A stretch of 64,000 bases of DNA from Calditrichia bacterium (GTDB lineage: Bacteria; Calditrichota; Calditrichia; RBG-13-44-9; J075): NCBI GenBank assembly GCA_050633245.1, contig JBOEGD010000005.1, positions 60,076-124,075 on the forward strand, given 5' to 3'. The position numbers were made by a program, and so were the translations under genes. Shown piece after piece: positions 1 through 64,000 of this stretch (positions are counted from its first letter, which is position 1; each line of letters begins with the position of its first letter). The notes under the pieces were generated by a model that worked only from the letters and a program-made list of their open reading frames with translations, was not told the DNA's origin and did not search any database.

Positions 1-852
1 GGCTTCCTCCGGATCGACATCTTGCCCCCAATTGATTTTTGCTCGATTTGCCGTTTGATCATAGTCCACCAAGACAATAAATCCATACCCCTTCATGGGG
101 TCTCCACCGAGAAAGTTGGGTAAAGTAGTTTCAAAGCGGATGGTGTCTCCAATAGCAAAGACGCCGCCACTGGCAATGTGCATTAAAGTAAGTGGTTCTG
201 ATAATTCAGAGCGAATAAATTCTGGCGATATCATTTTGCTCATTAAAGCACGAAAGGTCTTTTTTTCCTTGGCAGTCTTAAATTCCTTACTCGCATTGGC
301 TGCAAGCCTGTCGACCAAAAGCTCGATACTGCTTATAAGTTCATCGGAATTTAGCAAGCGAAGTGGGCTGCCAGTGCTATCGACCTGAAAAAGTATGCTT
401 TCGTGCTGGACCAGATTTCCCAGCTTACTTACTCGTTTTGAAATGGCTCCCGGTGAGTTGGAGTCTGTGTTGCGATAAACCCATTCCATCACATATCCTT
501 CAGCGTTGCCTTCTTTTATCAGAACGTCTATGTTTGAAACGCTATTTTCATCGGTTTTTATCTTTCCGGCATCGGTCTTTTTACGCTCTTCGGTAATTCG
601 AATCGTATACTTCTGTCCCTGCGTACGTTTGAACGGGAGAGCGAATACTTCTTTAACCTCATTTGTGCTACTGTCAATTATGGAGTCTACTCTGGGAAAG
701 CTGTCATTCGCTTTTACTGTATGTGTAAGACTGTCTGCTTGCGCACCAAACAGATCCGAAATGTCGGTTGCGACACGTCTTTCAGAATTTGCGGGATTGC
801 AGCCGCACAGAATCAAATAGCTGAAAAAGCAAAGAACACGAGAGAAAGTCAT
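1..852 (-). CDS. Hypothetical lipoprotein, 3' end truncated by the window edge
   Basis: Manual translation from ATG at 852: MTFSRVLCFFSYLILCGCNPAN... with lipobox-like LCGC; frame stays open to position 1; absent from the ORF track. Confidence 0.75.
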   Translation of the reverse strand, partial: MTFSRVLCFFSYLILCGCNPANSERRVATDISDLFGAQADSLTHTVKANDSFPRVDSIIDSSTNEVKEVFALPFKRTQGQKYTIRITEERKKTDAGKIKTDENSVSNIDVLIKEGNAEGYVMEWVYRNTDSNSPGAISKRVSKLGNLVQHESILFQVDSTGSPLRLLNSDELISSIELLVDRLAANASKEFKTAKEKKTFRALMSKMISPEFIRSELSEPLTLMHIASGGVFAIGDTIRFETTLPNFLGGDPMKGYGFIVLVDYDQTANRAKINWGQDVDPEEA

Positions 853-926
853 TAATAAGGTCCCGAGGTTAAAAAGGAATTGGAATAAACATAGCATCTA
901 AGAAGTAGATTTGCAATTCGGGGCAT

Positions 927-959
927 AAAAAAAGCTCCCCGCATAATTGCAGGGAGCTT
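927..959 (-). terminator. Intrinsic terminator of the OmpA-family gene
   Basis: AAGCTCCC-N12-GGGAGCTT hairpin with an A-run on + (U-run on -) just downstream of the stop at 981. Confidence 0.8.
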
Positions 960-980
960 AAAAGCCAAAGCAGATAAAGA

Positions 981-1646
981 TTAGTTGTTGGTTGCTTTCT
1001 CAGCAGCCTTCTTCAGATCTTCATTTGCAAAAATAGCAACTTCTACGCGACGGTTAGTTGCGCGGCCAGCGTCAGTGCTATTGTCAGCAACTGGCTGAGC
1101 TTCGCCAAAACCATTAACGGTAAAGCGACTTGCGTCTACTTCAAGAGCGGACAGATAGCCATATACAGACTCAGCACGCTTCTTGGAAAGCTCAAGATTG
1201 TACTCTTCACGACCTGTGTCGTCAGTGTGACCTTCAAGAACGATGTTAGTGTCCGGATACTTCTGCAGAATTGTCGCCATATTCGTCAAGTTGTCCTTGC
1301 TGGCCTGCTTCAGATTCGAGCTGTTTACGTCGAACAGTAAACCGGAGTCAAAAGTAATTTTGATACCTTCGCCAACACGTTCGATTTTAGCACCTTCGAT
1401 ATCGCGCTGCATCTCTTCAGACTGCTTGTCCATGTAGTTACCGATATATGCACCAGCGGAACCACCAACAGCAGCACCAACAATTGCACCAACTGCAGTG
1501 TTACCGGCAGCTTTACCAATAAGACCACCAATTACAGCTCCGGCAGTACCACCGATACCGGCACCTTTTTTGGTGTTGCTCATATTACAGCCAACGCTTA
1601 GCATCAGCAATGAGGTAGCCATTACAGCAATAAGAATCTTCTTCAT
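981..1646 (-). other. placeholder Confidence 0.
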
Positions 1647-2032
1647 TATACATCCTCCTTAAGAATGAATTAATTATCAAATAATAATTAGTAAATATGC
1701 TCTATTGAAATTGACCAGAATTCTGGCCGATTAAAATGTCTTAACAATGCATACTTTACTGAAAGTTGATGAACCGAACGCATAATATGGTGAAAAATGC
1801 TGCGACAATAAACCAAAAAAATAAAAATCTTGCATTCATATATCTGCGTTTTTTGTTCCGGTTTTTTAGACTGACAGGTTGTTAAAAAGTCACTTATGTT
1901 CAAAAACAAAGCGATTGCAAAAACTGTAAGGGAAAAATATATTGCTTTGGGTTGCGACCAATAGTGTTCGACCCTGTCTGAAAAGACAAATGATAGTATA
2001 CTACATCTTTTAGCTGCAGGCGGAATTTACAT

Positions 2033-4453
2033 ATGAGCGTTTTCGAAAAACTTGGGCAGTTTTATCTCGGTAAAGTCTACGATAGTAAAAAAGAAGAAAC
2101 GACCGATAACTATTTATTGTACGATTCGAAAGATCTTGTCACACATGCGATGTGTGTCGGAATGACCGGAAGTGGCAAGACCGGGCTATGTATCGGTTTA
2201 CTGGAAGAAGCCGCAATTGATAATATTCCTGCTATTATTATTGATCCCAAAGGCGATATGGGAAATCTGTTACTCGGTTTTCCGGGGCTTAGCAAGAAAG
2301 AGTTTTTGCCTTGGGTGAACCCGGATGAAGCCTCTCAGAAAAATTTATCCACTGAAGAGTTTGCAGATAAACAAGCTGCGCTTTGGAAGAAAGGACTTGC
2401 CGGTTGGGGGCAAGACGGTAAACGGATAAAGAAGCTGCACGATACAGCAGAATTTACAATCTACACTCCTGGAAGTAGTGCCGGATTACCCGTTTCTATT
2501 GTGCGGTCTTTTGCTGCGCCATCCGCCCAGGATCTGGGCGATATGGATTTGTTGCGCGATCGGGTGCAAACTACCGCGTCTGGATTGCTGCAATTATTGG
2601 GAATAAAGGGCGATCCGCTTCAAAGCCGTGAGCATATCTTATTGGCATCGATTATCGAGACGTCCTGGCTGGCGGGAAAAGATCTCGGACTCGCGGATAT
2701 TATCCAGATGATTCAAAATCCACCAATGAAGCAAATCGGTGTTTTTGACATAGAGTCTTTTTATCCGTCCAAAGAACGTTTTAAACTCGCGATGACGCTC
2801 AACAACTTGCTTGCCGCGCCAGGGTTTAAGCCCTGGATGGAAGGAGAAGCATTAGAAATAGACAGCATGCTGTTTTCTCCTGAAGGTAAACCTAAAATAA
2901 GCATCTTTTCGATTGCGCACTTGTCCGATTCCGAACGCATGTTTTTTGTAACGCTGTTGTTGAATCAATTACTTGGATGGATGCGTCGTCAATCTGGTAC
3001 TACAAGTTTGCGCGCATTACTTTATATGGATGAGGTGTTTGGCTACTTACCGCCGATTGGCGAGCCACCATCAAAAAAACCGCTACTTACATTGTTGAAG
3101 CAGGCTCGAGCATTTGGATTAGGCGTGGTGCTTTCTACTCAGAATCCGGTTGACCTCGATTACAAAGGCTTGTCCAATATGGGAACCTGGTTTATCGGGC
3201 GCCTTCAGTCTGAAAATGATAAAAATCGATTAATTGAGGGACTTACCAGTGCCCGCGGAAGCGGTTTGGACAAAAAGACCCTTATGTCGCTGATTTCTAA
3301 TCTGCAAAAGCGAGTCTTTCTAATGAACAATGTGCATGAGAAAGAACCGGTGTTGTTTAGCACCCGTTGGGTAATGTCCTATCTGCGTGGGCCGTTAACG
3401 CGTGACCATATTAAAGTGTTAATGGACGATAAAAAAGCGAGTAAAGTGGAGAAGCCAAAGAAGAGCTCTGGCAAGGTAAAGAATGTTGCTGCCACTGCTT
3501 CAACTCCCGGGGGGCGCCCGAATTTACCTCCGGACATCAATCAATATTTTTCGCCGATTTATAAGAGAATAACCGGAACTGTCACTTATCATCCCTATTT
3601 GTTTGCCGGTGGTGATGTTCACGTCATGAATGCCCGCTACAATGTCTCGCAGAAAGGTGAGGTTGCGCATATCCTGGCTATCGGCGACGATGTTGGTCTG
3701 CCGGTTTGGGATGAGTCGGAGACGTTTACTTTCCATACCGACATTCTTCATACCGAACCGGAGCATGGCGCCTCCTATCTTGCGCCGGGCTCTGCGATTT
3801 TGAAAACAGCGACTTATAATAAGTTGGATAAACAATACGAGTCTTATGTATATCGTAACTATTCGCTACGCCTGTTTCAAAGTAAGTTGTTTAAGCTAAC
3901 GTCTCAGCCTCATGAAACGGAAGGTGATTTTCGCAGACGGTTACGCGAAGCGGCGCACGAGAAACGCGACTTGGAAATGGAAAGACTGCGCAGAACATAT
4001 GGCAAAAAAATTACGTCTCTCGAAAAGCAATTGCACACTGCTCAGCAGCGGGTAGATAGAGAGTCTGATCAGTATTCTCAGAAAAAAATGAATACCGCGA
4101 TTTCTGTTGGATCTACGATTTTGGGCATGTTCCTTGGTGGGCGTGCTTCCCGAACTGGTGTTTCAAGAGCAGCACGATCTGCATCCAGCATGTCTAAAGA
4201 AAAACGAGATATCGAACGCGCTCAGCAAAAGCTTGCCCAGGTTGAAGCGCGAATCGTAGAGATGGAGCAGATCATGGAAGATGAATTAAATGCGCTCGCA
4301 GAAAAGTTTGACCCGGACCTCGAAGAGTTGAAAGAAGTGAGTGTTCGCGCGAAGAAAAGTAACATTTTGCAGCGTTATTATGGAATTCTTTGGTTGCCTT
4401 ATATTCACTCTGAAGACGGGCAAATTACTCCCCTTTTCGAGGAGCAGGACTAA
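2033..4453 (+). CDS. HerA/FtsK-superfamily ATPase (DUF87/DUF853-like) with C-terminal coiled coil
   Basis: Walker A GMTGSGKT, IIDPKGD, Walker B LLYMDE, QARAFG/STQNP motifs; helical heptad-rich tail. Confidence 0.85.
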   Translation: MSVFEKLGQFYLGKVYDSKKEETTDNYLLYDSKDLVTHAMCVGMTGSGKTGLCIGLLEEAAIDNIPAIIIDPKGDMGNLLLGFPGLSKKEFLPWVNPDEASQKNLSTEEFADKQAALWKKGLAGWGQDGKRIKKLHDTAEFTIYTPGSSAGLPVSIVRSFAAPSAQDLGDMDLLRDRVQTTASGLLQLLGIKGDPLQSREHILLASIIETSWLAGKDLGLADIIQMIQNPPMKQIGVFDIESFYPSKERFKLAMTLNNLLAAPGFKPWMEGEALEIDSMLFSPEGKPKISIFSIAHLSDSERMFFVTLLLNQLLGWMRRQSGTTSLRALLYMDEVFGYLPPIGEPPSKKPLLTLLKQARAFGLGVVLSTQNPVDLDYKGLSNMGTWFIGRLQSENDKNRLIEGLTSARGSGLDKKTLMSLISNLQKRVFLMNNVHEKEPVLFSTRWVMSYLRGPLTRDHIKVLMDDKKASKVEKPKKSSGKVKNVAATASTPGGRPNLPPDINQYFSPIYKRITGTVTYHPYLFAGGDVHVMNARYNVSQKGEVAHILAIGDDVGLPVWDESETFTFHTDILHTEPEHGASYLAPGSAILKTATYNKLDKQYESYVYRNYSLRLFQSKLFKLTSQPHETEGDFRRRLREAAHEKRDLEMERLRRTYGKKITSLEKQLHTAQQRVDRESDQYSQKKMNTAISVGSTILGMFLGGRASRTGVSRAARSASSMSKEKRDIERAQQKLAQVEARIVEMEQIMEDELNALAEKFDPDLEELKEVSVRAKKSNILQRYYGILWLPYIHSEDGQITPLFEEQD

Positions 4454-4457
4454 GACG

Positions 4458-4967
4458 ATGACGATTGAAGAACTCATACTGCAAATTGGCTCCAATCCCA
4501 GCATTATTTTATGCGTATTGATTGGTGTTCCTTTGCTGGCATTCTTATATGGTCGGCTTGTCTCTCCTGCGAGTCGATTAGAGAGCCCGCATAAAAATGT
4601 CTACAGTGCTTTGGTATATGCCGCCTGTATTCCTGGTGGTTTCGCTGCGGTGTTAACTGCTTACAGCTTGTTGTTCTTGCAAAGTAACTTATTGCAGGTA
4701 AATCCGCTTATTTACTTCCTTCCCATTCTTTCTATGGTCGCCACCATCGTAATTATCAAGCGCGACGTAGTAATGGATGCCATTCCGGGGTTTGATCGTC
4801 TTTTTGGGCTCCTCGCAATTATCGGGGTTAGCTTCTTGCTGGCTTTCTTGCTGGTTCGCACGCGCGTTTGGTTTTTTCTCGGTGGCTCATTTATGGCATT
4901 GATAATTATTGCCGTCGGTTCTTTTGTGCTCTTGCGGTGGGGCAGTGCTCGCCTTTTTCGCGGGTAG
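4458..4967 (+). CDS. Hypothetical multi-TM membrane protein
   Basis: ATG 4 nt after the ATPase stop; about 5 hydrophobic segments. Confidence 0.8.
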   Translation: MTIEELILQIGSNPSIILCVLIGVPLLAFLYGRLVSPASRLESPHKNVYSALVYAACIPGGFAAVLTAYSLLFLQSNLLQVNPLIYFLPILSMVATIVIIKRDVVMDAIPGFDRLFGLLAIIGVSFLLAFLLVRTRVWFFLGGSFMALIIIAVGSFVLLRWGSARLFRG

Positions 4968-5048
4968 TTGTTGCATCGAAGATCTGTCACAGCTAATTTG
5001 CGTCAAAACACACACAACTGATTATTAAATCACTATCGTTTATAAAAT

Positions 5049-5064
5049 TGGCAGCATTATTGCA
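5049..5064 (+). promoter_or_regulatory. Putative sigma54 (-24/-12) promoter
   Basis: TGGCAGCATTATTGCA = TGGCA-N6-TTGCA with exact GG-N10-GC spacing, about 100 nt before the next gene. Confidence 0.6.
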
Positions 5065-5160
5065 ATTGCATCTGTTTGAAGTTTGGTTGAGAGAATCGAT
5101 TCTATATTTCTCTCCTGTTAATTGTAACGCCTGTTGCTAAACGTTATTAGGAGGTTGGCT

Positions 5161-5610
5161 TTGATCCTATCTCAAGGTCGTGCGAAGGTATTGCTTTTCT
5201 TCTTTAGCACACTTTTGCTTGTGCTGAGTAGCTGTACACCGCAGTTGATTTCAACGTATGATGAAAAGGTTGAAAACTCCCTGATGGATTTACATGGGAA
5301 GTTGGAAACGTTTTTTATCGATATGGAAGATAAAGTCGGCACGCCTGCTGCGGACTATTTTGTTCACAAAGAATTCTATAACGATCTGAAGCTGAACCTC
5401 AGTTATCTCTCGATACGTTGTCGGGCAAAGAGTCATAATGAACGCACAGTCGAGCAGCTTGAACTATTAGAAAAGAGCCTGCATAATCTGGAAGAAATTC
5501 ATAAAGATGGCATTGCTACCTATGAGCTTATCCGCACACTGCGTGATCAGTTTACGATCGCGATGACGGCGATATTACAGCTTGAACTGGCAAAAAAACG
5601 TGGTCTTTAG
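5161..5610 (+). CDS. Hypothetical helical lipoprotein
   Basis: AGGAGG before TTG 5161; hydrophobic signal ending LSSC. Confidence 0.8.
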   Translation: MILSQGRAKVLLFFFSTLLLVLSSCTPQLISTYDEKVENSLMDLHGKLETFFIDMEDKVGTPAADYFVHKEFYNDLKLNLSYLSIRCRAKSHNERTVEQLELLEKSLHNLEEIHKDGIATYELIRTLRDQFTIAMTAILQLELAKKRGL

Positions 5611-5626
5611 TGAAGGAGTTGACGCT

Positions 5627-5950
5627 ATGAATACTACAGAAATATTAAAGCAAATGACCGGCGCTGCGAAAGTCAGCTTTGGCGACAAATGGCCCGAGAT
5701 AAAATCGTACGCCGAGAGCGAGTTAAAAAAACTGGCTGAAACCATGTCGATGATCCAAAAGCTCAGCATGAGTGATAGCATTACTCCTAAGCAGGCGAAG
5801 CTATTGTTGGAGATTCAGAAAAATACGGCTCGCACCGTGATGTTGACAATGGAAGGTCTTGGGATATTGACGGTCGAAAAGGCTCTTGACAACGCATTTG
5901 CGGTGGTTAAGGCGCCGATTAATACGCTGCTTGGCTGGAAACTGCTTTAG
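5627..5950 (+). CDS. Hypothetical 107-aa helical protein
   Basis: AAGGAG RBS before ATG 5627; operonic with neighbours. Confidence 0.75.
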   Translation: MNTTEILKQMTGAAKVSFGDKWPEIKSYAESELKKLAETMSMIQKLSMSDSITPKQAKLLLEIQKNTARTVMLTMEGLGILTVEKALDNAFAVVKAPINTLLGWKLL

Positions 5951-5979
5951 TTACCAATTGAAATTGAATCGGGGGAAGT

Positions 5980-6774
5980 ATGAGTGAGTGCATAAGATCA
6001 TCAGATATACCATATGGTTGGATTCGTCGTGAGCTGATTCTTGACAAAACGTATAAGCTTGGCGATAATGGAAAGCGCGTTCGAACAATTCAGGAATGGA
6101 TGTGTTTGCACAGATTAGGACTTTCAGTTGATGGTGACTATGGCCCCGTTACTAAAAGTGCCATTGCCGAATTTCAGACGGCTAACGGATTACCGGTAAG
6201 TGGTATGACGACTCAGGCCACGTTTGATGAACTCGCCAAGCCAATGCGTATGGCTTTAACTCCGATTGATCCTACCGGCAAGACGTATAATGATCTGATT
6301 GTAGCTTATGCAGAACAGCATCTGAAACAGCATCCGCGTGAAATAGGCGGAGAAAATCGCGGTCCCTGGGTTCGTCTATATATGAATGGTAAGGAAGGGC
6401 CGGAGTGGCTTTGGTGTGCCGGTTTCTCCTGCATGATTTTGCAGCAGGCCGCGGATACACTCGGGCAACGCATGCCGTTTAAACGCTCGGTTTCTTGTGA
6501 TGTGCTTGCGACCCAGGCAAAAGCTGCCGGTACATTCATCTCCCAAGGTAAACTAAATAACGATAATCCGCGAAAACAGGACATGCCACCGGGAAGTCTT
6601 TTTTTGGTGCGCAGAACCTCAAATGACTGGGTGCATGTCGGCATTGTTTTAAGCTTTGAAGAGGATCGTATCAATACCATCGAGGGAAATACGAATGACG
6701 ACGGAAATCGCGAGGGTTATGAAGTCTGCTTGCGAGCCCGTGGCTATTCGAAGAAGGACTTTATTCGGGTTTAA
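5980..6774 (+). CDS. Peptidoglycan-binding domain + CHAP amidase/endopeptidase
   Basis: PG-binding VDGDYGPVTKSAIAEFQ; CHAP motifs WCAGF, HVGIV, IEGNT. Confidence 0.85.
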   Translation: MSECIRSSDIPYGWIRRELILDKTYKLGDNGKRVRTIQEWMCLHRLGLSVDGDYGPVTKSAIAEFQTANGLPVSGMTTQATFDELAKPMRMALTPIDPTGKTYNDLIVAYAEQHLKQHPREIGGENRGPWVRLYMNGKEGPEWLWCAGFSCMILQQAADTLGQRMPFKRSVSCDVLATQAKAAGTFISQGKLNNDNPRKQDMPPGSLFLVRRTSNDWVHVGIVLSFEEDRINTIEGNTNDDGNREGYEVCLRARGYSKKDFIRV

Positions 6775-6779
6775 CGTGA

Positions 6780-6880
6780 AATAGGCGCAGTTTTCTTTTA
6801 AAATAAAATTCAAAATTTTGCCTGTTTTTTCTAAGAAAGACTGCTCCATTCTAACAATGCTCCAGTCTGTCGGTAAAAAA
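6780..6880 (+). repeat. Composite intergenic repeat, cluster 1
   Basis: Half palindrome AATAGGCGCAGTTTTC (6780), TTCAAA-N15-TCTAAG (6809-6835), hairpin AGACTGCTCCATTCTAACAATGCTCCAGTCT (6838-6868). Confidence 0.9.
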
Positions 6881-7025
6881 ACGATTTAAGTTTATTTTAT
6901 ATAGCAGTTTGAGCCCTTTTTAGCGTTTTGCCATCTCCCAAGCGGCTTTCCGAAGTTTGAATTATCCCCCTTCTTGCTTACATTACGGCAAATCTATTCC
7001 ACTTTTACATTTATCGGATTATACT

Positions 7026-8192
7026 ATGACTACAGAACTTTTCAAACCGCTGGTATTTCTTGCCATAAGCTCCGTTTTAGCCGTTATTTTTCTCGCTAGC
7101 TGTAATCCTGAAACTCCCCCGGAGATTGCTGCTTCCAATGATGTGTTGCTTTATGTCGGGACCTATACGGGTGGCGAAAGCGAAGGCATTTATGTTTACA
7201 ATATGAACCTGGATAGCGGAGAGCTCAGCTTAAAGCATACCGTAAGTGGAGTAGAGAATCCGTCGTATTTGGCCATTCATCCGGACAATAAGATGCTTTA
7301 TGCTGTCAATGAGTTGATGGAGCTGGATGGTGTCCCTGGTGGTGGAGTCAGCGCGTTCAGCATCGATCCTGAAAATGGGAACTTGAGTTTCCAAAATCAG
7401 GTTAGCTCTAACGGTGGTGCACCATGCTACCTTTCTGTTTCCAACGATAAACGCTGGCTGTATGTCGCCAATTATATGGGCGGAAACGTTTCTGCGCATG
7501 CGTTGGATAAAAATGGTGGATTGAATGCTGTCGCTACCGTTATGCAGCATGAGGGGACAGGGCCAAGCTCACGTCAGGAGGCACCACATGCGCATTCAAT
7601 TATGCCAGTTCCGGGAACCCCAATCGTCCTGTCTGCAGATCTTGGAGCAGATAAGGTGATAATCTATCGCGCAGACTCTGAAAAGGGATTCGCCGATCCA
7701 AAGGTATTAGCTGTCGAGTCTGGTGCCGGGCCACGACATATGGCCTTCCATCCAACGCACAATCAGCTGTTTGTTATCAACGAGTTAAATGCAACGATAA
7801 ACTCCTATCAAATTGATGTTGAGAGCGCGGAGTTTACGCTACAGCAAAGCGTGCCGACGCTACCTGCCGACTTTGCTGGTGAGAATACCTGTGCCGATCT
7901 AGATGTTTCTCCGGATGGTAAGTTCCTGTATGGAACGAATCGCGGACATAACAGCTTGGTCGTTTATGCCATTGATGCGAGCGGCAGATTGAGCTATGTT
8001 GAGCACATAAGCTGTGGTGGAGATTGGCCACGTAATTTTACAATGACACCAGACGGTAATTACCTGCTCGTTGCCAACAAAAAAAGTAACTCTATCGTTG
8101 TTTTTAAGAGAGACATGGTTAGCGGTAAGTTGAAGAACACCGGTATTTCAACAACCGTTCCCGCTCCGGTTTGCCTGGCATTTTTGGAATAA
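7026..8192 (+). CDS. pgl: Lactonase family beta-propeller (6-phosphogluconolactonase-like), lipoprotein
   Basis: YVGTYT, NPSYLA, ANYMGG, PHAH, GPRH, TNRGHNS, WPRNF; lipobox LASC; ATG 7026 preferred. Confidence 0.85.
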   Translation: MTTELFKPLVFLAISSVLAVIFLASCNPETPPEIAASNDVLLYVGTYTGGESEGIYVYNMNLDSGELSLKHTVSGVENPSYLAIHPDNKMLYAVNELMELDGVPGGGVSAFSIDPENGNLSFQNQVSSNGGAPCYLSVSNDKRWLYVANYMGGNVSAHALDKNGGLNAVATVMQHEGTGPSSRQEAPHAHSIMPVPGTPIVLSADLGADKVIIYRADSEKGFADPKVLAVESGAGPRHMAFHPTHNQLFVINELNATINSYQIDVESAEFTLQQSVPTLPADFAGENTCADLDVSPDGKFLYGTNRGHNSLVVYAIDASGRLSYVEHISCGGDWPRNFTMTPDGNYLLVANKKSNSIVVFKRDMVSGKLKNTGISTTVPAPVCLAFLE

Positions 8193-8275
8193 TCAATGAA
8201 AATCAGGTTCCAGCTGTTTTTTCCCATTGTTTTTGCTTATTTTAGCCACTGGGATAACGAACAGGCTTCTTGACT

Positions 8276-9526
8276 ATGTCCATGACTAAAACTGCCAACC
8301 ATCTTAGCGGGCTTCTTGCCAAGCCTGCCAAGCCGTCTGTGGATGAAGAAGCATTCGGTACGGCGCATCGAGAGATAACGAAAATTGATGGTAAATCATA
8401 TACTCGCTTTGTTGGCGAGTTTTGGACGTCCCGACAGCGTCAAGCATCGTCATTGCAAGAAGTTTCCTACCGCGCCTGTTTTAAGCCTCAGCTACCGCGC
8501 TTTTTTATTAATCGATTCTCCAAAGAAGGCGATGTTGTATACGATCCCTTTTCCGGACGCGGCACCACTGCACTTGAATCCGGTTTTCTAAACCGCCGGG
8601 TAATTGCTAATGACGTGAATCCACTAAGCAGCATTCTTTGTAAACCACGATTCTTTGTCCCTACATTAGAATTGCTTGCTGAACGCTTAAAAGTTATCCC
8701 ACGCGAGTCTTCGGCTACTGCCGGTCTTGATTTATCTATGTTCTATCACTCTCGAACAGAAAAAGAGCTGGTTGCCTTGCGGCAATATTTAATTGGACGT
8801 GGTGACTCTGCCGATGTTCTTGACGACTGGATTCGCATGGTCGCTACAAATCGCCTTACTGGCCATTCACCAGGCTTTTTCTCTGTCTATACGTTGCCGC
8901 CGAATCAGGCTGTTTCGCAAAAGCGGCAGATAAAGATTAATGAGAAGCGAAATCAGGCGCCGGAATACCGCGATATTCATCAACTGATATTAAAAAAGTC
9001 ACGACGTTTGATTAATGCGCTTGCACCGGAAACAGTTGTCCAGTTACGCAAGGTTGGCAGGTCTGCTCTTTTTCTAACGGATGATGCGCGGCAAACGCCT
9101 GAAATTAAATCGTCCAGTGTTCAGCTTACTATTACCTCCCCTCCGTTTCTTAATATTGTGCAATATGCGCAGGACAATTGGCTACGTTGTTGGTTCAACG
9201 GCATTGATGCACAAACGGTAGCCGATAATTTGACAATCGCCACCAGCTTGCCCAAGTGGATTGATATTATGCAGGATGTCTTTTCTGAACTTGCCAGGAT
9301 AACGAAGAAAAATGGCTGGGTTGCTTTTGAGGTCGGTGAAATAAATAACGGCCGTATCCGTCTGGATGAACATGTTGTTCCGTTGGGAATCAATGCTGGC
9401 TTCACCTGCCATGGTATTGTTATCAATGAGCAGGAGTTTACGAAAACGGCCAACATTTGGGGCGTGAAAAACAACAGTCGCGGCACCAATACAAACCGCA
9501 TTGTCCTTTTCCAAAAACGTAAATAA
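8276..9526 (+). CDS. Orphan amino-DNA methyltransferase (N4-C/N6-A type)
   Basis: SAM-binding motif I VYDPFSGRGTT upstream of catalytic motif IV TSPPF. Confidence 0.85.
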   Translation: MSMTKTANHLSGLLAKPAKPSVDEEAFGTAHREITKIDGKSYTRFVGEFWTSRQRQASSLQEVSYRACFKPQLPRFFINRFSKEGDVVYDPFSGRGTTALESGFLNRRVIANDVNPLSSILCKPRFFVPTLELLAERLKVIPRESSATAGLDLSMFYHSRTEKELVALRQYLIGRGDSADVLDDWIRMVATNRLTGHSPGFFSVYTLPPNQAVSQKRQIKINEKRNQAPEYRDIHQLILKKSRRLINALAPETVVQLRKVGRSALFLTDDARQTPEIKSSSVQLTITSPPFLNIVQYAQDNWLRCWFNGIDAQTVADNLTIATSLPKWIDIMQDVFSELARITKKNGWVAFEVGEINNGRIRLDEHVVPLGINAGFTCHGIVINEQEFTKTANIWGVKNNSRGTNTNRIVLFQKRK

Positions 9527-9591
9527 TTTTCTCCCCTTCTAGAAGCGTTGAATTTTAGAAACTATTCAGCGCAGACTTCGTCGATACATTT

Positions 9592-10719
9592 ATGAGATCA
9601 CGACACTATTACCAACGACAATTTTGGCGAAACATGCCGCTCGGCTCTCTTGCTGTGCTAATGCTCGCGATCTTTTTTACTTTTGCGACGATTGGATTTG
9701 CCACAGATATCATGTCTGGAGGACAGTATCCGGCGCAGCACCTTTTCATTTCAATAATATATTCCGGCCTAATTGCTGTGGCCTATGTTCTTGCCTCAAC
9801 CCGTAATCCATGGCTTTTCACCATCGTTATTCCGCTTCATATAGGATTTCACGTGATATACAGACCCAATTTTGAACCGACACCACTTGCGGCCCCACTT
9901 GAGAACCGCCTTTTTCTCGATGCCTTCGGGATCGTTTTTTTGATTGCCCTTGGATACTTCTTTTTTATTTTTTTTATCGGACTTCAGGGGACGAAATCAT
10001 TAAAACTGGCCACTGAAATGGAGCTTGCTCAGCAGATGCATGATGTTCTGGTTCCCGATATTCAATTTGAAAACGCCGAGCTAAAGGTGTTAGCAAAGTC
10101 CATTCCGGCAACAGAAGTTGGCGGTGATCTTGTAGATCTCTATGAAGTAGACGACTCCTGTATTTGTTATATTGCAGATATCTCCGGACATGGTGTGGCT
10201 GCTTCTCTTTTGATGGGGATGTTCAAAAGCGCTATGCATACCGAGTTACAACAGGGGGCGTCTTTGCAAAAAACGCTGCAGGAGGTAAACAGGGCATTAT
10301 ACAGATTAAAAAAGCGAACCATGTTTCTTACAGCTGCACTCATGCGTTTTTCATCCGATAAGACAGTAGAGTTTGCAGTAGCAGGACACCTGCCAATTTT
10401 ACACTATGGTCATTCAACGAATGCTTTATCTCAACTTAGTCAGAAGCAAATTCCCCTGGCAGCGCAGAAAGATTATGTTTTTAACACGGAGACTGTTCCG
10501 TTCGAGGTGGGTGATCGCTTTATTCTGTTAACCGATGGAATTACTGAGACTTCTACAAAAAAAGATGTTGAGCTGGGATTTGAAGCGGTTGAGCAGGTTC
10601 TTCGCAATACTATGATGTTGCCTCTGGAACAGCAGATTGAGGCTGTCTATGAAGCTGCAGACGCACACGGTTCTCGCAATGATGATCAAACCATAATGAT
10701 TATAGAAGTGGTTGCTTAA
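9592..10719 (+). CDS. Membrane-bound PP2C/SpoIIE (RsbU-like) phosphatase
   Basis: 4 N-terminal TM segments; EVGGD, ADISGHG, AGH, TDGITE, DDQT. Confidence 0.9.
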   Translation: MRSRHYYQRQFWRNMPLGSLAVLMLAIFFTFATIGFATDIMSGGQYPAQHLFISIIYSGLIAVAYVLASTRNPWLFTIVIPLHIGFHVIYRPNFEPTPLAAPLENRLFLDAFGIVFLIALGYFFFIFFIGLQGTKSLKLATEMELAQQMHDVLVPDIQFENAELKVLAKSIPATEVGGDLVDLYEVDDSCICYIADISGHGVAASLLMGMFKSAMHTELQQGASLQKTLQEVNRALYRLKKRTMFLTAALMRFSSDKTVEFAVAGHLPILHYGHSTNALSQLSQKQIPLAAQKDYVFNTETVPFEVGDRFILLTDGITETSTKKDVELGFEAVEQVLRNTMMLPLEQQIEAVYEAADAHGSRNDDQTIMIIEVVA

Positions 10720-10743
10720 ATAAGTACTGTATTGTTTAAACTT

Positions 10744-11391
10744 TTAGCCTTCAAGCGTCTCTTCTGGATTATTCAAAAGGCTCTGCAGCCGCTCAAAATA
10801 CCTTCCCACATGCAGCCCATCCATTAACGAATGATGTACTTCAACCGATACAGGCATCATTATCTTCAGACCGTCGCTTTCATATTTTCCCATGACAATT
10901 TTAGGTATGGAATCTGTCTCATCAAACCTACGTGCGTGCGAGAAACTCGTAAAACGAACCCATGGAATGACTGAGTAATGGATTAAATCATGACGATCAA
11001 CTTCCGGATTGACGTTGGAATGTCCTTCTTTGAACCGTTTGAGGATTTGCATGGAATCGGTATGGAACGCTCGGAAACCCGGCTGATAGTTGAAGTAGCT
11101 GAAACTGAAGGTCTCGTCGGTGTTGAGAACAGTGGAGCTTGGGTGAATCGTTTCATAAATGCGAACTCTATCTTCTTCTAATCGATAGCGAAAGTTTTCG
11201 ATTTCATTCGTTACCAGAGTGGATAAATAAAGCAACGTGATAAAAAATGATAGCTCATGTGCCTGCGTATAGGTAATGGTCTTGCTTATATCAACTTCAG
11301 CACACATATTAAAAAATGGATTGTCATATTGTTTAAAAAGATGAAAGTGTTCACGGCGTTTCCATTTTTCAATATCCAGGTAATCAGACAT
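10744..11391 (-). CDS. cat: CatA-family chloramphenicol acetyltransferase-like protein
   Basis: WKRREHF, SVIPWVRF, IPKIVMGKY, catalytic HHSLMDGLH; ATG at 11391. Confidence 0.85.
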   Translation of the reverse strand: MSDYLDIEKWKRREHFHLFKQYDNPFFNMCAEVDISKTITYTQAHELSFFITLLYLSTLVTNEIENFRYRLEEDRVRIYETIHPSSTVLNTDETFSFSYFNYQPGFRAFHTDSMQILKRFKEGHSNVNPEVDRHDLIHYSVIPWVRFTSFSHARRFDETDSIPKIVMGKYESDGLKIMMPVSVEVHHSLMDGLHVGRYFERLQSLLNNPEETLEG

Positions 11392-11468
11392 TATTCTTCC
11401 TCCGAGCAAATGAAGTGTTTTCTGACAGGTATTTTAAATAATGCTTACAAAAAAAGCATGAGGTTTTT

Positions 11469-12614
11469 GTGAAGCTCGAACAAGTGCTGACTTTTTGTAT
11501 TGTGATTTCCTTGTTTCCGGTATTCGGACAGAATAGCATTCGCGTTGATATGGAATTAAACCAAACATATCGACAAACTTTATATCCTGGATGGATTAGT
11601 ATGCCTGAACGAGATTTTCTTCAGCAACAAATTGTCTACGGCCCCGATAGTATTATCGTAGCGATAAAAAAGTCTGTTTCCGAAAACAATACCTATTCCA
11701 TAACCGTCGACGAGGGAAATAACGGAACTCTGGATGATGATAAAAAAATGATGCTGAAGATTGACTCAACCATTGTGTTTCAGGTTAGGAGATCTTGGAA
11801 GAATAAGACAGACAAGGTACTTACCTATTATTTGGGTTATTTAACGAGTGTAAATAAATCCGCGGTAAAAGTTAGTACCTTCTTTTGGGCAAGTCATTAT
11901 CGGGCTGAGGGGAAATTGTTAATTAATGGGACTGAGTATCTAGTCGCTTTTTTAGATTCTGATGGCAACGGTAAATTCGATAAAAACGATTTCAGAAGCA
12001 TGACGTCCCTGCAATTCGACACAAATAAAGATGGCAAAATATGGGGTAAAGACGAGTATTTTCGCGGGTATCAAACTCTACCATTTGAAAATCAAACTTT
12101 CCTTCTCGCGGAGCTCGCAGTAGACGGTTCTTACGCGGTGTTTGAGCGAACTGATTTAATTATTCCAAAGGTCGGAGAAAAAATTCCTGGATTTGAACTC
12201 ACTACAACCGGGGAAAACGTGTTTTCCGATGAGAGTCTGTTAGGTGAAAACTATTTGTTGGATTTTTGGGCCTCTTGGTGTGCCCCTTGCGTGGCGGCTT
12301 TTCCGGAACTTAAACAGTTAGAGACGGATTATCGTGATAAGCTTCAGCTTATTTCAATAAACATCGATTCTGCAAAGCGAGTAAATAAGGCGGAGAGCAT
12401 TATTGAAGAGTATGAACTTCCCTGGCCGCAGGTTATTCGTAGAAAAGGTAGTGACGATGATTTATGGAAATTATATGGAGGTACGGCCGAAGCTCGCTTT
12501 GGTATTCCACTTTATGTCGTGGTTGATTCTAATGGTGTGATACAGTATTTGGGAAAAGGTGGTATAAATCAGGTGGAGTTAAAAGCTGCGGTTGCTGCAT
12601 TGCAAATACCGTGA
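11469..12614 (+). CDS. Secreted TlpA-like disulfide reductase with N-terminal extension
   Basis: Signal peptide; DFWASWCAPC; GIP cis-Pro; DxDGxG Ca-binding-like loops. Confidence 0.85.
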   Translation: MKLEQVLTFCIVISLFPVFGQNSIRVDMELNQTYRQTLYPGWISMPERDFLQQQIVYGPDSIIVAIKKSVSENNTYSITVDEGNNGTLDDDKKMMLKIDSTIVFQVRRSWKNKTDKVLTYYLGYLTSVNKSAVKVSTFFWASHYRAEGKLLINGTEYLVAFLDSDGNGKFDKNDFRSMTSLQFDTNKDGKIWGKDEYFRGYQTLPFENQTFLLAELAVDGSYAVFERTDLIIPKVGEKIPGFELTTTGENVFSDESLLGENYLLDFWASWCAPCVAAFPELKQLETDYRDKLQLISINIDSAKRVNKAESIIEEYELPWPQVIRRKGSDDDLWKLYGGTAEARFGIPLYVVVDSNGVIQYLGKGGINQVELKAAVAALQIP

Positions 12615-12666
12615 TACAACTATTGAAATAAAATATGTAGTATTGTAAAAATGAAAGAAGGCAAAC

Positions 12667-13875
12667 ATGGTTATTGGCGTTGGCGGTTCCACCGCGGAAA
12701 AAGAACTTGGTAAATTATCCGATATGACGGCTGGCGTTAAGCCGATTCAATCTGAAGAATTTGAGGCTCGTCTGGCAAAAGCACGAAATCTAATGAAGCA
12801 GGAAGGTTTTGCTGCAGTGTATTTGCATGCTGGTACAAACCTGTACTATTTCACTGGAATGAAGTGGAATGCCTCCGAGCGTATGGTTGGTGTTCTTGTA
12901 ACCGCTGATGGCCTCGATTATATCGCGCCTGCTTTCGAGCATGGCACGGTTATGGGATTTATGAAAATCTCAGGAGATTTACACTGTTGGGAAGAACATG
13001 AGAGTCCATACGAGCTTTTTGGTGTTGTTCTTAAACAGCATAATATTCACGATGGCAAGATTGGAATGGATGAGAGTGCGCCCTTTTTTATTACAGATGG
13101 TTTGAGGTTGGCAAACCCGGGATATTTGTGGGAGAATGCAAAAGCGGTGACTGCCGGTTGTCGCGCGTTTAAGTCTGACAGCGAGATTGCTATTATTCAG
13201 CGCGCAAAAGAAATGACGATGGCGGTTCAAAAGTCAGCAGCAAAAATTCTCTACCCGGGCATCTCCGCTAAAGAAATGGTCGACTTTATCCATGCAGCTC
13301 ATAAGAAAGTTGGTGCACCCGCAGGCTCTTACTTTTGCATTATCCTATTTGGTGAAGATACACAGTATCCACACGGTGTCCCCGTGCCGCGGGATATGCG
13401 GGAAGGTGATGTGGTACTGGTTGATACCGGATGTCAACTGCATGGCTATATATCAGATATTACCCGAACCTATGTGTATGGCGAACCGACCGATCGGCAG
13501 CGCGAGATCTGGGATCTGGAAAAGAAGGTTCAACAGGCGGCATTTGATGCATCACAGCTTGGGGCATCATGCTCGGAAGTGGATGACGCGTCTAGAGCAG
13601 TGTTGGTTAAGGCCGGGCTAGGACCGGACTATAAGCTCCCTGGATTGGCTCATCGCACCGGGCATGGAACAGGTCTGGACATTCATGAATATCCGTATAT
13701 AGTGCGTGGAAACTCTACCCTTTTGGAATCCGGAATGGTGTTTAGTAACGAGCCGATGATCTGCGTGCCGGGTGAGTTCGGTATTCGTCTGGAAGACCAC
13801 ATATATATGACTGATGCTGGTCCGCGCTGGTTCACGCAGCCAATGAAGAGTATTGATGATCCATTTGGTGAGTGA
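12667..13875 (+). CDS. Xaa-Pro peptidase, M24 family
   Basis: VDTG, SDITRT, HRTGHGTGLDIHE, NEP, GIRLED. Confidence 0.92.
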   Translation: MVIGVGGSTAEKELGKLSDMTAGVKPIQSEEFEARLAKARNLMKQEGFAAVYLHAGTNLYYFTGMKWNASERMVGVLVTADGLDYIAPAFEHGTVMGFMKISGDLHCWEEHESPYELFGVVLKQHNIHDGKIGMDESAPFFITDGLRLANPGYLWENAKAVTAGCRAFKSDSEIAIIQRAKEMTMAVQKSAAKILYPGISAKEMVDFIHAAHKKVGAPAGSYFCIILFGEDTQYPHGVPVPRDMREGDVVLVDTGCQLHGYISDITRTYVYGEPTDRQREIWDLEKKVQQAAFDASQLGASCSEVDDASRAVLVKAGLGPDYKLPGLAHRTGHGTGLDIHEYPYIVRGNSTLLESGMVFSNEPMICVPGEFGIRLEDHIYMTDAGPRWFTQPMKSIDDPFGE

Positions 13876-13920
13876 ATTTTAAACTTACGTCGTAATCCAC
13901 CTTAGGCGCACTTCGCTTTT

Positions 13921-13946
13921 GCTCAGCGGGATAAGTCCCGCTGAGC
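13921..13946. other. GC-rich hairpin after the peptidase gene
   Basis: GCTCAGCGGGA-TAAG-TCCCGCTGAGC perfect 11-bp stem. Confidence 0.6.
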
Positions 13947-14084
13947 CTGGCCGGCACGTGAAACGGACTGTATTATAATACCTTTCGATATGAATAGTAA
14001 ATATTGATCCGTGCAACGATGTCGACAAACTTTCGTATGGATTAACAAATTGAAGATGATTAATTCAACGGAGTTCGATACAAA

Positions 14085-14297
14085 ATGATGAGTATGATGG
14101 CGAAGTTTTGGCTACGACGTTTTGTAACCGTTGCAGGAATTGTATGCGCTGCTCTTCTGATAATAGAATTTGCGAAGAATGGTGGAAACGTGGAAATTGG
14201 AGCGGTATTAATTTGGGCACTGGTGAGCGGAGCGATTGCCGCGACGACCGGTACATGGTGGGCGCGTAACAGAGGATGTGGACTTCCTCAGAAGTAA
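14085..14297 (+). CDS. Small 2-TM membrane protein
   Basis: GGAG upstream; two hydrophobic helices. Confidence 0.7.
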   Translation: MMSMMAKFWLRRFVTVAGIVCAALLIIEFAKNGGNVEIGAVLIWALVSGAIAATTGTWWARNRGCGLPQK

Positions 14298-14324
14298 CAG
14301 AACTAATGTGTGTCTTCTATATTA

Positions 14325-14468
14325 ATGAGGATGTTTTTTGAATCGAAGAAAAGCCCTCCCCGTATTCTTTGTGCTATTCCTACGATTGTATCTTGCTATT
14401 TTATTCAGCTTTCACCTTATATACTTATTTGGGGTGTTGGGTCTTTTTTGAGCTGTGTTTGGGAGTAA
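14325..14468 (+). CDS. Possible 47-aa hydrophobic ORF or gene fragment
   Basis: MRMFFESKKSPPRILCAIPTIVSCYFIQLSPYILIWGVGSFLSCVWE*; shares a PYxxIWGVG motif with ORF 19386. Confidence 0.3.
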   Translation: MRMFFESKKSPPRILCAIPTIVSCYFIQLSPYILIWGVGSFLSCVWE

Positions 14469-14712
14469 AAAATAAAAGTTTTCAAAAAAGGGTGTCTTTT
14501 TTATAAAAAAGACTGCTCCATTCTGACAATGCTCCAGTTGTCATGTTAAAAATAAAATTCAAAATTTTGCGTCTTTTCTATAATATAGTACAGACACTGA
14601 AAGTCCGTCAGACTGCTCCATTCTGACAATGCTCCAGTTGTCATGTTAAAAATAAAATTCAAAATTTTGCGTCTTTTCCAAAACTGGAGCAGTTCTCAAA
14701 ACTGCTCCAGTT
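14466..14712 (+). repeat. Composite intergenic repeat, cluster 2
   Basis: Hairpins at 14510 and 14610 within an identical 69-bp duplication (100-bp period), then palindrome AACTGGAGCAGTTCTCAAAACTGCTCCAGTT (14682-14712). Confidence 0.92.
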
Positions 14713-14753
14713 GGCAAATTCCCTCAGGTAAAGTTGAAAAACAGGAGATCGCT

Positions 14754-15137
14754 ATGTTCACCCGCACCGGATTTATTCTCTACGTTCGCAAATACCCAGA
14801 ATGCGTCGCTTTCTATCGCGAGAAGCTTGAGCTTCCGATTATGTTTAATACTCCGGAAATCACCTGCTTTAAGTTTAATGAAAGTTATCTGATGGTTGAG
14901 ATGGATGATCAGGTACCGGCACCACTGCGCGGAGAGACTTATACCACTTGCTTACGCATGAACGTGCCGAACGTGAAAGCATTCGCAGATGGGTTAACTG
15001 CCAAGGGAGTGACGGTAGACTATCAAAAGCACGAATGGGGAAGCGTGGCAAAGTTTAATGATCCCGACGGTAATCTCTGTGCCTTCAAAGATGATGAAAA
15101 ATTTGAGCAGCAGGTTGAAAAGGGATTGGTTATATAA
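14754..15137 (+). CDS. VOC/glyoxalase family protein
   Basis: AGGAG RBS; AFYREKLEL, WGSVAKFNDPDGN. Confidence 0.88.
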   Translation: MFTRTGFILYVRKYPECVAFYREKLELPIMFNTPEITCFKFNESYLMVEMDDQVPAPLRGETYTTCLRMNVPNVKAFADGLTAKGVTVDYQKHEWGSVAKFNDPDGNLCAFKDDEKFEQQVEKGLVI

Positions 15138-15590
15138 ATGACCCCATTTCTGCAAATTTCGACTATTAAAGATCTTGACACCCTAGTTCCACTGGTGAAA
15201 TCCTATCATCAATTTGAAGGAATCAGCAAAACAAATGAAGAGCGAAATGAAGCTATACTTCCATTACTACAGGCAGACTCGTCCTACGGGAAAGTATACC
15301 TTATTCAACTCGGACAAGAAGCTGTCGGCTATATAGCACTCTGCTATGGATACAGTATTGAATTCGGTGGTCGCGACGCTTTTATTGATGAGTTTTATCT
15401 TGTCGAAAAGATACGCGGCAAAAAGATCGGAAGTCGGGTGCTTGAACTGATTAAAATTGAGGCTGCCAGGTTAAACATCAAAGCACTACATTTAGAGGTG
15501 GCAAATTCTAATCAGAGAGCGAAAAAGCTGTATCAGTCCTTTGGATTAAAACCTCGCGAACGCTTTCAGTTGCTCTCCTGTGAACTGTAA
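15138..15590 (+). CDS. GNAT acetyltransferase
   Basis: IDEFYL...RGKKIG, HLEV..N..A..LY...G. Confidence 0.9.
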   Translation: MTPFLQISTIKDLDTLVPLVKSYHQFEGISKTNEERNEAILPLLQADSSYGKVYLIQLGQEAVGYIALCYGYSIEFGGRDAFIDEFYLVEKIRGKKIGSRVLELIKIEAARLNIKALHLEVANSNQRAKKLYQSFGLKPRERFQLLSCEL

Positions 15591-15616
15591 TCTCTATGAC
15601 TCTGAAAAGGGAATGA

Positions 15617-16414
15617 ATGACCAGATTAAAAGATAAAGTTGCTCTTGTAACGGGAGCATCTCGTGGTATTGGATTGGCGACTGCTCAATTGTTTGCAAAA
15701 CATGGAGCGCAAGTGATCATGTCCGATGTGCTGGACGAGTCGGGGCAGAAAGAAGCAGATGTTATTGGGGCAGAGTACTTACATCTCGACGTTTCTAAAG
15801 AAAGTGAATGGCGGCAGGTTGCCGAAGTCATTGAGAATAAATACGGGCATCTGGACGTATTGATAAATAATGCCGGCATTACCGGATTTCTCGAGGCCTC
15901 GGGGCCGCATGATCCTGAAAACCTGGATATGGCAAGTTGGCAGACAGTTCACGCAACCAATATGGACGGTGTGGCGCTCGGCTGTAAATACGGAATTCGG
16001 CTGATGAAGAATTCCTCTTCTGCCAGTATTGTGAACATCTCATCCCGTTCGGGAATGATTGGTATTCCTGCTGCTGCCGCGTACGCTTCCAGCAAGGCAG
16101 CTGTCCGAAATCATACCAAATCTGTTGCGCTGTACTGTGCCGGGAAAAAGTATCCGATTCGCTGTAATTCACTACATCCGGGTGCTATTCTTACGCCTAT
16201 GTGGGAAGCAATGCTTGGTGAAGGCGAGCAGCGCGAGGCTGGTATTAAAGCAGTCTCGGCCGATGTGCCGCTAGGCCGAATGGGCGAGCCGAATGATGTA
16301 GCATATGCTGCACTGTATCTTGCCTCTGATGAGTCAAAATATCTCACCGGCATCGAAATTACAATTGACGGTGGAATTCTTGCCGGAAGTGCCGCTCTGC
16401 CACCCGAAAATTAG
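15617..16414 (+). CDS. Classical SDR oxidoreductase
   Basis: TGASRGIG, NNAG, YASSK. Confidence 0.93.
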   Translation: MTRLKDKVALVTGASRGIGLATAQLFAKHGAQVIMSDVLDESGQKEADVIGAEYLHLDVSKESEWRQVAEVIENKYGHLDVLINNAGITGFLEASGPHDPENLDMASWQTVHATNMDGVALGCKYGIRLMKNSSSASIVNISSRSGMIGIPAAAAYASSKAAVRNHTKSVALYCAGKKYPIRCNSLHPGAILTPMWEAMLGEGEQREAGIKAVSADVPLGRMGEPNDVAYAALYLASDESKYLTGIEITIDGGILAGSAALPPEN

Positions 16415-16475
16415 TCATTGCTTTGTGGTGCGTCGCGATAGTCGAGACAAGAAACATGAACGATGTGGAGATAAA

Positions 16476-17945
16476 GTGAGCAAAGATCGGCAAGTAATTC
16501 TCGTTACCGGAGCAACAGGATATATTGGTGGGCGTCTTGTACCAAAACTCCTGGAGCTCGGCTATAAAGTGCGCTGCTTAGTACGCGATGCTTCCAGGCT
16601 GCAGGGGCGACCATGGCAGTCTGAGGTGCAAATTGTAACCGGCGACGTACTGCAGCCGGAATCACTTGATGCGGCTATGAAACACGTTTCGGTTGCATAT
16701 TATCTAATCCATAGCTTGGGAAGTGGAGATGATTTTCACCACCGTGATATGACTGCCGCAACCAACTTCTCTGCAGCTTCTGCCACAGCTGGTGTGCAAC
16801 GGATTATCTATCTTGGTGGATTAGCAAAAGAAGACGCCGAACTTTCTGAACATTTACAATCCAGACAGCAAACGGGAAATGCTTTACGTAAAGCAGGTGT
16901 GCCGGTAACTGAGTTTCGGGCTGGTGTTATTGTCGGCTCAGGCAGCTTATCCTTCGAGATGATTCGCTATTTAACCGAACGAGTGCCGGTGATGGTTTGT
17001 CCGCGCTGGGTATATACGCGTGCCCAACCGATAGGTGTTCGTGACGTGCTCGATTATCTAACTGCTACACTAACTGTCGATGAAAGTGTCGGCCAAACAA
17101 TTGAAATCGGGGAACCCGATGTGATTACCTATGGTGAGATGATGACGACTTATGCCGAGGTGCGCGGTTTACGCCGTTGGCTGGTTCCCGTACCGGTGCT
17201 GACGCCATATTTGTCTTCTCATTGGGTAAATTTAGTAACGCCGATTCCCGGTGCTATTGCTCGTCCGTTAATTGAAGGATTGCGTAACGAGAATGTTGTT
17301 TCCGATTATTCTGCGCAAGAGATTTTTCCTGACATTAAACCGGCTAGCTATAAGGTCTCGGTAGAACGTGCCTTAGCAAGGCTTGAGGCAGCCGATATTG
17401 AATCAGCCTGGAGCGATGCGCTTATCACCAGTCAGGGAGACATTCCACCGGTTGTTTTCACTACTCAGGAAGGTTTGGTTCTGGAGCATCGTCAGCGAGT
17501 GGTAGAAACCACTAAAGCGAATGCGTTTCGTATCTTTACCGGGATTGGCGGCAAACGTGGTTGGCTTTATATGGACTGGGCCTGGAAAATTAGAGGCTTC
17601 CTTGATCGCATGATCGGAGGGGTGGGCCTACGTCGTGGCAGACGTGACCCCGATGAACTGCGTGTCGGTGATGCACTTGACTTCTGGCGCGTAGAAGCAG
17701 TTGAACCTGATAAACTTCTTCGTCTGCGTGCTGAAATGATGGTGCCGGGAAAAGCCTGGTTGCAGTATCAGGTGCAGGATCATAAAAACGATAATGTGCT
17801 GTTATTACAAACAGCCTTTTTTGCTCCCAAAGGATTATTTGGCTTTGTATATTGGTACGCACTTTATCCTATTCATGGACTAATATTTAGCGGAATGATA
17901 AACCGAATTTCCAAACTTGCCAAACAAGGCCATTTTGATGCCTGA
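16476..17945 (+). CDS. NAD(P)-binding SDR with C-terminal DUF2867 (YbjT-like)
   Basis: GATGYIGG; LDFWRV, AEMMVPGKAWL, FAPKGLFG; GGAG before GTG 16476. Confidence 0.88.
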   Translation: MSKDRQVILVTGATGYIGGRLVPKLLELGYKVRCLVRDASRLQGRPWQSEVQIVTGDVLQPESLDAAMKHVSVAYYLIHSLGSGDDFHHRDMTAATNFSAASATAGVQRIIYLGGLAKEDAELSEHLQSRQQTGNALRKAGVPVTEFRAGVIVGSGSLSFEMIRYLTERVPVMVCPRWVYTRAQPIGVRDVLDYLTATLTVDESVGQTIEIGEPDVITYGEMMTTYAEVRGLRRWLVPVPVLTPYLSSHWVNLVTPIPGAIARPLIEGLRNENVVSDYSAQEIFPDIKPASYKVSVERALARLEAADIESAWSDALITSQGDIPPVVFTTQEGLVLEHRQRVVETTKANAFRIFTGIGGKRGWLYMDWAWKIRGFLDRMIGGVGLRRGRRDPDELRVGDALDFWRVEAVEPDKLLRLRAEMMVPGKAWLQYQVQDHKNDNVLLLQTAFFAPKGLFGFVYWYALYPIHGLIFSGMINRISKLAKQGHFDA

Positions 17946-19011
17946 CATGCCATATCAAAAAACAATTGCGCACATTAATAAGCAGATTGAAAAAACAGAA
18001 TCGGCATTATCTAACTGGAATTGTGAGCCGGAAGAGCTGAAAAGTTATCGCCCGCAAAATGGTGGATGGACAATCAATGAGATTTTGGAACATATTTCTT
18101 TAACCAGCTTTTTCCTGCTGAAGATCATTCGAAAACACGTTGAGCGCGCTGAAAAACGGGCTGTAGCTGGTCAGACAATCCAGAATGCCGAGAGTGATTT
18201 ACAAAAGCTTAAGCCGGTTGGTATTCGCGGAACCTCAAGCTGGATTCGCCCGGAGCATATGGAACCGAGCGGAAGTGCGGACATGAATGTGGTGTATGAA
18301 ACGATTCGCGAACAGTTTGCGGAATGTCGCTCTTTTCTAGAGCGTATGAATAATGGTTGTGGGTCGTTGGCCACCGTTAACATGAGTGTGGGAAACCTTG
18401 GTAAGATGGATATGTATCAGTGGATCTATTTTCTTACCCTTCACGCCTGGCGGCATCATATTCAGATAAAAGAGATTAACGAAGAATATGTTACTGAACA
18501 GATGACTTTGACAGAGGTCTCCGGTAATGACATTGCAACTCTACAGAAAATAAGTATCGATACCTTCCGCGAGACCTACGAGCAGCATAATGAAGCGACT
18601 GAAATAGAAGTGCATATTAAGAAGCGCTTTAGTAAAAGTGCGTTGTTGGATGAAATACAAAACTCGGAATCTCAATTTTTTCTGGCCTGTTTTGATGCTA
18701 CACCTATCGGTTACTTGAAGCTGAATTGGGGGAGCTCTCAAACAGAACAACAACTTAAAGCGGCTTTGGAAATTGAGCGTATTTACGTTGTGAATGCTTT
18801 CCACGGAAAGGGAATTGGAAAAGTTCTATTTCAAAAGTCCGTTGATATCGCAAAGGCTCGAGGGTTTCGGCAGCTCTGGCTAGGTGTCTGGGAGAAAAAC
18901 CCGCGGGCGATTCGTTTCTATGAGAAGAGTGGGTTAAAAGTTTTCGATACACATTTTTTTGTTTTGGGAGAAGAGAAGCAGAAGGACTATTTGATGAAGA
19001 TGGACCTCTAA
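17938..19011 (+). CDS. DinB-like domain fused to a GNAT (PaiA-like) acetyltransferase
   Basis: N-terminal WTINEILEH...LHAWRH; C-terminal IERIYV..HGKGIG, WLGVWEKN. Confidence 0.85.
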   Translation: MPDMPYQKTIAHINKQIEKTESALSNWNCEPEELKSYRPQNGGWTINEILEHISLTSFFLLKIIRKHVERAEKRAVAGQTIQNAESDLQKLKPVGIRGTSSWIRPEHMEPSGSADMNVVYETIREQFAECRSFLERMNNGCGSLATVNMSVGNLGKMDMYQWIYFLTLHAWRHHIQIKEINEEYVTEQMTLTEVSGNDIATLQKISIDTFRETYEQHNEATEIEVHIKKRFSKSALLDEIQNSESQFFLACFDATPIGYLKLNWGSSQTEQQLKAALEIERIYVVNAFHGKGIGKVLFQKSVDIAKARGFRQLWLGVWEKNPRAIRFYEKSGLKVFDTHFFVLGEEKQKDYLMKMDL

Positions 19012-19025
19012 TGACTAATGCGAGA

Positions 19026-19270
19026 AATTGGCGTAGTTTTAAAAGCTGCTTAAATTGTTCACGTTGTCCGGTTTTCGTTAATTTTAAAATATTTCAAAAT
19101 TTCTTCTGTTTTTCAGAATAAAGACTGCTCCATTCTAACAATGCTCCAATTTGAACTTTTTAAAAAACATTTCAAAATCAGGTTCTTTTTTTATAATAAA
19201 GTACACAGGTTCTAGCTCACCAGACTGCTCCATTCTGACAATGCTCCAGTCTGACCTCTAAAAAATCAGA
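19026..19270 (+). repeat. Composite intergenic repeat, cluster 3
   Basis: Degenerate palindrome 19026-19056; hairpins at 19122 and 19222 (100-bp period), each preceded by the TTCAAA-N15 box pair. Confidence 0.92.
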
Positions 19271-19385
19271 ATTGAGTACTATTCCCAGATTGAGTCTGTT
19301 TTCTAAACTACACTTTTTATGTGACTTCAAGCAGCTATTCCAAGCCCCGGCTATACTTCAACCTGATTTTGGAGTTATCAATACT

Positions 19386-19907
19386 ATGCGAAATACGTAT
19401 CAAAAGCTGGCTCTGATTTTAGGCGTATCGTTTGCAATTTTATTCTGGATTGCCGTTTGGTTCAAGTTAAACTGGTTCTCGCAGCAGACTACCGGCTACG
19501 TTTCACCGCACCTGTTTAGCTATAATATTCCTATCACAACAATTTTTGCCGTTTACGCATTAGAACTTTTTTTCTCGGTATTTTTTCCGCCGTCTCGAAA
19601 ATCACTCTTGGAACATGCGCCTTATCTGATTATTTGGGGAGTCGGGTTTGTCCAGCTTTATTTGCGTCTGGTAACGCACTCCATCGATATAAGTGGGCAC
19701 ATGACATGGGCCGGACTGATGGTTGCTCATAGTGTTTTACGCAAGTTTCCCAGGTGGATGCATCTGTGCGCAATGGCTGTTTGGCTACATGCGGCATATT
19801 TCAATTACATACTCTGGGGAACCAGCAGCGGTGTAAATGGGACTATCTTGGGTATAGTTTTAAGCGTGCTATTAATCGTGTTAAATCGGTTGCGGAATGG
19901 CCGATAA
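19386..19907 (+). CDS. Hypothetical membrane protein
   Basis: GGAG upstream of ATG 19386; multiple TM segments; SGH motif. Confidence 0.75.
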   Translation: MRNTYQKLALILGVSFAILFWIAVWFKLNWFSQQTTGYVSPHLFSYNIPITTIFAVYALELFFSVFFPPSRKSLLEHAPYLIIWGVGFVQLYLRLVTHSIDISGHMTWAGLMVAHSVLRKFPRWMHLCAMAVWLHAAYFNYILWGTSSGVNGTILGIVLSVLLIVLNRLRNGR

Positions 19908-19926
19908 TTGACTTTTGGGAGAAAGC

Positions 19927-20070
19927 ATGCTTACGTTACTTTGGCTCGTGGCAGCGTTAGGTCTTTTTGCTCTCGCAGTTCGGGCGAGAGATGATCGTTC
20001 TTTTCTACTATCTTGTGGCTTTGGAGTCCTTGGCGCAATTTTTTACACTAATTACCACTCCCAGGTTTAG
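19927..20070 (+). CDS. Small 47-aa two-helix membrane protein
   Basis: GGAG RBS; MLTLLWLVAALGLFALAVRARDDRSFLLSCGFGVLGAIFYTNYHSQV*; below the ORF-track cutoff. Confidence 0.5.
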   Translation: MLTLLWLVAALGLFALAVRARDDRSFLLSCGFGVLGAIFYTNYHSQV

Positions 20071-20150
20071 GAGGCTAAAGTTGATTCCTGCTTAGCATCT
20101 ATTTAGGGCAAAAGTTCAGAACTTTATTCTAAAACGTAAATTCTGAATAA

Positions 20151-20714
20151 ATGATAGATATAGCCATAGCTAAAAGGAAATTTCAGATGTCGTTTTTGGG
20201 ACTATTAACCATGGTTGCACTAATCGGTTGTGCGCTATTCTTGCTACTGACATCAAATAATAGTGTCTTTGATGGCGCTGCCGGAGGGCCTGAAAGGACT
20301 TCGGGAAATCTAACAAATTTAGAAGAATATATTGCCAGATTGATTGCAGCGTCTTCGAATGCGGAAGAGATCTCGGATGATACTTTCTTGATAGGAATTG
20401 TAAAAGAAACAGATGATTTCTTGCAGTTTACATCCGATAAGGGTTCCGTGATGATGGATTTCCCGCTTCTTACTGATCGCCAAAAAAGCTACGAGGATAA
20501 ATTGAAAAGCATCTGCGCAAAGTTGGGTGTTTTACCTGCTCAGTATATTCACGAGAGCACCACCGAGTTTGGAACAGCTGCTGATGAAGATCGATTGGCA
20601 TACCACCTTACTGGCGCACCGGAAAAAATATCTGCCATGATTGCTGTAATTTATACTAACTTGTTCGAAATCGAGCCGGATACCGAAATGCATTTTGTTG
20701 CGAATGGCTTTTAG
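20151..20714 (+). CDS. Hypothetical protein with N-terminal membrane anchor
   Basis: 187-aa ORF, hydrophobic N-terminus. Confidence 0.7.
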   Translation: MIDIAIAKRKFQMSFLGLLTMVALIGCALFLLLTSNNSVFDGAAGGPERTSGNLTNLEEYIARLIAASSNAEEISDDTFLIGIVKETDDFLQFTSDKGSVMMDFPLLTDRQKSYEDKLKSICAKLGVLPAQYIHESTTEFGTAADEDRLAYHLTGAPEKISAMIAVIYTNLFEIEPDTEMHFVANGF

Positions 20715-20734
20715 AAGCTTTTTGACTATATAGG

Positions 20735-21574
20735 ATGTTTACAATGAGCTATAAAATAAAATTCATAATCTACCTCATGTCTACTTGCTTCATTTCAACT
20801 GTTACTTTTGCCCAAACTCCTATTGCAATTGATCGTTTTGTAGAGTCATATAACGTACAGCAATTTGCTGCTGCGGTCTCAAATTTTCATATCGCAGATG
20901 GGTTTTCTAAATCTGAGCGCGACGAGGAGATTGAAGGACTTGTTGCTTCATTTAAGATCCTTTTTAGTGAGTTTGGACAAATTAGAAATCTTAAGAAGTC
21001 GTCACAGCAAGCTGAGAGTGCAGATAACCTTACGGATATAAACATCTTTAGCATGTCTGAAGCATATTGGGCTGAGCGACAAGGTTTTCAAATAGAGCAA
21101 TTTGTCTGTAAGTTTCAGAACGCCGGCGTCGGTCAACTTGATTTTATGTTGTACGATGAAGCGGGGAAAACATTGCTGCGCTCTGTTAACTTTGCACTCC
21201 CCAAATCAGCCACTGCCTCTCAAGCTGTTATTAGCCAGGTTGGTAAGAAATTACATACGTTCTACGAGGACAGATCACTTCGTAGGGATGCGCTTTCCGG
21301 ACAAGTGCGCTTATCAATTTTAATCACTTCGACCAAGAAGGCAGCTGAAGCAGCCAAGGAAATGCTACAAAGCGGTATGACCTTCGCCGATGCCGTAAAG
21401 AAGTACTCTATTGAGCAATCGTCTAACCAGGCTGGTGATACGGGATATGTGTTCCCTGACGATATTTTGCCTACCCTCCAGCCAGCGGCGATAAACCTTG
21501 TTGTTGGTGAAATCAGTGATGTTTTACAGCTGAATGAGAGATTTGTGCTTGTTCAAAAAACGGATCAAAAATAA
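20735..21574 (+). CDS. Secreted protein with C-terminal parvulin/rotamase (PpiC-like) domain
   Basis: Signal peptide; FADAVKKYS, GDTGY, VGEISDVL. Confidence 0.75.
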   Translation: MFTMSYKIKFIIYLMSTCFISTVTFAQTPIAIDRFVESYNVQQFAAAVSNFHIADGFSKSERDEEIEGLVASFKILFSEFGQIRNLKKSSQQAESADNLTDINIFSMSEAYWAERQGFQIEQFVCKFQNAGVGQLDFMLYDEAGKTLLRSVNFALPKSATASQAVISQVGKKLHTFYEDRSLRRDALSGQVRLSILITSTKKAAEAAKEMLQSGMTFADAVKKYSIEQSSNQAGDTGYVFPDDILPTLQPAAINLVVGEISDVLQLNERFVLVQKTDQK

Positions 21575-21579
21575 TCTCT

Positions 21580-22206
21580 ATGGAAAACTATCTGTTTTTT
21601 ATCGGGGCCAGCATTTTGCTATGCATTGCGCCCGGTCCTGATATGGTGTATCTACTGGGACGGAGTATAGCCCAAGGGAGGCTCGCAGGTATTGTAGCTG
21701 CTATTGGTATTAACGTTGGAGCTTACGTTCACCTCGTGGCAGCAATCCTGGGGCTTTCTGCTATTCTGATGACATCTGCGATTGCGTTTGCTATTGTCAA
21801 GTGGATCGGAGCAGCCTACCTGATCTATATCGGTCTACAAGTTCTTCTGTCTTCCACCAGCGTAATTGATGCGAATTCGACCAGCAAGTCTCAACTGTCT
21901 CTTAAGGCGGTCTTCTGGCAGGGTTTCTTAAGTGACGTCCTGAATCCGAAGGTTGCAGTCTTTTATCTTGCCTTTCTTCCGCAATTTGTTGATACGAATG
22001 TAGGCAGTGAAATCTCCCAGCTGATTTTCCTTGGTGTGACGGTAAATATGGTCGCGATCTTTATCAATATTCCTCTCGTGCTATGTGCCAGTTATCTGAC
22101 AGCTAAACTTCGTAAGAATGAAGTGATATCTAAGTGGCTTTCCAAAGCAATGGGAATTGTTTTTGTTTATTTAGGGATTCGGTTATCACGGGAATCGTTC
22201 TCGTAA
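21580..22206 (+). CDS. LysE/RhtB family translocator
   Basis: APGPD, GAAYLIYIG, LNPK. Confidence 0.92.
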   Translation: MENYLFFIGASILLCIAPGPDMVYLLGRSIAQGRLAGIVAAIGINVGAYVHLVAAILGLSAILMTSAIAFAIVKWIGAAYLIYIGLQVLLSSTSVIDANSTSKSQLSLKAVFWQGFLSDVLNPKVAVFYLAFLPQFVDTNVGSEISQLIFLGVTVNMVAIFINIPLVLCASYLTAKLRKNEVISKWLSKAMGIVFVYLGIRLSRESFS

Positions 22207-22260
22207 ACTAATCGTTAATTAGTGGCAAAAATCGATTTAACAGTTGGTTATAATTGCCCA

Positions 22261-22457
22261 ATTAAAAAGAAATCAAAATTATTCATATTTTTTATAATAA
22301 AGACTGCTCCATTCTAACAATGCTCCAGTCTGATTAAAAAAAATAGTAATATTCAAAATCTCTGTCTTTTTTTCTAATTAAGTACGTGGGTTCGTTCGAG
22401 CTCACCAGACTGCTCCATTCTGACAATGCTCCAGTCTGGCCGTAAAAATCGGAAAAA
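22261..22457 (+). repeat. Composite intergenic repeat, cluster 4
   Basis: Hairpins at 22301-22331 and 22407-22437, each preceded by (A/T)TCAAA-N15-T(A/C)TAAT. Confidence 0.92.
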
Positions 22458-22459
22458 TT

Positions 22460-23535
22460 ATGCCTCAACTGAAAATCCCTTGTATGCTTATGCGTGGCGG
22501 CACATCAAAAGGCCCCTTCTTTGATCTTCGGGATTTACCGTCCTATGAAGAGCAGCGCAGTAAACTTCTCTTGCGCCTGATGGGATCACCGGATGTGAGT
22601 CAAATCGATGGGCTGGGTGGGGCAAAGACGGTGACAAGCAAAGTGGTAATGGTGCGACCGTCTTCGCGGACAGGAATAGATGTAGATTTTCTCTTTGCTC
22701 AGGTTGAAATCGAAAACTCGATTGTTGATACCGGGCCAACCTGTGGAAATATGATGACGGGAGTTGCTCCGTTTGCAATTGAGCGCAGAATGGTAATTTC
22801 TGAACACCCGGAGACGAAAGTCCGAATCTACAATATCAATACCGATTCTACGAGTGAAGCAATTGTTCAAACGCCAAAAGGCATCGTTCAATATGATGGT
22901 GAAACAACTATTGATGGAGTACCCGGAACAGCAGCTCCGATTCAAATGAATCTCTTTGATCAGCATGGTGTTAAAACGGGAAAACTCTTCCCATCGGGAA
23001 AAACTCGCGAGCAGATAGGTGGAGTTGAAGTAAGTCTGGTAGACTCGTGTACGGCATTGATGCTTCTAAAGGCAGAAGATATTGGGCTTTCAGGTGAAGA
23101 AGGGAAAGAATTCTTTTTACAGAATCCGGATGTAATGAAAAGCTATCCGATATGCGATTGGAAGCAGGCAAGCGAATGGGGTTGGGAAATGTTGAAGATC
23201 GTGTGTTACCGAGAATTGGTGTCCTATCTCCGTCACAGCGCGGCGGCGCGCTAAAATCTCAATACTTTACGCCACACACCTTTCATCATACGCATGCAGT
23301 CTCAGGGGCTATTTGTATTGGTACCGCAGCAAAAATTAAAGGCACTGTTGCGAATGATGTTGCGAAAGTAAAGGATCGTTTGGCTGAAAAACTGGTTATA
23401 GAACATATTGCAGGTAAAATTTCTGTTTATCTCGAATTGGTGAAAAATGCCTCTGAGTGGGAAGTTAAGAAGGTGTCGACGATTCGAACGGCGCGCAAAA
23501 TAATGGATGGTTTTGTTTTCATCCCGACAAAATGA
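22460..23535 (+). pseudogene. prpF: PrpF/4-oxalomesaconate tautomerase family gene split by a -1 frameshift
   Basis: MRGGTSKG, QIDGLGG, TSKV, CGNM in ORF 22460; RTARKIMDG in ORF 23152; one extra A at 23138-23141 joins them. Confidence 0.8.
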
Positions 23536-23548
23536 GGTAAAGTTTGAT

Positions 23549-24055
23549 ATGACAAGACGGGCCTTCATTCGAGAACAATTCGATTGGGTTGACAACTGGA
23601 CTATTGGATTGCTTGAAAAACATAATGAAAAGCATTGGGAAATGATACCGGCACTTAGTACTAGTATGAATTGGCAGGTTGGGCATATCATTATCTCTAA
23701 ATATTTTCACGCTGTTCAATCTATTGTGGAAGATTCTAATAACCTTATGCAAGAACTTTGTGGCGAGTTTTCTGCTGAAGATTTTTTTAGTCATTATTTT
23801 GCCGGAAGCGACCCGACGGCAGAATGGGAGAATAGACCGAAAAAAGATAGGTTGCTTCGATTGTTTGTTCTCCTAAATGCAAAAACGAATAACCTCCTCG
23901 ACAGCCTTACTGACGCTGATTTGGACGATGCCACTTGTATTGCCAACCCCATTGCGAAAACTAAATATGATGCGCTTACCTTTTGCTTCAAACATCAAAT
24001 GTGGCATAATGGGCAAATTGCTATGATTAGCCGAATACAGCAATCTGAAAAGTAG
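23549..24055 (+). CDS. DinB family protein
   Basis: WQVGH ... HQMWHNGQI. Confidence 0.88.
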   Translation: MTRRAFIREQFDWVDNWTIGLLEKHNEKHWEMIPALSTSMNWQVGHIIISKYFHAVQSIVEDSNNLMQELCGEFSAEDFFSHYFAGSDPTAEWENRPKKDRLLRLFVLLNAKTNNLLDSLTDADLDDATCIANPIAKTKYDALTFCFKHQMWHNGQIAMISRIQQSEK

Positions 24056-24074
24056 TATACTTTGAAAATGTGAT

Positions 24075-24551
24075 ATGCCCTTAATTTATCTTAAATACGA
24101 AATAAAAGCTCCAATCACGCGCGTCTTCGACCTTTCTCGCAGCATCGACCTGCATATAGCAAGCGCCGGGTTTACCGGCGAAAAAGCTGTTGCCGGGCGA
24201 ACATCCGGCCTAATTGAACCAGGCGAAGAAGTAACTTGGCGCGCGAAACATTTTGGTGTATGGCAGCATCTAACCAGTAAAATTGATGTCTTTGACTATC
24301 CGAATCGCTTCCGCGATAACATGGTTACGGGAGCCTTCAAGTCGTTTCAGCACGATCATCTCTTTCAAGAAAAAAACGGCATAACCGTAGTGGAAGACCA
24401 TTTTGCTTTTGAAGCACCTCTGGGTGTTTTGGGAAAAATGGCGAACCATCTGTTTTTAACTGCGTATATGAAGAAATTTCTGCTCGAACGCAATCAGGTG
24501 ATTAAACGCGTTGCCGAAAGTGATGAGTGGAAAAGATATTTAAACAAGTAA
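24075..24551 (+). CDS. SRPBCC family protein
   Basis: VFDLSRSIDLH, VTWRAKHFG, GAFKSFQHDH. Confidence 0.88.
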   Translation: MPLIYLKYEIKAPITRVFDLSRSIDLHIASAGFTGEKAVAGRTSGLIEPGEEVTWRAKHFGVWQHLTSKIDVFDYPNRFRDNMVTGAFKSFQHDHLFQEKNGITVVEDHFAFEAPLGVLGKMANHLFLTAYMKKFLLERNQVIKRVAESDEWKRYLNK

Positions 24552-24571
24552 ACAGGAAAGTGAAATTTTCG

Positions 24572-25090
24572 ATGTCTTTAAACTCCAGACTACAGTCGAA
24601 TGAGAAATCGTTGCTTCAGCGCGCGCTCGCAAGTGACCCGTTTGTGAACTACTACAAATGGGGAGCGCTGATGTACCTGCTATTTTCTCTCTTCCTGCTA
24701 ATGTGGCCATTCGGTTTCTTTCTTGGCGGTACGCTTTCGCATAAACCCTTTTTAATGAACCTGCCGTATGGACTCGTATCGCTGGAACCAATATTTCTGT
24801 TCGATATTATCGGCAACGTTATTTTCTTTGTGCCTTTGGGATTTCTCCTCAGCGGAATGTTGAGTAAATCCAGCAGATTACCTTTTTTACGCCGGCTTCT
24901 TTACTGCACAGCATTTGGGTTTGGTTTATCGTTTACGGTCGAATTTGTACAGATGTGGTCTCCGGTTCGCTATTCTTCCATCCTGGATCTAATGACCAAT
25001 ACAGCCGGTACGGCTATCGGAGTATTTGCATATTGGCTCTATAGCCAGGTATTAAAGCAGCATGCGAAGCGAATTATTTCAAGTTTATAG
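24572..25090 (+). CDS. VanZ family membrane protein
   Basis: GNVIFFVPLG, EFVQ, R.SSILDLMTNTAG. Confidence 0.88.
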   Translation: MSLNSRLQSNEKSLLQRALASDPFVNYYKWGALMYLLFSLFLLMWPFGFFLGGTLSHKPFLMNLPYGLVSLEPIFLFDIIGNVIFFVPLGFLLSGMLSKSSRLPFLRRLLYCTAFGFGLSFTVEFVQMWSPVRYSSILDLMTNTAGTAIGVFAYWLYSQVLKQHAKRIISSL

Positions 25091-25117
25091 AGTCGCATAA
25101 TGGTGCGACTCTATAAA
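25084..25117. repeat. REP-like hairpin / terminator
   Basis: TTTATAGAGTCGCA-N6-TGCGACTCTATAAA, 14-bp stem overlapping the vanZ stop. Confidence 0.65.
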
Positions 25118-25144
25118 TTGAAATAATACAACACTATACTTATT

Positions 25145-25417
25145 ATGAAAAAAAACCATTCTAAAAGACAGCGAAAAAGGCGCGAAAAAGAGGCGAAGCG
25201 CAAAAGCGAAAAACAATTTCATAAGAAAAAGCGCATAACTGGTATACAGCGTTCTGGTAGTTCGAAGACGTGGGATTATAAATCTCTATTGTTAGCTTTA
25301 GGAGTTGTTGCCTTTGTTTGTCTCTTCATTTATCTTGAGCTCTTTGATGGAACCTCTAATACATCTTCTAGAGGATATGGAAGACTTTTTGAGGGAATCC
25401 TTCGCAGACTATTTTGA
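25145..25417 (+). CDS. Small basic protein with one TM helix
   Basis: Lys/Arg-rich N-terminus followed by a hydrophobic segment. Confidence 0.65.
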   Translation: MKKNHSKRQRKRREKEAKRKSEKQFHKKKRITGIQRSGSSKTWDYKSLLLALGVVAFVCLFIYLELFDGTSNTSSRGYGRLFEGILRRLF

Positions 25418-25582
25418 TTGTTGAGGCGCTGGTTAATTGTGCAACTCTACAAGTTATGTCTTTCTCTCCCTCCTTATATCTTGCAAGAAATCCCCAGCAA
25501 CATTGTCCAATAATAAAACCGCCTTCTGATAACGTTAATGTCAGATATGTAAACCTTTAATGCTTCAAAGCCGGAAAGTATT

Positions 25583-27883
25583 ATGAAAAAACAACTATTT
25601 ACAGCAATCGCTCTTATCCTGTCACTCACAACGATTCACTCACAGGATTTTTATGATGTCAGCAACGTAAACTCAATTGAGATAACATTTTCAGAGTCGA
25701 ATTGGGATCAAATTTTAGATTCCTACTATGCGGCGGGAAATGAACAAAGACTTGTTGGCAGTGTCGTTCTCAATGGGGTACAATACGACAGTGTCGGCGT
25801 TCGCTATAAAGGCAACAGCACCTATAGCGCAAACAGGGTAAAAAACCCGCTGAATATTAAGCTCGACCATATCATTGATTATCAAACCATTGATGGATAC
25901 GGCACATTAAAGCTCGCCAATGTTTTCAAGGATCCCAGTTTTGTTCGAGAGGTTCTCAGTTATGAGATTGCCCGAAAGTATATGCCAGCCAGTCAGGCAA
26001 ACTTTATAAATGTTACCATAAACGGAACGCTAATCGGACTCTATTCCAGTGTTCAGGATGTTGATAAGTTGTTTATGGGAACAAACTTTTTTAGCAATGA
26101 CAATCCTACATTTAAGGGAGAAGTCGCTCAGAGTGGACCGCCAACATTTCTGCCAATCTGGACATATCTCGGTACCGATTCTTCACAGTATGCCAGCTTT
26201 TTCGAAATAGATTCAGACTATGGGTGGGCAGAACTAATCAACTTTTTGGATGTGCTGAACAACTCGCCGGCCTCGGTTGAGGATGTTCTCAATGTAGACC
26301 GGCATCTTTGGATGTTAGCTTATGATATTCTGATGGTGAACCTCGATGCACCAATAAATTTTGCGCACAACTATTATCTCTACCAGGATGACGCGGGCCG
26401 GTTTAATCCGATAATCTGGGACCTGAATGAAAATTTCGGCGGGTTTACCAGACTTCTTGCCGGAGGTAATCTTGGCACAACACAGATGCAACAGCTGGAT
26501 CCGTTTCTTTATGCTACGAACTCCAGCCTTCCGATCATTAGCAAATTTCTTTCCGATCCAACGTATCGGAAAATTTATGTTGCGCATATGAAAACGATTA
26601 TTGAAGAGAACTTTTCCAACGATTGGTATCAAACCAGAGCGCTCGATATTCAAAGTGTTATTGATGCTGATGTTCAAGCAGACCAGAACAAGTTTTTTAC
26701 CTACAGTGATTTCCTTGCAAATATTAATAACACCGTTGGGACTGGCGGTCCGGGAAGTCAACCGTCCGTTGGATTAACTCAGCTTATGGATGCGCGGGTA
26801 AACTATATAATTTCTCAGAGCGAGTTTCAGGCTACTGCACCAGTGATAAGTAATGTCGGTACTTCTTCACTTGCCGTGCAGCCATTCACCAGTGCCGTGT
26901 TTAACGCTGAGGTTGCTTCAGCGAATCAGGTGATGCTTGCCTATCGGGATAATGAAGTTAACCGTTTCGAAAAGGTTGAGATGTTCGACGATGGAAATAA
27001 TGGCGATGGTGCTGCAGGCGACGGTGTCTATGGCGTTTCCATCACTGCCGGTGCTTCTCCCGTTCAATATTATATTTACGCAGAAAATAATGATGCGGCG
27101 GCTCTCTCCCCAGCGCGTGCAGAATATGAATTTTATCTGCTTCCGGTTGCTACAGGAGATTTGGTCATCAATGAGTTTATGGCAGATAACGATAGTACTG
27201 CGATGGATCAGGATGGAGAGTTCGACGACTGGGTAGAGTTATATAATAATAGCGGGTCCGAAATTTCACTTGCCGGTCTTTATCTTTCGGATGATGAGAC
27301 TGAATTGACAAAGTGGGCATTTCCTGATACCTCGATTGCCGCGAATGGCTATCTGATAGTTTGGACCGATAACGATAGTGGTCAGGTTGGACTGCATGCA
27401 AATTTTGCCCTTTCACGCAGCGGCGAAGCGGTCTGTCTCACGGATTCGGATGGTATCACAAGTTTGGATCAGGTCGTGTTTGGTACTCAGACAACCGATG
27501 TTAGTACCGGACGTTTTCCAAATGGCACGGGAGACTTTGCTGAAATGCCGCCATCTTTTGCCGCAGAAAACACCAATGGCATTACCGGTATTGAAGACGT
27601 TGTGAATAATACCATTCCTCAACAGTATGGACTGGAGCAGAATTATCCGAATCCATTTAACCCGTCGACAACCTTCAGGTTTACTTTGGCTCAGGCGAGT
27701 CGCGTGTCTTTAACCGTTTACAACCTCGTTGGTCAAAAAATTCAGACTGTTTTTGCAGATAACCTTGCAGCAGGTGAGCATCAGTATGTTTGGCGGGGTG
27801 AAGGTCAGGCGTCGGGTGTGTATTTATACACCTTACAGACAGAATTTGGTTCGGAAAGTAAGAAGATGGTATTGATGAAATAA
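25583..27883 (+). CDS. Secreted CotH-kinase family protein with lamin-tail domain and C-terminal sorting (T9SS-A-like) domain
   Basis: GVRYKGNST, HNYYLY, WDLNE; MFDDGNNGDGAAGDGVYG; VINEFMADN..DWVELYN; EQNYPNPFNPSTT...KKMVLMK. Confidence 0.9.
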   Translation: MKKQLFTAIALILSLTTIHSQDFYDVSNVNSIEITFSESNWDQILDSYYAAGNEQRLVGSVVLNGVQYDSVGVRYKGNSTYSANRVKNPLNIKLDHIIDYQTIDGYGTLKLANVFKDPSFVREVLSYEIARKYMPASQANFINVTINGTLIGLYSSVQDVDKLFMGTNFFSNDNPTFKGEVAQSGPPTFLPIWTYLGTDSSQYASFFEIDSDYGWAELINFLDVLNNSPASVEDVLNVDRHLWMLAYDILMVNLDAPINFAHNYYLYQDDAGRFNPIIWDLNENFGGFTRLLAGGNLGTTQMQQLDPFLYATNSSLPIISKFLSDPTYRKIYVAHMKTIIEENFSNDWYQTRALDIQSVIDADVQADQNKFFTYSDFLANINNTVGTGGPGSQPSVGLTQLMDARVNYIISQSEFQATAPVISNVGTSSLAVQPFTSAVFNAEVASANQVMLAYRDNEVNRFEKVEMFDDGNNGDGAAGDGVYGVSITAGASPVQYYIYAENNDAAALSPARAEYEFYLLPVATGDLVINEFMADNDSTAMDQDGEFDDWVELYNNSGSEISLAGLYLSDDETELTKWAFPDTSIAANGYLIVWTDNDSGQVGLHANFALSRSGEAVCLTDSDGITSLDQVVFGTQTTDVSTGRFPNGTGDFAEMPPSFAAENTNGITGIEDVVNNTIPQQYGLEQNYPNPFNPSTTFRFTLAQASRVSLTVYNLVGQKIQTVFADNLAAGEHQYVWRGEGQASGVYLYTLQTEFGSESKKMVLMK

Positions 27884-27891
27884 GCTATATT

Positions 27892-27930
27892 AGACTGGAG
27901 CAGTTTTCAAAACTGCTCCAGTCTTTTTTT
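27892..27930 (+). terminator. Palindromic repeat copy probably acting as terminator between convergent genes
   Basis: AGACTGGAGCAGTTTT-C-AAAACTGCTCCAGTCT followed by a T-run. Confidence 0.8.
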
Positions 27931-27939
27931 CAAAACAAT

Positions 27940-30900
27940 TTATTTTCTAACCGGAATGGCTACCCGGAACATCATCTTATAAACTGCCGGAACAAATAGC
28001 AGCGTGATAACCGTTGCGAAGAACAGTCCGAAGATAATGCCTATCGCCATCGGTGTCCACATAACGCCTCCACCCAACCAAAGAGGAATTAATCCAAAAG
28101 ATGTTGTAAAAGTGGTCAACAAAATCGGGCGAAACCGTTCGAAGCCAGCGGCGACAATCGCATCATACGGCTCTTTATTGTTCTCGTCACGTTCGATGTT
28201 AATACGGTCAATCAACACAATTGCATTGTTTATCACAATTCCTGCCAGAGAAATCAATCCCAGAAATCCGGTAAAACTGAAGTTCGTACCGGTAAGTAGC
28301 AAGCCTGCGACAATTCCGATAAATCCTAATGGAATGGTAATGAGTACCAGTGCGGTTTTGCGAATCGAGTTAAACTGAATGACCAAGAGCAATAAAATGA
28401 TGAAGAAGGACAGCGGCAACTTTTCGATGACTGCCTGCATGGCCTTTCCACTGGATTCTGACTCACCACCATATTCATAAAGGTAGTTGTCTTTCCAACT
28501 CGCAGATTGCTCTTCCAGCCATGGTGTGAGTATTCCGGTAATATCTCCAGCGGTGTACCCTTCGCGCAGATCGCTCTCTACAGTTACGGTTCTGGTTAGA
28601 TCGCGACGTAGCACCTTCGCAAATTGCCATTCGGGAATAACCGTTGCTACCTGAGCCAGCGGCACGTTTTGACCGCTGCTTTGCGAGAAAATGCTCAGCG
28701 TTTCCATGTCATCATAGGTGATGGTTTTACTGCCTTCTTCTCGCATGACAATCGGAATAGTGTTAACATCTTCGCGAAACTCGCCAACTTCCTTTCCGGA
28801 AAGCACCGTATTTAGTGAAATAGCGACGTCTTGATTGCTTACACCAGCACTGCTTAGGCGAGAAGGATCGATATCGACATAGAACTTCTTTATCTTTTGT
28901 CCCCAATTGTCATCGATTCCCTTAGTTCCGGGGATGGTGAGAAGCTTTTTCTTTATATTGTCTACTATTTTGAAAAGCTCTATCGGGTCATCTCCGGAAA
29001 TACGTACTTGTATTGGAACTGCTGCCCCACCACCTGAAGTTAGTCGCCCAATTGTAAACTCGGCATCCGGGACTTCCGAGAAAGCAAATGCTTCAAGTTT
29101 ATTGATAATCATCTGATTGTCATTGCCCGAACTGGTATTCAAAAGCATGTGAGCATAGCCGGAATTTTGTTCGCCGGCAGAATATCCAAGGTCGTAGGCA
29201 TTTGGTCCTTTGCCAATAAAGGCAGACCAGTCTGAGATGCCTTTTGTACGCTGCTCCCCAACCATTAGTGAATCGGCGATATAGCGTTCGATACGCTTCA
29301 CCGATGCTTCGGTTTTCTCAATATTCGTACCCAGCGGATAGTTCATATCCAATGTCACCAGATTTCGCTCACTGTCCGGCATAAAGACGAAAGGTAGAAA
29401 AGTGAAACCGTAGAGTGAGACAAAAAACAGGGTTATGATCAGCCCAATAAGCATGATTGGGCGTCGGAGGCAAATCTCCAGAAGTCGACTGTAGTACACG
29501 GCCATTTTGTCGAAGATGGAAGCTTTATTTTCTTTCGCTTTTTTCGAGACCTTAAAAAATGCTACAGCAAACATTGGAACGACCGTGAGTGCCATCAGCC
29601 AGGAAGACAGCAGCGCCATTGTAATTACCGAAAACAACGGCCCCATAATCTCACCCATGCTGGATTCCGCCAGATAAAATGCCAGGAAGGCCGCCGAGGT
29701 TGTAAGTGAGGAAATAAGCAGCGGAACGATAAGTTCTTTGCTCGAGGCGATAGCTGAATCTAATGCTTTTTCACCACGCTCCATTTTTACCATAATCGAT
29801 TCTGCAACAACAATCGCATTATCTACCAGCATACCGAGAGCCATAATCAACCCGGCCAAAGAAACCTGATTAAGACCTACGCCGAACCAGTTCATCAATA
29901 GCAGCGTCATAATGGTTGCGGAGGGAATCAGACTTGCAACAACTAATCCCGTGCGCAGGCCAAGGAATACCAGCATTACAAGTAGTACGATAATGACTGA
30001 CTGTACAACATTGGATACAAAGTCGCTGATGTTATTGTCAACGTCAAAATCTTGTGAGGCGATGCGCATAGCGTTCATGCCAACTGGCAGACCCGGGTTG
30101 TATTTTGCCAGTAGGATGTCTACATCTTCCCCCAGGGAAATGATATTTGCGCCGTCTTTCAGAGAGATATAGAGTGCAAGGCCTTCATTTCCGTTGACAC
30201 TGACAATCGACTCACGGGGTGAAATGTAATCGCGGTACACGTTGGTAATGTCACCTAAATAGACGGTCTCACCATTGCCTACATTAATTAGCAAGCGCCG
30301 CAAAGATTCCAGCTCTTCCAAATTACCGGACGGTTCCAGAATGATGCGCTCATCACCATAGTTCACTTCTCCAGCTGGAATAATGATGTTTGTTGCGCTG
30401 ATAATGCCTTGAAGCTGACTACTGGATATTCCCAGATTTGCCAGTTTGGAATTATCGAACTCTACAAAAATGCGCTCTTCAATGATGCCGCCGATCTCGA
30501 CTTTTGCAGCATCAGGCAGTTTTATAAGCTGATCTCGTAAATCTTCGGCATACACTTTCTGCTCGGCGTAGCTGAACCCGTCAGATTCCAGCCCGATCAT
30601 TATTCCGTAGACCACACCAATGTCGTCATCCTTCACTTCCGGGCCTTTGATGCCATCGGGCAGTTCACCTTTGATTGTGTCGATTTTGCGTCGTAAGAGA
30701 TCCCAGATCGGCTGCAGCTTGGCTGGCGGAACATCTTCCTTGAGGCTCACCGAAACCACTGAAAGACCGGTGCGAGACGTACTCGAGATATAATCTACCT
30801 CGGCAATCTCCTGAGCAACTTCCTCAATTTTGTCTGTGATCAGTGATTCAACGCGGTCTGGACTGGCACCGGGAAAGTTTGTTACCACAGTTGCAACGCG

Positions 30901-31026
30901 AATGGTGAATGGTGGCATGCTGTTTCTTGGCAGGCTATTGTAGCCTGCAAGGCCGATGACAAATATCATCATCAGAAGCATGTAGGTGACACGATTGTTT
31001 TTTATAGCTAAGGCGGTAATATTCAC
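27940..31026 (-). CDS. RND efflux permease (AcrB/AcrD/AcrF family)
   Basis: 1028 aa; ALGMLVDNAIV, GIVINNAIVL, RFRPILLT. Confidence 0.95.
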   Translation of the reverse strand: MNITALAIKNNRVTYMLLMMIFVIGLAGYNSLPRNSMPPFTIRVATVVTNFPGASPDRVESLITDKIEEVAQEIAEVDYISSTSRTGLSVVSVSLKEDVPPAKLQPIWDLLRRKIDTIKGELPDGIKGPEVKDDDIGVVYGIMIGLESDGFSYAEQKVYAEDLRDQLIKLPDAAKVEIGGIIEERIFVEFDNSKLANLGISSSQLQGIISATNIIIPAGEVNYGDERIILEPSGNLEELESLRRLLINVGNGETVYLGDITNVYRDYISPRESIVSVNGNEGLALYISLKDGANIISLGEDVDILLAKYNPGLPVGMNAMRIASQDFDVDNNISDFVSNVVQSVIIVLLVMLVFLGLRTGLVVASLIPSATIMTLLLMNWFGVGLNQVSLAGLIMALGMLVDNAIVVAESIMVKMERGEKALDSAIASSKELIVPLLISSLTTSAAFLAFYLAESSMGEIMGPLFSVITMALLSSWLMALTVVPMFAVAFFKVSKKAKENKASIFDKMAVYYSRLLEICLRRPIMLIGLIITLFFVSLYGFTFLPFVFMPDSERNLVTLDMNYPLGTNIEKTEASVKRIERYIADSLMVGEQRTKGISDWSAFIGKGPNAYDLGYSAGEQNSGYAHMLLNTSSGNDNQMIINKLEAFAFSEVPDAEFTIGRLTSGGGAAVPIQVRISGDDPIELFKIVDNIKKKLLTIPGTKGIDDNWGQKIKKFYVDIDPSRLSSAGVSNQDVAISLNTVLSGKEVGEFREDVNTIPIVMREEGSKTITYDDMETLSIFSQSSGQNVPLAQVATVIPEWQFAKVLRRDLTRTVTVESDLREGYTAGDITGILTPWLEEQSASWKDNYLYEYGGESESSGKAMQAVIEKLPLSFFIILLLLVIQFNSIRKTALVLITIPLGFIGIVAGLLLTGTNFSFTGFLGLISLAGIVINNAIVLIDRINIERDENNKEPYDAIVAAGFERFRPILLTTFTTSFGLIPLWLGGGVMWTPMAIGIIFGLFFATVITLLFVPAVYKMMFRVAIPVRK

Positions 31027-31035
31027 GGTAGATTC

Positions 31036-32121
31036 CTAATTCTGCAGGAGTTTAACTTTGCGGCCGTCGTAAAGCGAGCCGAGTCCGGCTGTTGCAACGA
31101 ATGCACCATCTTTCAGACCATCTACTACCTCAAACCCACCAGGCAATAGTTGTCCAACAGTTACATAAACTTTTTCGGAGCTGTAAATATTATTCTCTTC
31201 CGGATTGAGGCGAAAAACAAAATTACCTTGCGTATCTTCACCTACCGATTGAAATGGCACTAATAAGCGTGGCGTGTCAGACTTTTCACCAAATGTAAAT
31301 GCCACTTTAGCCGGCATTCCCGGGCGAATTGCTTCGGTGGGATTTTGAACGGTGATGATTACCGGATAGGTTGCTGAATTAACTGTGGAAAACCCAACCT
31401 CAGAAACAGCGCCTGCAAAAGAAGCGCCATTCACAGAAGGGAAAGAAATCTGTACCAAATCGCTTTGGCTAATTTGAGTAATGTAGCGCTCCGGCATACC
31501 AACGCTGATTTCAATGTCATTCGTACCTGAGTTGATAACAATGATTGGATTACCGGCCTGTGCGAACTCATTAATTTTGGCATTTACGGCGGTAATCACA
31601 CCAGCTGTTGCTGCGACAATCTTTGAGTATTGAAAATTGGAGGCTTCAAGGTTCAGATTCTTCTTAGCGCTTTGATAGTTTGCACTACTGGCGGCGTAAT
31701 TGTTCTTTGCCGCTTCGTAATCACTCAGCGAGGCATTGTTTGCCTGATACAGGCTTTTTGTGCGATCGAGGCTACTTTTGGTCGTTTGTAGCTGGATCTC
31801 AGTGCTTTGCAATGCCGCTTTGGCTTTTTCATAAGATAACCCAATATCCTTTTGATCGAGCTGTGCCAGCACTTGGCCTTTTCGGACGCGATCACCAACT
31901 TTGACGTTCACCTTAACGATTTGGCCTGAGATACGAAAGCTCAGATTGGCCTCAGAGCCCGATTGTGAAGTGCCGTTAAAATTGCGTATTTGCTCGCCAC
32001 CGCTTAGTAATGCCTCGGCATACTTAACGGGTTTTACCGCATCTACAATTTGTTTAGAATCGTCTCCTCCACAAGCTAACAGAAATGCCAGGGAGAGTAG
32101 AAAAATAGAATTTACTTTCAT
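31036..32121 (-). CDS. RND periplasmic adaptor (MFP), lipoprotein
   Basis: LLAC lipobox; lipoyl half-motif VKVGDRVRKGQVLAQLD; RPGM. Confidence 0.93.
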   Translation of the reverse strand: MKVNSIFLLSLAFLLACGGDDSKQIVDAVKPVKYAEALLSGGEQIRNFNGTSQSGSEANLSFRISGQIVKVNVKVGDRVRKGQVLAQLDQKDIGLSYEKAKAALQSTEIQLQTTKSSLDRTKSLYQANNASLSDYEAAKNNYAASSANYQSAKKNLNLEASNFQYSKIVAATAGVITAVNAKINEFAQAGNPIIVINSGTNDIEISVGMPERYITQISQSDLVQISFPSVNGASFAGAVSEVGFSTVNSATYPVIITVQNPTEAIRPGMPAKVAFTFGEKSDTPRLLVPFQSVGEDTQGNFVFRLNPEENNIYSSEKVYVTVGQLLPGGFEVVDGLKDGAFVATAGLGSLYDGRKVKLLQN

Positions 32122-34490
32122 TGTTGACCTTCTTCGTTCTTTATAAATGATTCGAAGCGAGTATTAAACGCCGCGTTTTCTTCTTGTGTTGCCAAAAGGC
32201 CATATCGACCCAGGCTATTTTCCAAACCGATAAATGCTGTCAGGTATTGATAAACAGAATTCGCATAACCCTGTTTAGCTTGTAGAGCTGCTTCTTGTGC
32301 GTCAATTAGTTGGATTACCGAAACCGTTCCGTTGCGATAGTAGTCCTGCACCAGTTCAAAGTTCTTCTGGGAATTCTCCTCGGCAATTTTTGAGAATCTA
32401 ATATTTGTTTTAGCAGTCAAAAGATCAATGGCGCTAGAGGTGACCAACAGCTGCAGGTTTTGATCCAGGCTACCCAATTGGTATTCCAGCTGTCGCTTTT
32501 GCAGTGTGCTTTTTTGCACATCAATTCGTCTTCTATTGCCCTCAAAAAGAGGAATGGATAGATTGACGCCAACGCTCCAGTTCAGATCCTGAAACTCAAC
32601 ACCGGTTGCCGGTACACTGCCGTTACCGGCTCGCCAAAAGTTATTATTGCCGCTACCGCTTAGAGAAAGTGTTGGAAGAAAAAAACGACGTTTGTTCGAG
32701 CTGATTTGTCTTTTTGTTGCCTGCAGGTTTGCGTGAAGCTGTTTTTTGGAAAAGCTGTGCTGTTGCGCTTCTACAACAAAAAAGTTGATGAGTTTGTTGA
32801 ACCTGTCCGGACTGTTTATATGACTGTCAATAAAGCTGGAAGACAACGTTTGGTACACCTGTGCATCGATGCCAACTTCTTCAACATCGAATTCAGTGCC
32901 AAGCTTGCCATTCAAATAGCTGTTTAGCTGCGTCTGCGAAAACGCAACCAGTCCGTAGGCTTCAACAACGCTTTGTTGCGCAGTTGCTACTTCGCTTTCC
33001 CAACGGTAGATGTCTGCACGATTACTTGCACCAAGACTTACACTAAGGCGAGCAAGCTCGAGGTTGGTCTTCGAAACGTCTAAATTCTCTGATTGAATAC
33101 GCAGGTTGGTTTTGGCCTGGAGAAGATTGAAGTAGCCCGTAAAGGTATCGAGAATGATATCCAGCGCTGTTTGTTTTGCCGCTGCCTCATCTGCTTTCTT
33201 TAGATAGGCTTGAATGCGGGATCCTGCGAGTGCTTCTTCAGAAAATAGCAGTTGTTGCAGACTAAGAACTCCGGTTATTGAGCGTTCAGCTTGTCCGGTT
33301 AGTGGACTCGTTTGTTCTTCATTAACCAATGACATAGACCCACTGGCATCTATTGTTGGTAGAAATTGAGACTTCGCAGTGCGAAGATCTTGCTGTGCCA
33401 GCTCAACATCAAGGTCGCTGATCTTGATGTCCAGATTCTCTTCGAGTGCCCAGCCTATAATATCTTCAAGATTATGGCGCTCGCCCTTTACGATCGGATC
33501 ATCCCCGATAAACTTGGCGGTGAACAATGTTTCGAATGTTGGATCGACGCCAATTTTGTCCATAACCATACGGTTCAGATGCAGTTCTTCGCGAAAGTTT
33601 AATGAGACTGGCATATCGGCCAATGCAACACCAGAAATTGCTTCGTCGGACATGATTGCAGCTTTGCGCAGAATCTGATTCAAATCATTATCGGTGGACA
33701 TGCATCCCATGATACCGCTATCCACGTCGCGTCGATTCATTGTGAAGGATGGAATCTTTTTAGCGTTCAGATAATCAGCAACCTGCTGAATTTCTTCCGG
33801 TGTGCGTCCGTACGGAATAACGAGATATACGGCATCAGTAGATTCCGATAGTTTAGACATAGATCCTACGATATCATCATCCAACGTAATGCGCTCGATA
33901 TTTGTACCTAACTGCTTCCCGAGGCTTTGCATGCGCTGTAGCGCTATGTTGTCATTAAATAGCGGGGCAAACCGGCGGTCTAAGACGAGCGTTACGTTTT
34001 TATAGGGTACAATTTGCTGAAAGCGAGCGAGTTCGCGTTCAATATCCTGTGAAGATAAAATGTAGGAGAAGTTTTTGACGCCGGACGTACCGTTCTCCGT
34101 TAAGGGAACGTTTTGCATCTCCGGGTCAAAGACGCCGAGGCCAATTGTTGGTTTTGGAAAGTCGCCTTGTTCCAGAACGGAATGAATACTGCCGGAGCCG
34201 AGCAGAAGGACGAGGTCGCAGCGTTTAACCAGTGCATTGTAATAGCCTGTCGCCTTTGAGTAATCCCAGTCCATTGTCAAAACGTCGCTGTCTTTTAGCT
34301 GCAGGGTCTTTCGACTGCCAATGGTTTTGCCTATTTCTTCCTTGAACTGCTGAATGAAGACATCAGCGCGTTCATTCTCCGGAAAGTCTGCTACAATGCC
34401 AAGGCGGACAGTTTGAGCCATTGAAATAGAACTTGTTAGCATGACTAAAAAAATCATGCGCGTCAATGTAGATAGAGTTTGTTGTTTCAT
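32118..34490 (-). CDS. TolC-family outer membrane protein with a large N-terminal periplasmic-binding-like domain
   Basis: C-terminal about 450 aa with OEP repeats (FLPTID, FLPTLSL, YRNGTVSVIQLIDAQ); extra N-terminal domain of about 330 aa. Confidence 0.88.
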   Translation of the reverse strand: MKQQTLSTLTRMIFLVMLTSSISMAQTVRLGIVADFPENERADVFIQQFKEEIGKTIGSRKTLQLKDSDVLTMDWDYSKATGYYNALVKRCDLVLLLGSGSIHSVLEQGDFPKPTIGLGVFDPEMQNVPLTENGTSGVKNFSYILSSQDIERELARFQQIVPYKNVTLVLDRRFAPLFNDNIALQRMQSLGKQLGTNIERITLDDDIVGSMSKLSESTDAVYLVIPYGRTPEEIQQVADYLNAKKIPSFTMNRRDVDSGIMGCMSTDNDLNQILRKAAIMSDEAISGVALADMPVSLNFREELHLNRMVMDKIGVDPTFETLFTAKFIGDDPIVKGERHNLEDIIGWALEENLDIKISDLDVELAQQDLRTAKSQFLPTIDASGSMSLVNEEQTSPLTGQAERSITGVLSLQQLLFSEEALAGSRIQAYLKKADEAAAKQTALDIILDTFTGYFNLLQAKTNLRIQSENLDVSKTNLELARLSVSLGASNRADIYRWESEVATAQQSVVEAYGLVAFSQTQLNSYLNGKLGTEFDVEEVGIDAQVYQTLSSSFIDSHINSPDRFNKLINFFVVEAQQHSFSKKQLHANLQATKRQISSNKRRFFLPTLSLSGSGNNNFWRAGNGSVPATGVEFQDLNWSVGVNLSIPLFEGNRRRIDVQKSTLQKRQLEYQLGSLDQNLQLLVTSSAIDLLTAKTNIRFSKIAEENSQKNFELVQDYYRNGTVSVIQLIDAQEAALQAKQGYANSVYQYLTAFIGLENSLGRYGLLATQEENAAFNTRFESFIKNEEGQQ

Positions 34491-34649
34491 AGTACTCGTC
34501 GTGTATTGGTGTGTCTTATTGAAATATTTTGCAATACAAATTAGTTGTGGAGCAGATTCTTTGAATAGATGGATATTTGTAAAACATATTGAGAATTGAG
34601 TTCGGGGTCAAGGAAAGTATGGAAATATCAAGAATTTCAGTAGACCGCG

Positions 34650-34687
34650 ATATAGTAGAACCGCAATGCATTGCGGTTCTACTATAT
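34650..34687. repeat. Perfect 38-bp palindrome, GTAG-type REP-like, after icd
   Basis: ATATAGTAGAACCGCAATGCATTGCGGTTCTACTATAT equals its own reverse complement. Confidence 0.8.
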
Positions 34688-34690
34688 TAT

Positions 34691-36934
<2,244 letters not shown>

Positions 36935-37172
36935 TTACGACAGGCATTTGGAAAATGCGTGTATATGAATGATAACATTACTTGCAGACATTGAGTAAAT
37001 ACGCTTTATACTACGGTAAGATGCAATACGGTGGCCGTAGGAGACGCAAGATAAAATAAGCGACTAAGGCTAAATTTGCAACTGTTTGTGCGTAGGTGCA
37101 GATACCGGGTTTGTTCCTTGTTTCTTTCATCCCCATTTACTAGAATTTGGTTCCTTATAAAGCGAGCGAATA

Positions 37173-37661
37173 ATGATAGATCTTCTTGGTTACATCGGCA
37201 TTGTGATGAACTTTTTATGGCCGTTGTTTCGTAAGCGTGCTGTAATGCTGATTGTACAGACTATCGGAGCATTATTTTTTGTAGCTCACTTTTTCTCGCT
37301 CGGAGCAAAGACCGGTGCTTTAATGGCGTTAATTGCTGCTGCCCAGGCTGTGTTAGCTATTCCTCTGGAATCGAAGCCCGAATTTCGTAAAATTTATCTC
37401 CTTACACTCCCGGTGATTGCAATCATGGTTGCTATCAGTTGGTCTGGCTGGCCATCGGTTTTTTGCGCGATTGCTATGATAATTATCAGCATTGGGCGAT
37501 ATCAGACAAATGTAATGCAATTCCGCTTGTATCTGATTGTTGCTGAGTTCTTTTGGATAGCTCATAATATTCTGGTGGGCTCGATACCGGGATTAGTTTC
37601 TGATGCGGTTACGCTGACGTCAGGGATTAGCATGTATTTTAGAGAGAGGAGAGTAATGTGA
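37173..37661 (+). CDS. YgjV-like inner membrane protein
   Basis: Multi-TM; HFFSLGA, WIAHN..VGS. Confidence 0.75.
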   Translation: MIDLLGYIGIVMNFLWPLFRKRAVMLIVQTIGALFFVAHFFSLGAKTGALMALIAAAQAVLAIPLESKPEFRKIYLLTLPVIAIMVAISWSGWPSVFCAIAMIIISIGRYQTNVMQFRLYLIVAEFFWIAHNILVGSIPGLVSDAVTLTSGISMYFRERRVM

Positions 37662-37801
37662 AGGTGCAGCACGTAATGATGTTTGCTGTTCTTGTGTTAA
37701 TCATATTTTCCTGTATTCGATATGAAAGTATAACACGTTTGGATGTTGACAAAACGTATCCGATCTCGGTAGAGGGAGAATACTTCTCTGCACCAAGGTA
37801 A
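37658..37801 (+). CDS. Short putative lipoprotein or truncated remnant
   Basis: GTG overlapping the previous stop, AGGAG upstream; hydrophobic stretch ending IFSC; TAA at codon 48, frame then open for 27 more codons. Confidence 0.35.
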   Translation: MKVQHVMMFAVLVLIIFSCIRYESITRLDVDKTYPISVEGEYFSAPR

Positions 37802-37917
37802 GAAGGAAGAGTGCCGGCAATTGTTTTGGAAAAAGATAAAAAGGAATCTATTGCAAGTAGTGAAAGATCCACTTTATTGGTATGAGCGATAATAGCAAAA
37901 AATTCTCATTCTCACTC

Positions 37918-38493
37918 TTACTTCGCGGGTAGTTTAAAAACAATATTAAAACAGGCACGGTCTGCTGTGGTTGGCGGAATCTTATACTCGCCCGGTGTTG
38001 CGCGAAGATGATACATAATCATTTTTAGACCATGCCCGCGTTTACTTTTGATGTCGTATTGCGGGGCGATTGGCATTTTCTTCCATTGACTTAATTGCTT
38101 GAAGATTTTACCATAGCCGCCGTCCACCGTGTGGTGAAAGAAGAAATAGATGTCGGTTAGCTGGTTTGTTTTTATGGTAAGTTCCGTTCCAGCTGGCGGA
38201 CGATGTAATCCCTGAAATAATACGCCATTCAGCAGATCGTCTGGAATGAAATCATAGGTATAGCGTCTGTCCAGATGTTGGATAACCCCGGGCTTCATAA
38301 TAGCATAACTGTATCGGGCTTCTGGAGAAACGGAGACCTCAAAGAAGTTCTCAGCCGCTTTAATCATTTGCGCGTCAACCGGGTGCTGTGGCCAATTGCG
38401 TTGTTTCTTAAACGGGCCTTTTTGCAAAACAGCCGCAGCTCCAATCAGGAGTGTTAAACCGGCAAGAGATGTGTATAGAAGGATTCTTTTCAT
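37918..38493 (-). CDS. Hypothetical exported protein
   Basis: ATG 38493 gives signal-like MKRILLYTSLAGLTLLIGAAA. Confidence 0.75.
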   Translation of the reverse strand: MKRILLYTSLAGLTLLIGAAAVLQKGPFKKQRNWPQHPVDAQMIKAAENFFEVSVSPEARYSYAIMKPGVIQHLDRRYTYDFIPDDLLNGVLFQGLHRPPAGTELTIKTNQLTDIYFFFHHTVDGGYGKIFKQLSQWKKMPIAPQYDIKSKRGHGLKMIMYHLRATPGEYKIPPTTADRACFNIVFKLPAK

Positions 38494-38539
38494 ATATTGT
38501 AGTTGATTAGATCGTTTTAGGTGAGGTGGTGGAATTTTG

Positions 38540-38781
38540 AAAAATATTTTATTTTTCAAAATTTGGCTCAAGCTAGAGCCGTTTTCAAAACTGCTCTAGC
38601 TCTTCGCTTCATTGTGACAATGCTCCGGTGTTTTGTCGGATTTTAACTACCAGAACCGGCCCGCAATTTTTTCTAAAATAAATTTCAAAATTCGATTTGT
38701 CTTTTCTAATAAATAGTAGAGTCTTGCGAGCTCCCAACACTGCTCCATTGTGACAATGCTCCAGTGTTTTGTCGGATTTTA
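38540..38781 (+). repeat. Composite intergenic repeat, cluster 5 (variant)
   Basis: Palindrome AGCTAGAGCCGTTTTCAAAACTGCTCTAGCT (38571-38601), partial hairpin at 38606, full variant ACACTGCTCCATTGTGACAATGCTCCAGTGT (38737-38767). Confidence 0.88.
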
Positions 38782-38967
38782 GCGAATCCGATTACACCAG
38801 GCTTTGCCCGTGCGCAATTTTGTCAGACCGAAATTGTAAACAATAATTGAGTCCGGGGCTAATTTCTGATGGTGAAGTGAATCGAGGTTTATTAAGTTTA
38901 ATGAAGCGCTATTAACCAAAATTTTTCTAAGGTTAACAAAACTGTTTTTTGCAAAAGGAGAAACGCC

Positions 38968-39378
38968 ATGCTAATTTCTCAATACTTTTATGCTTTTGGC
39001 GCAGGTCTTCTTGGTCTCTTGGGATCAATACACTTATACTATACTTTCTTCTCTTCAAAATTTGACTCTTACGATCCGGCAGTTGATGAAGCGATGAAAA
39101 CAACAACGCCCCGCATTTCCAAAGACACGACCATGTGGAAGGCCTGGATTGGTTTTAATGCAAGTCATAGCGTTGGACCAATGTTTCTCGCATCCGTGTA
39201 TCTTCCGTTGAGTATTACTCACTTCTCATTACTACAAAGCTCCGTCTGGTTTGCAGCGCTTCCGTTAGTAACCAGTTTGTATTATCTCCTTCTTGCAAAA
39301 AAATACTGGTTTAGCGTTCCTTTTAACGGAATTGGTCTTGCATCTCTTTGTTTTCTTGTCGCACTTGTAACAAGATAA
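38968..39378 (+). CDS. Conserved small membrane protein
   Basis: AGGAG RBS; LGSIHLYYTF, WKAWIGFNASHS, KYWF. Confidence 0.8.
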   Translation: MLISQYFYAFGAGLLGLLGSIHLYYTFFSSKFDSYDPAVDEAMKTTTPRISKDTTMWKAWIGFNASHSVGPMFLASVYLPLSITHFSLLQSSVWFAALPLVTSLYYLLLAKKYWFSVPFNGIGLASLCFLVALVTR

Positions 39379-39566
39379 ACGCCTTTGAGACTGCAAAAGA
39401 CAATTGCAAAAGCTGATAATACAGATATGCTGACAATGAAAACATTTGAGATGGAATTAAATTCATCACATTGGCAGGCCGTATCACGCGTAAATTGAGG
39501 ATACGCTAACTGAAAATCTATCGACGATACAACGGAATGTTCTGACCTGCAATTAAGGGATGCATT

Positions 39567-40181
39567 ATGGAATTCTCATGGATGAAAAAAACGGGTATAT
39601 TGTTATCCGTTATAGGGCTTGTCTACTATCTGTTCTTTTACGAGGCATCGGTGACTCTTGGGCCGGGTGTTATGGCAAAAGAACCGCCGCTACAAAAGAA
39701 AGTCTCATCACCCGAGGTGTTTTATATTGACGAATATCGGCTAAATCCGTTTGCTACATTTTCGGTGAAGGCGAAAGTATTGTCAAAAAAATACTATAGC
39801 ACTGGACGTGAGTCGGAGGTCTCTCCGGTTGACCTTGCCGTTGGCTGGGGAAGAATGTCGGATGAACGAATACTCGACAACTTTAGTATCTCTCAGCGGT
39901 TTCGCTTTTTTCACTGGCGGGTAAGCAGATTACCCATTCCAATGAATGAAATTATTCAGAGTTCTTCTAATATGCACATTATTCCTGCGAATATGTATAT
40001 TGCTGAGGCAATTGATGAAGTTGTGAAAGGAGATATTATTGAATTCTCCGGTAACCTTGTGAATGTTCGAGGTAGTAATAACTTCCGCTGGATAAGCTCT
40101 AAGAATCGTAAAGATACCGGAAACGGTGCTTGTGAAATTGTGTATGTTGAAAAGTTTGCTATCGTTACGCCTCAACAGTAG
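39567..40181 (+). CDS. Hypothetical membrane-anchored protein
   Basis: N-terminal TM; SPVDLAVGWG, SNMHIIPA, DTGNGACEI. Confidence 0.8.
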   Translation: MEFSWMKKTGILLSVIGLVYYLFFYEASVTLGPGVMAKEPPLQKKVSSPEVFYIDEYRLNPFATFSVKAKVLSKKYYSTGRESEVSPVDLAVGWGRMSDERILDNFSISQRFRFFHWRVSRLPIPMNEIIQSSSNMHIIPANMYIAEAIDEVVKGDIIEFSGNLVNVRGSNNFRWISSKNRKDTGNGACEIVYVEKFAIVTPQQ

Positions 40182-40189
40182 GAGAGACA

Positions 40190-40432
40190 ATGTTGGAGTT
40201 GCGACCTAATTGTGAATGCTGTGATAAGGATTTGCCGGCAGATTCCTTCGAAGCTCGAATATGTTCTTTCGAATGCACTTTTTGTAGTGAGTGTGTAGAA
40301 TCTGTATTAAACAATACTTGCCCCAATTGCGGCGGTAATTTTGTTCCTCGGCCTATCCGCCCGGAAAAATTACTTCAGAAATATCCTCCCACAAAAGAAC
40401 GAGTCCTTAAAGAAGGCGGCTGCGCAAAATAA
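40190..40432 (+). CDS. DUF1272 family Cys-rich protein
   Basis: MLELRPNCECCDKDL, CSFECTFC, CPNCGG. Confidence 0.9.
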   Translation: MLELRPNCECCDKDLPADSFEARICSFECTFCSECVESVLNNTCPNCGGNFVPRPIRPEKLLQKYPPTKERVLKEGGCAK

Positions 40433-40450
40433 GGCAATCGCGATTGTAAG

Positions 40451-41251
40451 ATGGAGAATTTGATGGATGTTCGGCACTATCTAAAACGTATAGATTCCTC
40501 GTTGCGGCAAGAGGCTTCACTAGACTATCTAACTCAATTACATCGCAACCATTTGATGTCTGTACCGTTTGAAAACCTGGATATTGTGCTTGGCAGTCCG
40601 ATTGAACTGTCTAACGCTGCTATCTTTCAAAAGATTGTTGAAAACAATCGCGGTGGATTTTGTTATGAGTTAAACGGACTTTTTGCCTGGCTTTTAACCG
40701 AGCTTAAGTTTGATGTTACAATGCTGTCGGGAAGAGTAATTAAAGACGGAAAACCAGGGCCGGAATTTGACCACATGTTGCTCTTGGTTAAACTAGAGAA
40801 ACCTTACTTAGCCGATGTCGGGTTTGGTGAGTCATTTACCGAGCCAATCCCATTGGATGATCAGGAACATTGTCAGCGCGGTGTTTGCTATCGTGTCTTG
40901 GAGCGGGAAGATGGGTTAATGTTGGCCGAGAAAAAACCGGGGAAATTGTGGGAAGATCAACTGCTTTTTACGCTTGAACCAAGAGGGTTAAGCGATTTCG
41001 AGGATACTTGCCTGTATCAGCAAACAGACCCAAATTCTACATTCACGAACCACACCAAGTGCTCTATGGCCACCGAAAATGGCCGCGTGACCTTTTGGGA
41101 TAATCGTCTGATAATTACCTCCGATAAAGAGCGGACAAAACAACCGATTGTGAGCGAAGAACAGGTGCGAGGAATTTTACGTGACCATTTTGCAATTATT
41201 TTACCGGAATTTGTTAAGAAGCAGAAGTTACTGCGCCCTATTTCTTCTTAG
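40451..41251 (+). CDS. Arylamine N-acetyltransferase
   Basis: PFENL, RGGFCYELN, DH, DVGFG (Cys-His-Asp triad). Confidence 0.92.
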   Translation: MENLMDVRHYLKRIDSSLRQEASLDYLTQLHRNHLMSVPFENLDIVLGSPIELSNAAIFQKIVENNRGGFCYELNGLFAWLLTELKFDVTMLSGRVIKDGKPGPEFDHMLLLVKLEKPYLADVGFGESFTEPIPLDDQEHCQRGVCYRVLEREDGLMLAEKKPGKLWEDQLLFTLEPRGLSDFEDTCLYQQTDPNSTFTNHTKCSMATENGRVTFWDNRLIITSDKERTKQPIVSEEQVRGILRDHFAIILPEFVKKQKLLRPISS

Positions 41252-41561
41252 TCATAATGAACTCCTTAGCCTCATTTAAAAGATCTGTCCAAATTTTCTC
41301 ATCTTCTTCTTCAACCAATACCCATTCCTTGAAAACCCGCCCGGCTGGCGCGAATGGTATGCCAATGCCCTGCTGAATCAATTCCTGTACCCGTTTTGCA
41401 GGTAATTTTGCGATGAGACTGCCGGTTTTGTGCTCGGCCGACGCAAAAAAGTCGCCGTTGATACGCAGACAGGGAAAACCCATCATCGTACCTTTATCTA
41501 CATCTTTTTGTTTTAGAAGCGGATCTGCCAGTGTCCAAAAAAAATCAAATGAATCAGACAT
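41238..41561 (-). CDS. Small TfoX/MmcQ-like protein
   Basis: GTMMGFPCLR, KLP..RV, GRVFKEWV. Confidence 0.75.
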   Translation of the reverse strand: MSDSFDFFWTLADPLLKQKDVDKGTMMGFPCLRINGDFFASAEHKTGSLIAKLPAKRVQELIQQGIGIPFAPAGRVFKEWVLVEEEDEKIWTDLLNEAKEFIMTKKK

Positions 41562-41578
41562 ATTTTCTCCAGGTAGGT

Positions 41579-42115
41579 TTATTGATTTTCCAATATTCGC
41601 TGAAGCTGCTGTCGATGTACTAAATCATGGCCAGCGTAAAGACGAATCATGTGCTCTATGGATTCTTCACCGCGTTCGCTATGAACGCCGGTTCTGGCTC
41701 GCTCTGCTTCAGTAAGCGATTGAATAAGTCGCAGATTACTTTCACGTAAGACGCGAATTCGTTTTAAGGCCAGATCAAGATCTTCTTCGGAATACTTTAG
41801 GCGATTTGCCCACAAATCCTGATCATAACCGGTGATCTCCGGTTTATCATGCCCCAGAATTAACCGCAGCCGCCATCCCCACACAAGCTCGGAATCGGCC
41901 ATGTGAAGTACAACTTGTTTCGCAGACCACTTGCCAGGCGCTTCCGGCTTATTAAGCTGATCTGTACTATGGCTTAGAACAGAACTCTCCATAACATCCG
42001 CCAGCTCTGTAAGAACGGCTAGTGGTTCCTGATCCCCCAGGAGTGAAAGCGTTGCTTGAATATAGGCGGCGGCCTCTTCTTCGGCACCGGTAGCCGGGTT
42101 TGTAAATACAGACAT
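41579..42115 (-). CDS. DinB family protein
   Basis: GKWS...HMADSE, YDQD.WA, AGHDLVH. Confidence 0.9.
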   Translation of the reverse strand: MSVFTNPATGAEEEAAAYIQATLSLLGDQEPLAVLTELADVMESSVLSHSTDQLNKPEAPGKWSAKQVVLHMADSELVWGWRLRLILGHDKPEITGYDQDLWANRLKYSEEDLDLALKRIRVLRESNLRLIQSLTEAERARTGVHSERGEESIEHMIRLYAGHDLVHRQQLQRILENQ

Positions 42116-42140
42116 GAATTCTCCTGGGTGAAAAGTCTTT

Positions 42141-42671
42141 TTAATTATTTCGGAATCTATAGCGAAACTCCTGTATAATGCGATCGTGATTAGGAAAGCT
42201 TAGCGCAATAAATGCGAGAAAAACGACGAGGGACGTCAGATTTATCCAATAAATCGGTTCTTCTGGAATGAAGCCGTCCTGCACGCCGATGAGGCAAGTA
42301 ACCAGGCCAAGAAAAACTGGTGCTTCCAGAATAGCAAGCCGTACGATATGTGCTGTTTTCATCTTTTGCCAAATTATTTGTGGGGTTGACATAACATTTG
42401 CCGGAATATTGCTATACATTTTTTCGTAGATAAGCTTCGATAGAAAAATGGCACTTATCAAAACGATAAAATGCACAATGGTCATTGTTGGAACCGAGCT
42501 TTGTTCTGCTGCAGGAAGATCACCACCCTGTGTTGATAAAAAATATATGACAAAAAGAAAAAGAGATACCCCCATCGCCAGTGCTAAATAAATTATTTGC
42601 AATGTCTTCAACTGATTGTTGTCTACAAAAGCAGAAAACTGTTCGCGGGTTACGGGGCTTCTATCGGTCAT
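42141..42671 (-). CDS. Hypothetical 4-TM membrane protein
   Basis: Hydrophobic helices; AILEAP motif. Confidence 0.8.
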   Translation of the reverse strand: MTDRSPVTREQFSAFVDNNQLKTLQIIYLALAMGVSLFLFVIYFLSTQGGDLPAAEQSSVPTMTIVHFIVLISAIFLSKLIYEKMYSNIPANVMSTPQIIWQKMKTAHIVRLAILEAPVFLGLVTCLIGVQDGFIPEEPIYWINLTSLVVFLAFIALSFPNHDRIIQEFRYRFRNN

Positions 42672-42751
42672 GGCACGCTCCTGTCGTATCGTCGAAAAAT
42701 GAGTATGAATAGAGCCTTAAATATTGCTGAGAATATGCAGGAAGGCAATCG

Positions 42752-43171
42752 TTATTTGAGGATCATCATACGAGTAATTAGAGGCGACTCGTTGCCGAGG
42801 ATGATGCGCCAAAAATAAACTTCTCCCATAACACTCGGGGAGGTAAAGTGGCTTTTAAACTTACCGGGCTTCAGCAGACCAGCTTTGTGATTGGTGATCA
42901 CTTTTCCCGTTTGAGTAAAAACTCTTATTGTTACCTCTGTTGCTTCGAAGACCTCGAAGTGAATGGAGGTAACGGATCAGAAGGGATTCGGGAAGTGAGG
43001 GAGGACTCTTCCCAGTTTATTTGCCAGAAGCGTTTGGGAGGCGGTAGCGGAAGAACCGTCTGGGAGCACTTCTATTTTCCATTGAAGGGATTCTTGCTGT
43101 GCGAAGAGTGGCAGTGAGAACAATGATACAGATAGAATGACAGGAATGGTTTGAAAGAAGAGCCGTTTCAT
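42752..43171 (-). CDS. Secreted protein with sorting-domain-like Ig fold and in-frame UGA (candidate selenoprotein; alternatively a nonsense pseudogene)
   Basis: GAGAGG RBS; signal peptide; ...HFPNPF[TGA 42977-42979]SVTSIHFEVFEATEVTIRVFTQTGK...GEVYFWRIILGNESPLITRMMILK TAA; frame open 74 codons past the TGA. Confidence 0.7.
42930..42973 (-). promoter_or_regulatory. Putative bacterial SECIS hairpin
   Basis: UGA-UCC-GUUACCUC-CAUUCA-CUUCGA-GGUCU-UCGAAG-CAACA-GAGGUAAC: perfect 8-bp and 6-bp stems, G-first apical loop at +24. Confidence 0.6.
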
Positions 43172-43280
43172 TCGTACAAGCCTCTCATTATATGTGAAGT
43201 TGCTTTATTGAGAATGGTAAAGTTTAGTGGCTATGACCAGTTTCTACGACCAGTCATAGCACGTATAGAATTATAAAATC

Positions 43281-43721
43281 CTATTTATGGCGATAGAAAA
43301 TCTTTGCCACAATTTTCCAACCATCTTTGCCCTTATATAGTGACAGATAGTCGGTGAAGACATGTTTGCCGTCGCGATGCAGTTCGACGCGTGCTATGGC
43401 TGCATTACCGCTATAGTCGACAACCTCAAAGGTATGCTCAACGTTTGGTTTGGGCTCATCGCCGGTCTTTTTTGCATTTGCCTTTTCGATGTTCTTCATC
43501 CAGTCGGCAATGGAGACTTTGCGCAAACCATCTTCGCCAAAGATCGTCATAGTAAAGTCGGGGTGAAAGCCGGCGCGAATCTTGTCTAAATTGCCTTCAA
43601 TATGAATGCCTTCAACATAAGCACTGGTTACAGTGTTCTTAATTGCATCGGTTTCTTCAGATGCAAACAGTGAAAATGAGCTAACAAAACCGACAATAAA
43701 AAGGGTGACCATGCGTTTCAT
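43281..43721 (-). CDS. NTF2-like (putative lumazine-binding) secreted protein
   Basis: YVEG, GFHPD, FTDYLSLYK..DGWKIVAKIF. Confidence 0.85.
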   Translation of the reverse strand: MKRMVTLFIVGFVSSFSLFASEETDAIKNTVTSAYVEGIHIEGNLDKIRAGFHPDFTMTIFGEDGLRKVSIADWMKNIEKANAKKTGDEPKPNVEHTFEVVDYSGNAAIARVELHRDGKHVFTDYLSLYKGKDGWKIVAKIFYRHK

Positions 43722-43832
43722 GGAGACTCCGGGGTTTAATAAATGATGGGATGATTTTCAGCAATGTATACGAAGCTTCTATTTTAAAGTTCCTTTGCTG
43801 AGTGACAAGATTATAAGCAGCTTGTAAAGAGA

Positions 43833-44597
43833 TTATTTTTTATCGGATGTGGCAGTTTTGCTTCTGTCGTGCGGTATCATCGACCGTTTCACCAATGTCT
43901 CTTCTACAGACAAGTTTCCATCCGCGATCTTATATGTTAGATTAATGTAGTCGACCACATTATGATGATATATATCTTTGCTATATGGCGTAAACTTAAA
44001 GATTTTATGTAGCCTTAGTGATTTGTCGTAATAAATGTCTTCGAGAAATGGGTTGGTCTCTATCTGTTCTGAAAGCTGGCGCACTTCATCTTTGGAGAGG
44101 ATTTCTGTGATACCTTTATAACGGGATTTGAAATAGGCGAACAAGGTTGCATGTAGTTCAATGATTTGCCTTTGTTCCTCGCGTGAGGCATCATCACTTA
44201 ACAGGCTGTTGATAAAGGATTTGAGCTCTCTAGAATCAATAGATTGATACGAAGTTATTTTACCTTCGTATTCGCTTCTAAGGGCAATTACATCATAGTA
44301 CAAGCCATGTAGTTGCAAATTCGTGAAATCCATAATTGAAATAATTTCAGTATCTCGATAAGTCCCTATCGAGTCAATTTCATACTTGTAACTTTTGTCC
44401 TCAATAAGTTGTTCTGTTTGTTCAATAGCAGACTTTGTAAAAAGTCGCGTTATAGGAACCCCCAGAGATTGCTGGGTCAATGTATTGCGGAGAATACAGA
44501 ATTTTGCAATGTCTTCATATTTTGTTGAGTCGGATTGGCCAAAGAGAAATGAGGTGAGTAAGAAACTGATTGTTAAAGCGAATAGCCATCTCTTCAT
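43833..44597 (-). CDS. Hypothetical secreted protein
   Basis: Signal peptide; 254-aa ORF. Confidence 0.75.
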   Translation of the reverse strand: MKRWLFALTISFLLTSFLFGQSDSTKYEDIAKFCILRNTLTQQSLGVPITRLFTKSAIEQTEQLIEDKSYKYEIDSIGTYRDTEIISIMDFTNLQLHGLYYDVIALRSEYEGKITSYQSIDSRELKSFINSLLSDDASREEQRQIIELHATLFAYFKSRYKGITEILSKDEVRQLSEQIETNPFLEDIYYDKSLRLHKIFKFTPYSKDIYHHNVVDYINLTYKIADGNLSVEETLVKRSMIPHDRSKTATSDKK

Positions 44598-44631
44598 TAT
44601 GAGACCTTTCGGTTTTTCAGCATCGGTAATG

Positions 44632-45270
44632 CTAGCATCCTATTTTAGAACAAAACTCTTTCTGCAAATGTTTACGATAGTTCTCGATTAGCTTGGTTCT
44701 TTCTTCGGAGGAAATGGAGGCCACGCCGTGCGCAACAAACGGCTTTAAAGCATTCCACTTCATATAGCCAAAAACATCGTCAGACATATTCATAATCCGT
44801 CGGTCGTACGCTCGTTTCTCTTTGGCATCCTCTGCGCCGCCGGTGGTAACAGAGAACATAACCGTTTTGGCAGGCAGCGTTTTGCTTCGCCCATACGCGA
44901 AACCATAGGATAGTACCCTGTCTATCCAGCCTTTTAGGATTCCGGGATAGCTGCCCCACCAGATAGGAAACTGTAAAATTACGGCATCGGCCCATTCCAG
45001 TTTGTACTGCTCCTGGCGAATTTCCAGAACGAATCCGCCGTATTGACCGAATGTTTTTTGGGCTGAGATTAAGTCCAGTGGTTCGTTCTCAGGAAATTTT
45101 GCAAAATCTGCTCGTCCAGCGGCGCCACCGAAGCCGGATTGGCAGAGATTGGATTGCCGTATTTCGCAACCTTGTTTTGTCAGAATGTCAGCAGCAGTAT
45201 CTTTTAAAGCATGGTTAAACGATTGAACTTCCGGGTGTGCGGTTACCAATAATATTTTAGATTTAGACAT
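44632..45270 (-). CDS. NAD(P)H:quinone oxidoreductase (flavodoxin_2 family)
   Basis: AHPE..SFN, QFPIWWGSYPGILKGWIDRV, TTGG. Confidence 0.92.
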   Translation of the reverse strand: MSKSKILLVTAHPEVQSFNHALKDTAADILTKQGCEIRQSNLCQSGFGGAAGRADFAKFPENEPLDLISAQKTFGQYGGFVLEIRQEQYKLEWADAVILQFPIWWGSYPGILKGWIDRVLSYGFAYGRSKTLPAKTVMFSVTTGGAEDAKEKRAYDRRIMNMSDDVFGYMKWNALKPFVAHGVASISSEERTKLIENYRKHLQKEFCSKIGC

Positions 45271-45299
45271 CGCAATCTCATTTTCAGATGGTGCAGGTG

Positions 45300-45836
45300 T
45301 TAGTCGTTATGCTGTAAGAACGCGAGAATTTCACTGCGATGCAAGTGATTGCTAAGCCAGTCTTTGAACTCAATGGCTTTTTGAAAATCGGTTTCTCCCA
45401 GTTTCTCCTCCATGCGTTGTTTTGACAAAGCTTTTTTGGCGTCGCGGCGTATGTCTCGTTGCCAGGAGTCTGATATTACATTGTGCAGCTGACGATGTAA
45501 TTTGTGCTGTTTTAATAATTGCCACTCGCCGCCATCCAACCATATTCCACCAGACCCGGGTGACCAGTCCAGATGAATTGGCAGCTCCGCGGAAATGTGA
45601 AAACGTCTCAATAATCCACCAGACTCGGGACAGATTTTAGCGCGAGCATCCTCCGGCGTCACCTCAATGGGTTGAAATTTCTGGGCAGAGGTTTCTTCGT
45701 CCGTGGTTTCAAGCCAGTGCTGATAATCATTAAATCGAATATAGACCCCTTTGCTCTGAATACATTGCCAGACAGGGAGGTTTTCCTCAAGGGCAGTTTC
45801 AAGCATATCCAATCGCGGAAAAAGTGGACTCTTCAT
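45300..45836 (-). CDS. Tandem zf-TFIIB-like domain protein with degenerate cysteines
   Basis: GGIWLDGGEW signature; knuckles read SPLF, CIQS, CPES, SPGS. Confidence 0.75.
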   Translation of the reverse strand: MKSPLFPRLDMLETALEENLPVWQCIQSKGVYIRFNDYQHWLETTDEETSAQKFQPIEVTPEDARAKICPESGGLLRRFHISAELPIHLDWSPGSGGIWLDGGEWQLLKQHKLHRQLHNVISDSWQRDIRRDAKKALSKQRMEEKLGETDFQKAIEFKDWLSNHLHRSEILAFLQHND

Positions 45837-45905
45837 TTAGTACCTTTCCGATAGAATGTTGTTTACCTTATTATTCGCATTAAAACTCGGTTTTTAGAAA
45901 AATAC

Positions 45906-47093
45906 TTAGATTTCTTTCAGCGCCTGTGATAAATCGGCAATCAGATCTTTTGCGGATTCCAACCCAACCGAAATGCGGATGTCGCCGAGTGAAATACCCA
46001 ATGCAGCAAATTGCTCTGCTGGTAATTCCTTCAAATAACTGATGGCCGGTGCGTATACCAGACTTTCGTGTCCGCCCCAACTGACGCCAATCTGAAAGTA
46101 CTGTAAGCTGTTAAAGAAGCGCTTAATTTTTCTAAGCTGTTGCGTCTTCAACTCAAAGCTCATTAATCCGCTATATCCGGTCATTTGCTTTTTAGCCAGT
46201 TCGGCCTGTGGAAAACCGGGCAGCCCGGGATAGCGAACTTGTTTTATGGCCGTATGAGTTTGTAAAAACTCCGCGACAAGCATGGCGTTTTCCTGATGTT
46301 GTTTTAATCGCATCGGTAATGTGCGCAGGCTGCGCTGTAATAGAAAGGCCTCAAATGGTGCCATCTTGGCGCCAAAGAACTCGTAGCTGTTTTCGCACAT
46401 CTCAAGGATATCCTTGTCGCTACCCATTACAACGCCTGCAATAATGTCGCTGTGACCGCCGAGGTATTTCGAGCAGGAATGAATTTCCAGATCGACGCCC
46501 ATTTTCAACGGCTGCTGAAAAATCGGTGTAGCCCAGCTGTTGTCGATTAACGTTTTTATACCTCTTGATTTTGCAAGCTCGCTGACTGCTGAAATGTTTT
46601 GCAGAGTAAATATCGCTGAGGATGGTGATTCCAGGTAAATGACTTTAGTGCGCTCATTTATAGCCTCTTCGAAATCGCTAACTTGTTCTCCTGCTACAAA
46701 TGTGGTATCGATATGCATCTTTGTACGCAGGAAGCGGTTTAGCAGATTGTTAGTAGGACCATAACAATTCTTTACCGCTATGACGTGGTCTCCCGGTTCC
46801 AGAAAGTGAACCATTGCAGCCGTGACTGCGCCAATTCCGGAGCCAAATAATCGAGCTCGTTCTGCACCAGCCAGCATGGCCAGTTTTTCCTCAACCTGAT
46901 GTACCGTTGGGTTTCTCACGCGCGTATAAATGTTAGAGTTGTCGCGATCATCAAATGCGGTATCGATGGCTTCCCAGTCTTCAAAAGTAAATAGTGAATT
47001 CTGGTAGATTGGAGCGACAACCGCGCCCTTGCTTTGTTGACGGTATTCTTTATAATGTACGAGACGTGTTTCAAGATCGGGTGGTTTTGTCAT
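45906..47093 (-). CDS. PLP-dependent trans-sulfuration enzyme (Cys/Met metabolism, cystathionine/methionine lyase-like)
   Basis: YTR..NPT, LESP, DNSWATP, SCSKYLGGHSD, SWGG.ESL, RISVGLE; start taken as ATG 47093. Confidence 0.92.
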   Translation of the reverse strand: MTKPPDLETRLVHYKEYRQQSKGAVVAPIYQNSLFTFEDWEAIDTAFDDRDNSNIYTRVRNPTVHQVEEKLAMLAGAERARLFGSGIGAVTAAMVHFLEPGDHVIAVKNCYGPTNNLLNRFLRTKMHIDTTFVAGEQVSDFEEAINERTKVIYLESPSSAIFTLQNISAVSELAKSRGIKTLIDNSWATPIFQQPLKMGVDLEIHSCSKYLGGHSDIIAGVVMGSDKDILEMCENSYEFFGAKMAPFEAFLLQRSLRTLPMRLKQHQENAMLVAEFLQTHTAIKQVRYPGLPGFPQAELAKKQMTGYSGLMSFELKTQQLRKIKRFFNSLQYFQIGVSWGGHESLVYAPAISYLKELPAEQFAALGISLGDIRISVGLESAKDLIADLSQALKEI

Positions 47094-47117
47094 TTGAAGA
47101 TCCTGGTTTTTTGTTAA

Positions 47118-47294
47118 TGAAAAGTGAAAAGTGAAAAGTGAAAAGGCAATAAGGCAATAGGCAATAGGGCAATAGGGCAATAGGGCAATAGGGCAATAGG
47201 GCAATAAGGCAAACTTGTTTTGTATTCTACCTATTTCAAACGATAAATTTCGTTCACCGTTCACCGTTCACCGTTCACCGTTCACCGTTCACCG
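47118..47294. repeat. Short tandem repeat block
   Basis: (TGAAAAG)x4, GCAATAGG-type units x8, then (CGTTCAC)x6 overlapping the nhaC stop. Confidence 0.95.
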
Positions 47295-48707
47295 CTCTCT
47301 GTTTACGTTTCCCCTATACGAGTAAATCGCTATAACCGGTGCAATAATAAGGTTTATCAGCGAAAGCAATTGCCAGTGCCAATAGTCGGCAAACGGTACG
47401 CCCAGCGTTACTACCATGAAGATTGCGGTAGGTGTCCAGGGGACGAGTGACTCGAGCATCGTTCCTGCGTCCTCAAGGGAACGTGATAGTACCGGACGCG
47501 GTATGTTTAAATCGTCATATTTTTTCTTGAATGCATCGCCGACAATAAAGCTGGTGGCGTACTGATTACAGGTTAGTGAATTTGTCACTGCAGTTGCTGC
47601 AAGGCTGGACAAAACCGTGCTGGCTCTGGATCTTGTAAAGCGAAATATGCGATTCACTACTGTCGACATCGCGTCGATGAGATCAATTGTGCCGATAAAG
47701 AAGAAAACGGTAAAAGCAATAATCACAGCATCTATGAGCGCATAGAGGCCGCCGCGATTTAGTAAAGTCTGTACATTCTCGGAAGGACTTTCTATCCATG
47801 TTGCCATTGAAGTATGAAAGCCTTTGTACATCGACTGTAAAATATCGGACAGACCGAACGGTTGAAAGGCGAGCGCCAAAAGTACCGCTATGAACGCAGA
47901 AATAATCATGGTGGGTAAAATAGCCTTTCCACGAATAGAACCGTATAGAATAATAAGCGGCGGTAGCGCCATGAAAATGTTAAAGTGAAATATAGACTGT
48001 AGAGAATTTAGAAATGGCAACATGGTTTCTGAACCGCTGGTGAGAATCGTCGGTGGATGTATAAATCCCAACACGCCAAAGCCAGCCGAAGCCAGAATCG
48101 CTGAGGGAAAAGTCGTGACGGTCATTGAACGAATATGGTCGTATAGATCAACATTGGTTGCAATTGCAGCCATGTTGGTGGTATCCGATAGCGGAGACAT
48201 TTTATCGCCAAAGGCAGCACCACCAATAATCGCACCTGCAGTAATTGCAAGATCTGCTCCCATTGCACCGGCAATTCCGATTAACACAATACCAATAGAT
48301 CCAACTGATCCCCAGGAGGTGCCGGTAAGAATGGAAAAGATTACCGGCACTAGAAAGGCGAGCAGATAGAATACATTCGGATGAATTGTTTTAAGTCCAT
48401 AGTAGACCAGCATTGGAATCGTTCCACAAATCATCCAACTTCCAATGATTAGGCCAATCGTCAGCAGAATAAAGAATGCGGGCATTGCACTCGAGACCTT
48501 CGCGACAATGGATTCCTGAATTTCTTCCCAGCTGAATCCCAGCCAGAACATTTCCGCAACCGCAAATGATGCTGCAATAATGAAAACTATTTCCAAGGGA
48601 AAGGCCGGCAGGCCTTGAACCTGCGGGCGAAAAATTAACCCATAGCCTATTGTGGTTAGCAAAACAAGAATTGGGAACAAGGCGTAACGAAATGTTGGCG
48701 TTTTCAT
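47289..48707 (-). CDS. nhaC: NhaC-family antiporter/amino-acid transporter
   Basis: GTIP, GTSWG, GDKMSPLSDTTN, LSRSLED, PW. Confidence 0.9.
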   Translation of the reverse strand: MKTPTFRYALFPILVLLTTIGYGLIFRPQVQGLPAFPLEIVFIIAASFAVAEMFWLGFSWEEIQESIVAKVSSAMPAFFILLTIGLIIGSWMICGTIPMLVYYGLKTIHPNVFYLLAFLVPVIFSILTGTSWGSVGSIGIVLIGIAGAMGADLAITAGAIIGGAAFGDKMSPLSDTTNMAAIATNVDLYDHIRSMTVTTFPSAILASAGFGVLGFIHPPTILTSGSETMLPFLNSLQSIFHFNIFMALPPLIILYGSIRGKAILPTMIISAFIAVLLALAFQPFGLSDILQSMYKGFHTSMATWIESPSENVQTLLNRGGLYALIDAVIIAFTVFFFIGTIDLIDAMSTVVNRIFRFTRSRASTVLSSLAATAVTNSLTCNQYATSFIVGDAFKKKYDDLNIPRPVLSRSLEDAGTMLESLVPWTPTAIFMVVTLGVPFADYWHWQLLSLINLIIAPVIAIYSYRGNVNRER

Positions 48708-48870
48708 AAGTGAGCTTTCGGTTATTTCTTCAACGAAAAGATAGCACGATTCATGATTCTATGAAAATACTGCCTGCAACCTGCTGCCCACAGCCTGTTT
48801 GTTCAATCAGCGATGGACAATCAGCAATTCGAGCGCTATATTTGATCGGACAAAAAAACGGAACTTATGT

Positions 48871-49260
48871 ATGGACTCAATTGACCAGTCAATGCAAACG
48901 GTAGACAGTCTTCGCAAGCTCGCAGGCATGATGAGTGCCTGGTTAAAATTTCTTGCTGTTGCCAATATGTTGCTTGGCGCGTTTATGGTAGTGACTCTGA
49001 TTGGAATTTTATTTGCCTGGCTGCCAATTTGGATTGGAGTGCTGCTGTACCAAGCCGGCGAACGCGCCTCAGGTGCTGCAAAACATTCAGATTCTGGTAA
49101 GCTGGTGGAAATGGTAGATAAGCTGCGTCTCTATTTTATCATTAACAGCGTACTTACCATGTTCTGGCTTGCTTTCGGAATTGGCTTCTTCATTTTTATT
49201 TATGCAGTTATGCAGATGCCCGCCGATGAGTTTCGCGGACTAATGGAATATGTATTTTAA
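48871..49260 (+). CDS. DUF5362-like membrane protein
   Basis: WLKFLA, GILFAWLPIWIGVLLYQA, KLRLYF. Confidence 0.8.
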   Translation: MDSIDQSMQTVDSLRKLAGMMSAWLKFLAVANMLLGAFMVVTLIGILFAWLPIWIGVLLYQAGERASGAAKHSDSGKLVEMVDKLRLYFIINSVLTMFWLAFGIGFFIFIYAVMQMPADEFRGLMEYVF

Positions 49261-49289
49261 GATCAACTCGGATACAATTACACAGTACG

Positions 49290-49598
49290 ATGACAAAACA
49301 TTTTCTTTGCAAAACCAGCGATATAAGATATCAACGATCCAAGCGCATTACATTACCAGGCGGTGAGCCAATAGCCATTTTCCATACTGCAAGCGGTTAC
49401 TTTGCGGTGCGGGACATTTGTCCGCACGCCGGGGCGCCATTGCACGATGGTCTCATACGCGGAAATCAGTTAATGTGTGCCTGGCACGGCTGGAAATTTG
49501 ATCTGACTACCGGAAAATGCCTTACAAAGGGCTCCAAGTTGACACGATATCCCGTTGAACTTGTTGGAGACGATATTTACCTGGTTCATGAGAAATGA
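49290..49598 (+). CDS. Rieske (2Fe-2S) ferredoxin
   Basis: CPHAG and CAWHG..FD. Confidence 0.92.
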   Translation: MTKHFLCKTSDIRYQRSKRITLPGGEPIAIFHTASGYFAVRDICPHAGAPLHDGLIRGNQLMCAWHGWKFDLTTGKCLTKGSKLTRYPVELVGDDIYLVHEK

Positions 49599-50233
49599 TT
49601 ATCCAACCGGATATTGAGGCCTATTTAAATAAGATGGTGTCTCGGCCGCCTTCTGTTGTTGAGGAAATGGAACAGTACGCGGCGCAAAAACGTTTTCCGA
49701 TTGCCGGGCCATTGGTGGGCAAGTTCCTTCAGTTAATGGTGAGGACAAGTCGAGCAAAAAATATTTTGGAGTGTGGCGGTGGATTTGGTTACTCTGCGGT
49801 TTGGATGGCCGAAGTACTTCCCGATGACGGCAAGATTGTTTCCATCGATTACTCGGAGGATAATGCTGCGCGAGGTACGGCATATTTAAAAAAAGCAGGT
49901 CATTCCAAAAAGGTGCAGTTTCTAAGCGGAGATGTAATGGCACTGCTGCCGCAAATGAACGAATGGTATGACTTGATTTTTAATGATGTAGACAATCATT
50001 TTTACCCGGAGTTGCTACCGCTGATTTTGCCGAAGCTAAAGCCTGGTGGCATGTTGATAACCGATAATGTGCTGTGGCGTGCCAAGGTTGTTGGTGAAAA
50101 CCCGGACAACACAACTCGCGCTGTGCTACAATACAATGAGATGCTGCATCAATCGCCGGAGCTGGAAACGAGTATTCTCCCACTTCGTGATGGCTTGGCA
50201 ATTAGCATCAAGCAACTCCATGCAAAGGATTAG
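49595..50233 (+). CDS. SAM-dependent O-methyltransferase (COMT-like)
   Basis: LECGGGFGYS, DLIFND, LKPGG..ITDN. Confidence 0.9.
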   Translation: MIIQPDIEAYLNKMVSRPPSVVEEMEQYAAQKRFPIAGPLVGKFLQLMVRTSRAKNILECGGGFGYSAVWMAEVLPDDGKIVSIDYSEDNAARGTAYLKKAGHSKKVQFLSGDVMALLPQMNEWYDLIFNDVDNHFYPELLPLILPKLKPGGMLITDNVLWRAKVVGENPDNTTRAVLQYNEMLHQSPELETSILPLRDGLAISIKQLHAKD

Positions 50234-50237
50234 ACAG

Positions 50238-50813
50238 ATGAAACTTTTGTCGATTTTGTTGGGTATTGTGTTTTTGACTGCCTGTTCTCCCAAGTCGATC
50301 TTCGTGCTCGAAAAACAAAAGGATGTGAATCTGGAGGTTCTTCGTACCGAGCCGTCGAGCCTGATTCTGAATATTTCTGAGCATCCTAAGGCATTTCGCG
50401 TTACGGGAAACCAACCCACCATTCATTCATTGAAAGATGCCCAATATAGCCTTGCGTTAAAGAGCGGATTTAACGACAGCCATTTAGGCGATGTGCGCAC
50501 GATTTGGATAAATGATTACACACCTTCGCAAATAACAATTGAGCAGCTTGTTAAGAATGATAAGCGATCGACCCATGTATTACATTTAAGTCGCTCGGAA
50601 ATCGTGCTGGAAGAAAAGATGGCTAATCTGGGACGTATCTCAACGCTGATGCGCTGCAATTTCTTCTTCGATTTTATCGAGTCCGATACCAAGTCTGTTT
50701 CATTCAGGGTATATAGCGAAGATGAGCTGAATCTGAACCAGTCGATTGATGATGAGATTAGCGAATGCTTTCGCATTGCCATAAACAAGCTGATGCGCAA
50801 AGGCAAGATTTAG
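50238..50813 (+). CDS. Hypothetical lipoprotein
   Basis: ATG 50238; MKLLSILLGIVFLTAC lipobox. Confidence 0.78.
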   Translation: MKLLSILLGIVFLTACSPKSIFVLEKQKDVNLEVLRTEPSSLILNISEHPKAFRVTGNQPTIHSLKDAQYSLALKSGFNDSHLGDVRTIWINDYTPSQITIEQLVKNDKRSTHVLHLSRSEIVLEEKMANLGRISTLMRCNFFFDFIESDTKSVSFRVYSEDELNLNQSIDDEISECFRIAINKLMRKGKI

Positions 50814-50817
50814 CGTT

Positions 50818-51702
50818 ATGATAAAGAACTTTTACCTCGGCTGTCCGGTTTGGGGAAATAAGGAGTGGGTTGGTGAATTCTTCTCTGAAGATGCCCGCCC
50901 AAAAGACTTTATTCGACAATATGCCAGCGTTTTGAATACGGTAGAGGGGAACAATACGTTCTATGGCCTGCCCAAAACCGAAACAATATTACGTTGGGCT
51001 GAAGAAACGCCTCCCGAGTTTAGCTTTTGCTTTAAGTTTCCGCGGCTTATTAGTCATGATAAACGGCTAATTGACACGGCTGCCGATACCACTGTTTTCT
51101 TAAAACTGATGGAGCCGCTTGCCGAACGCCTGGGGATGCTGTTTTTGCAACTGCCGCCTTCATTTGGCGCACATGGGCTCGACGTGCTGGAAAAATTCCT
51201 TTCAAGTTTGCCCACAGATTACAGCTATAGCGTAGAGGTGCGCCACCTCGATTTTTTTGACGAAGGGGTGAAAGAAGAAAAGTTCAATACGCTGCTGGAA
51301 AGACTCGGCGTAAACAGGGTCATGTTTGATACGATCACACTTCACAACATAAAAAGTGGTCAAAATGCCGATGTATTGGAAGCACAGCGCAAAAAACCCA
51401 AGATGCCACCGCGCTTTATTACAACAGGGGCTAAGCCGTTTTTGCGATTTGTCGGACATCAGCAGGTAGAACCAAATTTGGCGCGCTTAAATATGCTTGC
51501 TGACAAGACTGCCGAATGGTTGGGGCGTGGTCTAACGCCTTATGTTTGTCTGCATTCGCCGAATGATTTTCATGCACCGGCGCTCTGTCGTACGTTTCAT
51601 CAGCTTTTAAAGACCCGAGTTGGCGATTTGGATATCGGGGAAATGCCGGAATGGCCAATCGATCGTAAACCACCGCCTCCAAAACAGATGACACTTTTTT
51701 AG
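50818..51702 (+). CDS. DUF72 (YecE-like) protein
   Basis: NTVEGNNTFY, FKFP, LQLPPSF, VEVRH. Confidence 0.92.
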   Translation: MIKNFYLGCPVWGNKEWVGEFFSEDARPKDFIRQYASVLNTVEGNNTFYGLPKTETILRWAEETPPEFSFCFKFPRLISHDKRLIDTAADTTVFLKLMEPLAERLGMLFLQLPPSFGAHGLDVLEKFLSSLPTDYSYSVEVRHLDFFDEGVKEEKFNTLLERLGVNRVMFDTITLHNIKSGQNADVLEAQRKKPKMPPRFITTGAKPFLRFVGHQQVEPNLARLNMLADKTAEWLGRGLTPYVCLHSPNDFHAPALCRTFHQLLKTRVGDLDIGEMPEWPIDRKPPPPKQMTLF

Positions 51703-51738
51703 ATAATCTTATTCTACAATGACAATACGGATGTAAAT

Positions 51739-53520
51739 ATGTCTCTTCTGAGTTTGCGCGATGTAAGCATTGCCTTTGGTGGCCCATCTATCCTGGAATC
51801 GATTACGTTGCAGGTTGCTCCAGGCGAACGCGTATGTATCGTGGGGCGCAATGGTGAAGGAAAATCGACGTTGCTGAAGCTAATATCTGGTGATCTTAAA
51901 CCGGATAATGGTGAGGTTTGGTTGCGTCCGCATACCCGTGTTGCCCGACTTACACAGGAAGTGCCGAATGATATTCGCGGTAGCGTTCACGAAGTAATTA
52001 GTGAAGGCATTATTCGCAGCTCAGATGAGGATTGGGAAGGAATTCATCTGGTAGATAAGTTAATCGATCAGATGGATTTGGATGGCGAATTCCAGTTTGA
52101 GCTTCTCTCTGCGGGAATGAAAAGGAGAGTATTGCTTGCGCGGCAACTTGCCGGTGACCCCGATTTACTGCTGCTCGATGAACCAACGAACCATCTTGAC
52201 ATACCATCTATTCAGTGGCTGGAGACTTTTCTACAGCGCTACAACAAAACGCTCGTATTCATTACTCACGATCGCGTATTTTTACAGGCGCTAACCAGCC
52301 GAATTCTTGAAATCGATCGCGGTCGCATTAGCGATTGGGATTGTGACTACAAAACGTACCTGCTTCGCAAAGAGGCTCTTCTTGAAAATGAGGCAAAGGA
52401 ACATGCGCTGTTCGATAAGCGGCTTGCGCAAGAGGAAGTGTGGATTCGGCAGGGGATCAAGGCGCGTCGCAAGCGCAGTCAGGCGCGTATTCGCCAGCTG
52501 AAGAATATGCGTGAAGAGCGTCGCAATCGACGTTTGCAAAAAGGTACTGCAAATCTACAACTTCAGGAAGCTGAAAAATCCGGCAAGCTGGTTTGTAAGG
52601 CAAATAACATCAGTTTTTCCTATGGCGATGAGACAATCATTCGCGATTTCTCCACAACGATTATACGCGGAGATCGAATTGGAATTATCGGGCCAAATGG
52701 AGCCGGTAAAAGTACGCTTATTCAACTATTGCTTGGCAAGCTCTATCCTCAATCCGGTGATATTCATCTTGGGGTAAGACTGCAAACTGCCTTTTTCGAG
52801 CAGCTCCGAAGCGAATTGAATGATGAGGAATCTGTTCAGGAGAGCATTGGCGAAGGCAAAGACATGATCGAGATTAATGGCACCAAGCGACACGTTATCA
52901 GTTATCTGCAAGACTTCCTCTTTTCGCCAGAGCAAGCTTGTTCTCCCGTCGCTACGCTAAGCGGTGGAGAGCGCAATCGCTTGTTGCTTGCAAGACTATT
53001 TACCCGCCCATCCAACTTGCTGATAATGGATGAACCGACTAACGATCTTGATATCGAAACGCTTGAGTTGCTGGAAGATAAGCTACTTGAATATCCCGGC
53101 ACGTTATTGCTGGTTAGCCACGACCGTGAATTTATTGATCAGGTTGTTACCAGCACGTTTGCTTTTGAGGGCGATGGTGTTGTGAAGGAATATGTTGGCG
53201 GCTATACCGATTGGTTGCGACAAACAAAGGCCACCAAGGTTGAAGTTGTTGTTGAAGAAAAAGCTGCTAAGAAAGTTGAAAAACCGTCGGCCAAGTCTCG
53301 CAAGCTTAGCAACAAGGAACGTGAAGCGCTGGAAGCCTTACCCAAACTGATTGAAAGCCTCGAAACCGAGCAAGCCAAAATCTTTGAGCAGCTCGGAGAT
53401 CCAGCATTCTACCAAACACGCGCTGCGGAGGCCGCTGAGCTTCAGGCTCGTCTGGAAGAGATAAAGCAGGAAATGGAGAAGGCCTTTGAACGGTGGTCAG
53501 AATTGGAGGAGGGGAAATGA
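51739..53520 (+). CDS. uup: ABC-F ATPase Uup
   Basis: Two ABC domains, EEVWIRQGIKARR linker, C-terminal KLSNKE...RWSELE. Confidence 0.92.
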   Translation: MSLLSLRDVSIAFGGPSILESITLQVAPGERVCIVGRNGEGKSTLLKLISGDLKPDNGEVWLRPHTRVARLTQEVPNDIRGSVHEVISEGIIRSSDEDWEGIHLVDKLIDQMDLDGEFQFELLSAGMKRRVLLARQLAGDPDLLLLDEPTNHLDIPSIQWLETFLQRYNKTLVFITHDRVFLQALTSRILEIDRGRISDWDCDYKTYLLRKEALLENEAKEHALFDKRLAQEEVWIRQGIKARRKRSQARIRQLKNMREERRNRRLQKGTANLQLQEAEKSGKLVCKANNISFSYGDETIIRDFSTTIIRGDRIGIIGPNGAGKSTLIQLLLGKLYPQSGDIHLGVRLQTAFFEQLRSELNDEESVQESIGEGKDMIEINGTKRHVISYLQDFLFSPEQACSPVATLSGGERNRLLLARLFTRPSNLLIMDEPTNDLDIETLELLEDKLLEYPGTLLLVSHDREFIDQVVTSTFAFEGDGVVKEYVGGYTDWLRQTKATKVEVVVEEKAAKKVEKPSAKSRKLSNKEREALEALPKLIESLETEQAKIFEQLGDPAFYQTRAAEAAELQARLEEIKQEMEKAFERWSELEEGK

Positions 53521-53592
53521 CATTGTCAATTGTTCATTGCTAATTGTAAGTCGCATCGTTGATCAATTGCCAATGGGCATTAGTCAATCGTG
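53520..53592. repeat. Degenerate heptamer array after uup
   Basis: CATTGT CAATTGT TCATTGC TAATTGT ... CAATTGC CAATGGG CATTAGT CAATCGT. Confidence 0.45.
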
Positions 53593-53773
53593 AGGGTCAA
53601 TTCAAAATCCTTGACTTTTGCCTGCAAATCAGTTTATATAGACCTTCCATTTCAAAAGGCGCACAAAAATTTGCGGCATAGATTACGGCATTTGCCGAAA
53701 GGCAGCTTATTTTACTACTGCCGGTCGCATTAAGAATTCCATATGAATTAAACGTATACAGAAGGAATATGTT

Positions 53774-54280
53774 ATGAGTGATCTAAAGGCGGTAATGAAG
53801 ACCAATAAAGGTACCATAAACCTGACTCTTTTTGCAGATAAAACGCCAGTTACGGTTGCCAGCTTTGTTAATCTTGTTCAGCGTGGCTTTTATAATGGAC
53901 TGTCTTTTCACCGGGTTATTCCAGACTTTATGGTTCAAGGTGGATGTCCACAGGGAACGGGGACTGGTGGCCCGGGTTATCGTTTTCAGGATGAGTTCGA
54001 CTCGACTCTGCGACATAGCAAGCCGGGGATCCTTTCGATGGCCAATGCCGGACCGGGAACAAATGGAAGTCAGTTTTTTATCACCCACGTCGTAACGGAT
54101 TGGCTGGATAATAAGCATTCCGTTTTTGGCGAGGTTGTTAGCGATAGCGACATGGCTGTGGTAAACAGCATTGCGCAGGGCGACTCTATTGAGTCGGTTA
54201 CTATTGAAGGCGATGCTACTGAGCTTCTGGCAGCTCAAAGCGAGTTTGTTTCTATTTGGAATGACGCACTTGATGGCTAA
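53774..54280 (+). CDS. Cyclophilin-type peptidyl-prolyl isomerase
   Basis: [39 protein letters not shown]. Confidence 0.95.
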
Positions 54281-54297
54281 TTGAACCAGATTTTTTG

Positions 54298-54330
54298 CAG
54301 CGAAGACTGTCATTGGTCTTCGCTGTTTTT
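54298..54330 (+). terminator. Intrinsic terminator
   Basis: CAGCGAAGAC-N8-GTCTTCGCTG followed by a T-run. Confidence 0.85.
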
Positions 54331-54438
54331 ATTTATAGCAATCCTACATCACCGCAATTTTCGGAAGCTTCGAGCTTCCACCTTGCTCCTGCAGTGGCTC
54401 CAGGCTTCCTGCAAGACATACTATATAGGGGAAATGAA

Positions 54439-54879
54439 ATGAAGCGCATGCTGATTTTGTTAGCATTTGTTTTGGCATCCTGTGCCTCAAACCCGCCGGA
54501 CTATTCTGGTGGAAAGATTCCGTTTGATCAACAGTCGATCGACGCAAAGTTAATACCTATTTTCCCGGAAAATATTCCGGAGCAGACAGAAGCCTCGATT
54601 GAGGGAGAAAGCAGGCGAACCTTTTCACTTATTCCAAGTCGCAAATCGTTTGATCTTATCTCCGACTATCGCTTCGTTACCTACGTCTCGGGAATATTGT
54701 CTATCGATGTATTTGCTCTTGATGGTCGGCTGGTTAGCAATGTGTTTAGTGGACCGTTGGAAGCCGGTGCATACGATATTGAATTTCTTGAGAAGCAGCT
54801 AAACTCGGGTGTTTTTGTCATGCGTTATCGTTTGGAAGCTCACCAGCAACTCTTTCGTACCATATTATTAAACGAGTAG
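54439..54879 (+). CDS. Lipoprotein ending in a sorting-domain-like Ig fold
   Basis: ATG 54439; LASC lipobox; IDVFALDGRLV...LEAGAY...LNSGVFVMR. Confidence 0.75.
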   Translation: MKRMLILLAFVLASCASNPPDYSGGKIPFDQQSIDAKLIPIFPENIPEQTEASIEGESRRTFSLIPSRKSFDLISDYRFVTYVSGILSIDVFALDGRLVSNVFSGPLEAGAYDIEFLEKQLNSGVFVMRYRLEAHQQLFRTILLNE

Positions 54880-55117
54880 CACGATTTTGAAATTCATGTC
54901 CCTTCACTTACTATTGAAGAGATGAATGTAGTACTGCTTAAATTTGCCCAAGCTGTGGAAATGTGGTAACAAGACGTACTACAGAACCTGTTGCGAAGCT
55001 TTATTGAGGCGACTATCTTACTTGTAGTGTTTTACTTTATTTTGATGCAATTTCGAGCACTCCTGTTTTAAGGGCCTTTAGAGTTTAAAGTGGATCTATT
55101 AGTCAGGAAATACTAAG

Positions 55118-55459
55118 ATGAATGACAAAGAACGAGCCATGTTAAAGCAGGTGCTTATGTCTGAGCTGGAGAATATGCGTTACGATGTTTCGCGCCTGGA
55201 AGAGCTTACCCAACCGGTGGCACCGGATAATGCTATTGGTCGATTAAGTCGAATGGAGGCCTTGAATAGCAAAAGCGTGAACGAAGCTGCGCTGGAATCC
55301 GCTATTGCGCGTCTGGGGAAGCTGGAGCAGGCCGCTGCAAAGGTGGATAGCGACGACTTTGGTAAGTGCCAGAAATGCGGTAACCCGATACCTGTAAAGC
55401 GCCTAATGGTTGTGCCGGAATCTACTCGCTGCATGTCCTGCGTAAAAACCCGAATATAA
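55118..55459 (+). CDS. TraR/DksA C4 zinc-finger protein
   Basis: Coiled coil; FGKCQKCGNPI..RL..VP...RCMSC. Confidence 0.9.
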   Translation: MNDKERAMLKQVLMSELENMRYDVSRLEELTQPVAPDNAIGRLSRMEALNSKSVNEAALESAIARLGKLEQAAAKVDSDDFGKCQKCGNPIPVKRLMVVPESTRCMSCVKTRI

Positions 55460-55799
55460 AGTCGGAAACCCTCAACTGAACGTATTGTTCCAATACCTTC
55501 ACACAAGTATGAGTTGTTTCTTCCCGCTTTATCCTTGTTTGCACAATCCAGAATACGTTTATGATTCCTGCCAGGTTTGCGGCAGAAATAGCCGTTCGCT
55601 TGTCAATTCAAAAATTTCACGATATACAACATGTTTAACCTATATCACAGCGTTATTGAACGCTATTTCTAAATTTATTGCAGTAAGCGAAGGCTGCGTG
55701 AAACAGATTCAATCTAGTTCCGACTTTCGAATGCGAACAATGATGGGTATAATTCATTGAAGCTATAGAGTAAATAAACTCAGGTCTCAGGATAGAATT

Positions 55800-56372
55800 A
55801 TGATGCCACAACAAGAGATAACTCAGCTTTTAGGCCAGCTTAGCAATGGCAATAAAGGTGCCGTCGATGCGTTAATGCCGTTGGTCTATAGTGGGCTCCA
55901 GCAGATTGCCCAGCGTCATTTGCGAGGAGAGCGAGCAGGTCATACGTTGAACACAACGGCATTGGTTCACGAAGCGTATATGAAAATGGTGGATCAGAGT
56001 CGAGTTACCTGGCAAAATCGCGCTCATTTCTACGCCATTTCGTCTCAGGCCATGCGCCGTATTTTGATTAATTATGCAGAGAGCCGTAATGCTCAAAAGC
56101 GTGGTGGTGGTCAACCTATAGCAACATTTAATGAAGAGGCGTATTTACGGGAAGCGCGTACCGATGATCTGTTGGCATTAGACGATGCGCTAAAACGTCT
56201 TGAAAAAATGAACGAACGTCAAAGCCGCATTGTGGAGTTCCGTTTCTTCGGTGGCCTTACCCAAGAAGAAATTGCCGAGGCACTGGACGTCTCTGTGGCG
56301 ACGGTGCGATTGGATTGGCGAATGGCGCGGGCCTGGCTTAGTCGCGAGCTCAACCAACAGCCGTCCTCTTAA
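55800..56372 (+). CDS. ECF sigma factor, kinase-associated type (TIGR02999/ECF43-like)
   Basis: EITQLL, HTLNTTALVHEAY, WQNRAHF, KRGGG, RFFGGL, DWRMARAWL. Confidence 0.92.
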   Translation: MMPQQEITQLLGQLSNGNKGAVDALMPLVYSGLQQIAQRHLRGERAGHTLNTTALVHEAYMKMVDQSRVTWQNRAHFYAISSQAMRRILINYAESRNAQKRGGGQPIATFNEEAYLREARTDDLLALDDALKRLEKMNERQSRIVEFRFFGGLTQEEIAEALDVSVATVRLDWRMARAWLSRELNQQPSS

Positions 56373-56414
56373 TACATCTTCCATAAATATACACGACCTA
56401 CTGCGAAGGTTCTT

Positions 56415-56894
56415 ATGGCATTACGCATAATTCTCTTCCTAACGATATCTCTTTCAATATTATTTGCTCAGGTTGGCCTCGACGATGTGGATGCCTTAAA
56501 TAAGCATAAAGTGGCATTAGTTAATATCGAAGCAAAGCTGGAAGCACGATATAAAGCGATGCGCGATACGGAAAAGCTGAGTCTGCTTCCGGTGAAAACG
56601 CTAATCGCTCAGCAGCAGGTTCATTTGCTCTATCTGCCTGAGCTGCTTATTATTCACATTGCCACGGGTGGGCAGGGGGCAATCTTTGCCGCGGTGTTAA
56701 AGCAAAAGGTGAAAGCTGCTTCGGTTTCATTAGATGGGGAATTGCATTTGTTGAACAATGCGCTTGCAAGTGCGCGTAAGGTCGAAGATGTAGAGTTGTT
56801 GCGAATCTTACAGGAAAGTTTGCTCGCCTTGCAAAGCACTTATGATGACATCATTATGCGTATGCCGATCTATAAGGGGCATTTTGAGGAATAA
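56415..56894 (+). CDS. Hypothetical exported helical protein
   Basis: Signal peptide; 159 aa. Confidence 0.7.
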   Translation: MALRIILFLTISLSILFAQVGLDDVDALNKHKVALVNIEAKLEARYKAMRDTEKLSLLPVKTLIAQQQVHLLYLPELLIIHIATGGQGAIFAAVLKQKVKAASVSLDGELHLLNNALASARKVEDVELLRILQESLLALQSTYDDIIMRMPIYKGHFEE

Positions 56895-56926
56895 AAAAGG
56901 CCGATTCATTACTGAATCGACCTTTT
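56895..56926. terminator. Bidirectional terminator between convergent genes
   Basis: AAAAGGCCGATTCA-TTAC-TGAATCGACCTTTT. Confidence 0.75.
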
Positions 56927-56950
56927 AAATTTTTGCCTGACGGCTTACCG

Positions 56951-57838
56951 TTACATCACCACTAAACCTTCAGTGTTAGCGTTTGCCAACTTCTTCAGAT
57001 TCAGGTTGTTGTGAATCAACACAGCGCGCTGTAGCATTGGCTGAGTAATTGTGCATCGCACAAACTTTCCACCAACAATTTGTGTTTCGCGCATAATTGG
57101 CTTTGCCAGCTTACAGTTGTCAAAAACGGAATCACGAATCATTGCGGTTCCAAACCGGCAATTCTGTAGATGATCCGTCTTAAACTCGCAGTCGTCGATT
57201 ACACATCCGATAAAGTTAACCTGTTTCAGATCGCTCATTGAAAACTGGCTACTGTAGAACTGACTTCCGGAGCAGAGCGCATTGTCGAGCTTGCTGTCAA
57301 TAACACGCAGGTTGTCGAAGTAGCTCATCATGAAGTTACCATCGGTTATCGAAACCGAATTGAGCTCAACATTTTTCCAGAACGTATTCTTGAGATCAGC
57401 AGATTTGATATACAGATTCTCGAACCGGCAATCTTTAATTTTCAAAAGATTGGCCTCTACCAAAGACATGTCGACGTCTAAGAAGTCTGAATCGACAATG
57501 ATGGCGCCACTCAGTGTGGTTTGAACCATCTTCGTATGGTAGAATTTACAGCCCTGAAAGAAACAGCGCTTGAAATTGGCGTTCGTCAAATTTGTATTAG
57601 TAAAATCGACATTAATAAATACCGAGCTAACAAAAGACGCGCTACGTAAATCCAGATTGGACAGGTCGAAACCCTCAAGGACAATTTTGTCCAGTGATAC
57701 CGGGGCTACCGAGTTCTCAATATTTCCGCGAAGCTTCTTTAAATAGGCTTTCTTGTCCGGAATATGCTGCCAGCAGTAGTGAGTGAATGAGATTGGTTTA
57801 AACGGGCATCCGTCAATGGCACATTTATGATAGGACAT
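56951..57838 (-). CDS. Pentapeptide repeat protein with N-terminal Cys/His knuckle
   Basis: CAIDGC...YCWQH followed by long xxFxx/xxLxx pentapeptide runs. Confidence 0.88.
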   Translation of the reverse strand: MSYHKCAIDGCPFKPISFTHYCWQHIPDKKAYLKKLRGNIENSVAPVSLDKIVLEGFDLSNLDLRSASFVSSVFINVDFTNTNLTNANFKRCFFQGCKFYHTKMVQTTLSGAIIVDSDFLDVDMSLVEANLLKIKDCRFENLYIKSADLKNTFWKNVELNSVSITDGNFMMSYFDNLRVIDSKLDNALCSGSQFYSSQFSMSDLKQVNFIGCVIDDCEFKTDHLQNCRFGTAMIRDSVFDNCKLAKPIMRETQIVGGKFVRCTITQPMLQRAVLIHNNLNLKKLANANTEGLVVM

Positions 57839-58038
57839 AGAACTTCCCTCTGTTAAAATAGTCGCTAGTTCCCCAACTTACCTTGCATTTCAGCCTAAAA
57901 TTATAGTTAATAAATCCTTCTATATCAACAAAAAAATAAAATAAATGTTTCTATCTGAAAAAAACTTGTTTAATTTCCCGGCCTTTTTTTTGTAGTTTGA
58001 TGACAATTGGTATTGATTAGTTACACGTCTGGATATTT

Positions 58039-59289
58039 ATGAACATCAAAAATCTGTCCCTCAAGCAGTCTGGTCAAATGCGTAACCAACTTCTCTTGGT
58101 GTCCCTGTGTATATTTTGTTTCGTATTACCCTGGTCTCTGGCTTTGATGCAAATTGGCCTTGTTCTTACTATGCTTTCAGCGATTTTTATACATGTAACT
58201 GAAAAACGCCGCTTGGTTTTTCATCCGACCTTGATTTTAATGCTCGTTTATATTCTCTTTCGATTTATATCCATTGCTCTAAGCCCTGATATTTCAAAGT
58301 CGATGCGAGCCACTTTTCAACAAGACTGGCCGCTTTTGGCTGTACCGCTTCTTGCAAGTGTTCAGCTCAATGCAAAGAGCTGGCGCACTGTTTTAACCGT
58401 TCTTTTGGTGTCGGCCACACTTGTTTCTCTCTATGGCTTATTGCAAACGTTTCAGGGGTTCGAATATTTTCGTGGAAAAGCGCTGGACCCTGTGGGAACA
58501 AACCCGGTAGCCACGTTCTATCGTGCTACCGGAGGGTATAATATTTGTCTCACGTATGCGGGTAATCAGCTCATGTTTTTTGCCTTCATCCTGGGTCTTC
58601 TTTTAATTCGCTCTGATAAAGACAAGGTTAACCTGCTTCACCTTGGAATGTTTGCCCTGCTTTTCTTAAGTATTGTTGGCACATTCGCCAGAAGTGCCTG
58701 GTTGGGAATTGTGCTCTGTATCGTTGTTGGTACTTTTTTTGTCAACCGACGGCTGTTTGTCTTCTCATCATTGGGGCTTTTGCTTATCGGCGTAGTAGCA
58801 TCGCTTGTATTTCCGGATATTCGCGGTCGCCTGACAAGTATTTTTGACTTGTCTCTAAATGAAGCTCGTCTAAACCTTTGGCATACATCGCTAAAAATGA
58901 TTCTGGATAATCCGTTTGCAGGTATTGGGCCCGGATTGTTTAATCACGTTTTTGAGTCTTACAGAGTTCCCGGACATTATGCTTATTTAGGTCATTCGCA
59001 CAATGATTTCCTGAACCTTGCGGCTAATAGTGGATTACCGGCGCTTATTGCCTGGATCGCAATTTGGGTAAGTGTTATATCGTCTATGTTTAAAAGCGTC
59101 TATAACTCCGCAAAAACACTTTTTCAAAGGCAAGTCGTTTTCGGATGCCTTCTTGCAATAGTTGCGATATGGTTTTCTTCTTTCTTTCAGTGTTACTATA
59201 CTGATTTAGAAAACAATATTGCTTGGCTTTTCTTTACCGGTCTTGGTTTAAATGCTACGATACAAACTTGGAATGATCAGGAGAGTTAA
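58039..59289 (+). CDS. O-antigen ligase (Wzy_C) family protein
   Basis: Multi-TM; TFARSAW, R..LW, GIGPG, HSHNDFL. Confidence 0.9.
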   Translation: MNIKNLSLKQSGQMRNQLLLVSLCIFCFVLPWSLALMQIGLVLTMLSAIFIHVTEKRRLVFHPTLILMLVYILFRFISIALSPDISKSMRATFQQDWPLLAVPLLASVQLNAKSWRTVLTVLLVSATLVSLYGLLQTFQGFEYFRGKALDPVGTNPVATFYRATGGYNICLTYAGNQLMFFAFILGLLLIRSDKDKVNLLHLGMFALLFLSIVGTFARSAWLGIVLCIVVGTFFVNRRLFVFSSLGLLLIGVVASLVFPDIRGRLTSIFDLSLNEARLNLWHTSLKMILDNPFAGIGPGLFNHVFESYRVPGHYAYLGHSHNDFLNLAANSGLPALIAWIAIWVSVISSMFKSVYNSAKTLFQRQVVFGCLLAIVAIWFSSFFQCYYTDLENNIAWLFFTGLGLNATIQTWNDQES

Positions 59290-60698
59290 TTTTGTTTAAA
59301 GCGGGCGAGAGTTTTATGCCAGGTGCTACTTAGGAGGTTTTTAGGCAATACCCCAAGCCAGTTAAGAAGAACAAGATAAAGAAGTATAAACATCAAACAC
59401 TGTCCGAATACCCCGTAATCCAGCCAAAAGCTTCCTGCTGCAACTATTGCTGAAAAACAGACCATCCATAGTGAGCGGCTCAACACGGAGATTCCGAGGA
59501 ACCTCCTGAGCCATATTACTCCGAGAACCGCCATCAAAAGCTCTGAAGCAATAGTCGCGATACCAGCTCCCAGTATGTCAAACGAGGGTATCAGTAAAGT
59601 ATTCAGGATAATATTTGTTAGCATCCCTGCAAGAACGAGCCCGGACATCCACATCTGTTTCCCGGATGAGTTTAATGCCGCGGCAAATGTAAATTTCAAG
59701 AACAAAAAACCCGATACAATGGACAACAGTTTAAACGCTGTGATGGCAGAATTAAACTCTTCTGGCAGCAAGAAGTGAATAATTGCAGGAGCCAGAGCAA
59801 ACAGAACAATGCTCAACGGAATGGCAACAGTAATCATCAGCTGAAATGATGTTTGAAAAGTCGCTACATACTTTTTTTTATGTTGAAGAAAAAGAAGTGA
59901 AGCCGCAGGTAATAAAGAGTTGTAGATATTCTCGGGTATAAAGGAAATACTTTCCAGTAGGCGACGTGCGGCATTATAATTTCCGGCAACGGAATCTCCA
60001 TGCAGCATTTTTAGCATGACGATATCAATACGGGTTGTTACGGTATCAAACGCAACAACCAGTGCAAATGGAAGGGCAATTTTTAGTAGCTGAGCAACCT
60101 TTTGATAATTAAATTGAATATTCCATGGGAAAAAGAACTTGCTGACCAGAATGCCTGCCAACAGCCACTTTAAAAATTGAACACAAGCAAGCCCCCAAAC
60201 AATATATAAAAGTGAATAGTTCAGCTGCCAGCAGATAAGAGTAACAAAAAACATTGCTGATCTTTCAAAAATCATAACAATTGTTTCATACTGCATTTTT
60301 TCGAATCCACGAAAAATGGCACAGCAGTAGCGTCCCCAGCTGTCAAAAACCAGATAGAAGCTTAAAGCAAAGAGGATGGAGCGTTCAAGAGCTGTAAAAC
60401 CGAGGAATACAGCAGAGCTATGCATAAGTAACAAGGTAAAAATTGCCAGCGGTAAAAGCATTCCTGTCGATTCGGCGGTAAATCGTTGAGCTTCTATTTT
60501 GTTTTGGGCGATGTTCTTTGTTAAAAGCGTGTCCAGGCCGGCATTTGTACAGACACGGAAAAGTATCATATAGGCCATTCCAAAGCTGAACAGCCCAAAT
60601 GTTTCGCTACCCAGATACCTTGTTAGAATCAGAAAGACAAGCAGGTTAAGCAGTTTTGAGAGTATGTGACCAATTGATAAGATCAGACTGTTTTTCAC
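59286..60698 (-). CDS. Polysaccharide flippase (Wzx-like)
   Basis: LTRYLG..FG, FRGFEKM, RID.VML, G.YNAA, LIP....GA.IAT. Confidence 0.9.
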   Translation of the reverse strand: MKNSLILSIGHILSKLLNLLVFLILTRYLGSETFGLFSFGMAYMILFRVCTNAGLDTLLTKNIAQNKIEAQRFTAESTGMLLPLAIFTLLLMHSSAVFLGFTALERSILFALSFYLVFDSWGRYCCAIFRGFEKMQYETIVMIFERSAMFFVTLICWQLNYSLLYIVWGLACVQFLKWLLAGILVSKFFFPWNIQFNYQKVAQLLKIALPFALVVAFDTVTTRIDIVMLKMLHGDSVAGNYNAARRLLESISFIPENIYNSLLPAASLLFLQHKKKYVATFQTSFQLMITVAIPLSIVLFALAPAIIHFLLPEEFNSAITAFKLLSIVSGFLFLKFTFAAALNSSGKQMWMSGLVLAGMLTNIILNTLLIPSFDILGAGIATIASELLMAVLGVIWLRRFLGISVLSRSLWMVCFSAIVAAGSFWLDYGVFGQCLMFILLYLVLLNWLGVLPKNLLSSTWHKTLARFKQN

Positions 60699-60893
60699 AA
60701 CGCGTTGTAATATAATTGGTCTCCCAAACCCCGGTGAAATGTTAGTAGGCGGTTTAGATTAGGGCATTTTCCACATTCAGTCAAGGGAATTTCGGCGAAT
60801 CGTATTGGCGTTTTGATTCATGCTGCTTTTATCCTAATTTAGAAGCCGATTTTTGAGTCTATTTATGTATTTGCCAGCAGAAGAAGGAAATTG

Positions 60894-63707
60894 ATGAGCA
60901 GTTATAGTGTCGGACAACGTTGGATAAGCGAGATGGAGCCAGAACTGGGTCTCGGAATTATTCTTCGCGTAGAGCATCGTACCATTACCATATTATTTCC
61001 CGGTAGTAACGACATGCGTCAGTATGCCATGAGCAGTGCTCCTTTAAAGCGCGTGCGCTTTAAGGTTGGTGATCGCATTACCGATCAGGGTGGTGGCAGC
61101 TTTACGGTAGAAAATGTGGCAGAGGAAAACAATCTGCTTATTTATGAAGGCGAAGGGGGCCGTAGACTTCCTGAAAGCCAGCTCAGCGATTCGCTAAGTT
61201 TTAGTACCCCGGAAGAGCGCTTGCTCGCCGGACAGGCCGACAAACGCGATGTGTTCGATCTGCGTGCCGATGCACTGGAAACGCGCTTCCGTTTGCGCCA
61301 CTCTCCAATGCGCGGGTTTCTTGGTGGACGTATTGATTTAATTCCACACCAGTTTTATATCGCCAACGAAATCTCCAAGCGTCAGCTGCCACGTGTTTTG
61401 CTATCTGATGAAGTTGGCTTGGGTAAAACTATCGAAGCCTGTCTTATTCTGCATCGTTTGCTTATTAGTGGGCGTATCGGTCGCGTTTTGATTCTAGTGC
61501 CACCTGCGCTCATTCACCAGTGGTATTTGGAGATGATGCGCCGTTTTAACATCAAATTTCGCATTGTTGATGAATCGTACTGTGAGGGGGTAGAATCCTC
61601 TAGTCCGGACAGCAATCCGTTTCTGGAAGATCAGCTTGCGCTGTGTAACATCAATTTTCTCAGTCGCGAAGGAATTCGGCAAGAGCAAGCTATTGCCGCA
61701 GGTTGGGATATGCTAATTGTCGATGAGGCACATCATGTTCGTCGTAAAACCAATGGCTATAAACTGCTGCAACGCCTCACCGAAAGTATTGAACGTGTGC
61801 TATTACTTACCGCGACTCCGGAGAAGCTGGGACGCGAGAGTCACTTTTCGCGGCTGCAGCTTCTCGACAATGCCCGCTACAGCAGCTACTCCCGCTTTCA
61901 AAAGGAAGCCGATGGTTATGCCGAGACCGCGGTTCTTGCCGGAGCCCTGCTCGATGGTCGCCCCCTGTTGCCAGCTCAGGCAAAGTTACTTGAAAAACTT
62001 CCGTTAAAGAGTCGCTACAGTGCTGCGGAGTTGGTTCAAAACAAGCTATCCAAAAATGAACGCGACGAAATTATCGATACGCTTTTGGATCGTCACGGTA
62101 CCGGACGCGTTATGTTTCGCAACACGCGCTCAGCGATTAAAGGTTTCCCGCAGCGTTTACCGAAATTGGCCGCCCTGCCGGGTAGCTCCGAGTTGAAAAA
62201 ACAGCTACAGGAAGAATTTAAGTCGGATGCCGTGCGTGGTGCTGCGGAACCGGAATATCTCTATCGTCGCGATCCGCGCGTGAAGTGGTTAACAGATATG
62301 CTACGCGAAATGCCGGATGAAAAAATCTTGCTAATTTGTCGTACTCGCAATCGTGCAGAAGGTATTCAAACGGCTGTCCAACAAATCATCAACGTGAAGT
62401 CTGCCCTCTTTCATGAAGATATGGCGCTGATTAAGCGCGATCAGAATGCAGCCTGGTTTGCCCAGGAAGATGGCGCGCAGCTATTAATCTGCTCTGAAAT
62501 TGGAAGTGAAGGGCGAAATTTTCAATTTGCGCATCACTTAGTGCTGTTTGATCTGCCATTAAACCCTGAATTACTGGAGCAACGCGTTGGACGTCTCGAC
62601 AGAATCGGCCAAAGCGAAGATATCAACATTCACGTGCCTTACGTTACAGGATCTCCACAGGCCTTTCTGGCGCGCTGGTATCATGAAGGATTAAACGCTC
62701 TGGAGAGACATTTGCCAGGTGGACAACAAATTGCTGAAGCCTTTGGTGCCAAGGTCGCCAAAGCTGCTCTGGCGAAACCCGGAGCAGCACACGATCAGCT
62801 AATTGCCGAAACCAAAACGTTTAGCATGAAGCTACGCAAAACTCTAGAACAGGGGCGTGATCGCTTATTGGAACTCAGCTCTTTTCGCCCACACGAAGCT
62901 CGGGATTTGGTTAGGCAGGTTCGCGAAACGGAGCGCGATCAGTCTCTACAGCATTTTTTAAGCAAGATGTTTGATCATTTTGGAGTAAAGTATCAGGATC
63001 TATCCCAGCATATCTCGCACATTCGTGCCGGTGATATGAAGGCGGATGCCTTTCCGGGTTTTGATGATAACGGTATGCGAATCACCTTTCACCGCAGAAT
63101 TGCTCTCAGTCGCGAAGACCTGCATTTCCTGAGTTGGGATCACCCGATGGTTACGGGGTCGATCGAGCTGATGCTCGGAACTGAGGAAGGCAATTGTGCC
63201 ATTGCCGAATGGCGAACCAATGAGGAGGAAATGTTTTTTGTTGAGGCATATTTCGTTGCGGAATGTGTTGCACCAGGGCATCTGGTAATCGATCGTTTCT
63301 TTCCACCACTGCCAATCCGGGTGGTGCTCAATGATCTTCTTGAAGATTATACCGAACACATGAGTCGCGAGATTCTGCAGCGTAACCTGCGAGACCTGAA
63401 GGTCTCTGAAGTAAGCGAAGATCCGGATTTTACCAAATATCGCTTTGGAGAAATGCTGGCGGAGTGCAAAGACATTGCTGAAAAGCGCAATGTCGAAGCA
63501 ATCTCTCAGGCAACAGAGAGTATGGAACAGCGACTTGGTAGTGAGATAAAGCGTTTACAAGAGCTGCGAAAGGTGAATAAAAATATTACTGCGGCAGAGA
63601 TCGAGCGCGCCGAGCGGGAAATACCGCTGCTGCGAAAACACATCAGCGAAGCTCGGCTACGACTGGATTGTCTGCGTGTTATCCGTAAAGGACGTAAGCT
63701 GGATTGA
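60894..63707 (+). CDS. rapA: RNA polymerase-associated Swi2/Snf2 ATPase RapA
   Basis: GQRWISE.EPELGLG, DEVGLGKT, DEAHH, TATP, SEIGSEGRNFQ, EQRVGRLDRIGQ. Confidence 0.96.
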   Translation: MSSYSVGQRWISEMEPELGLGIILRVEHRTITILFPGSNDMRQYAMSSAPLKRVRFKVGDRITDQGGGSFTVENVAEENNLLIYEGEGGRRLPESQLSDSLSFSTPEERLLAGQADKRDVFDLRADALETRFRLRHSPMRGFLGGRIDLIPHQFYIANEISKRQLPRVLLSDEVGLGKTIEACLILHRLLISGRIGRVLILVPPALIHQWYLEMMRRFNIKFRIVDESYCEGVESSSPDSNPFLEDQLALCNINFLSREGIRQEQAIAAGWDMLIVDEAHHVRRKTNGYKLLQRLTESIERVLLLTATPEKLGRESHFSRLQLLDNARYSSYSRFQKEADGYAETAVLAGALLDGRPLLPAQAKLLEKLPLKSRYSAAELVQNKLSKNERDEIIDTLLDRHGTGRVMFRNTRSAIKGFPQRLPKLAALPGSSELKKQLQEEFKSDAVRGAAEPEYLYRRDPRVKWLTDMLREMPDEKILLICRTRNRAEGIQTAVQQIINVKSALFHEDMALIKRDQNAAWFAQEDGAQLLICSEIGSEGRNFQFAHHLVLFDLPLNPELLEQRVGRLDRIGQSEDINIHVPYVTGSPQAFLARWYHEGLNALERHLPGGQQIAEAFGAKVAKAALAKPGAAHDQLIAETKTFSMKLRKTLEQGRDRLLELSSFRPHEARDLVRQVRETERDQSLQHFLSKMFDHFGVKYQDLSQHISHIRAGDMKADAFPGFDDNGMRITFHRRIALSREDLHFLSWDHPMVTGSIELMLGTEEGNCAIAEWRTNEEEMFFVEAYFVAECVAPGHLVIDRFFPPLPIRVVLNDLLEDYTEHMSREILQRNLRDLKVSEVSEDPDFTKYRFGEMLAECKDIAEKRNVEAISQATESMEQRLGSEIKRLQELRKVNKNITAAEIERAEREIPLLRKHISEARLRLDCLRVIRKGRKLD

Positions 63708-63713
63708 TAAAAG

Positions 63714-63950
63714 CTAGCGCTTCTTATAGTAATCAATGCCAAAAAGAAGAACGACTGCTCCAACGGTCGCGGTAATTAGCGAACCAATTAGACCGGTAGT
63801 GCTAAGACCAAGCAGCCCGAAAAGCAGCTTTCCAATAAACGATCCTACGACACCTATTCCGATATTACCCAACCAGCCAAAGCCTTCACCCTTCATTAAA
63901 TACCCGGCAAGAAACCCCGCCGCTGCGCCTACTACTAAAAATATTATCAT
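63714..63950 (-). CDS. GlsB/YeaQ/YmgE family membrane protein
   Basis: GFLAG.LM.G.GFG..GNI..GVVG, ATVGAVVLL. Confidence 0.9.
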   Translation of the reverse strand: MIIFLVVGAAAGFLAGYLMKGEGFGWLGNIGIGVVGSFIGKLLFGLLGLSTTGLIGSLITATVGAVVLLFGIDYYKKR

Positions 63951-63986
63951 AAAATATTCCTTTTGTTAATGTTCGATGTTTAATTG

Positions 63987-64000
63987 GTAGAGACGCAATG
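63987..64000. repeat. Left arm of a GTAG-type REP-like palindrome, cut by the window edge
   Basis: GTAGAGACGCAATG matches the left arm GTAGAACCGCAATG of the 34650 palindrome at 12 of 14 positions. Confidence 0.5.

What the first reader, a model, noticed from the sequence alone, without database searches (positions are those of the whole stretch)
42752..43171. Hidden secreted gene with in-frame UGA and SECIS-like hairpin: candidate new selenoprotein family
Seen: the 64-aa ORF in the track stops at TGA (42977-42979) mid-motif (HFPNPF*). The frame then continues 74 codons as a coherent beta-rich domain (SVTSIHFEV...VTIRVFTQTGKVI...LKPGKF...VYFWRI...TRMMILK*) that parallels the C-terminal sorting domain of the CotH protein in this window (YPNPFNPSTTFRF...VSLTVYNLVGQKI...LAAGEH...VYLYTL...KKMVLMK). 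Three nt after the UGA the mRNA forms a perfect 8-bp stem (GUUACCUC/GAGGUAAC), an internal loop and a perfect 6-bp stem (CUUCGA/UCGAAG) capped by GGUCU. Known: bacterial SECIS elements lie directly 3' of the UGA with a G early in a small apical loop; from memory, the E. coli fdhF loop reads AGGUCU, which also occurs here. Inference: a 139-aa exported protein, PNPF-U-SVT, made of little more than a signal peptide and a sorting/Ig-like domain carrying Sec, with no thioredoxin fold and no Cys. I know of no such selenoprotein family.
Basis: partly seen in the sequence, partly recalled or inferred. Interest (0 to 1): 0.88.

Follow-up and report, generated by a model that had tools for sequence, protein, structure and literature searches.

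The report
Candidate selenoprotein in secretion-tail domain
A small exported protein gene carries an in-frame UGA followed by an RNA hairpin of the same type as this bacterium's own selenocysteine signals, so it is probably a new kind of selenoprotein, though this is not proven.

Summary
On the minus strand, 43171..42752 is one frame of 139 codons, broken only by TGA at 42977-42979. Three nt downstream lies an 8-bp + 6-bp hairpin with a GGUCU loop.

For selenocysteine (Sec) insertion:
- The genome has tRNA-Sec, selA, selB and a Sec-containing selD.
- Its four recognisable selenoprotein genes (SelD, FdhA, AhpD-like, Trx-like) all carry a GGUC apical loop 17-22 nt after UGA. The candidate's loop is at +23.
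- Of 30 such two-tier hairpins after TGA in the genome, only these four and the candidate have long open frames on both sides.
- The only N-terminal homologue found (P0014, 41% identity) is a 64-aa protein ending at the same ...P.PF.
- The closest full-length homologue (P0007) has Cys at that site.
- The post-UGA half has gene-like codon usage and folds confidently.

Against:
- The upper stem and loop are largely encoded by the peptide F-E-V-F-E, so 1.7% of synonymous recodings give the same hairpin.
- The site is C/W/Y/F in related proteins and N in generic sorting domains.
- A masked tree does not place the protein with the Cys forms.
- No orthologue DNA or reads could be obtained.

Verdict: Sec recoding about 0.65. 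The family is absent from a 2026 catalogue of 119 families.

The parts
42752..43171 (-). Whole read-through gene: 139 codons plus TAA, with one in-frame TGA at codon 65
   Evidence: This frame is the best of six in both halves by codon log-odds.
43100..43171 (-). Predicted N-terminal signal peptide (about residues 1-24, MKR...PLFA/QQ)
   Evidence: Read from the sequence. The boundary is inferred; no signal-peptide program was run. The same pattern occurs in P0014.
42977..42979 (-). In-frame UGA (codon 65), the proposed Sec codon
   Evidence: It sits where generic sorting tails have Asn (214 of 220 in this genome) and where the closest homologue P0007 has Cys.
42930..42973 (-). SECIS-like hairpin: 8-bp lower stem, internal loop, 6-bp upper stem, and a GGUCU loop (42949-42953) starting 23 nt after UGA
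42755..43003 (-). T9SS sorting-domain-like beta-sandwich (residues about 57-139), spanning the UGA
   Evidence: The AlphaFold2 model has seven strands in 54-136, with pLDDT about 90 for residues 71-110.
43187..43214 (-). Sigma-70-like promoter match (TTCTCA-16-TATAAT), 16 nt upstream of the ATG
   Evidence: The number of such matches in the region (2) equals the shuffle expectation (2.1), so this is only a note.

Best explanation
The gene encodes a 139-residue exported protein: a signal peptide, a short linker with one strand, and a beta-sandwich of the T9SS sorting-domain type. Codon 65 (UGA) is read as selenocysteine. The mRNA hairpin that starts 3 nt after UGA presents a GGUCU apical loop 23 nt downstream. 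SelB carrying Sec-tRNA(Sec) would bind this loop and deliver Sec to the stalled ribosome, as at this genome's FdhA, SelD, AhpD-like and Trx-like genes. Shown here: the continuous frame, the hairpin, the machinery, the match to the genome's own signals, and a homologue truncated at the same site. Inferred: SelB binding, Sec insertion, export, and any role of the selenol. The role of Sec is unknown. There is no CxxU/UxxC motif and no other Cys. Relatives tolerate C/W/Y/F at the site, so a classical redox-pair function is unlikely. My guess (weak) is a single exposed chalcogen at the start of strand 1, used for a covalent or metal contact at the cell surface.
For: 1. Machinery. tRNA-SeC (anticodon tca) is on C31. 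selB scores 359.8 bits (cut-off 242) and the adjacent selA 561 bits. selD scores 358.9 bits and has its own in-frame TGA.
2. Signal. The hairpin is both MFE and centroid, z -3.14, with 0 of 200 shuffles as stable. It meets the bSECIS constraints quoted in PMC13188914 (loop 3-9 nt, upper stem 4-16 bp, G in the first two loop positions, spacing 16-37 nt; passage read).
3. Genome-specific match. The four TGA-containing genes assigned to known selenoprotein families (TIGR00476, TIGR01591, TIGR01926, Trx/DsbD-like) all have a GGUC-starting loop at +17, +17, +18 and +22, on a two-tier stem. FdhA's loop is GGUCU, as here.
4. Unbiased screen. 30 two-tier GGUC hairpins follow a TGA in 6.35 Mb. Only 5 have at least 34 open codons upstream and at least 74 downstream: the four above and this gene.
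5. Conservation of the stop. P0014 is the only N-terminal homologue in 1.84 billion representatives (E 2.4e-7, 41% identity, 1-64 to 1-64). It is exactly 64 aa and ends ...PHYPIPF.
6. Cys pair. P0007 shares PH[YF]PNPF (3 of 273 fetched proteins) and FEVFE at the same spacing (4 of 273). It has Cys at the site.
7. The downstream half is not decayed. Its codon score is 0.170 per codon, against 0.233 +/- 0.079 for real genes and 0 of 3,600 off-frame windows reaching it. It ends at the family-typical ...MMILK-stop. Predicted pLDDT is about 90.
8. Among 220 sorting tails of this genome, only this one has a GGUC hairpin at that place.
Against: 1. The upper stem and loop are written by the peptide F-E-V-F-E (TTC GAG GTC TTC GAA). 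With the peptide fixed and codons drawn from genome usage, 1.67% of 3,000 recodings give a two-tier GGUC hairpin and 1.3% fold as stably. FEVFE also occurs in Cys and Trp homologues.
2. The site is not a conserved Cys. Subfamily A has C, C, C, W, W. Subfamily B (sequences look mostly alike by eye; identities not computed) has C, C, W, W, Y, Y, F, and C and W both occur within one 90% cluster. Generic tails have N. All these codons are T-N-N, and several are one step from a stop.
3. With the site masked, Cys forms are no closer to this protein than generic Asn forms (58-65 bits all). A domain tree puts it next to Asn forms with weak support (0.71).
4. There is no orthologue in 86 genomes of the phylum or 285 of a second phylum. 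No DNA for P0014 or any homologue was obtained, so UGA identity and hairpin covariation are untested.
5. Sorting-domain HMM scores are below threshold and cover only the first half. The N-terminal half has weak codon bias (0.046).
6. The loop-closing pair is A-U, whereas the four reference signals have C next to the loop.
7. There is no redox motif. If the domain is a cleaved sorting signal, Sec in it has no obvious use.
Confidence: 0.65

Rival explanations
1. Pseudogene or assembly error. A TGG or TGY codon at a mutation-tolerant, stop-prone site became TGA recently. The hairpin is a by-product of the FEVFE peptide plus a chance lower stem.
For: Relatives carry C/W/Y/F at the site, all one or two steps from TGA. 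The hairpin arises in 1.7% of synonymous recodings. This is an orphan gene in a metagenome-type assembly of 59 contigs, and no reads were available to check the base. HMM scores are weak. A scan of very many windows will turn up some such coincidences.
Against: P0014 ends at exactly the same residue at only 41% identity. That needs either a second independent hit on the same codon or an old stop. An old stop is incompatible with the intact, gene-like downstream half. The perfect 8-bp lower stem is not explained by FEVFE. Only 1 of 220 sorting tails in the genome has such a hairpin.
Confidence: 0.2
2. UGA is a true stop. The product is a 64-aa secreted peptide ending ...PNPF, conserved with P0014. 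The downstream frame is a relic, and the hairpin is a 3' mRNA structure.
For: Two homologues have the same length and the same end. Gene callers report only the 64-aa form.
Against: At 41% identity, a neutral downstream region should be scrambled. Instead it keeps 74 open codons, gene-like codon usage, all family motifs, the family's C-terminal end, and a confident predicted fold. No terminator-like site was found on the minus strand.
Confidence: 0.07
3. UGA is read through without Sec: near-cognate Trp or Cys insertion, stimulated by the downstream hairpin.
For: Trp and Cys occupy the site in homologues. A stable hairpin follows the stop.
Against: The loop sequence and its distance match the genome's SelB-type signals specifically. 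The full Sec machinery is present. I recall no hairpin-driven Trp read-through in bacteria, but I made no literature search on this.
Confidence: 0.05

Closest known systems
Bacterial selenoprotein genes with a SelB-type SECIS, in particular this genome's own FdhA, SelD, AhpD-like (TIGR01926) and Trx-like WUGPC genes
   Same: An in-frame UGA is followed by a two-tier hairpin with a GGUC(U) apical loop 17-23 nt downstream. The same genome supplies the same machinery.
   Different: There is no redox motif, no thioredoxin or other known selenoprotein fold, and no second Cys. The loop is closed by A-U rather than flanked by C. The aligned residue in relatives is C/W/Y/F/N rather than a fixed Cys.
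T9SS type A C-terminal sorting domain (Pfam PF18962, TIGR04183)
   Same: It has the PNPF motif, a roughly 80-residue beta-sandwich, a ...K at the C-terminus, and 30-37% identity to many such tails. The genome has PorU and 220 such tails.
   Different: Scores are below both curated cut-offs. The near-invariant Asn after PNPF is replaced by UGA. The protein is almost nothing but the domain, so the domain may be the functional part rather than a cleaved signal.
Small CTD-only proteins from metagenomes (P0007, P0158, P0160, P0040, P0155; second group P0010, P0153-P0161)
   Same: They share the size, a leader peptide, the strand with a conserved Trp before the domain, PNPF followed by C or W, and FEVFE(A) at the same spacing in three of them.
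   Different: They carry lipoprotein-type leaders (…C) rather than an …LFA/Q leader. Identity is only 20-29%. Kinship is not resolved by a masked tree. No function or name is attached to any of them.
DUF1573 (PF07610) UGC selenoproteins, listed in PMC13188914 Table 1
   Same: As far as I recall, this is another non-thioredoxin, exported beta-sandwich type family predicted to contain Sec. The listing itself was read.
   Different: It is a different domain with a different motif (UGC). No sequence relationship was tested here. The fold and localisation of DUF1573 are recalled, not checked.

Membership tests
Bacterial selenoprotein gene (SelB/bSECIS-dependent UGA recoding) | In-frame UGA with coding sequence in the same frame on both sides | tested here: met
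   (139-codon frame). (frame 0 is the best of six in both halves; the downstream score of 0.170 per codon lies within the real-gene range). (the domain match spans the UGA).
Bacterial selenoprotein gene (SelB/bSECIS-dependent UGA recoding) | tRNA-Sec, SelA, SelB and SelD present in the genome | tested here: met
   all three proteins score above the curated cut-offs.
Bacterial selenoprotein gene (SelB/bSECIS-dependent UGA recoding) | bSECIS model: apical loop 3-9 nt, upper stem 4-16 bp, G in the first two loop positions, 16-37 nt from UGA | tested here: met
   Loop GGUCU (5 nt), 6-bp upper stem, spacing 23 nt. Rules as quoted in PMC13188914. The Rfam models give no hit, but they also miss 3 of this genome's 4 reference signals.
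Bacterial selenoprotein gene (SelB/bSECIS-dependent UGA recoding) | Hairpin more stable than the encoded peptide alone would give | tested here: inconclusive
   z -2.56, and 1.3-1.7% of synonymous recodings do as well. The same test gives 0.1-2.2% for the four reference signals.
Bacterial selenoprotein gene (SelB/bSECIS-dependent UGA recoding) | Cys in homologues at the position aligned with UGA | tested here: inconclusive
   Cys occurs in P0007, P0158, P0160, P0010, P0159, P0152, P0012 and P0272. W, Y, F, S and N also occur at this site. Masked ranking and the tree do not tie this protein to the Cys forms.
Bacterial selenoprotein gene (SelB/bSECIS-dependent UGA recoding) | UGA-containing orthologues in other organisms with a conserved or covarying hairpin | tested here: inconclusive
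   P0014 stops at the same residue, but its DNA could not be fetched. There is no orthologue in 86 + 285 genomes.
Bacterial selenoprotein gene (SelB/bSECIS-dependent UGA recoding) | Selenium actually incorporated (75Se labelling, mass spectrometry) | not testable with these tools
   Needs an experiment.
T9SS type A C-terminal sorting domain (PF18962 / TIGR04183) | Profile score above the curated cut-off | tested here: not met
   17.3 vs 27 bits and 19.1 vs 23 bits. Only the first half of the profile is matched. Small homologues score 15.8-40.7 bits.
T9SS type A C-terminal sorting domain (PF18962 / TIGR04183) | Beta-sandwich fold of about 80 residues at the extreme C-terminus | tested here: inconclusive
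   The AlphaFold2 model has seven strands with pLDDT about 90. Foldseek against the PDB returns only generic Ig-like matches, none with E <= 0.001.
T9SS type A C-terminal sorting domain (PF18962 / TIGR04183) | Host has a type IX secretion system with the PorU sortase | tested here: met
   PorU scores 789.5 bits against a cut-off of 420. The genome has 220 tails of this type.
T9SS type A C-terminal sorting domain (PF18962 / TIGR04183) | Domain directs export and is cleaved by PorU | not testable with these tools
   Needs an experiment.

The most novel reading that the evidence does not exclude
This would be the first selenoprotein family built on a type IX secretion sorting-type domain. It is a tiny surface or secreted beta-sandwich whose only reactive residue is a Sec at the start of strand 1, in place of the near-invariant Asn of PNPFN, with no redox partner. 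Sec (or Cys in relatives) would then act outside the cell. One possibility is a selenenyl-sulfide or metal link to a partner such as the cysteine-protease sortase PorU. Another is that export or display of the protein depends on selenium supply. The Trp forms seen only in one data source might in part be further UGA forms translated under code 4 by gene callers; that behaviour of gene callers is recalled, not tested.
Probability: 0.2. Interest if true: 0.8.

Novelty: new member of a known kind. Interest (0 to 1): 0.6.

Why it matters
Nearly all known prokaryotic selenoproteins are intracellular or periplasmic redox enzymes with a Cys/Sec catalytic site. The 2026 catalogue of 119 families that I read has no secretion-tail family, and two full-text searches found no paper linking Sec with type IX secretion or sorting domains.

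If confirmed, this would extend Sec use to a minimal exported beta-sandwich with no redox motif. It would also raise the question of what a lone selenol does at the cell surface. Finally, it would show that SECIS-first screens calibrated on a genome's own signals can find families that Cys/Sec homology screens miss.

If it is refuted, it is a useful warning: a palindromic peptide motif (F-E-V-F-E) can write a convincing SECIS look-alike.

Tried and rejected
- Raw reads: the look-up of sequencing runs listed no run and no RNA holder, so the base call at 42977-42979 and expression could not be examined.
- Orthologue DNA: the search for related loci with the N-terminal alignment found 416 pattern matches in metagenome contigs, none confirmed. 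An IUPAC pattern for P-H-[FY]-P-[NIK]-P-F-TGA gave 16 genome and 34 metagenome stretches, all in junk frames.
- Word-based protein searches: none found for residues 1-64; only P0014 was found with the alignment.
- Genome searches: no orthologue in 40 relatives, the order (37 genomes) or the phylum (86 genomes), nor in 285 genomes of a second phylum, where only 13 candidates per genome were scored. Bacteroidota were not sampled beyond four single genomes.
- One TGA flagged inside a sorting tail of a relative (G014) was simply its natural stop.
- Repeat or mobile element: the hairpin and the gene are unique in the genome.
- Terminator: none on the minus strand.
- Rfam: no SECIS hit for the candidate. 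This is uninformative, because 3 of the 4 reference signals are also missed.
- Covariance model of the four reference signals: abandoned, because MAFFT cannot align their lower stems and FdhA's 5-nt loop shifts register.
- First codon-model screen: it mostly returned antisense shadows.
- Neighbouring genes (DinB-like, lumazine-binding-like, flavodoxin-like, Cys/Met PLP enzyme, Na+/H+ antiporter) give no functional clue.
- Foldseek gave only generic Ig-like matches.
- Two Haft papers on new selenoprotein families are not held, and supplements were closed. A family like this could be listed there without my seeing it.

Full report
**What is there**

On the minus strand, an ATG at 43171 opens a frame that runs to TAA at 42752-42754. 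It is interrupted only by TGA at 42977-42979. The read-through product is 139 residues, with four parts:
- a typical leader (MKR, then a hydrophobic stretch, then PLFA/QQ);
- about 30 residues containing one predicted strand;
- the motif PHFPNPF followed by the UGA;
- 74 residues ending ...TRMMILK.

It contains no Cys.

It is both the minimum-energy and the centroid fold (-18.9 kcal/mol, z -3.14, 0 of 200 shuffles as stable). The element and the gene are unique in the genome. No terminator-like site lies on that strand.

**Is Sec decoding possible in this organism?**

Yes. The 6.35-Mb assembly (59 contigs, 97% complete) carries:
- a tRNA-Sec with anticodon tca;
- adjacent selA and selB, both above the curated cut-offs;
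- a selD that itself contains an in-frame TGA.

**What do this organism's real signals look like?**

A screen of TGA codons with open frames on both sides picked out four genes. NCBIfam profiles assign them to known selenoprotein families: SelD (TIGR00476), formate dehydrogenase alpha (TIGR01591), an AhpD-like peroxidase-related protein with CPFU (TIGR01926, above cut-off), and a thioredoxin/DsbD-like protein with WUGPC.

All four carry a two-tier hairpin whose apical loop begins GGUC, at 17, 17, 18 and 22 nt after UGA. FdhA's loop is GGUCU. The candidate has GGUCU at +23, with the same two-tier architecture. It also satisfies the general bSECIS constraints quoted in a 2026 review (PMC13188914, passages read).

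**How specific is that signal?**

- Of 221,555 TGA triplets, 139 are followed at 14-27 nt by a stem of at least 5 bp closing a GGUC-starting loop.
- In 30 of these the loop tops a hairpin of at least 9 nested pairs in the MFE fold.
- Only five of those 30 have at least 34 open codons before and at least 74 after the TGA: the four known genes and this one. The other 25 lie in short junk frames.
- Among 220 sorting-domain tails in this genome, only this one shows such a hairpin, and 4 of the 220 (this one included) fold as stably at that place.
- Rfam gives nothing for the candidate. It also misses three of the four reference signals, so that negative carries no weight.

**A necessary caution about the hairpin**

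The upper stem and loop are written by the peptide F-E-V-F-E, encoded as TTC GAG GTC TTC GAA. TTCGAA is its own reverse complement. I held the peptide fixed and drew codons from genome usage. In that test, 1.67% of 3,000 recodings still gave a two-tier GGUC hairpin, and 1.3% folded as stably (z -2.56).

So the hairpin is about 60-fold, not thousands-fold, more likely under selection for structure than under the peptide alone. The same test gives 0.1-2.2% for the four reference signals. The perfect 8-bp lower stem is not explained by the peptide motif.

**Homologues**

No orthologue exists in 40 relatives, in the whole order (37 genomes) or in the phylum (86 genomes). Only generic sorting tails match, at about 30% identity.

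An exhaustive HMMER search of 1.84 billion representatives returned 1,288 hits, almost all of them sorting tails. Two results matter.

- P0014 is a 64-residue protein that aligns 1-64 to 1-64 without gaps, at 41% identity (E 2.4e-7). It ends ...IPHYPIPF, exactly where the window's ORF ends. It is the only N-terminal homologue found.
- A small set of metagenomic proteins consists of a leader plus this domain and has Cys or Trp in place of the usual Asn after PNPF. The closest is P0007. It shares PH[YF]PNPF (3 of 273 fetched proteins), FEVFE at the same spacing (4 of 273) and the Trp-containing strand before the domain. It has Cys at the UGA position.

**Why the shared truncation is the strongest argument**

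A base-call error cannot explain a second, independent sequence ending at the same residue. If the stop were an old inactivating mutation, or a true stop giving a 64-aa peptide, the downstream region should have decayed at this divergence. It has not:
- It keeps 74 open codons and the family's hallmark residues, and it ends at the family-typical position.
- Its codon score is 0.170 per codon. Real genes score 0.233 +/- 0.079, and no off-frame window reaches 0.170.
- It is predicted with pLDDT about 90 as a seven-strand sandwich.

The limit of this argument is that I could not see P0014's DNA. Whether its stop is TGA, whether the domain follows, and whether a hairpin is kept all remain unknown.

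**Evidence that weakens the classical Sec/Cys picture**

- The site is not a fixed Cys. In the lipoprotein-type subfamily it is C, C, C, W, W.
- In a second subfamily whose sequences look mostly alike by eye (identities not computed) it is C, C, W, W, Y, Y, F. C and W both occur within one 90% cluster.
- Generic tails have Asn: 214 of 220 in this genome, and the great majority of the 150 listed hits.
- All the alternative residues use T-N-N codons one step apart, several of them one step from a stop.
- With the site masked, Cys forms score no better against this protein than Asn forms.
- A tree of the domain alone places the protein beside two Asn forms with weak support. It sits inside a clade that also holds the second subfamily.
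- All Trp forms come from one data source and from short contigs. From memory, some gene callers can pick code 4 on short contigs, which would print UGA as W. This could not be tested.
- There is no CxxU/UxxC motif. The neighbouring genes give no clue.

**Relation to the sorting domain**

The protein works like, and looks like, a T9SS type A tail. The genome has PorU and 220 such tails. However, both curated profiles score it below threshold, and the structure search finds only generic Ig-like folds. I therefore do not file it as a member. Because the protein is little more than this domain, the domain may be the functional part rather than a cleaved signal.

**Verdict**

SelB-dependent Sec insertion at codon 65 is the best-supported reading (about 0.65). 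The rivals are:
- a recent nonsense change or assembly error with a coincidental hairpin (about 0.2);
- a true 64-aa product (about 0.07);
- Sec-independent read-through (about 0.05).

The family is absent from the table of 119 prokaryotic selenoprotein families that I read in full. Two full-text searches found nothing linking Sec with type IX secretion or sorting domains. Two relevant papers and all supplements could not be read.

It is best described as a candidate new family of a known kind of system. It is unusual in lacking any redox context. The deciding data are the homologues' DNA, the reads, and a selenium-dependent reporter or mass-spectrometric test.

Noticed in passing
Genome G000: C14:57202-57204 (-), C12:39630-39632 (+), C26:111079-111081 (+), C30:97507-97509 (-); all outside the window: Four selenoprotein genes (SelD, FdhA, AhpD-like CPFU, Trx/DsbD-like WUGPC) each carry a GGUC(U) apical loop 17-22 nt after UGA. 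This is a tight, organism-specific SECIS consensus that could seed a fuller selenoproteome search. Genes whose signal lacks GGUC would have been missed by my scan.
   Followed up: partly
Proteins P0010, P0153, P0154, P0156, P0157, P0159, P0161, P0271, P0272 (metagenomic; no window coordinates): This is a subfamily of small sorting-domain proteins whose sequences look mostly alike by eye (identities not computed). One site after PNPF switches between C, W, Y and F, even inside one 90% cluster. The W forms also carry W where the others have R at one or two further sites. It could be diversifying selection, decay, or UGA printed as W. This is unexplained.
   Followed up: partly
Genome G000, 220 loci; in the window 25553-27883 (+): The genome encodes about 220 T9SS-type C-terminal tails, with Asn after P.PF in 214 of them, and two PorU-like sortase genes (789 and 539 bits). 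It is therefore a very heavy user of type IX secretion.
   Followed up: partly
window 41238-48707 (-): The candidate sits in a same-strand run of unrelated small genes: a DinB_2 protein, a 176-aa membrane protein and a 254-aa protein with no family, a lumazine-binding-like protein, a flavodoxin-like reductase, a Cys/Met PLP enzyme, and a Na+/H+ antiporter.
   Followed up: partly
L096:627-685 (+) = G000:C12:39627-39685: Rfam SECIS_3 recognises this genome's FdhA signal only below its gathering score (34.8 vs 63 bits). It misses the SelD, AhpD-like and Trx-like signals entirely, so current Rfam models are poor detectors of SECIS elements in this lineage.
   Followed up: yes
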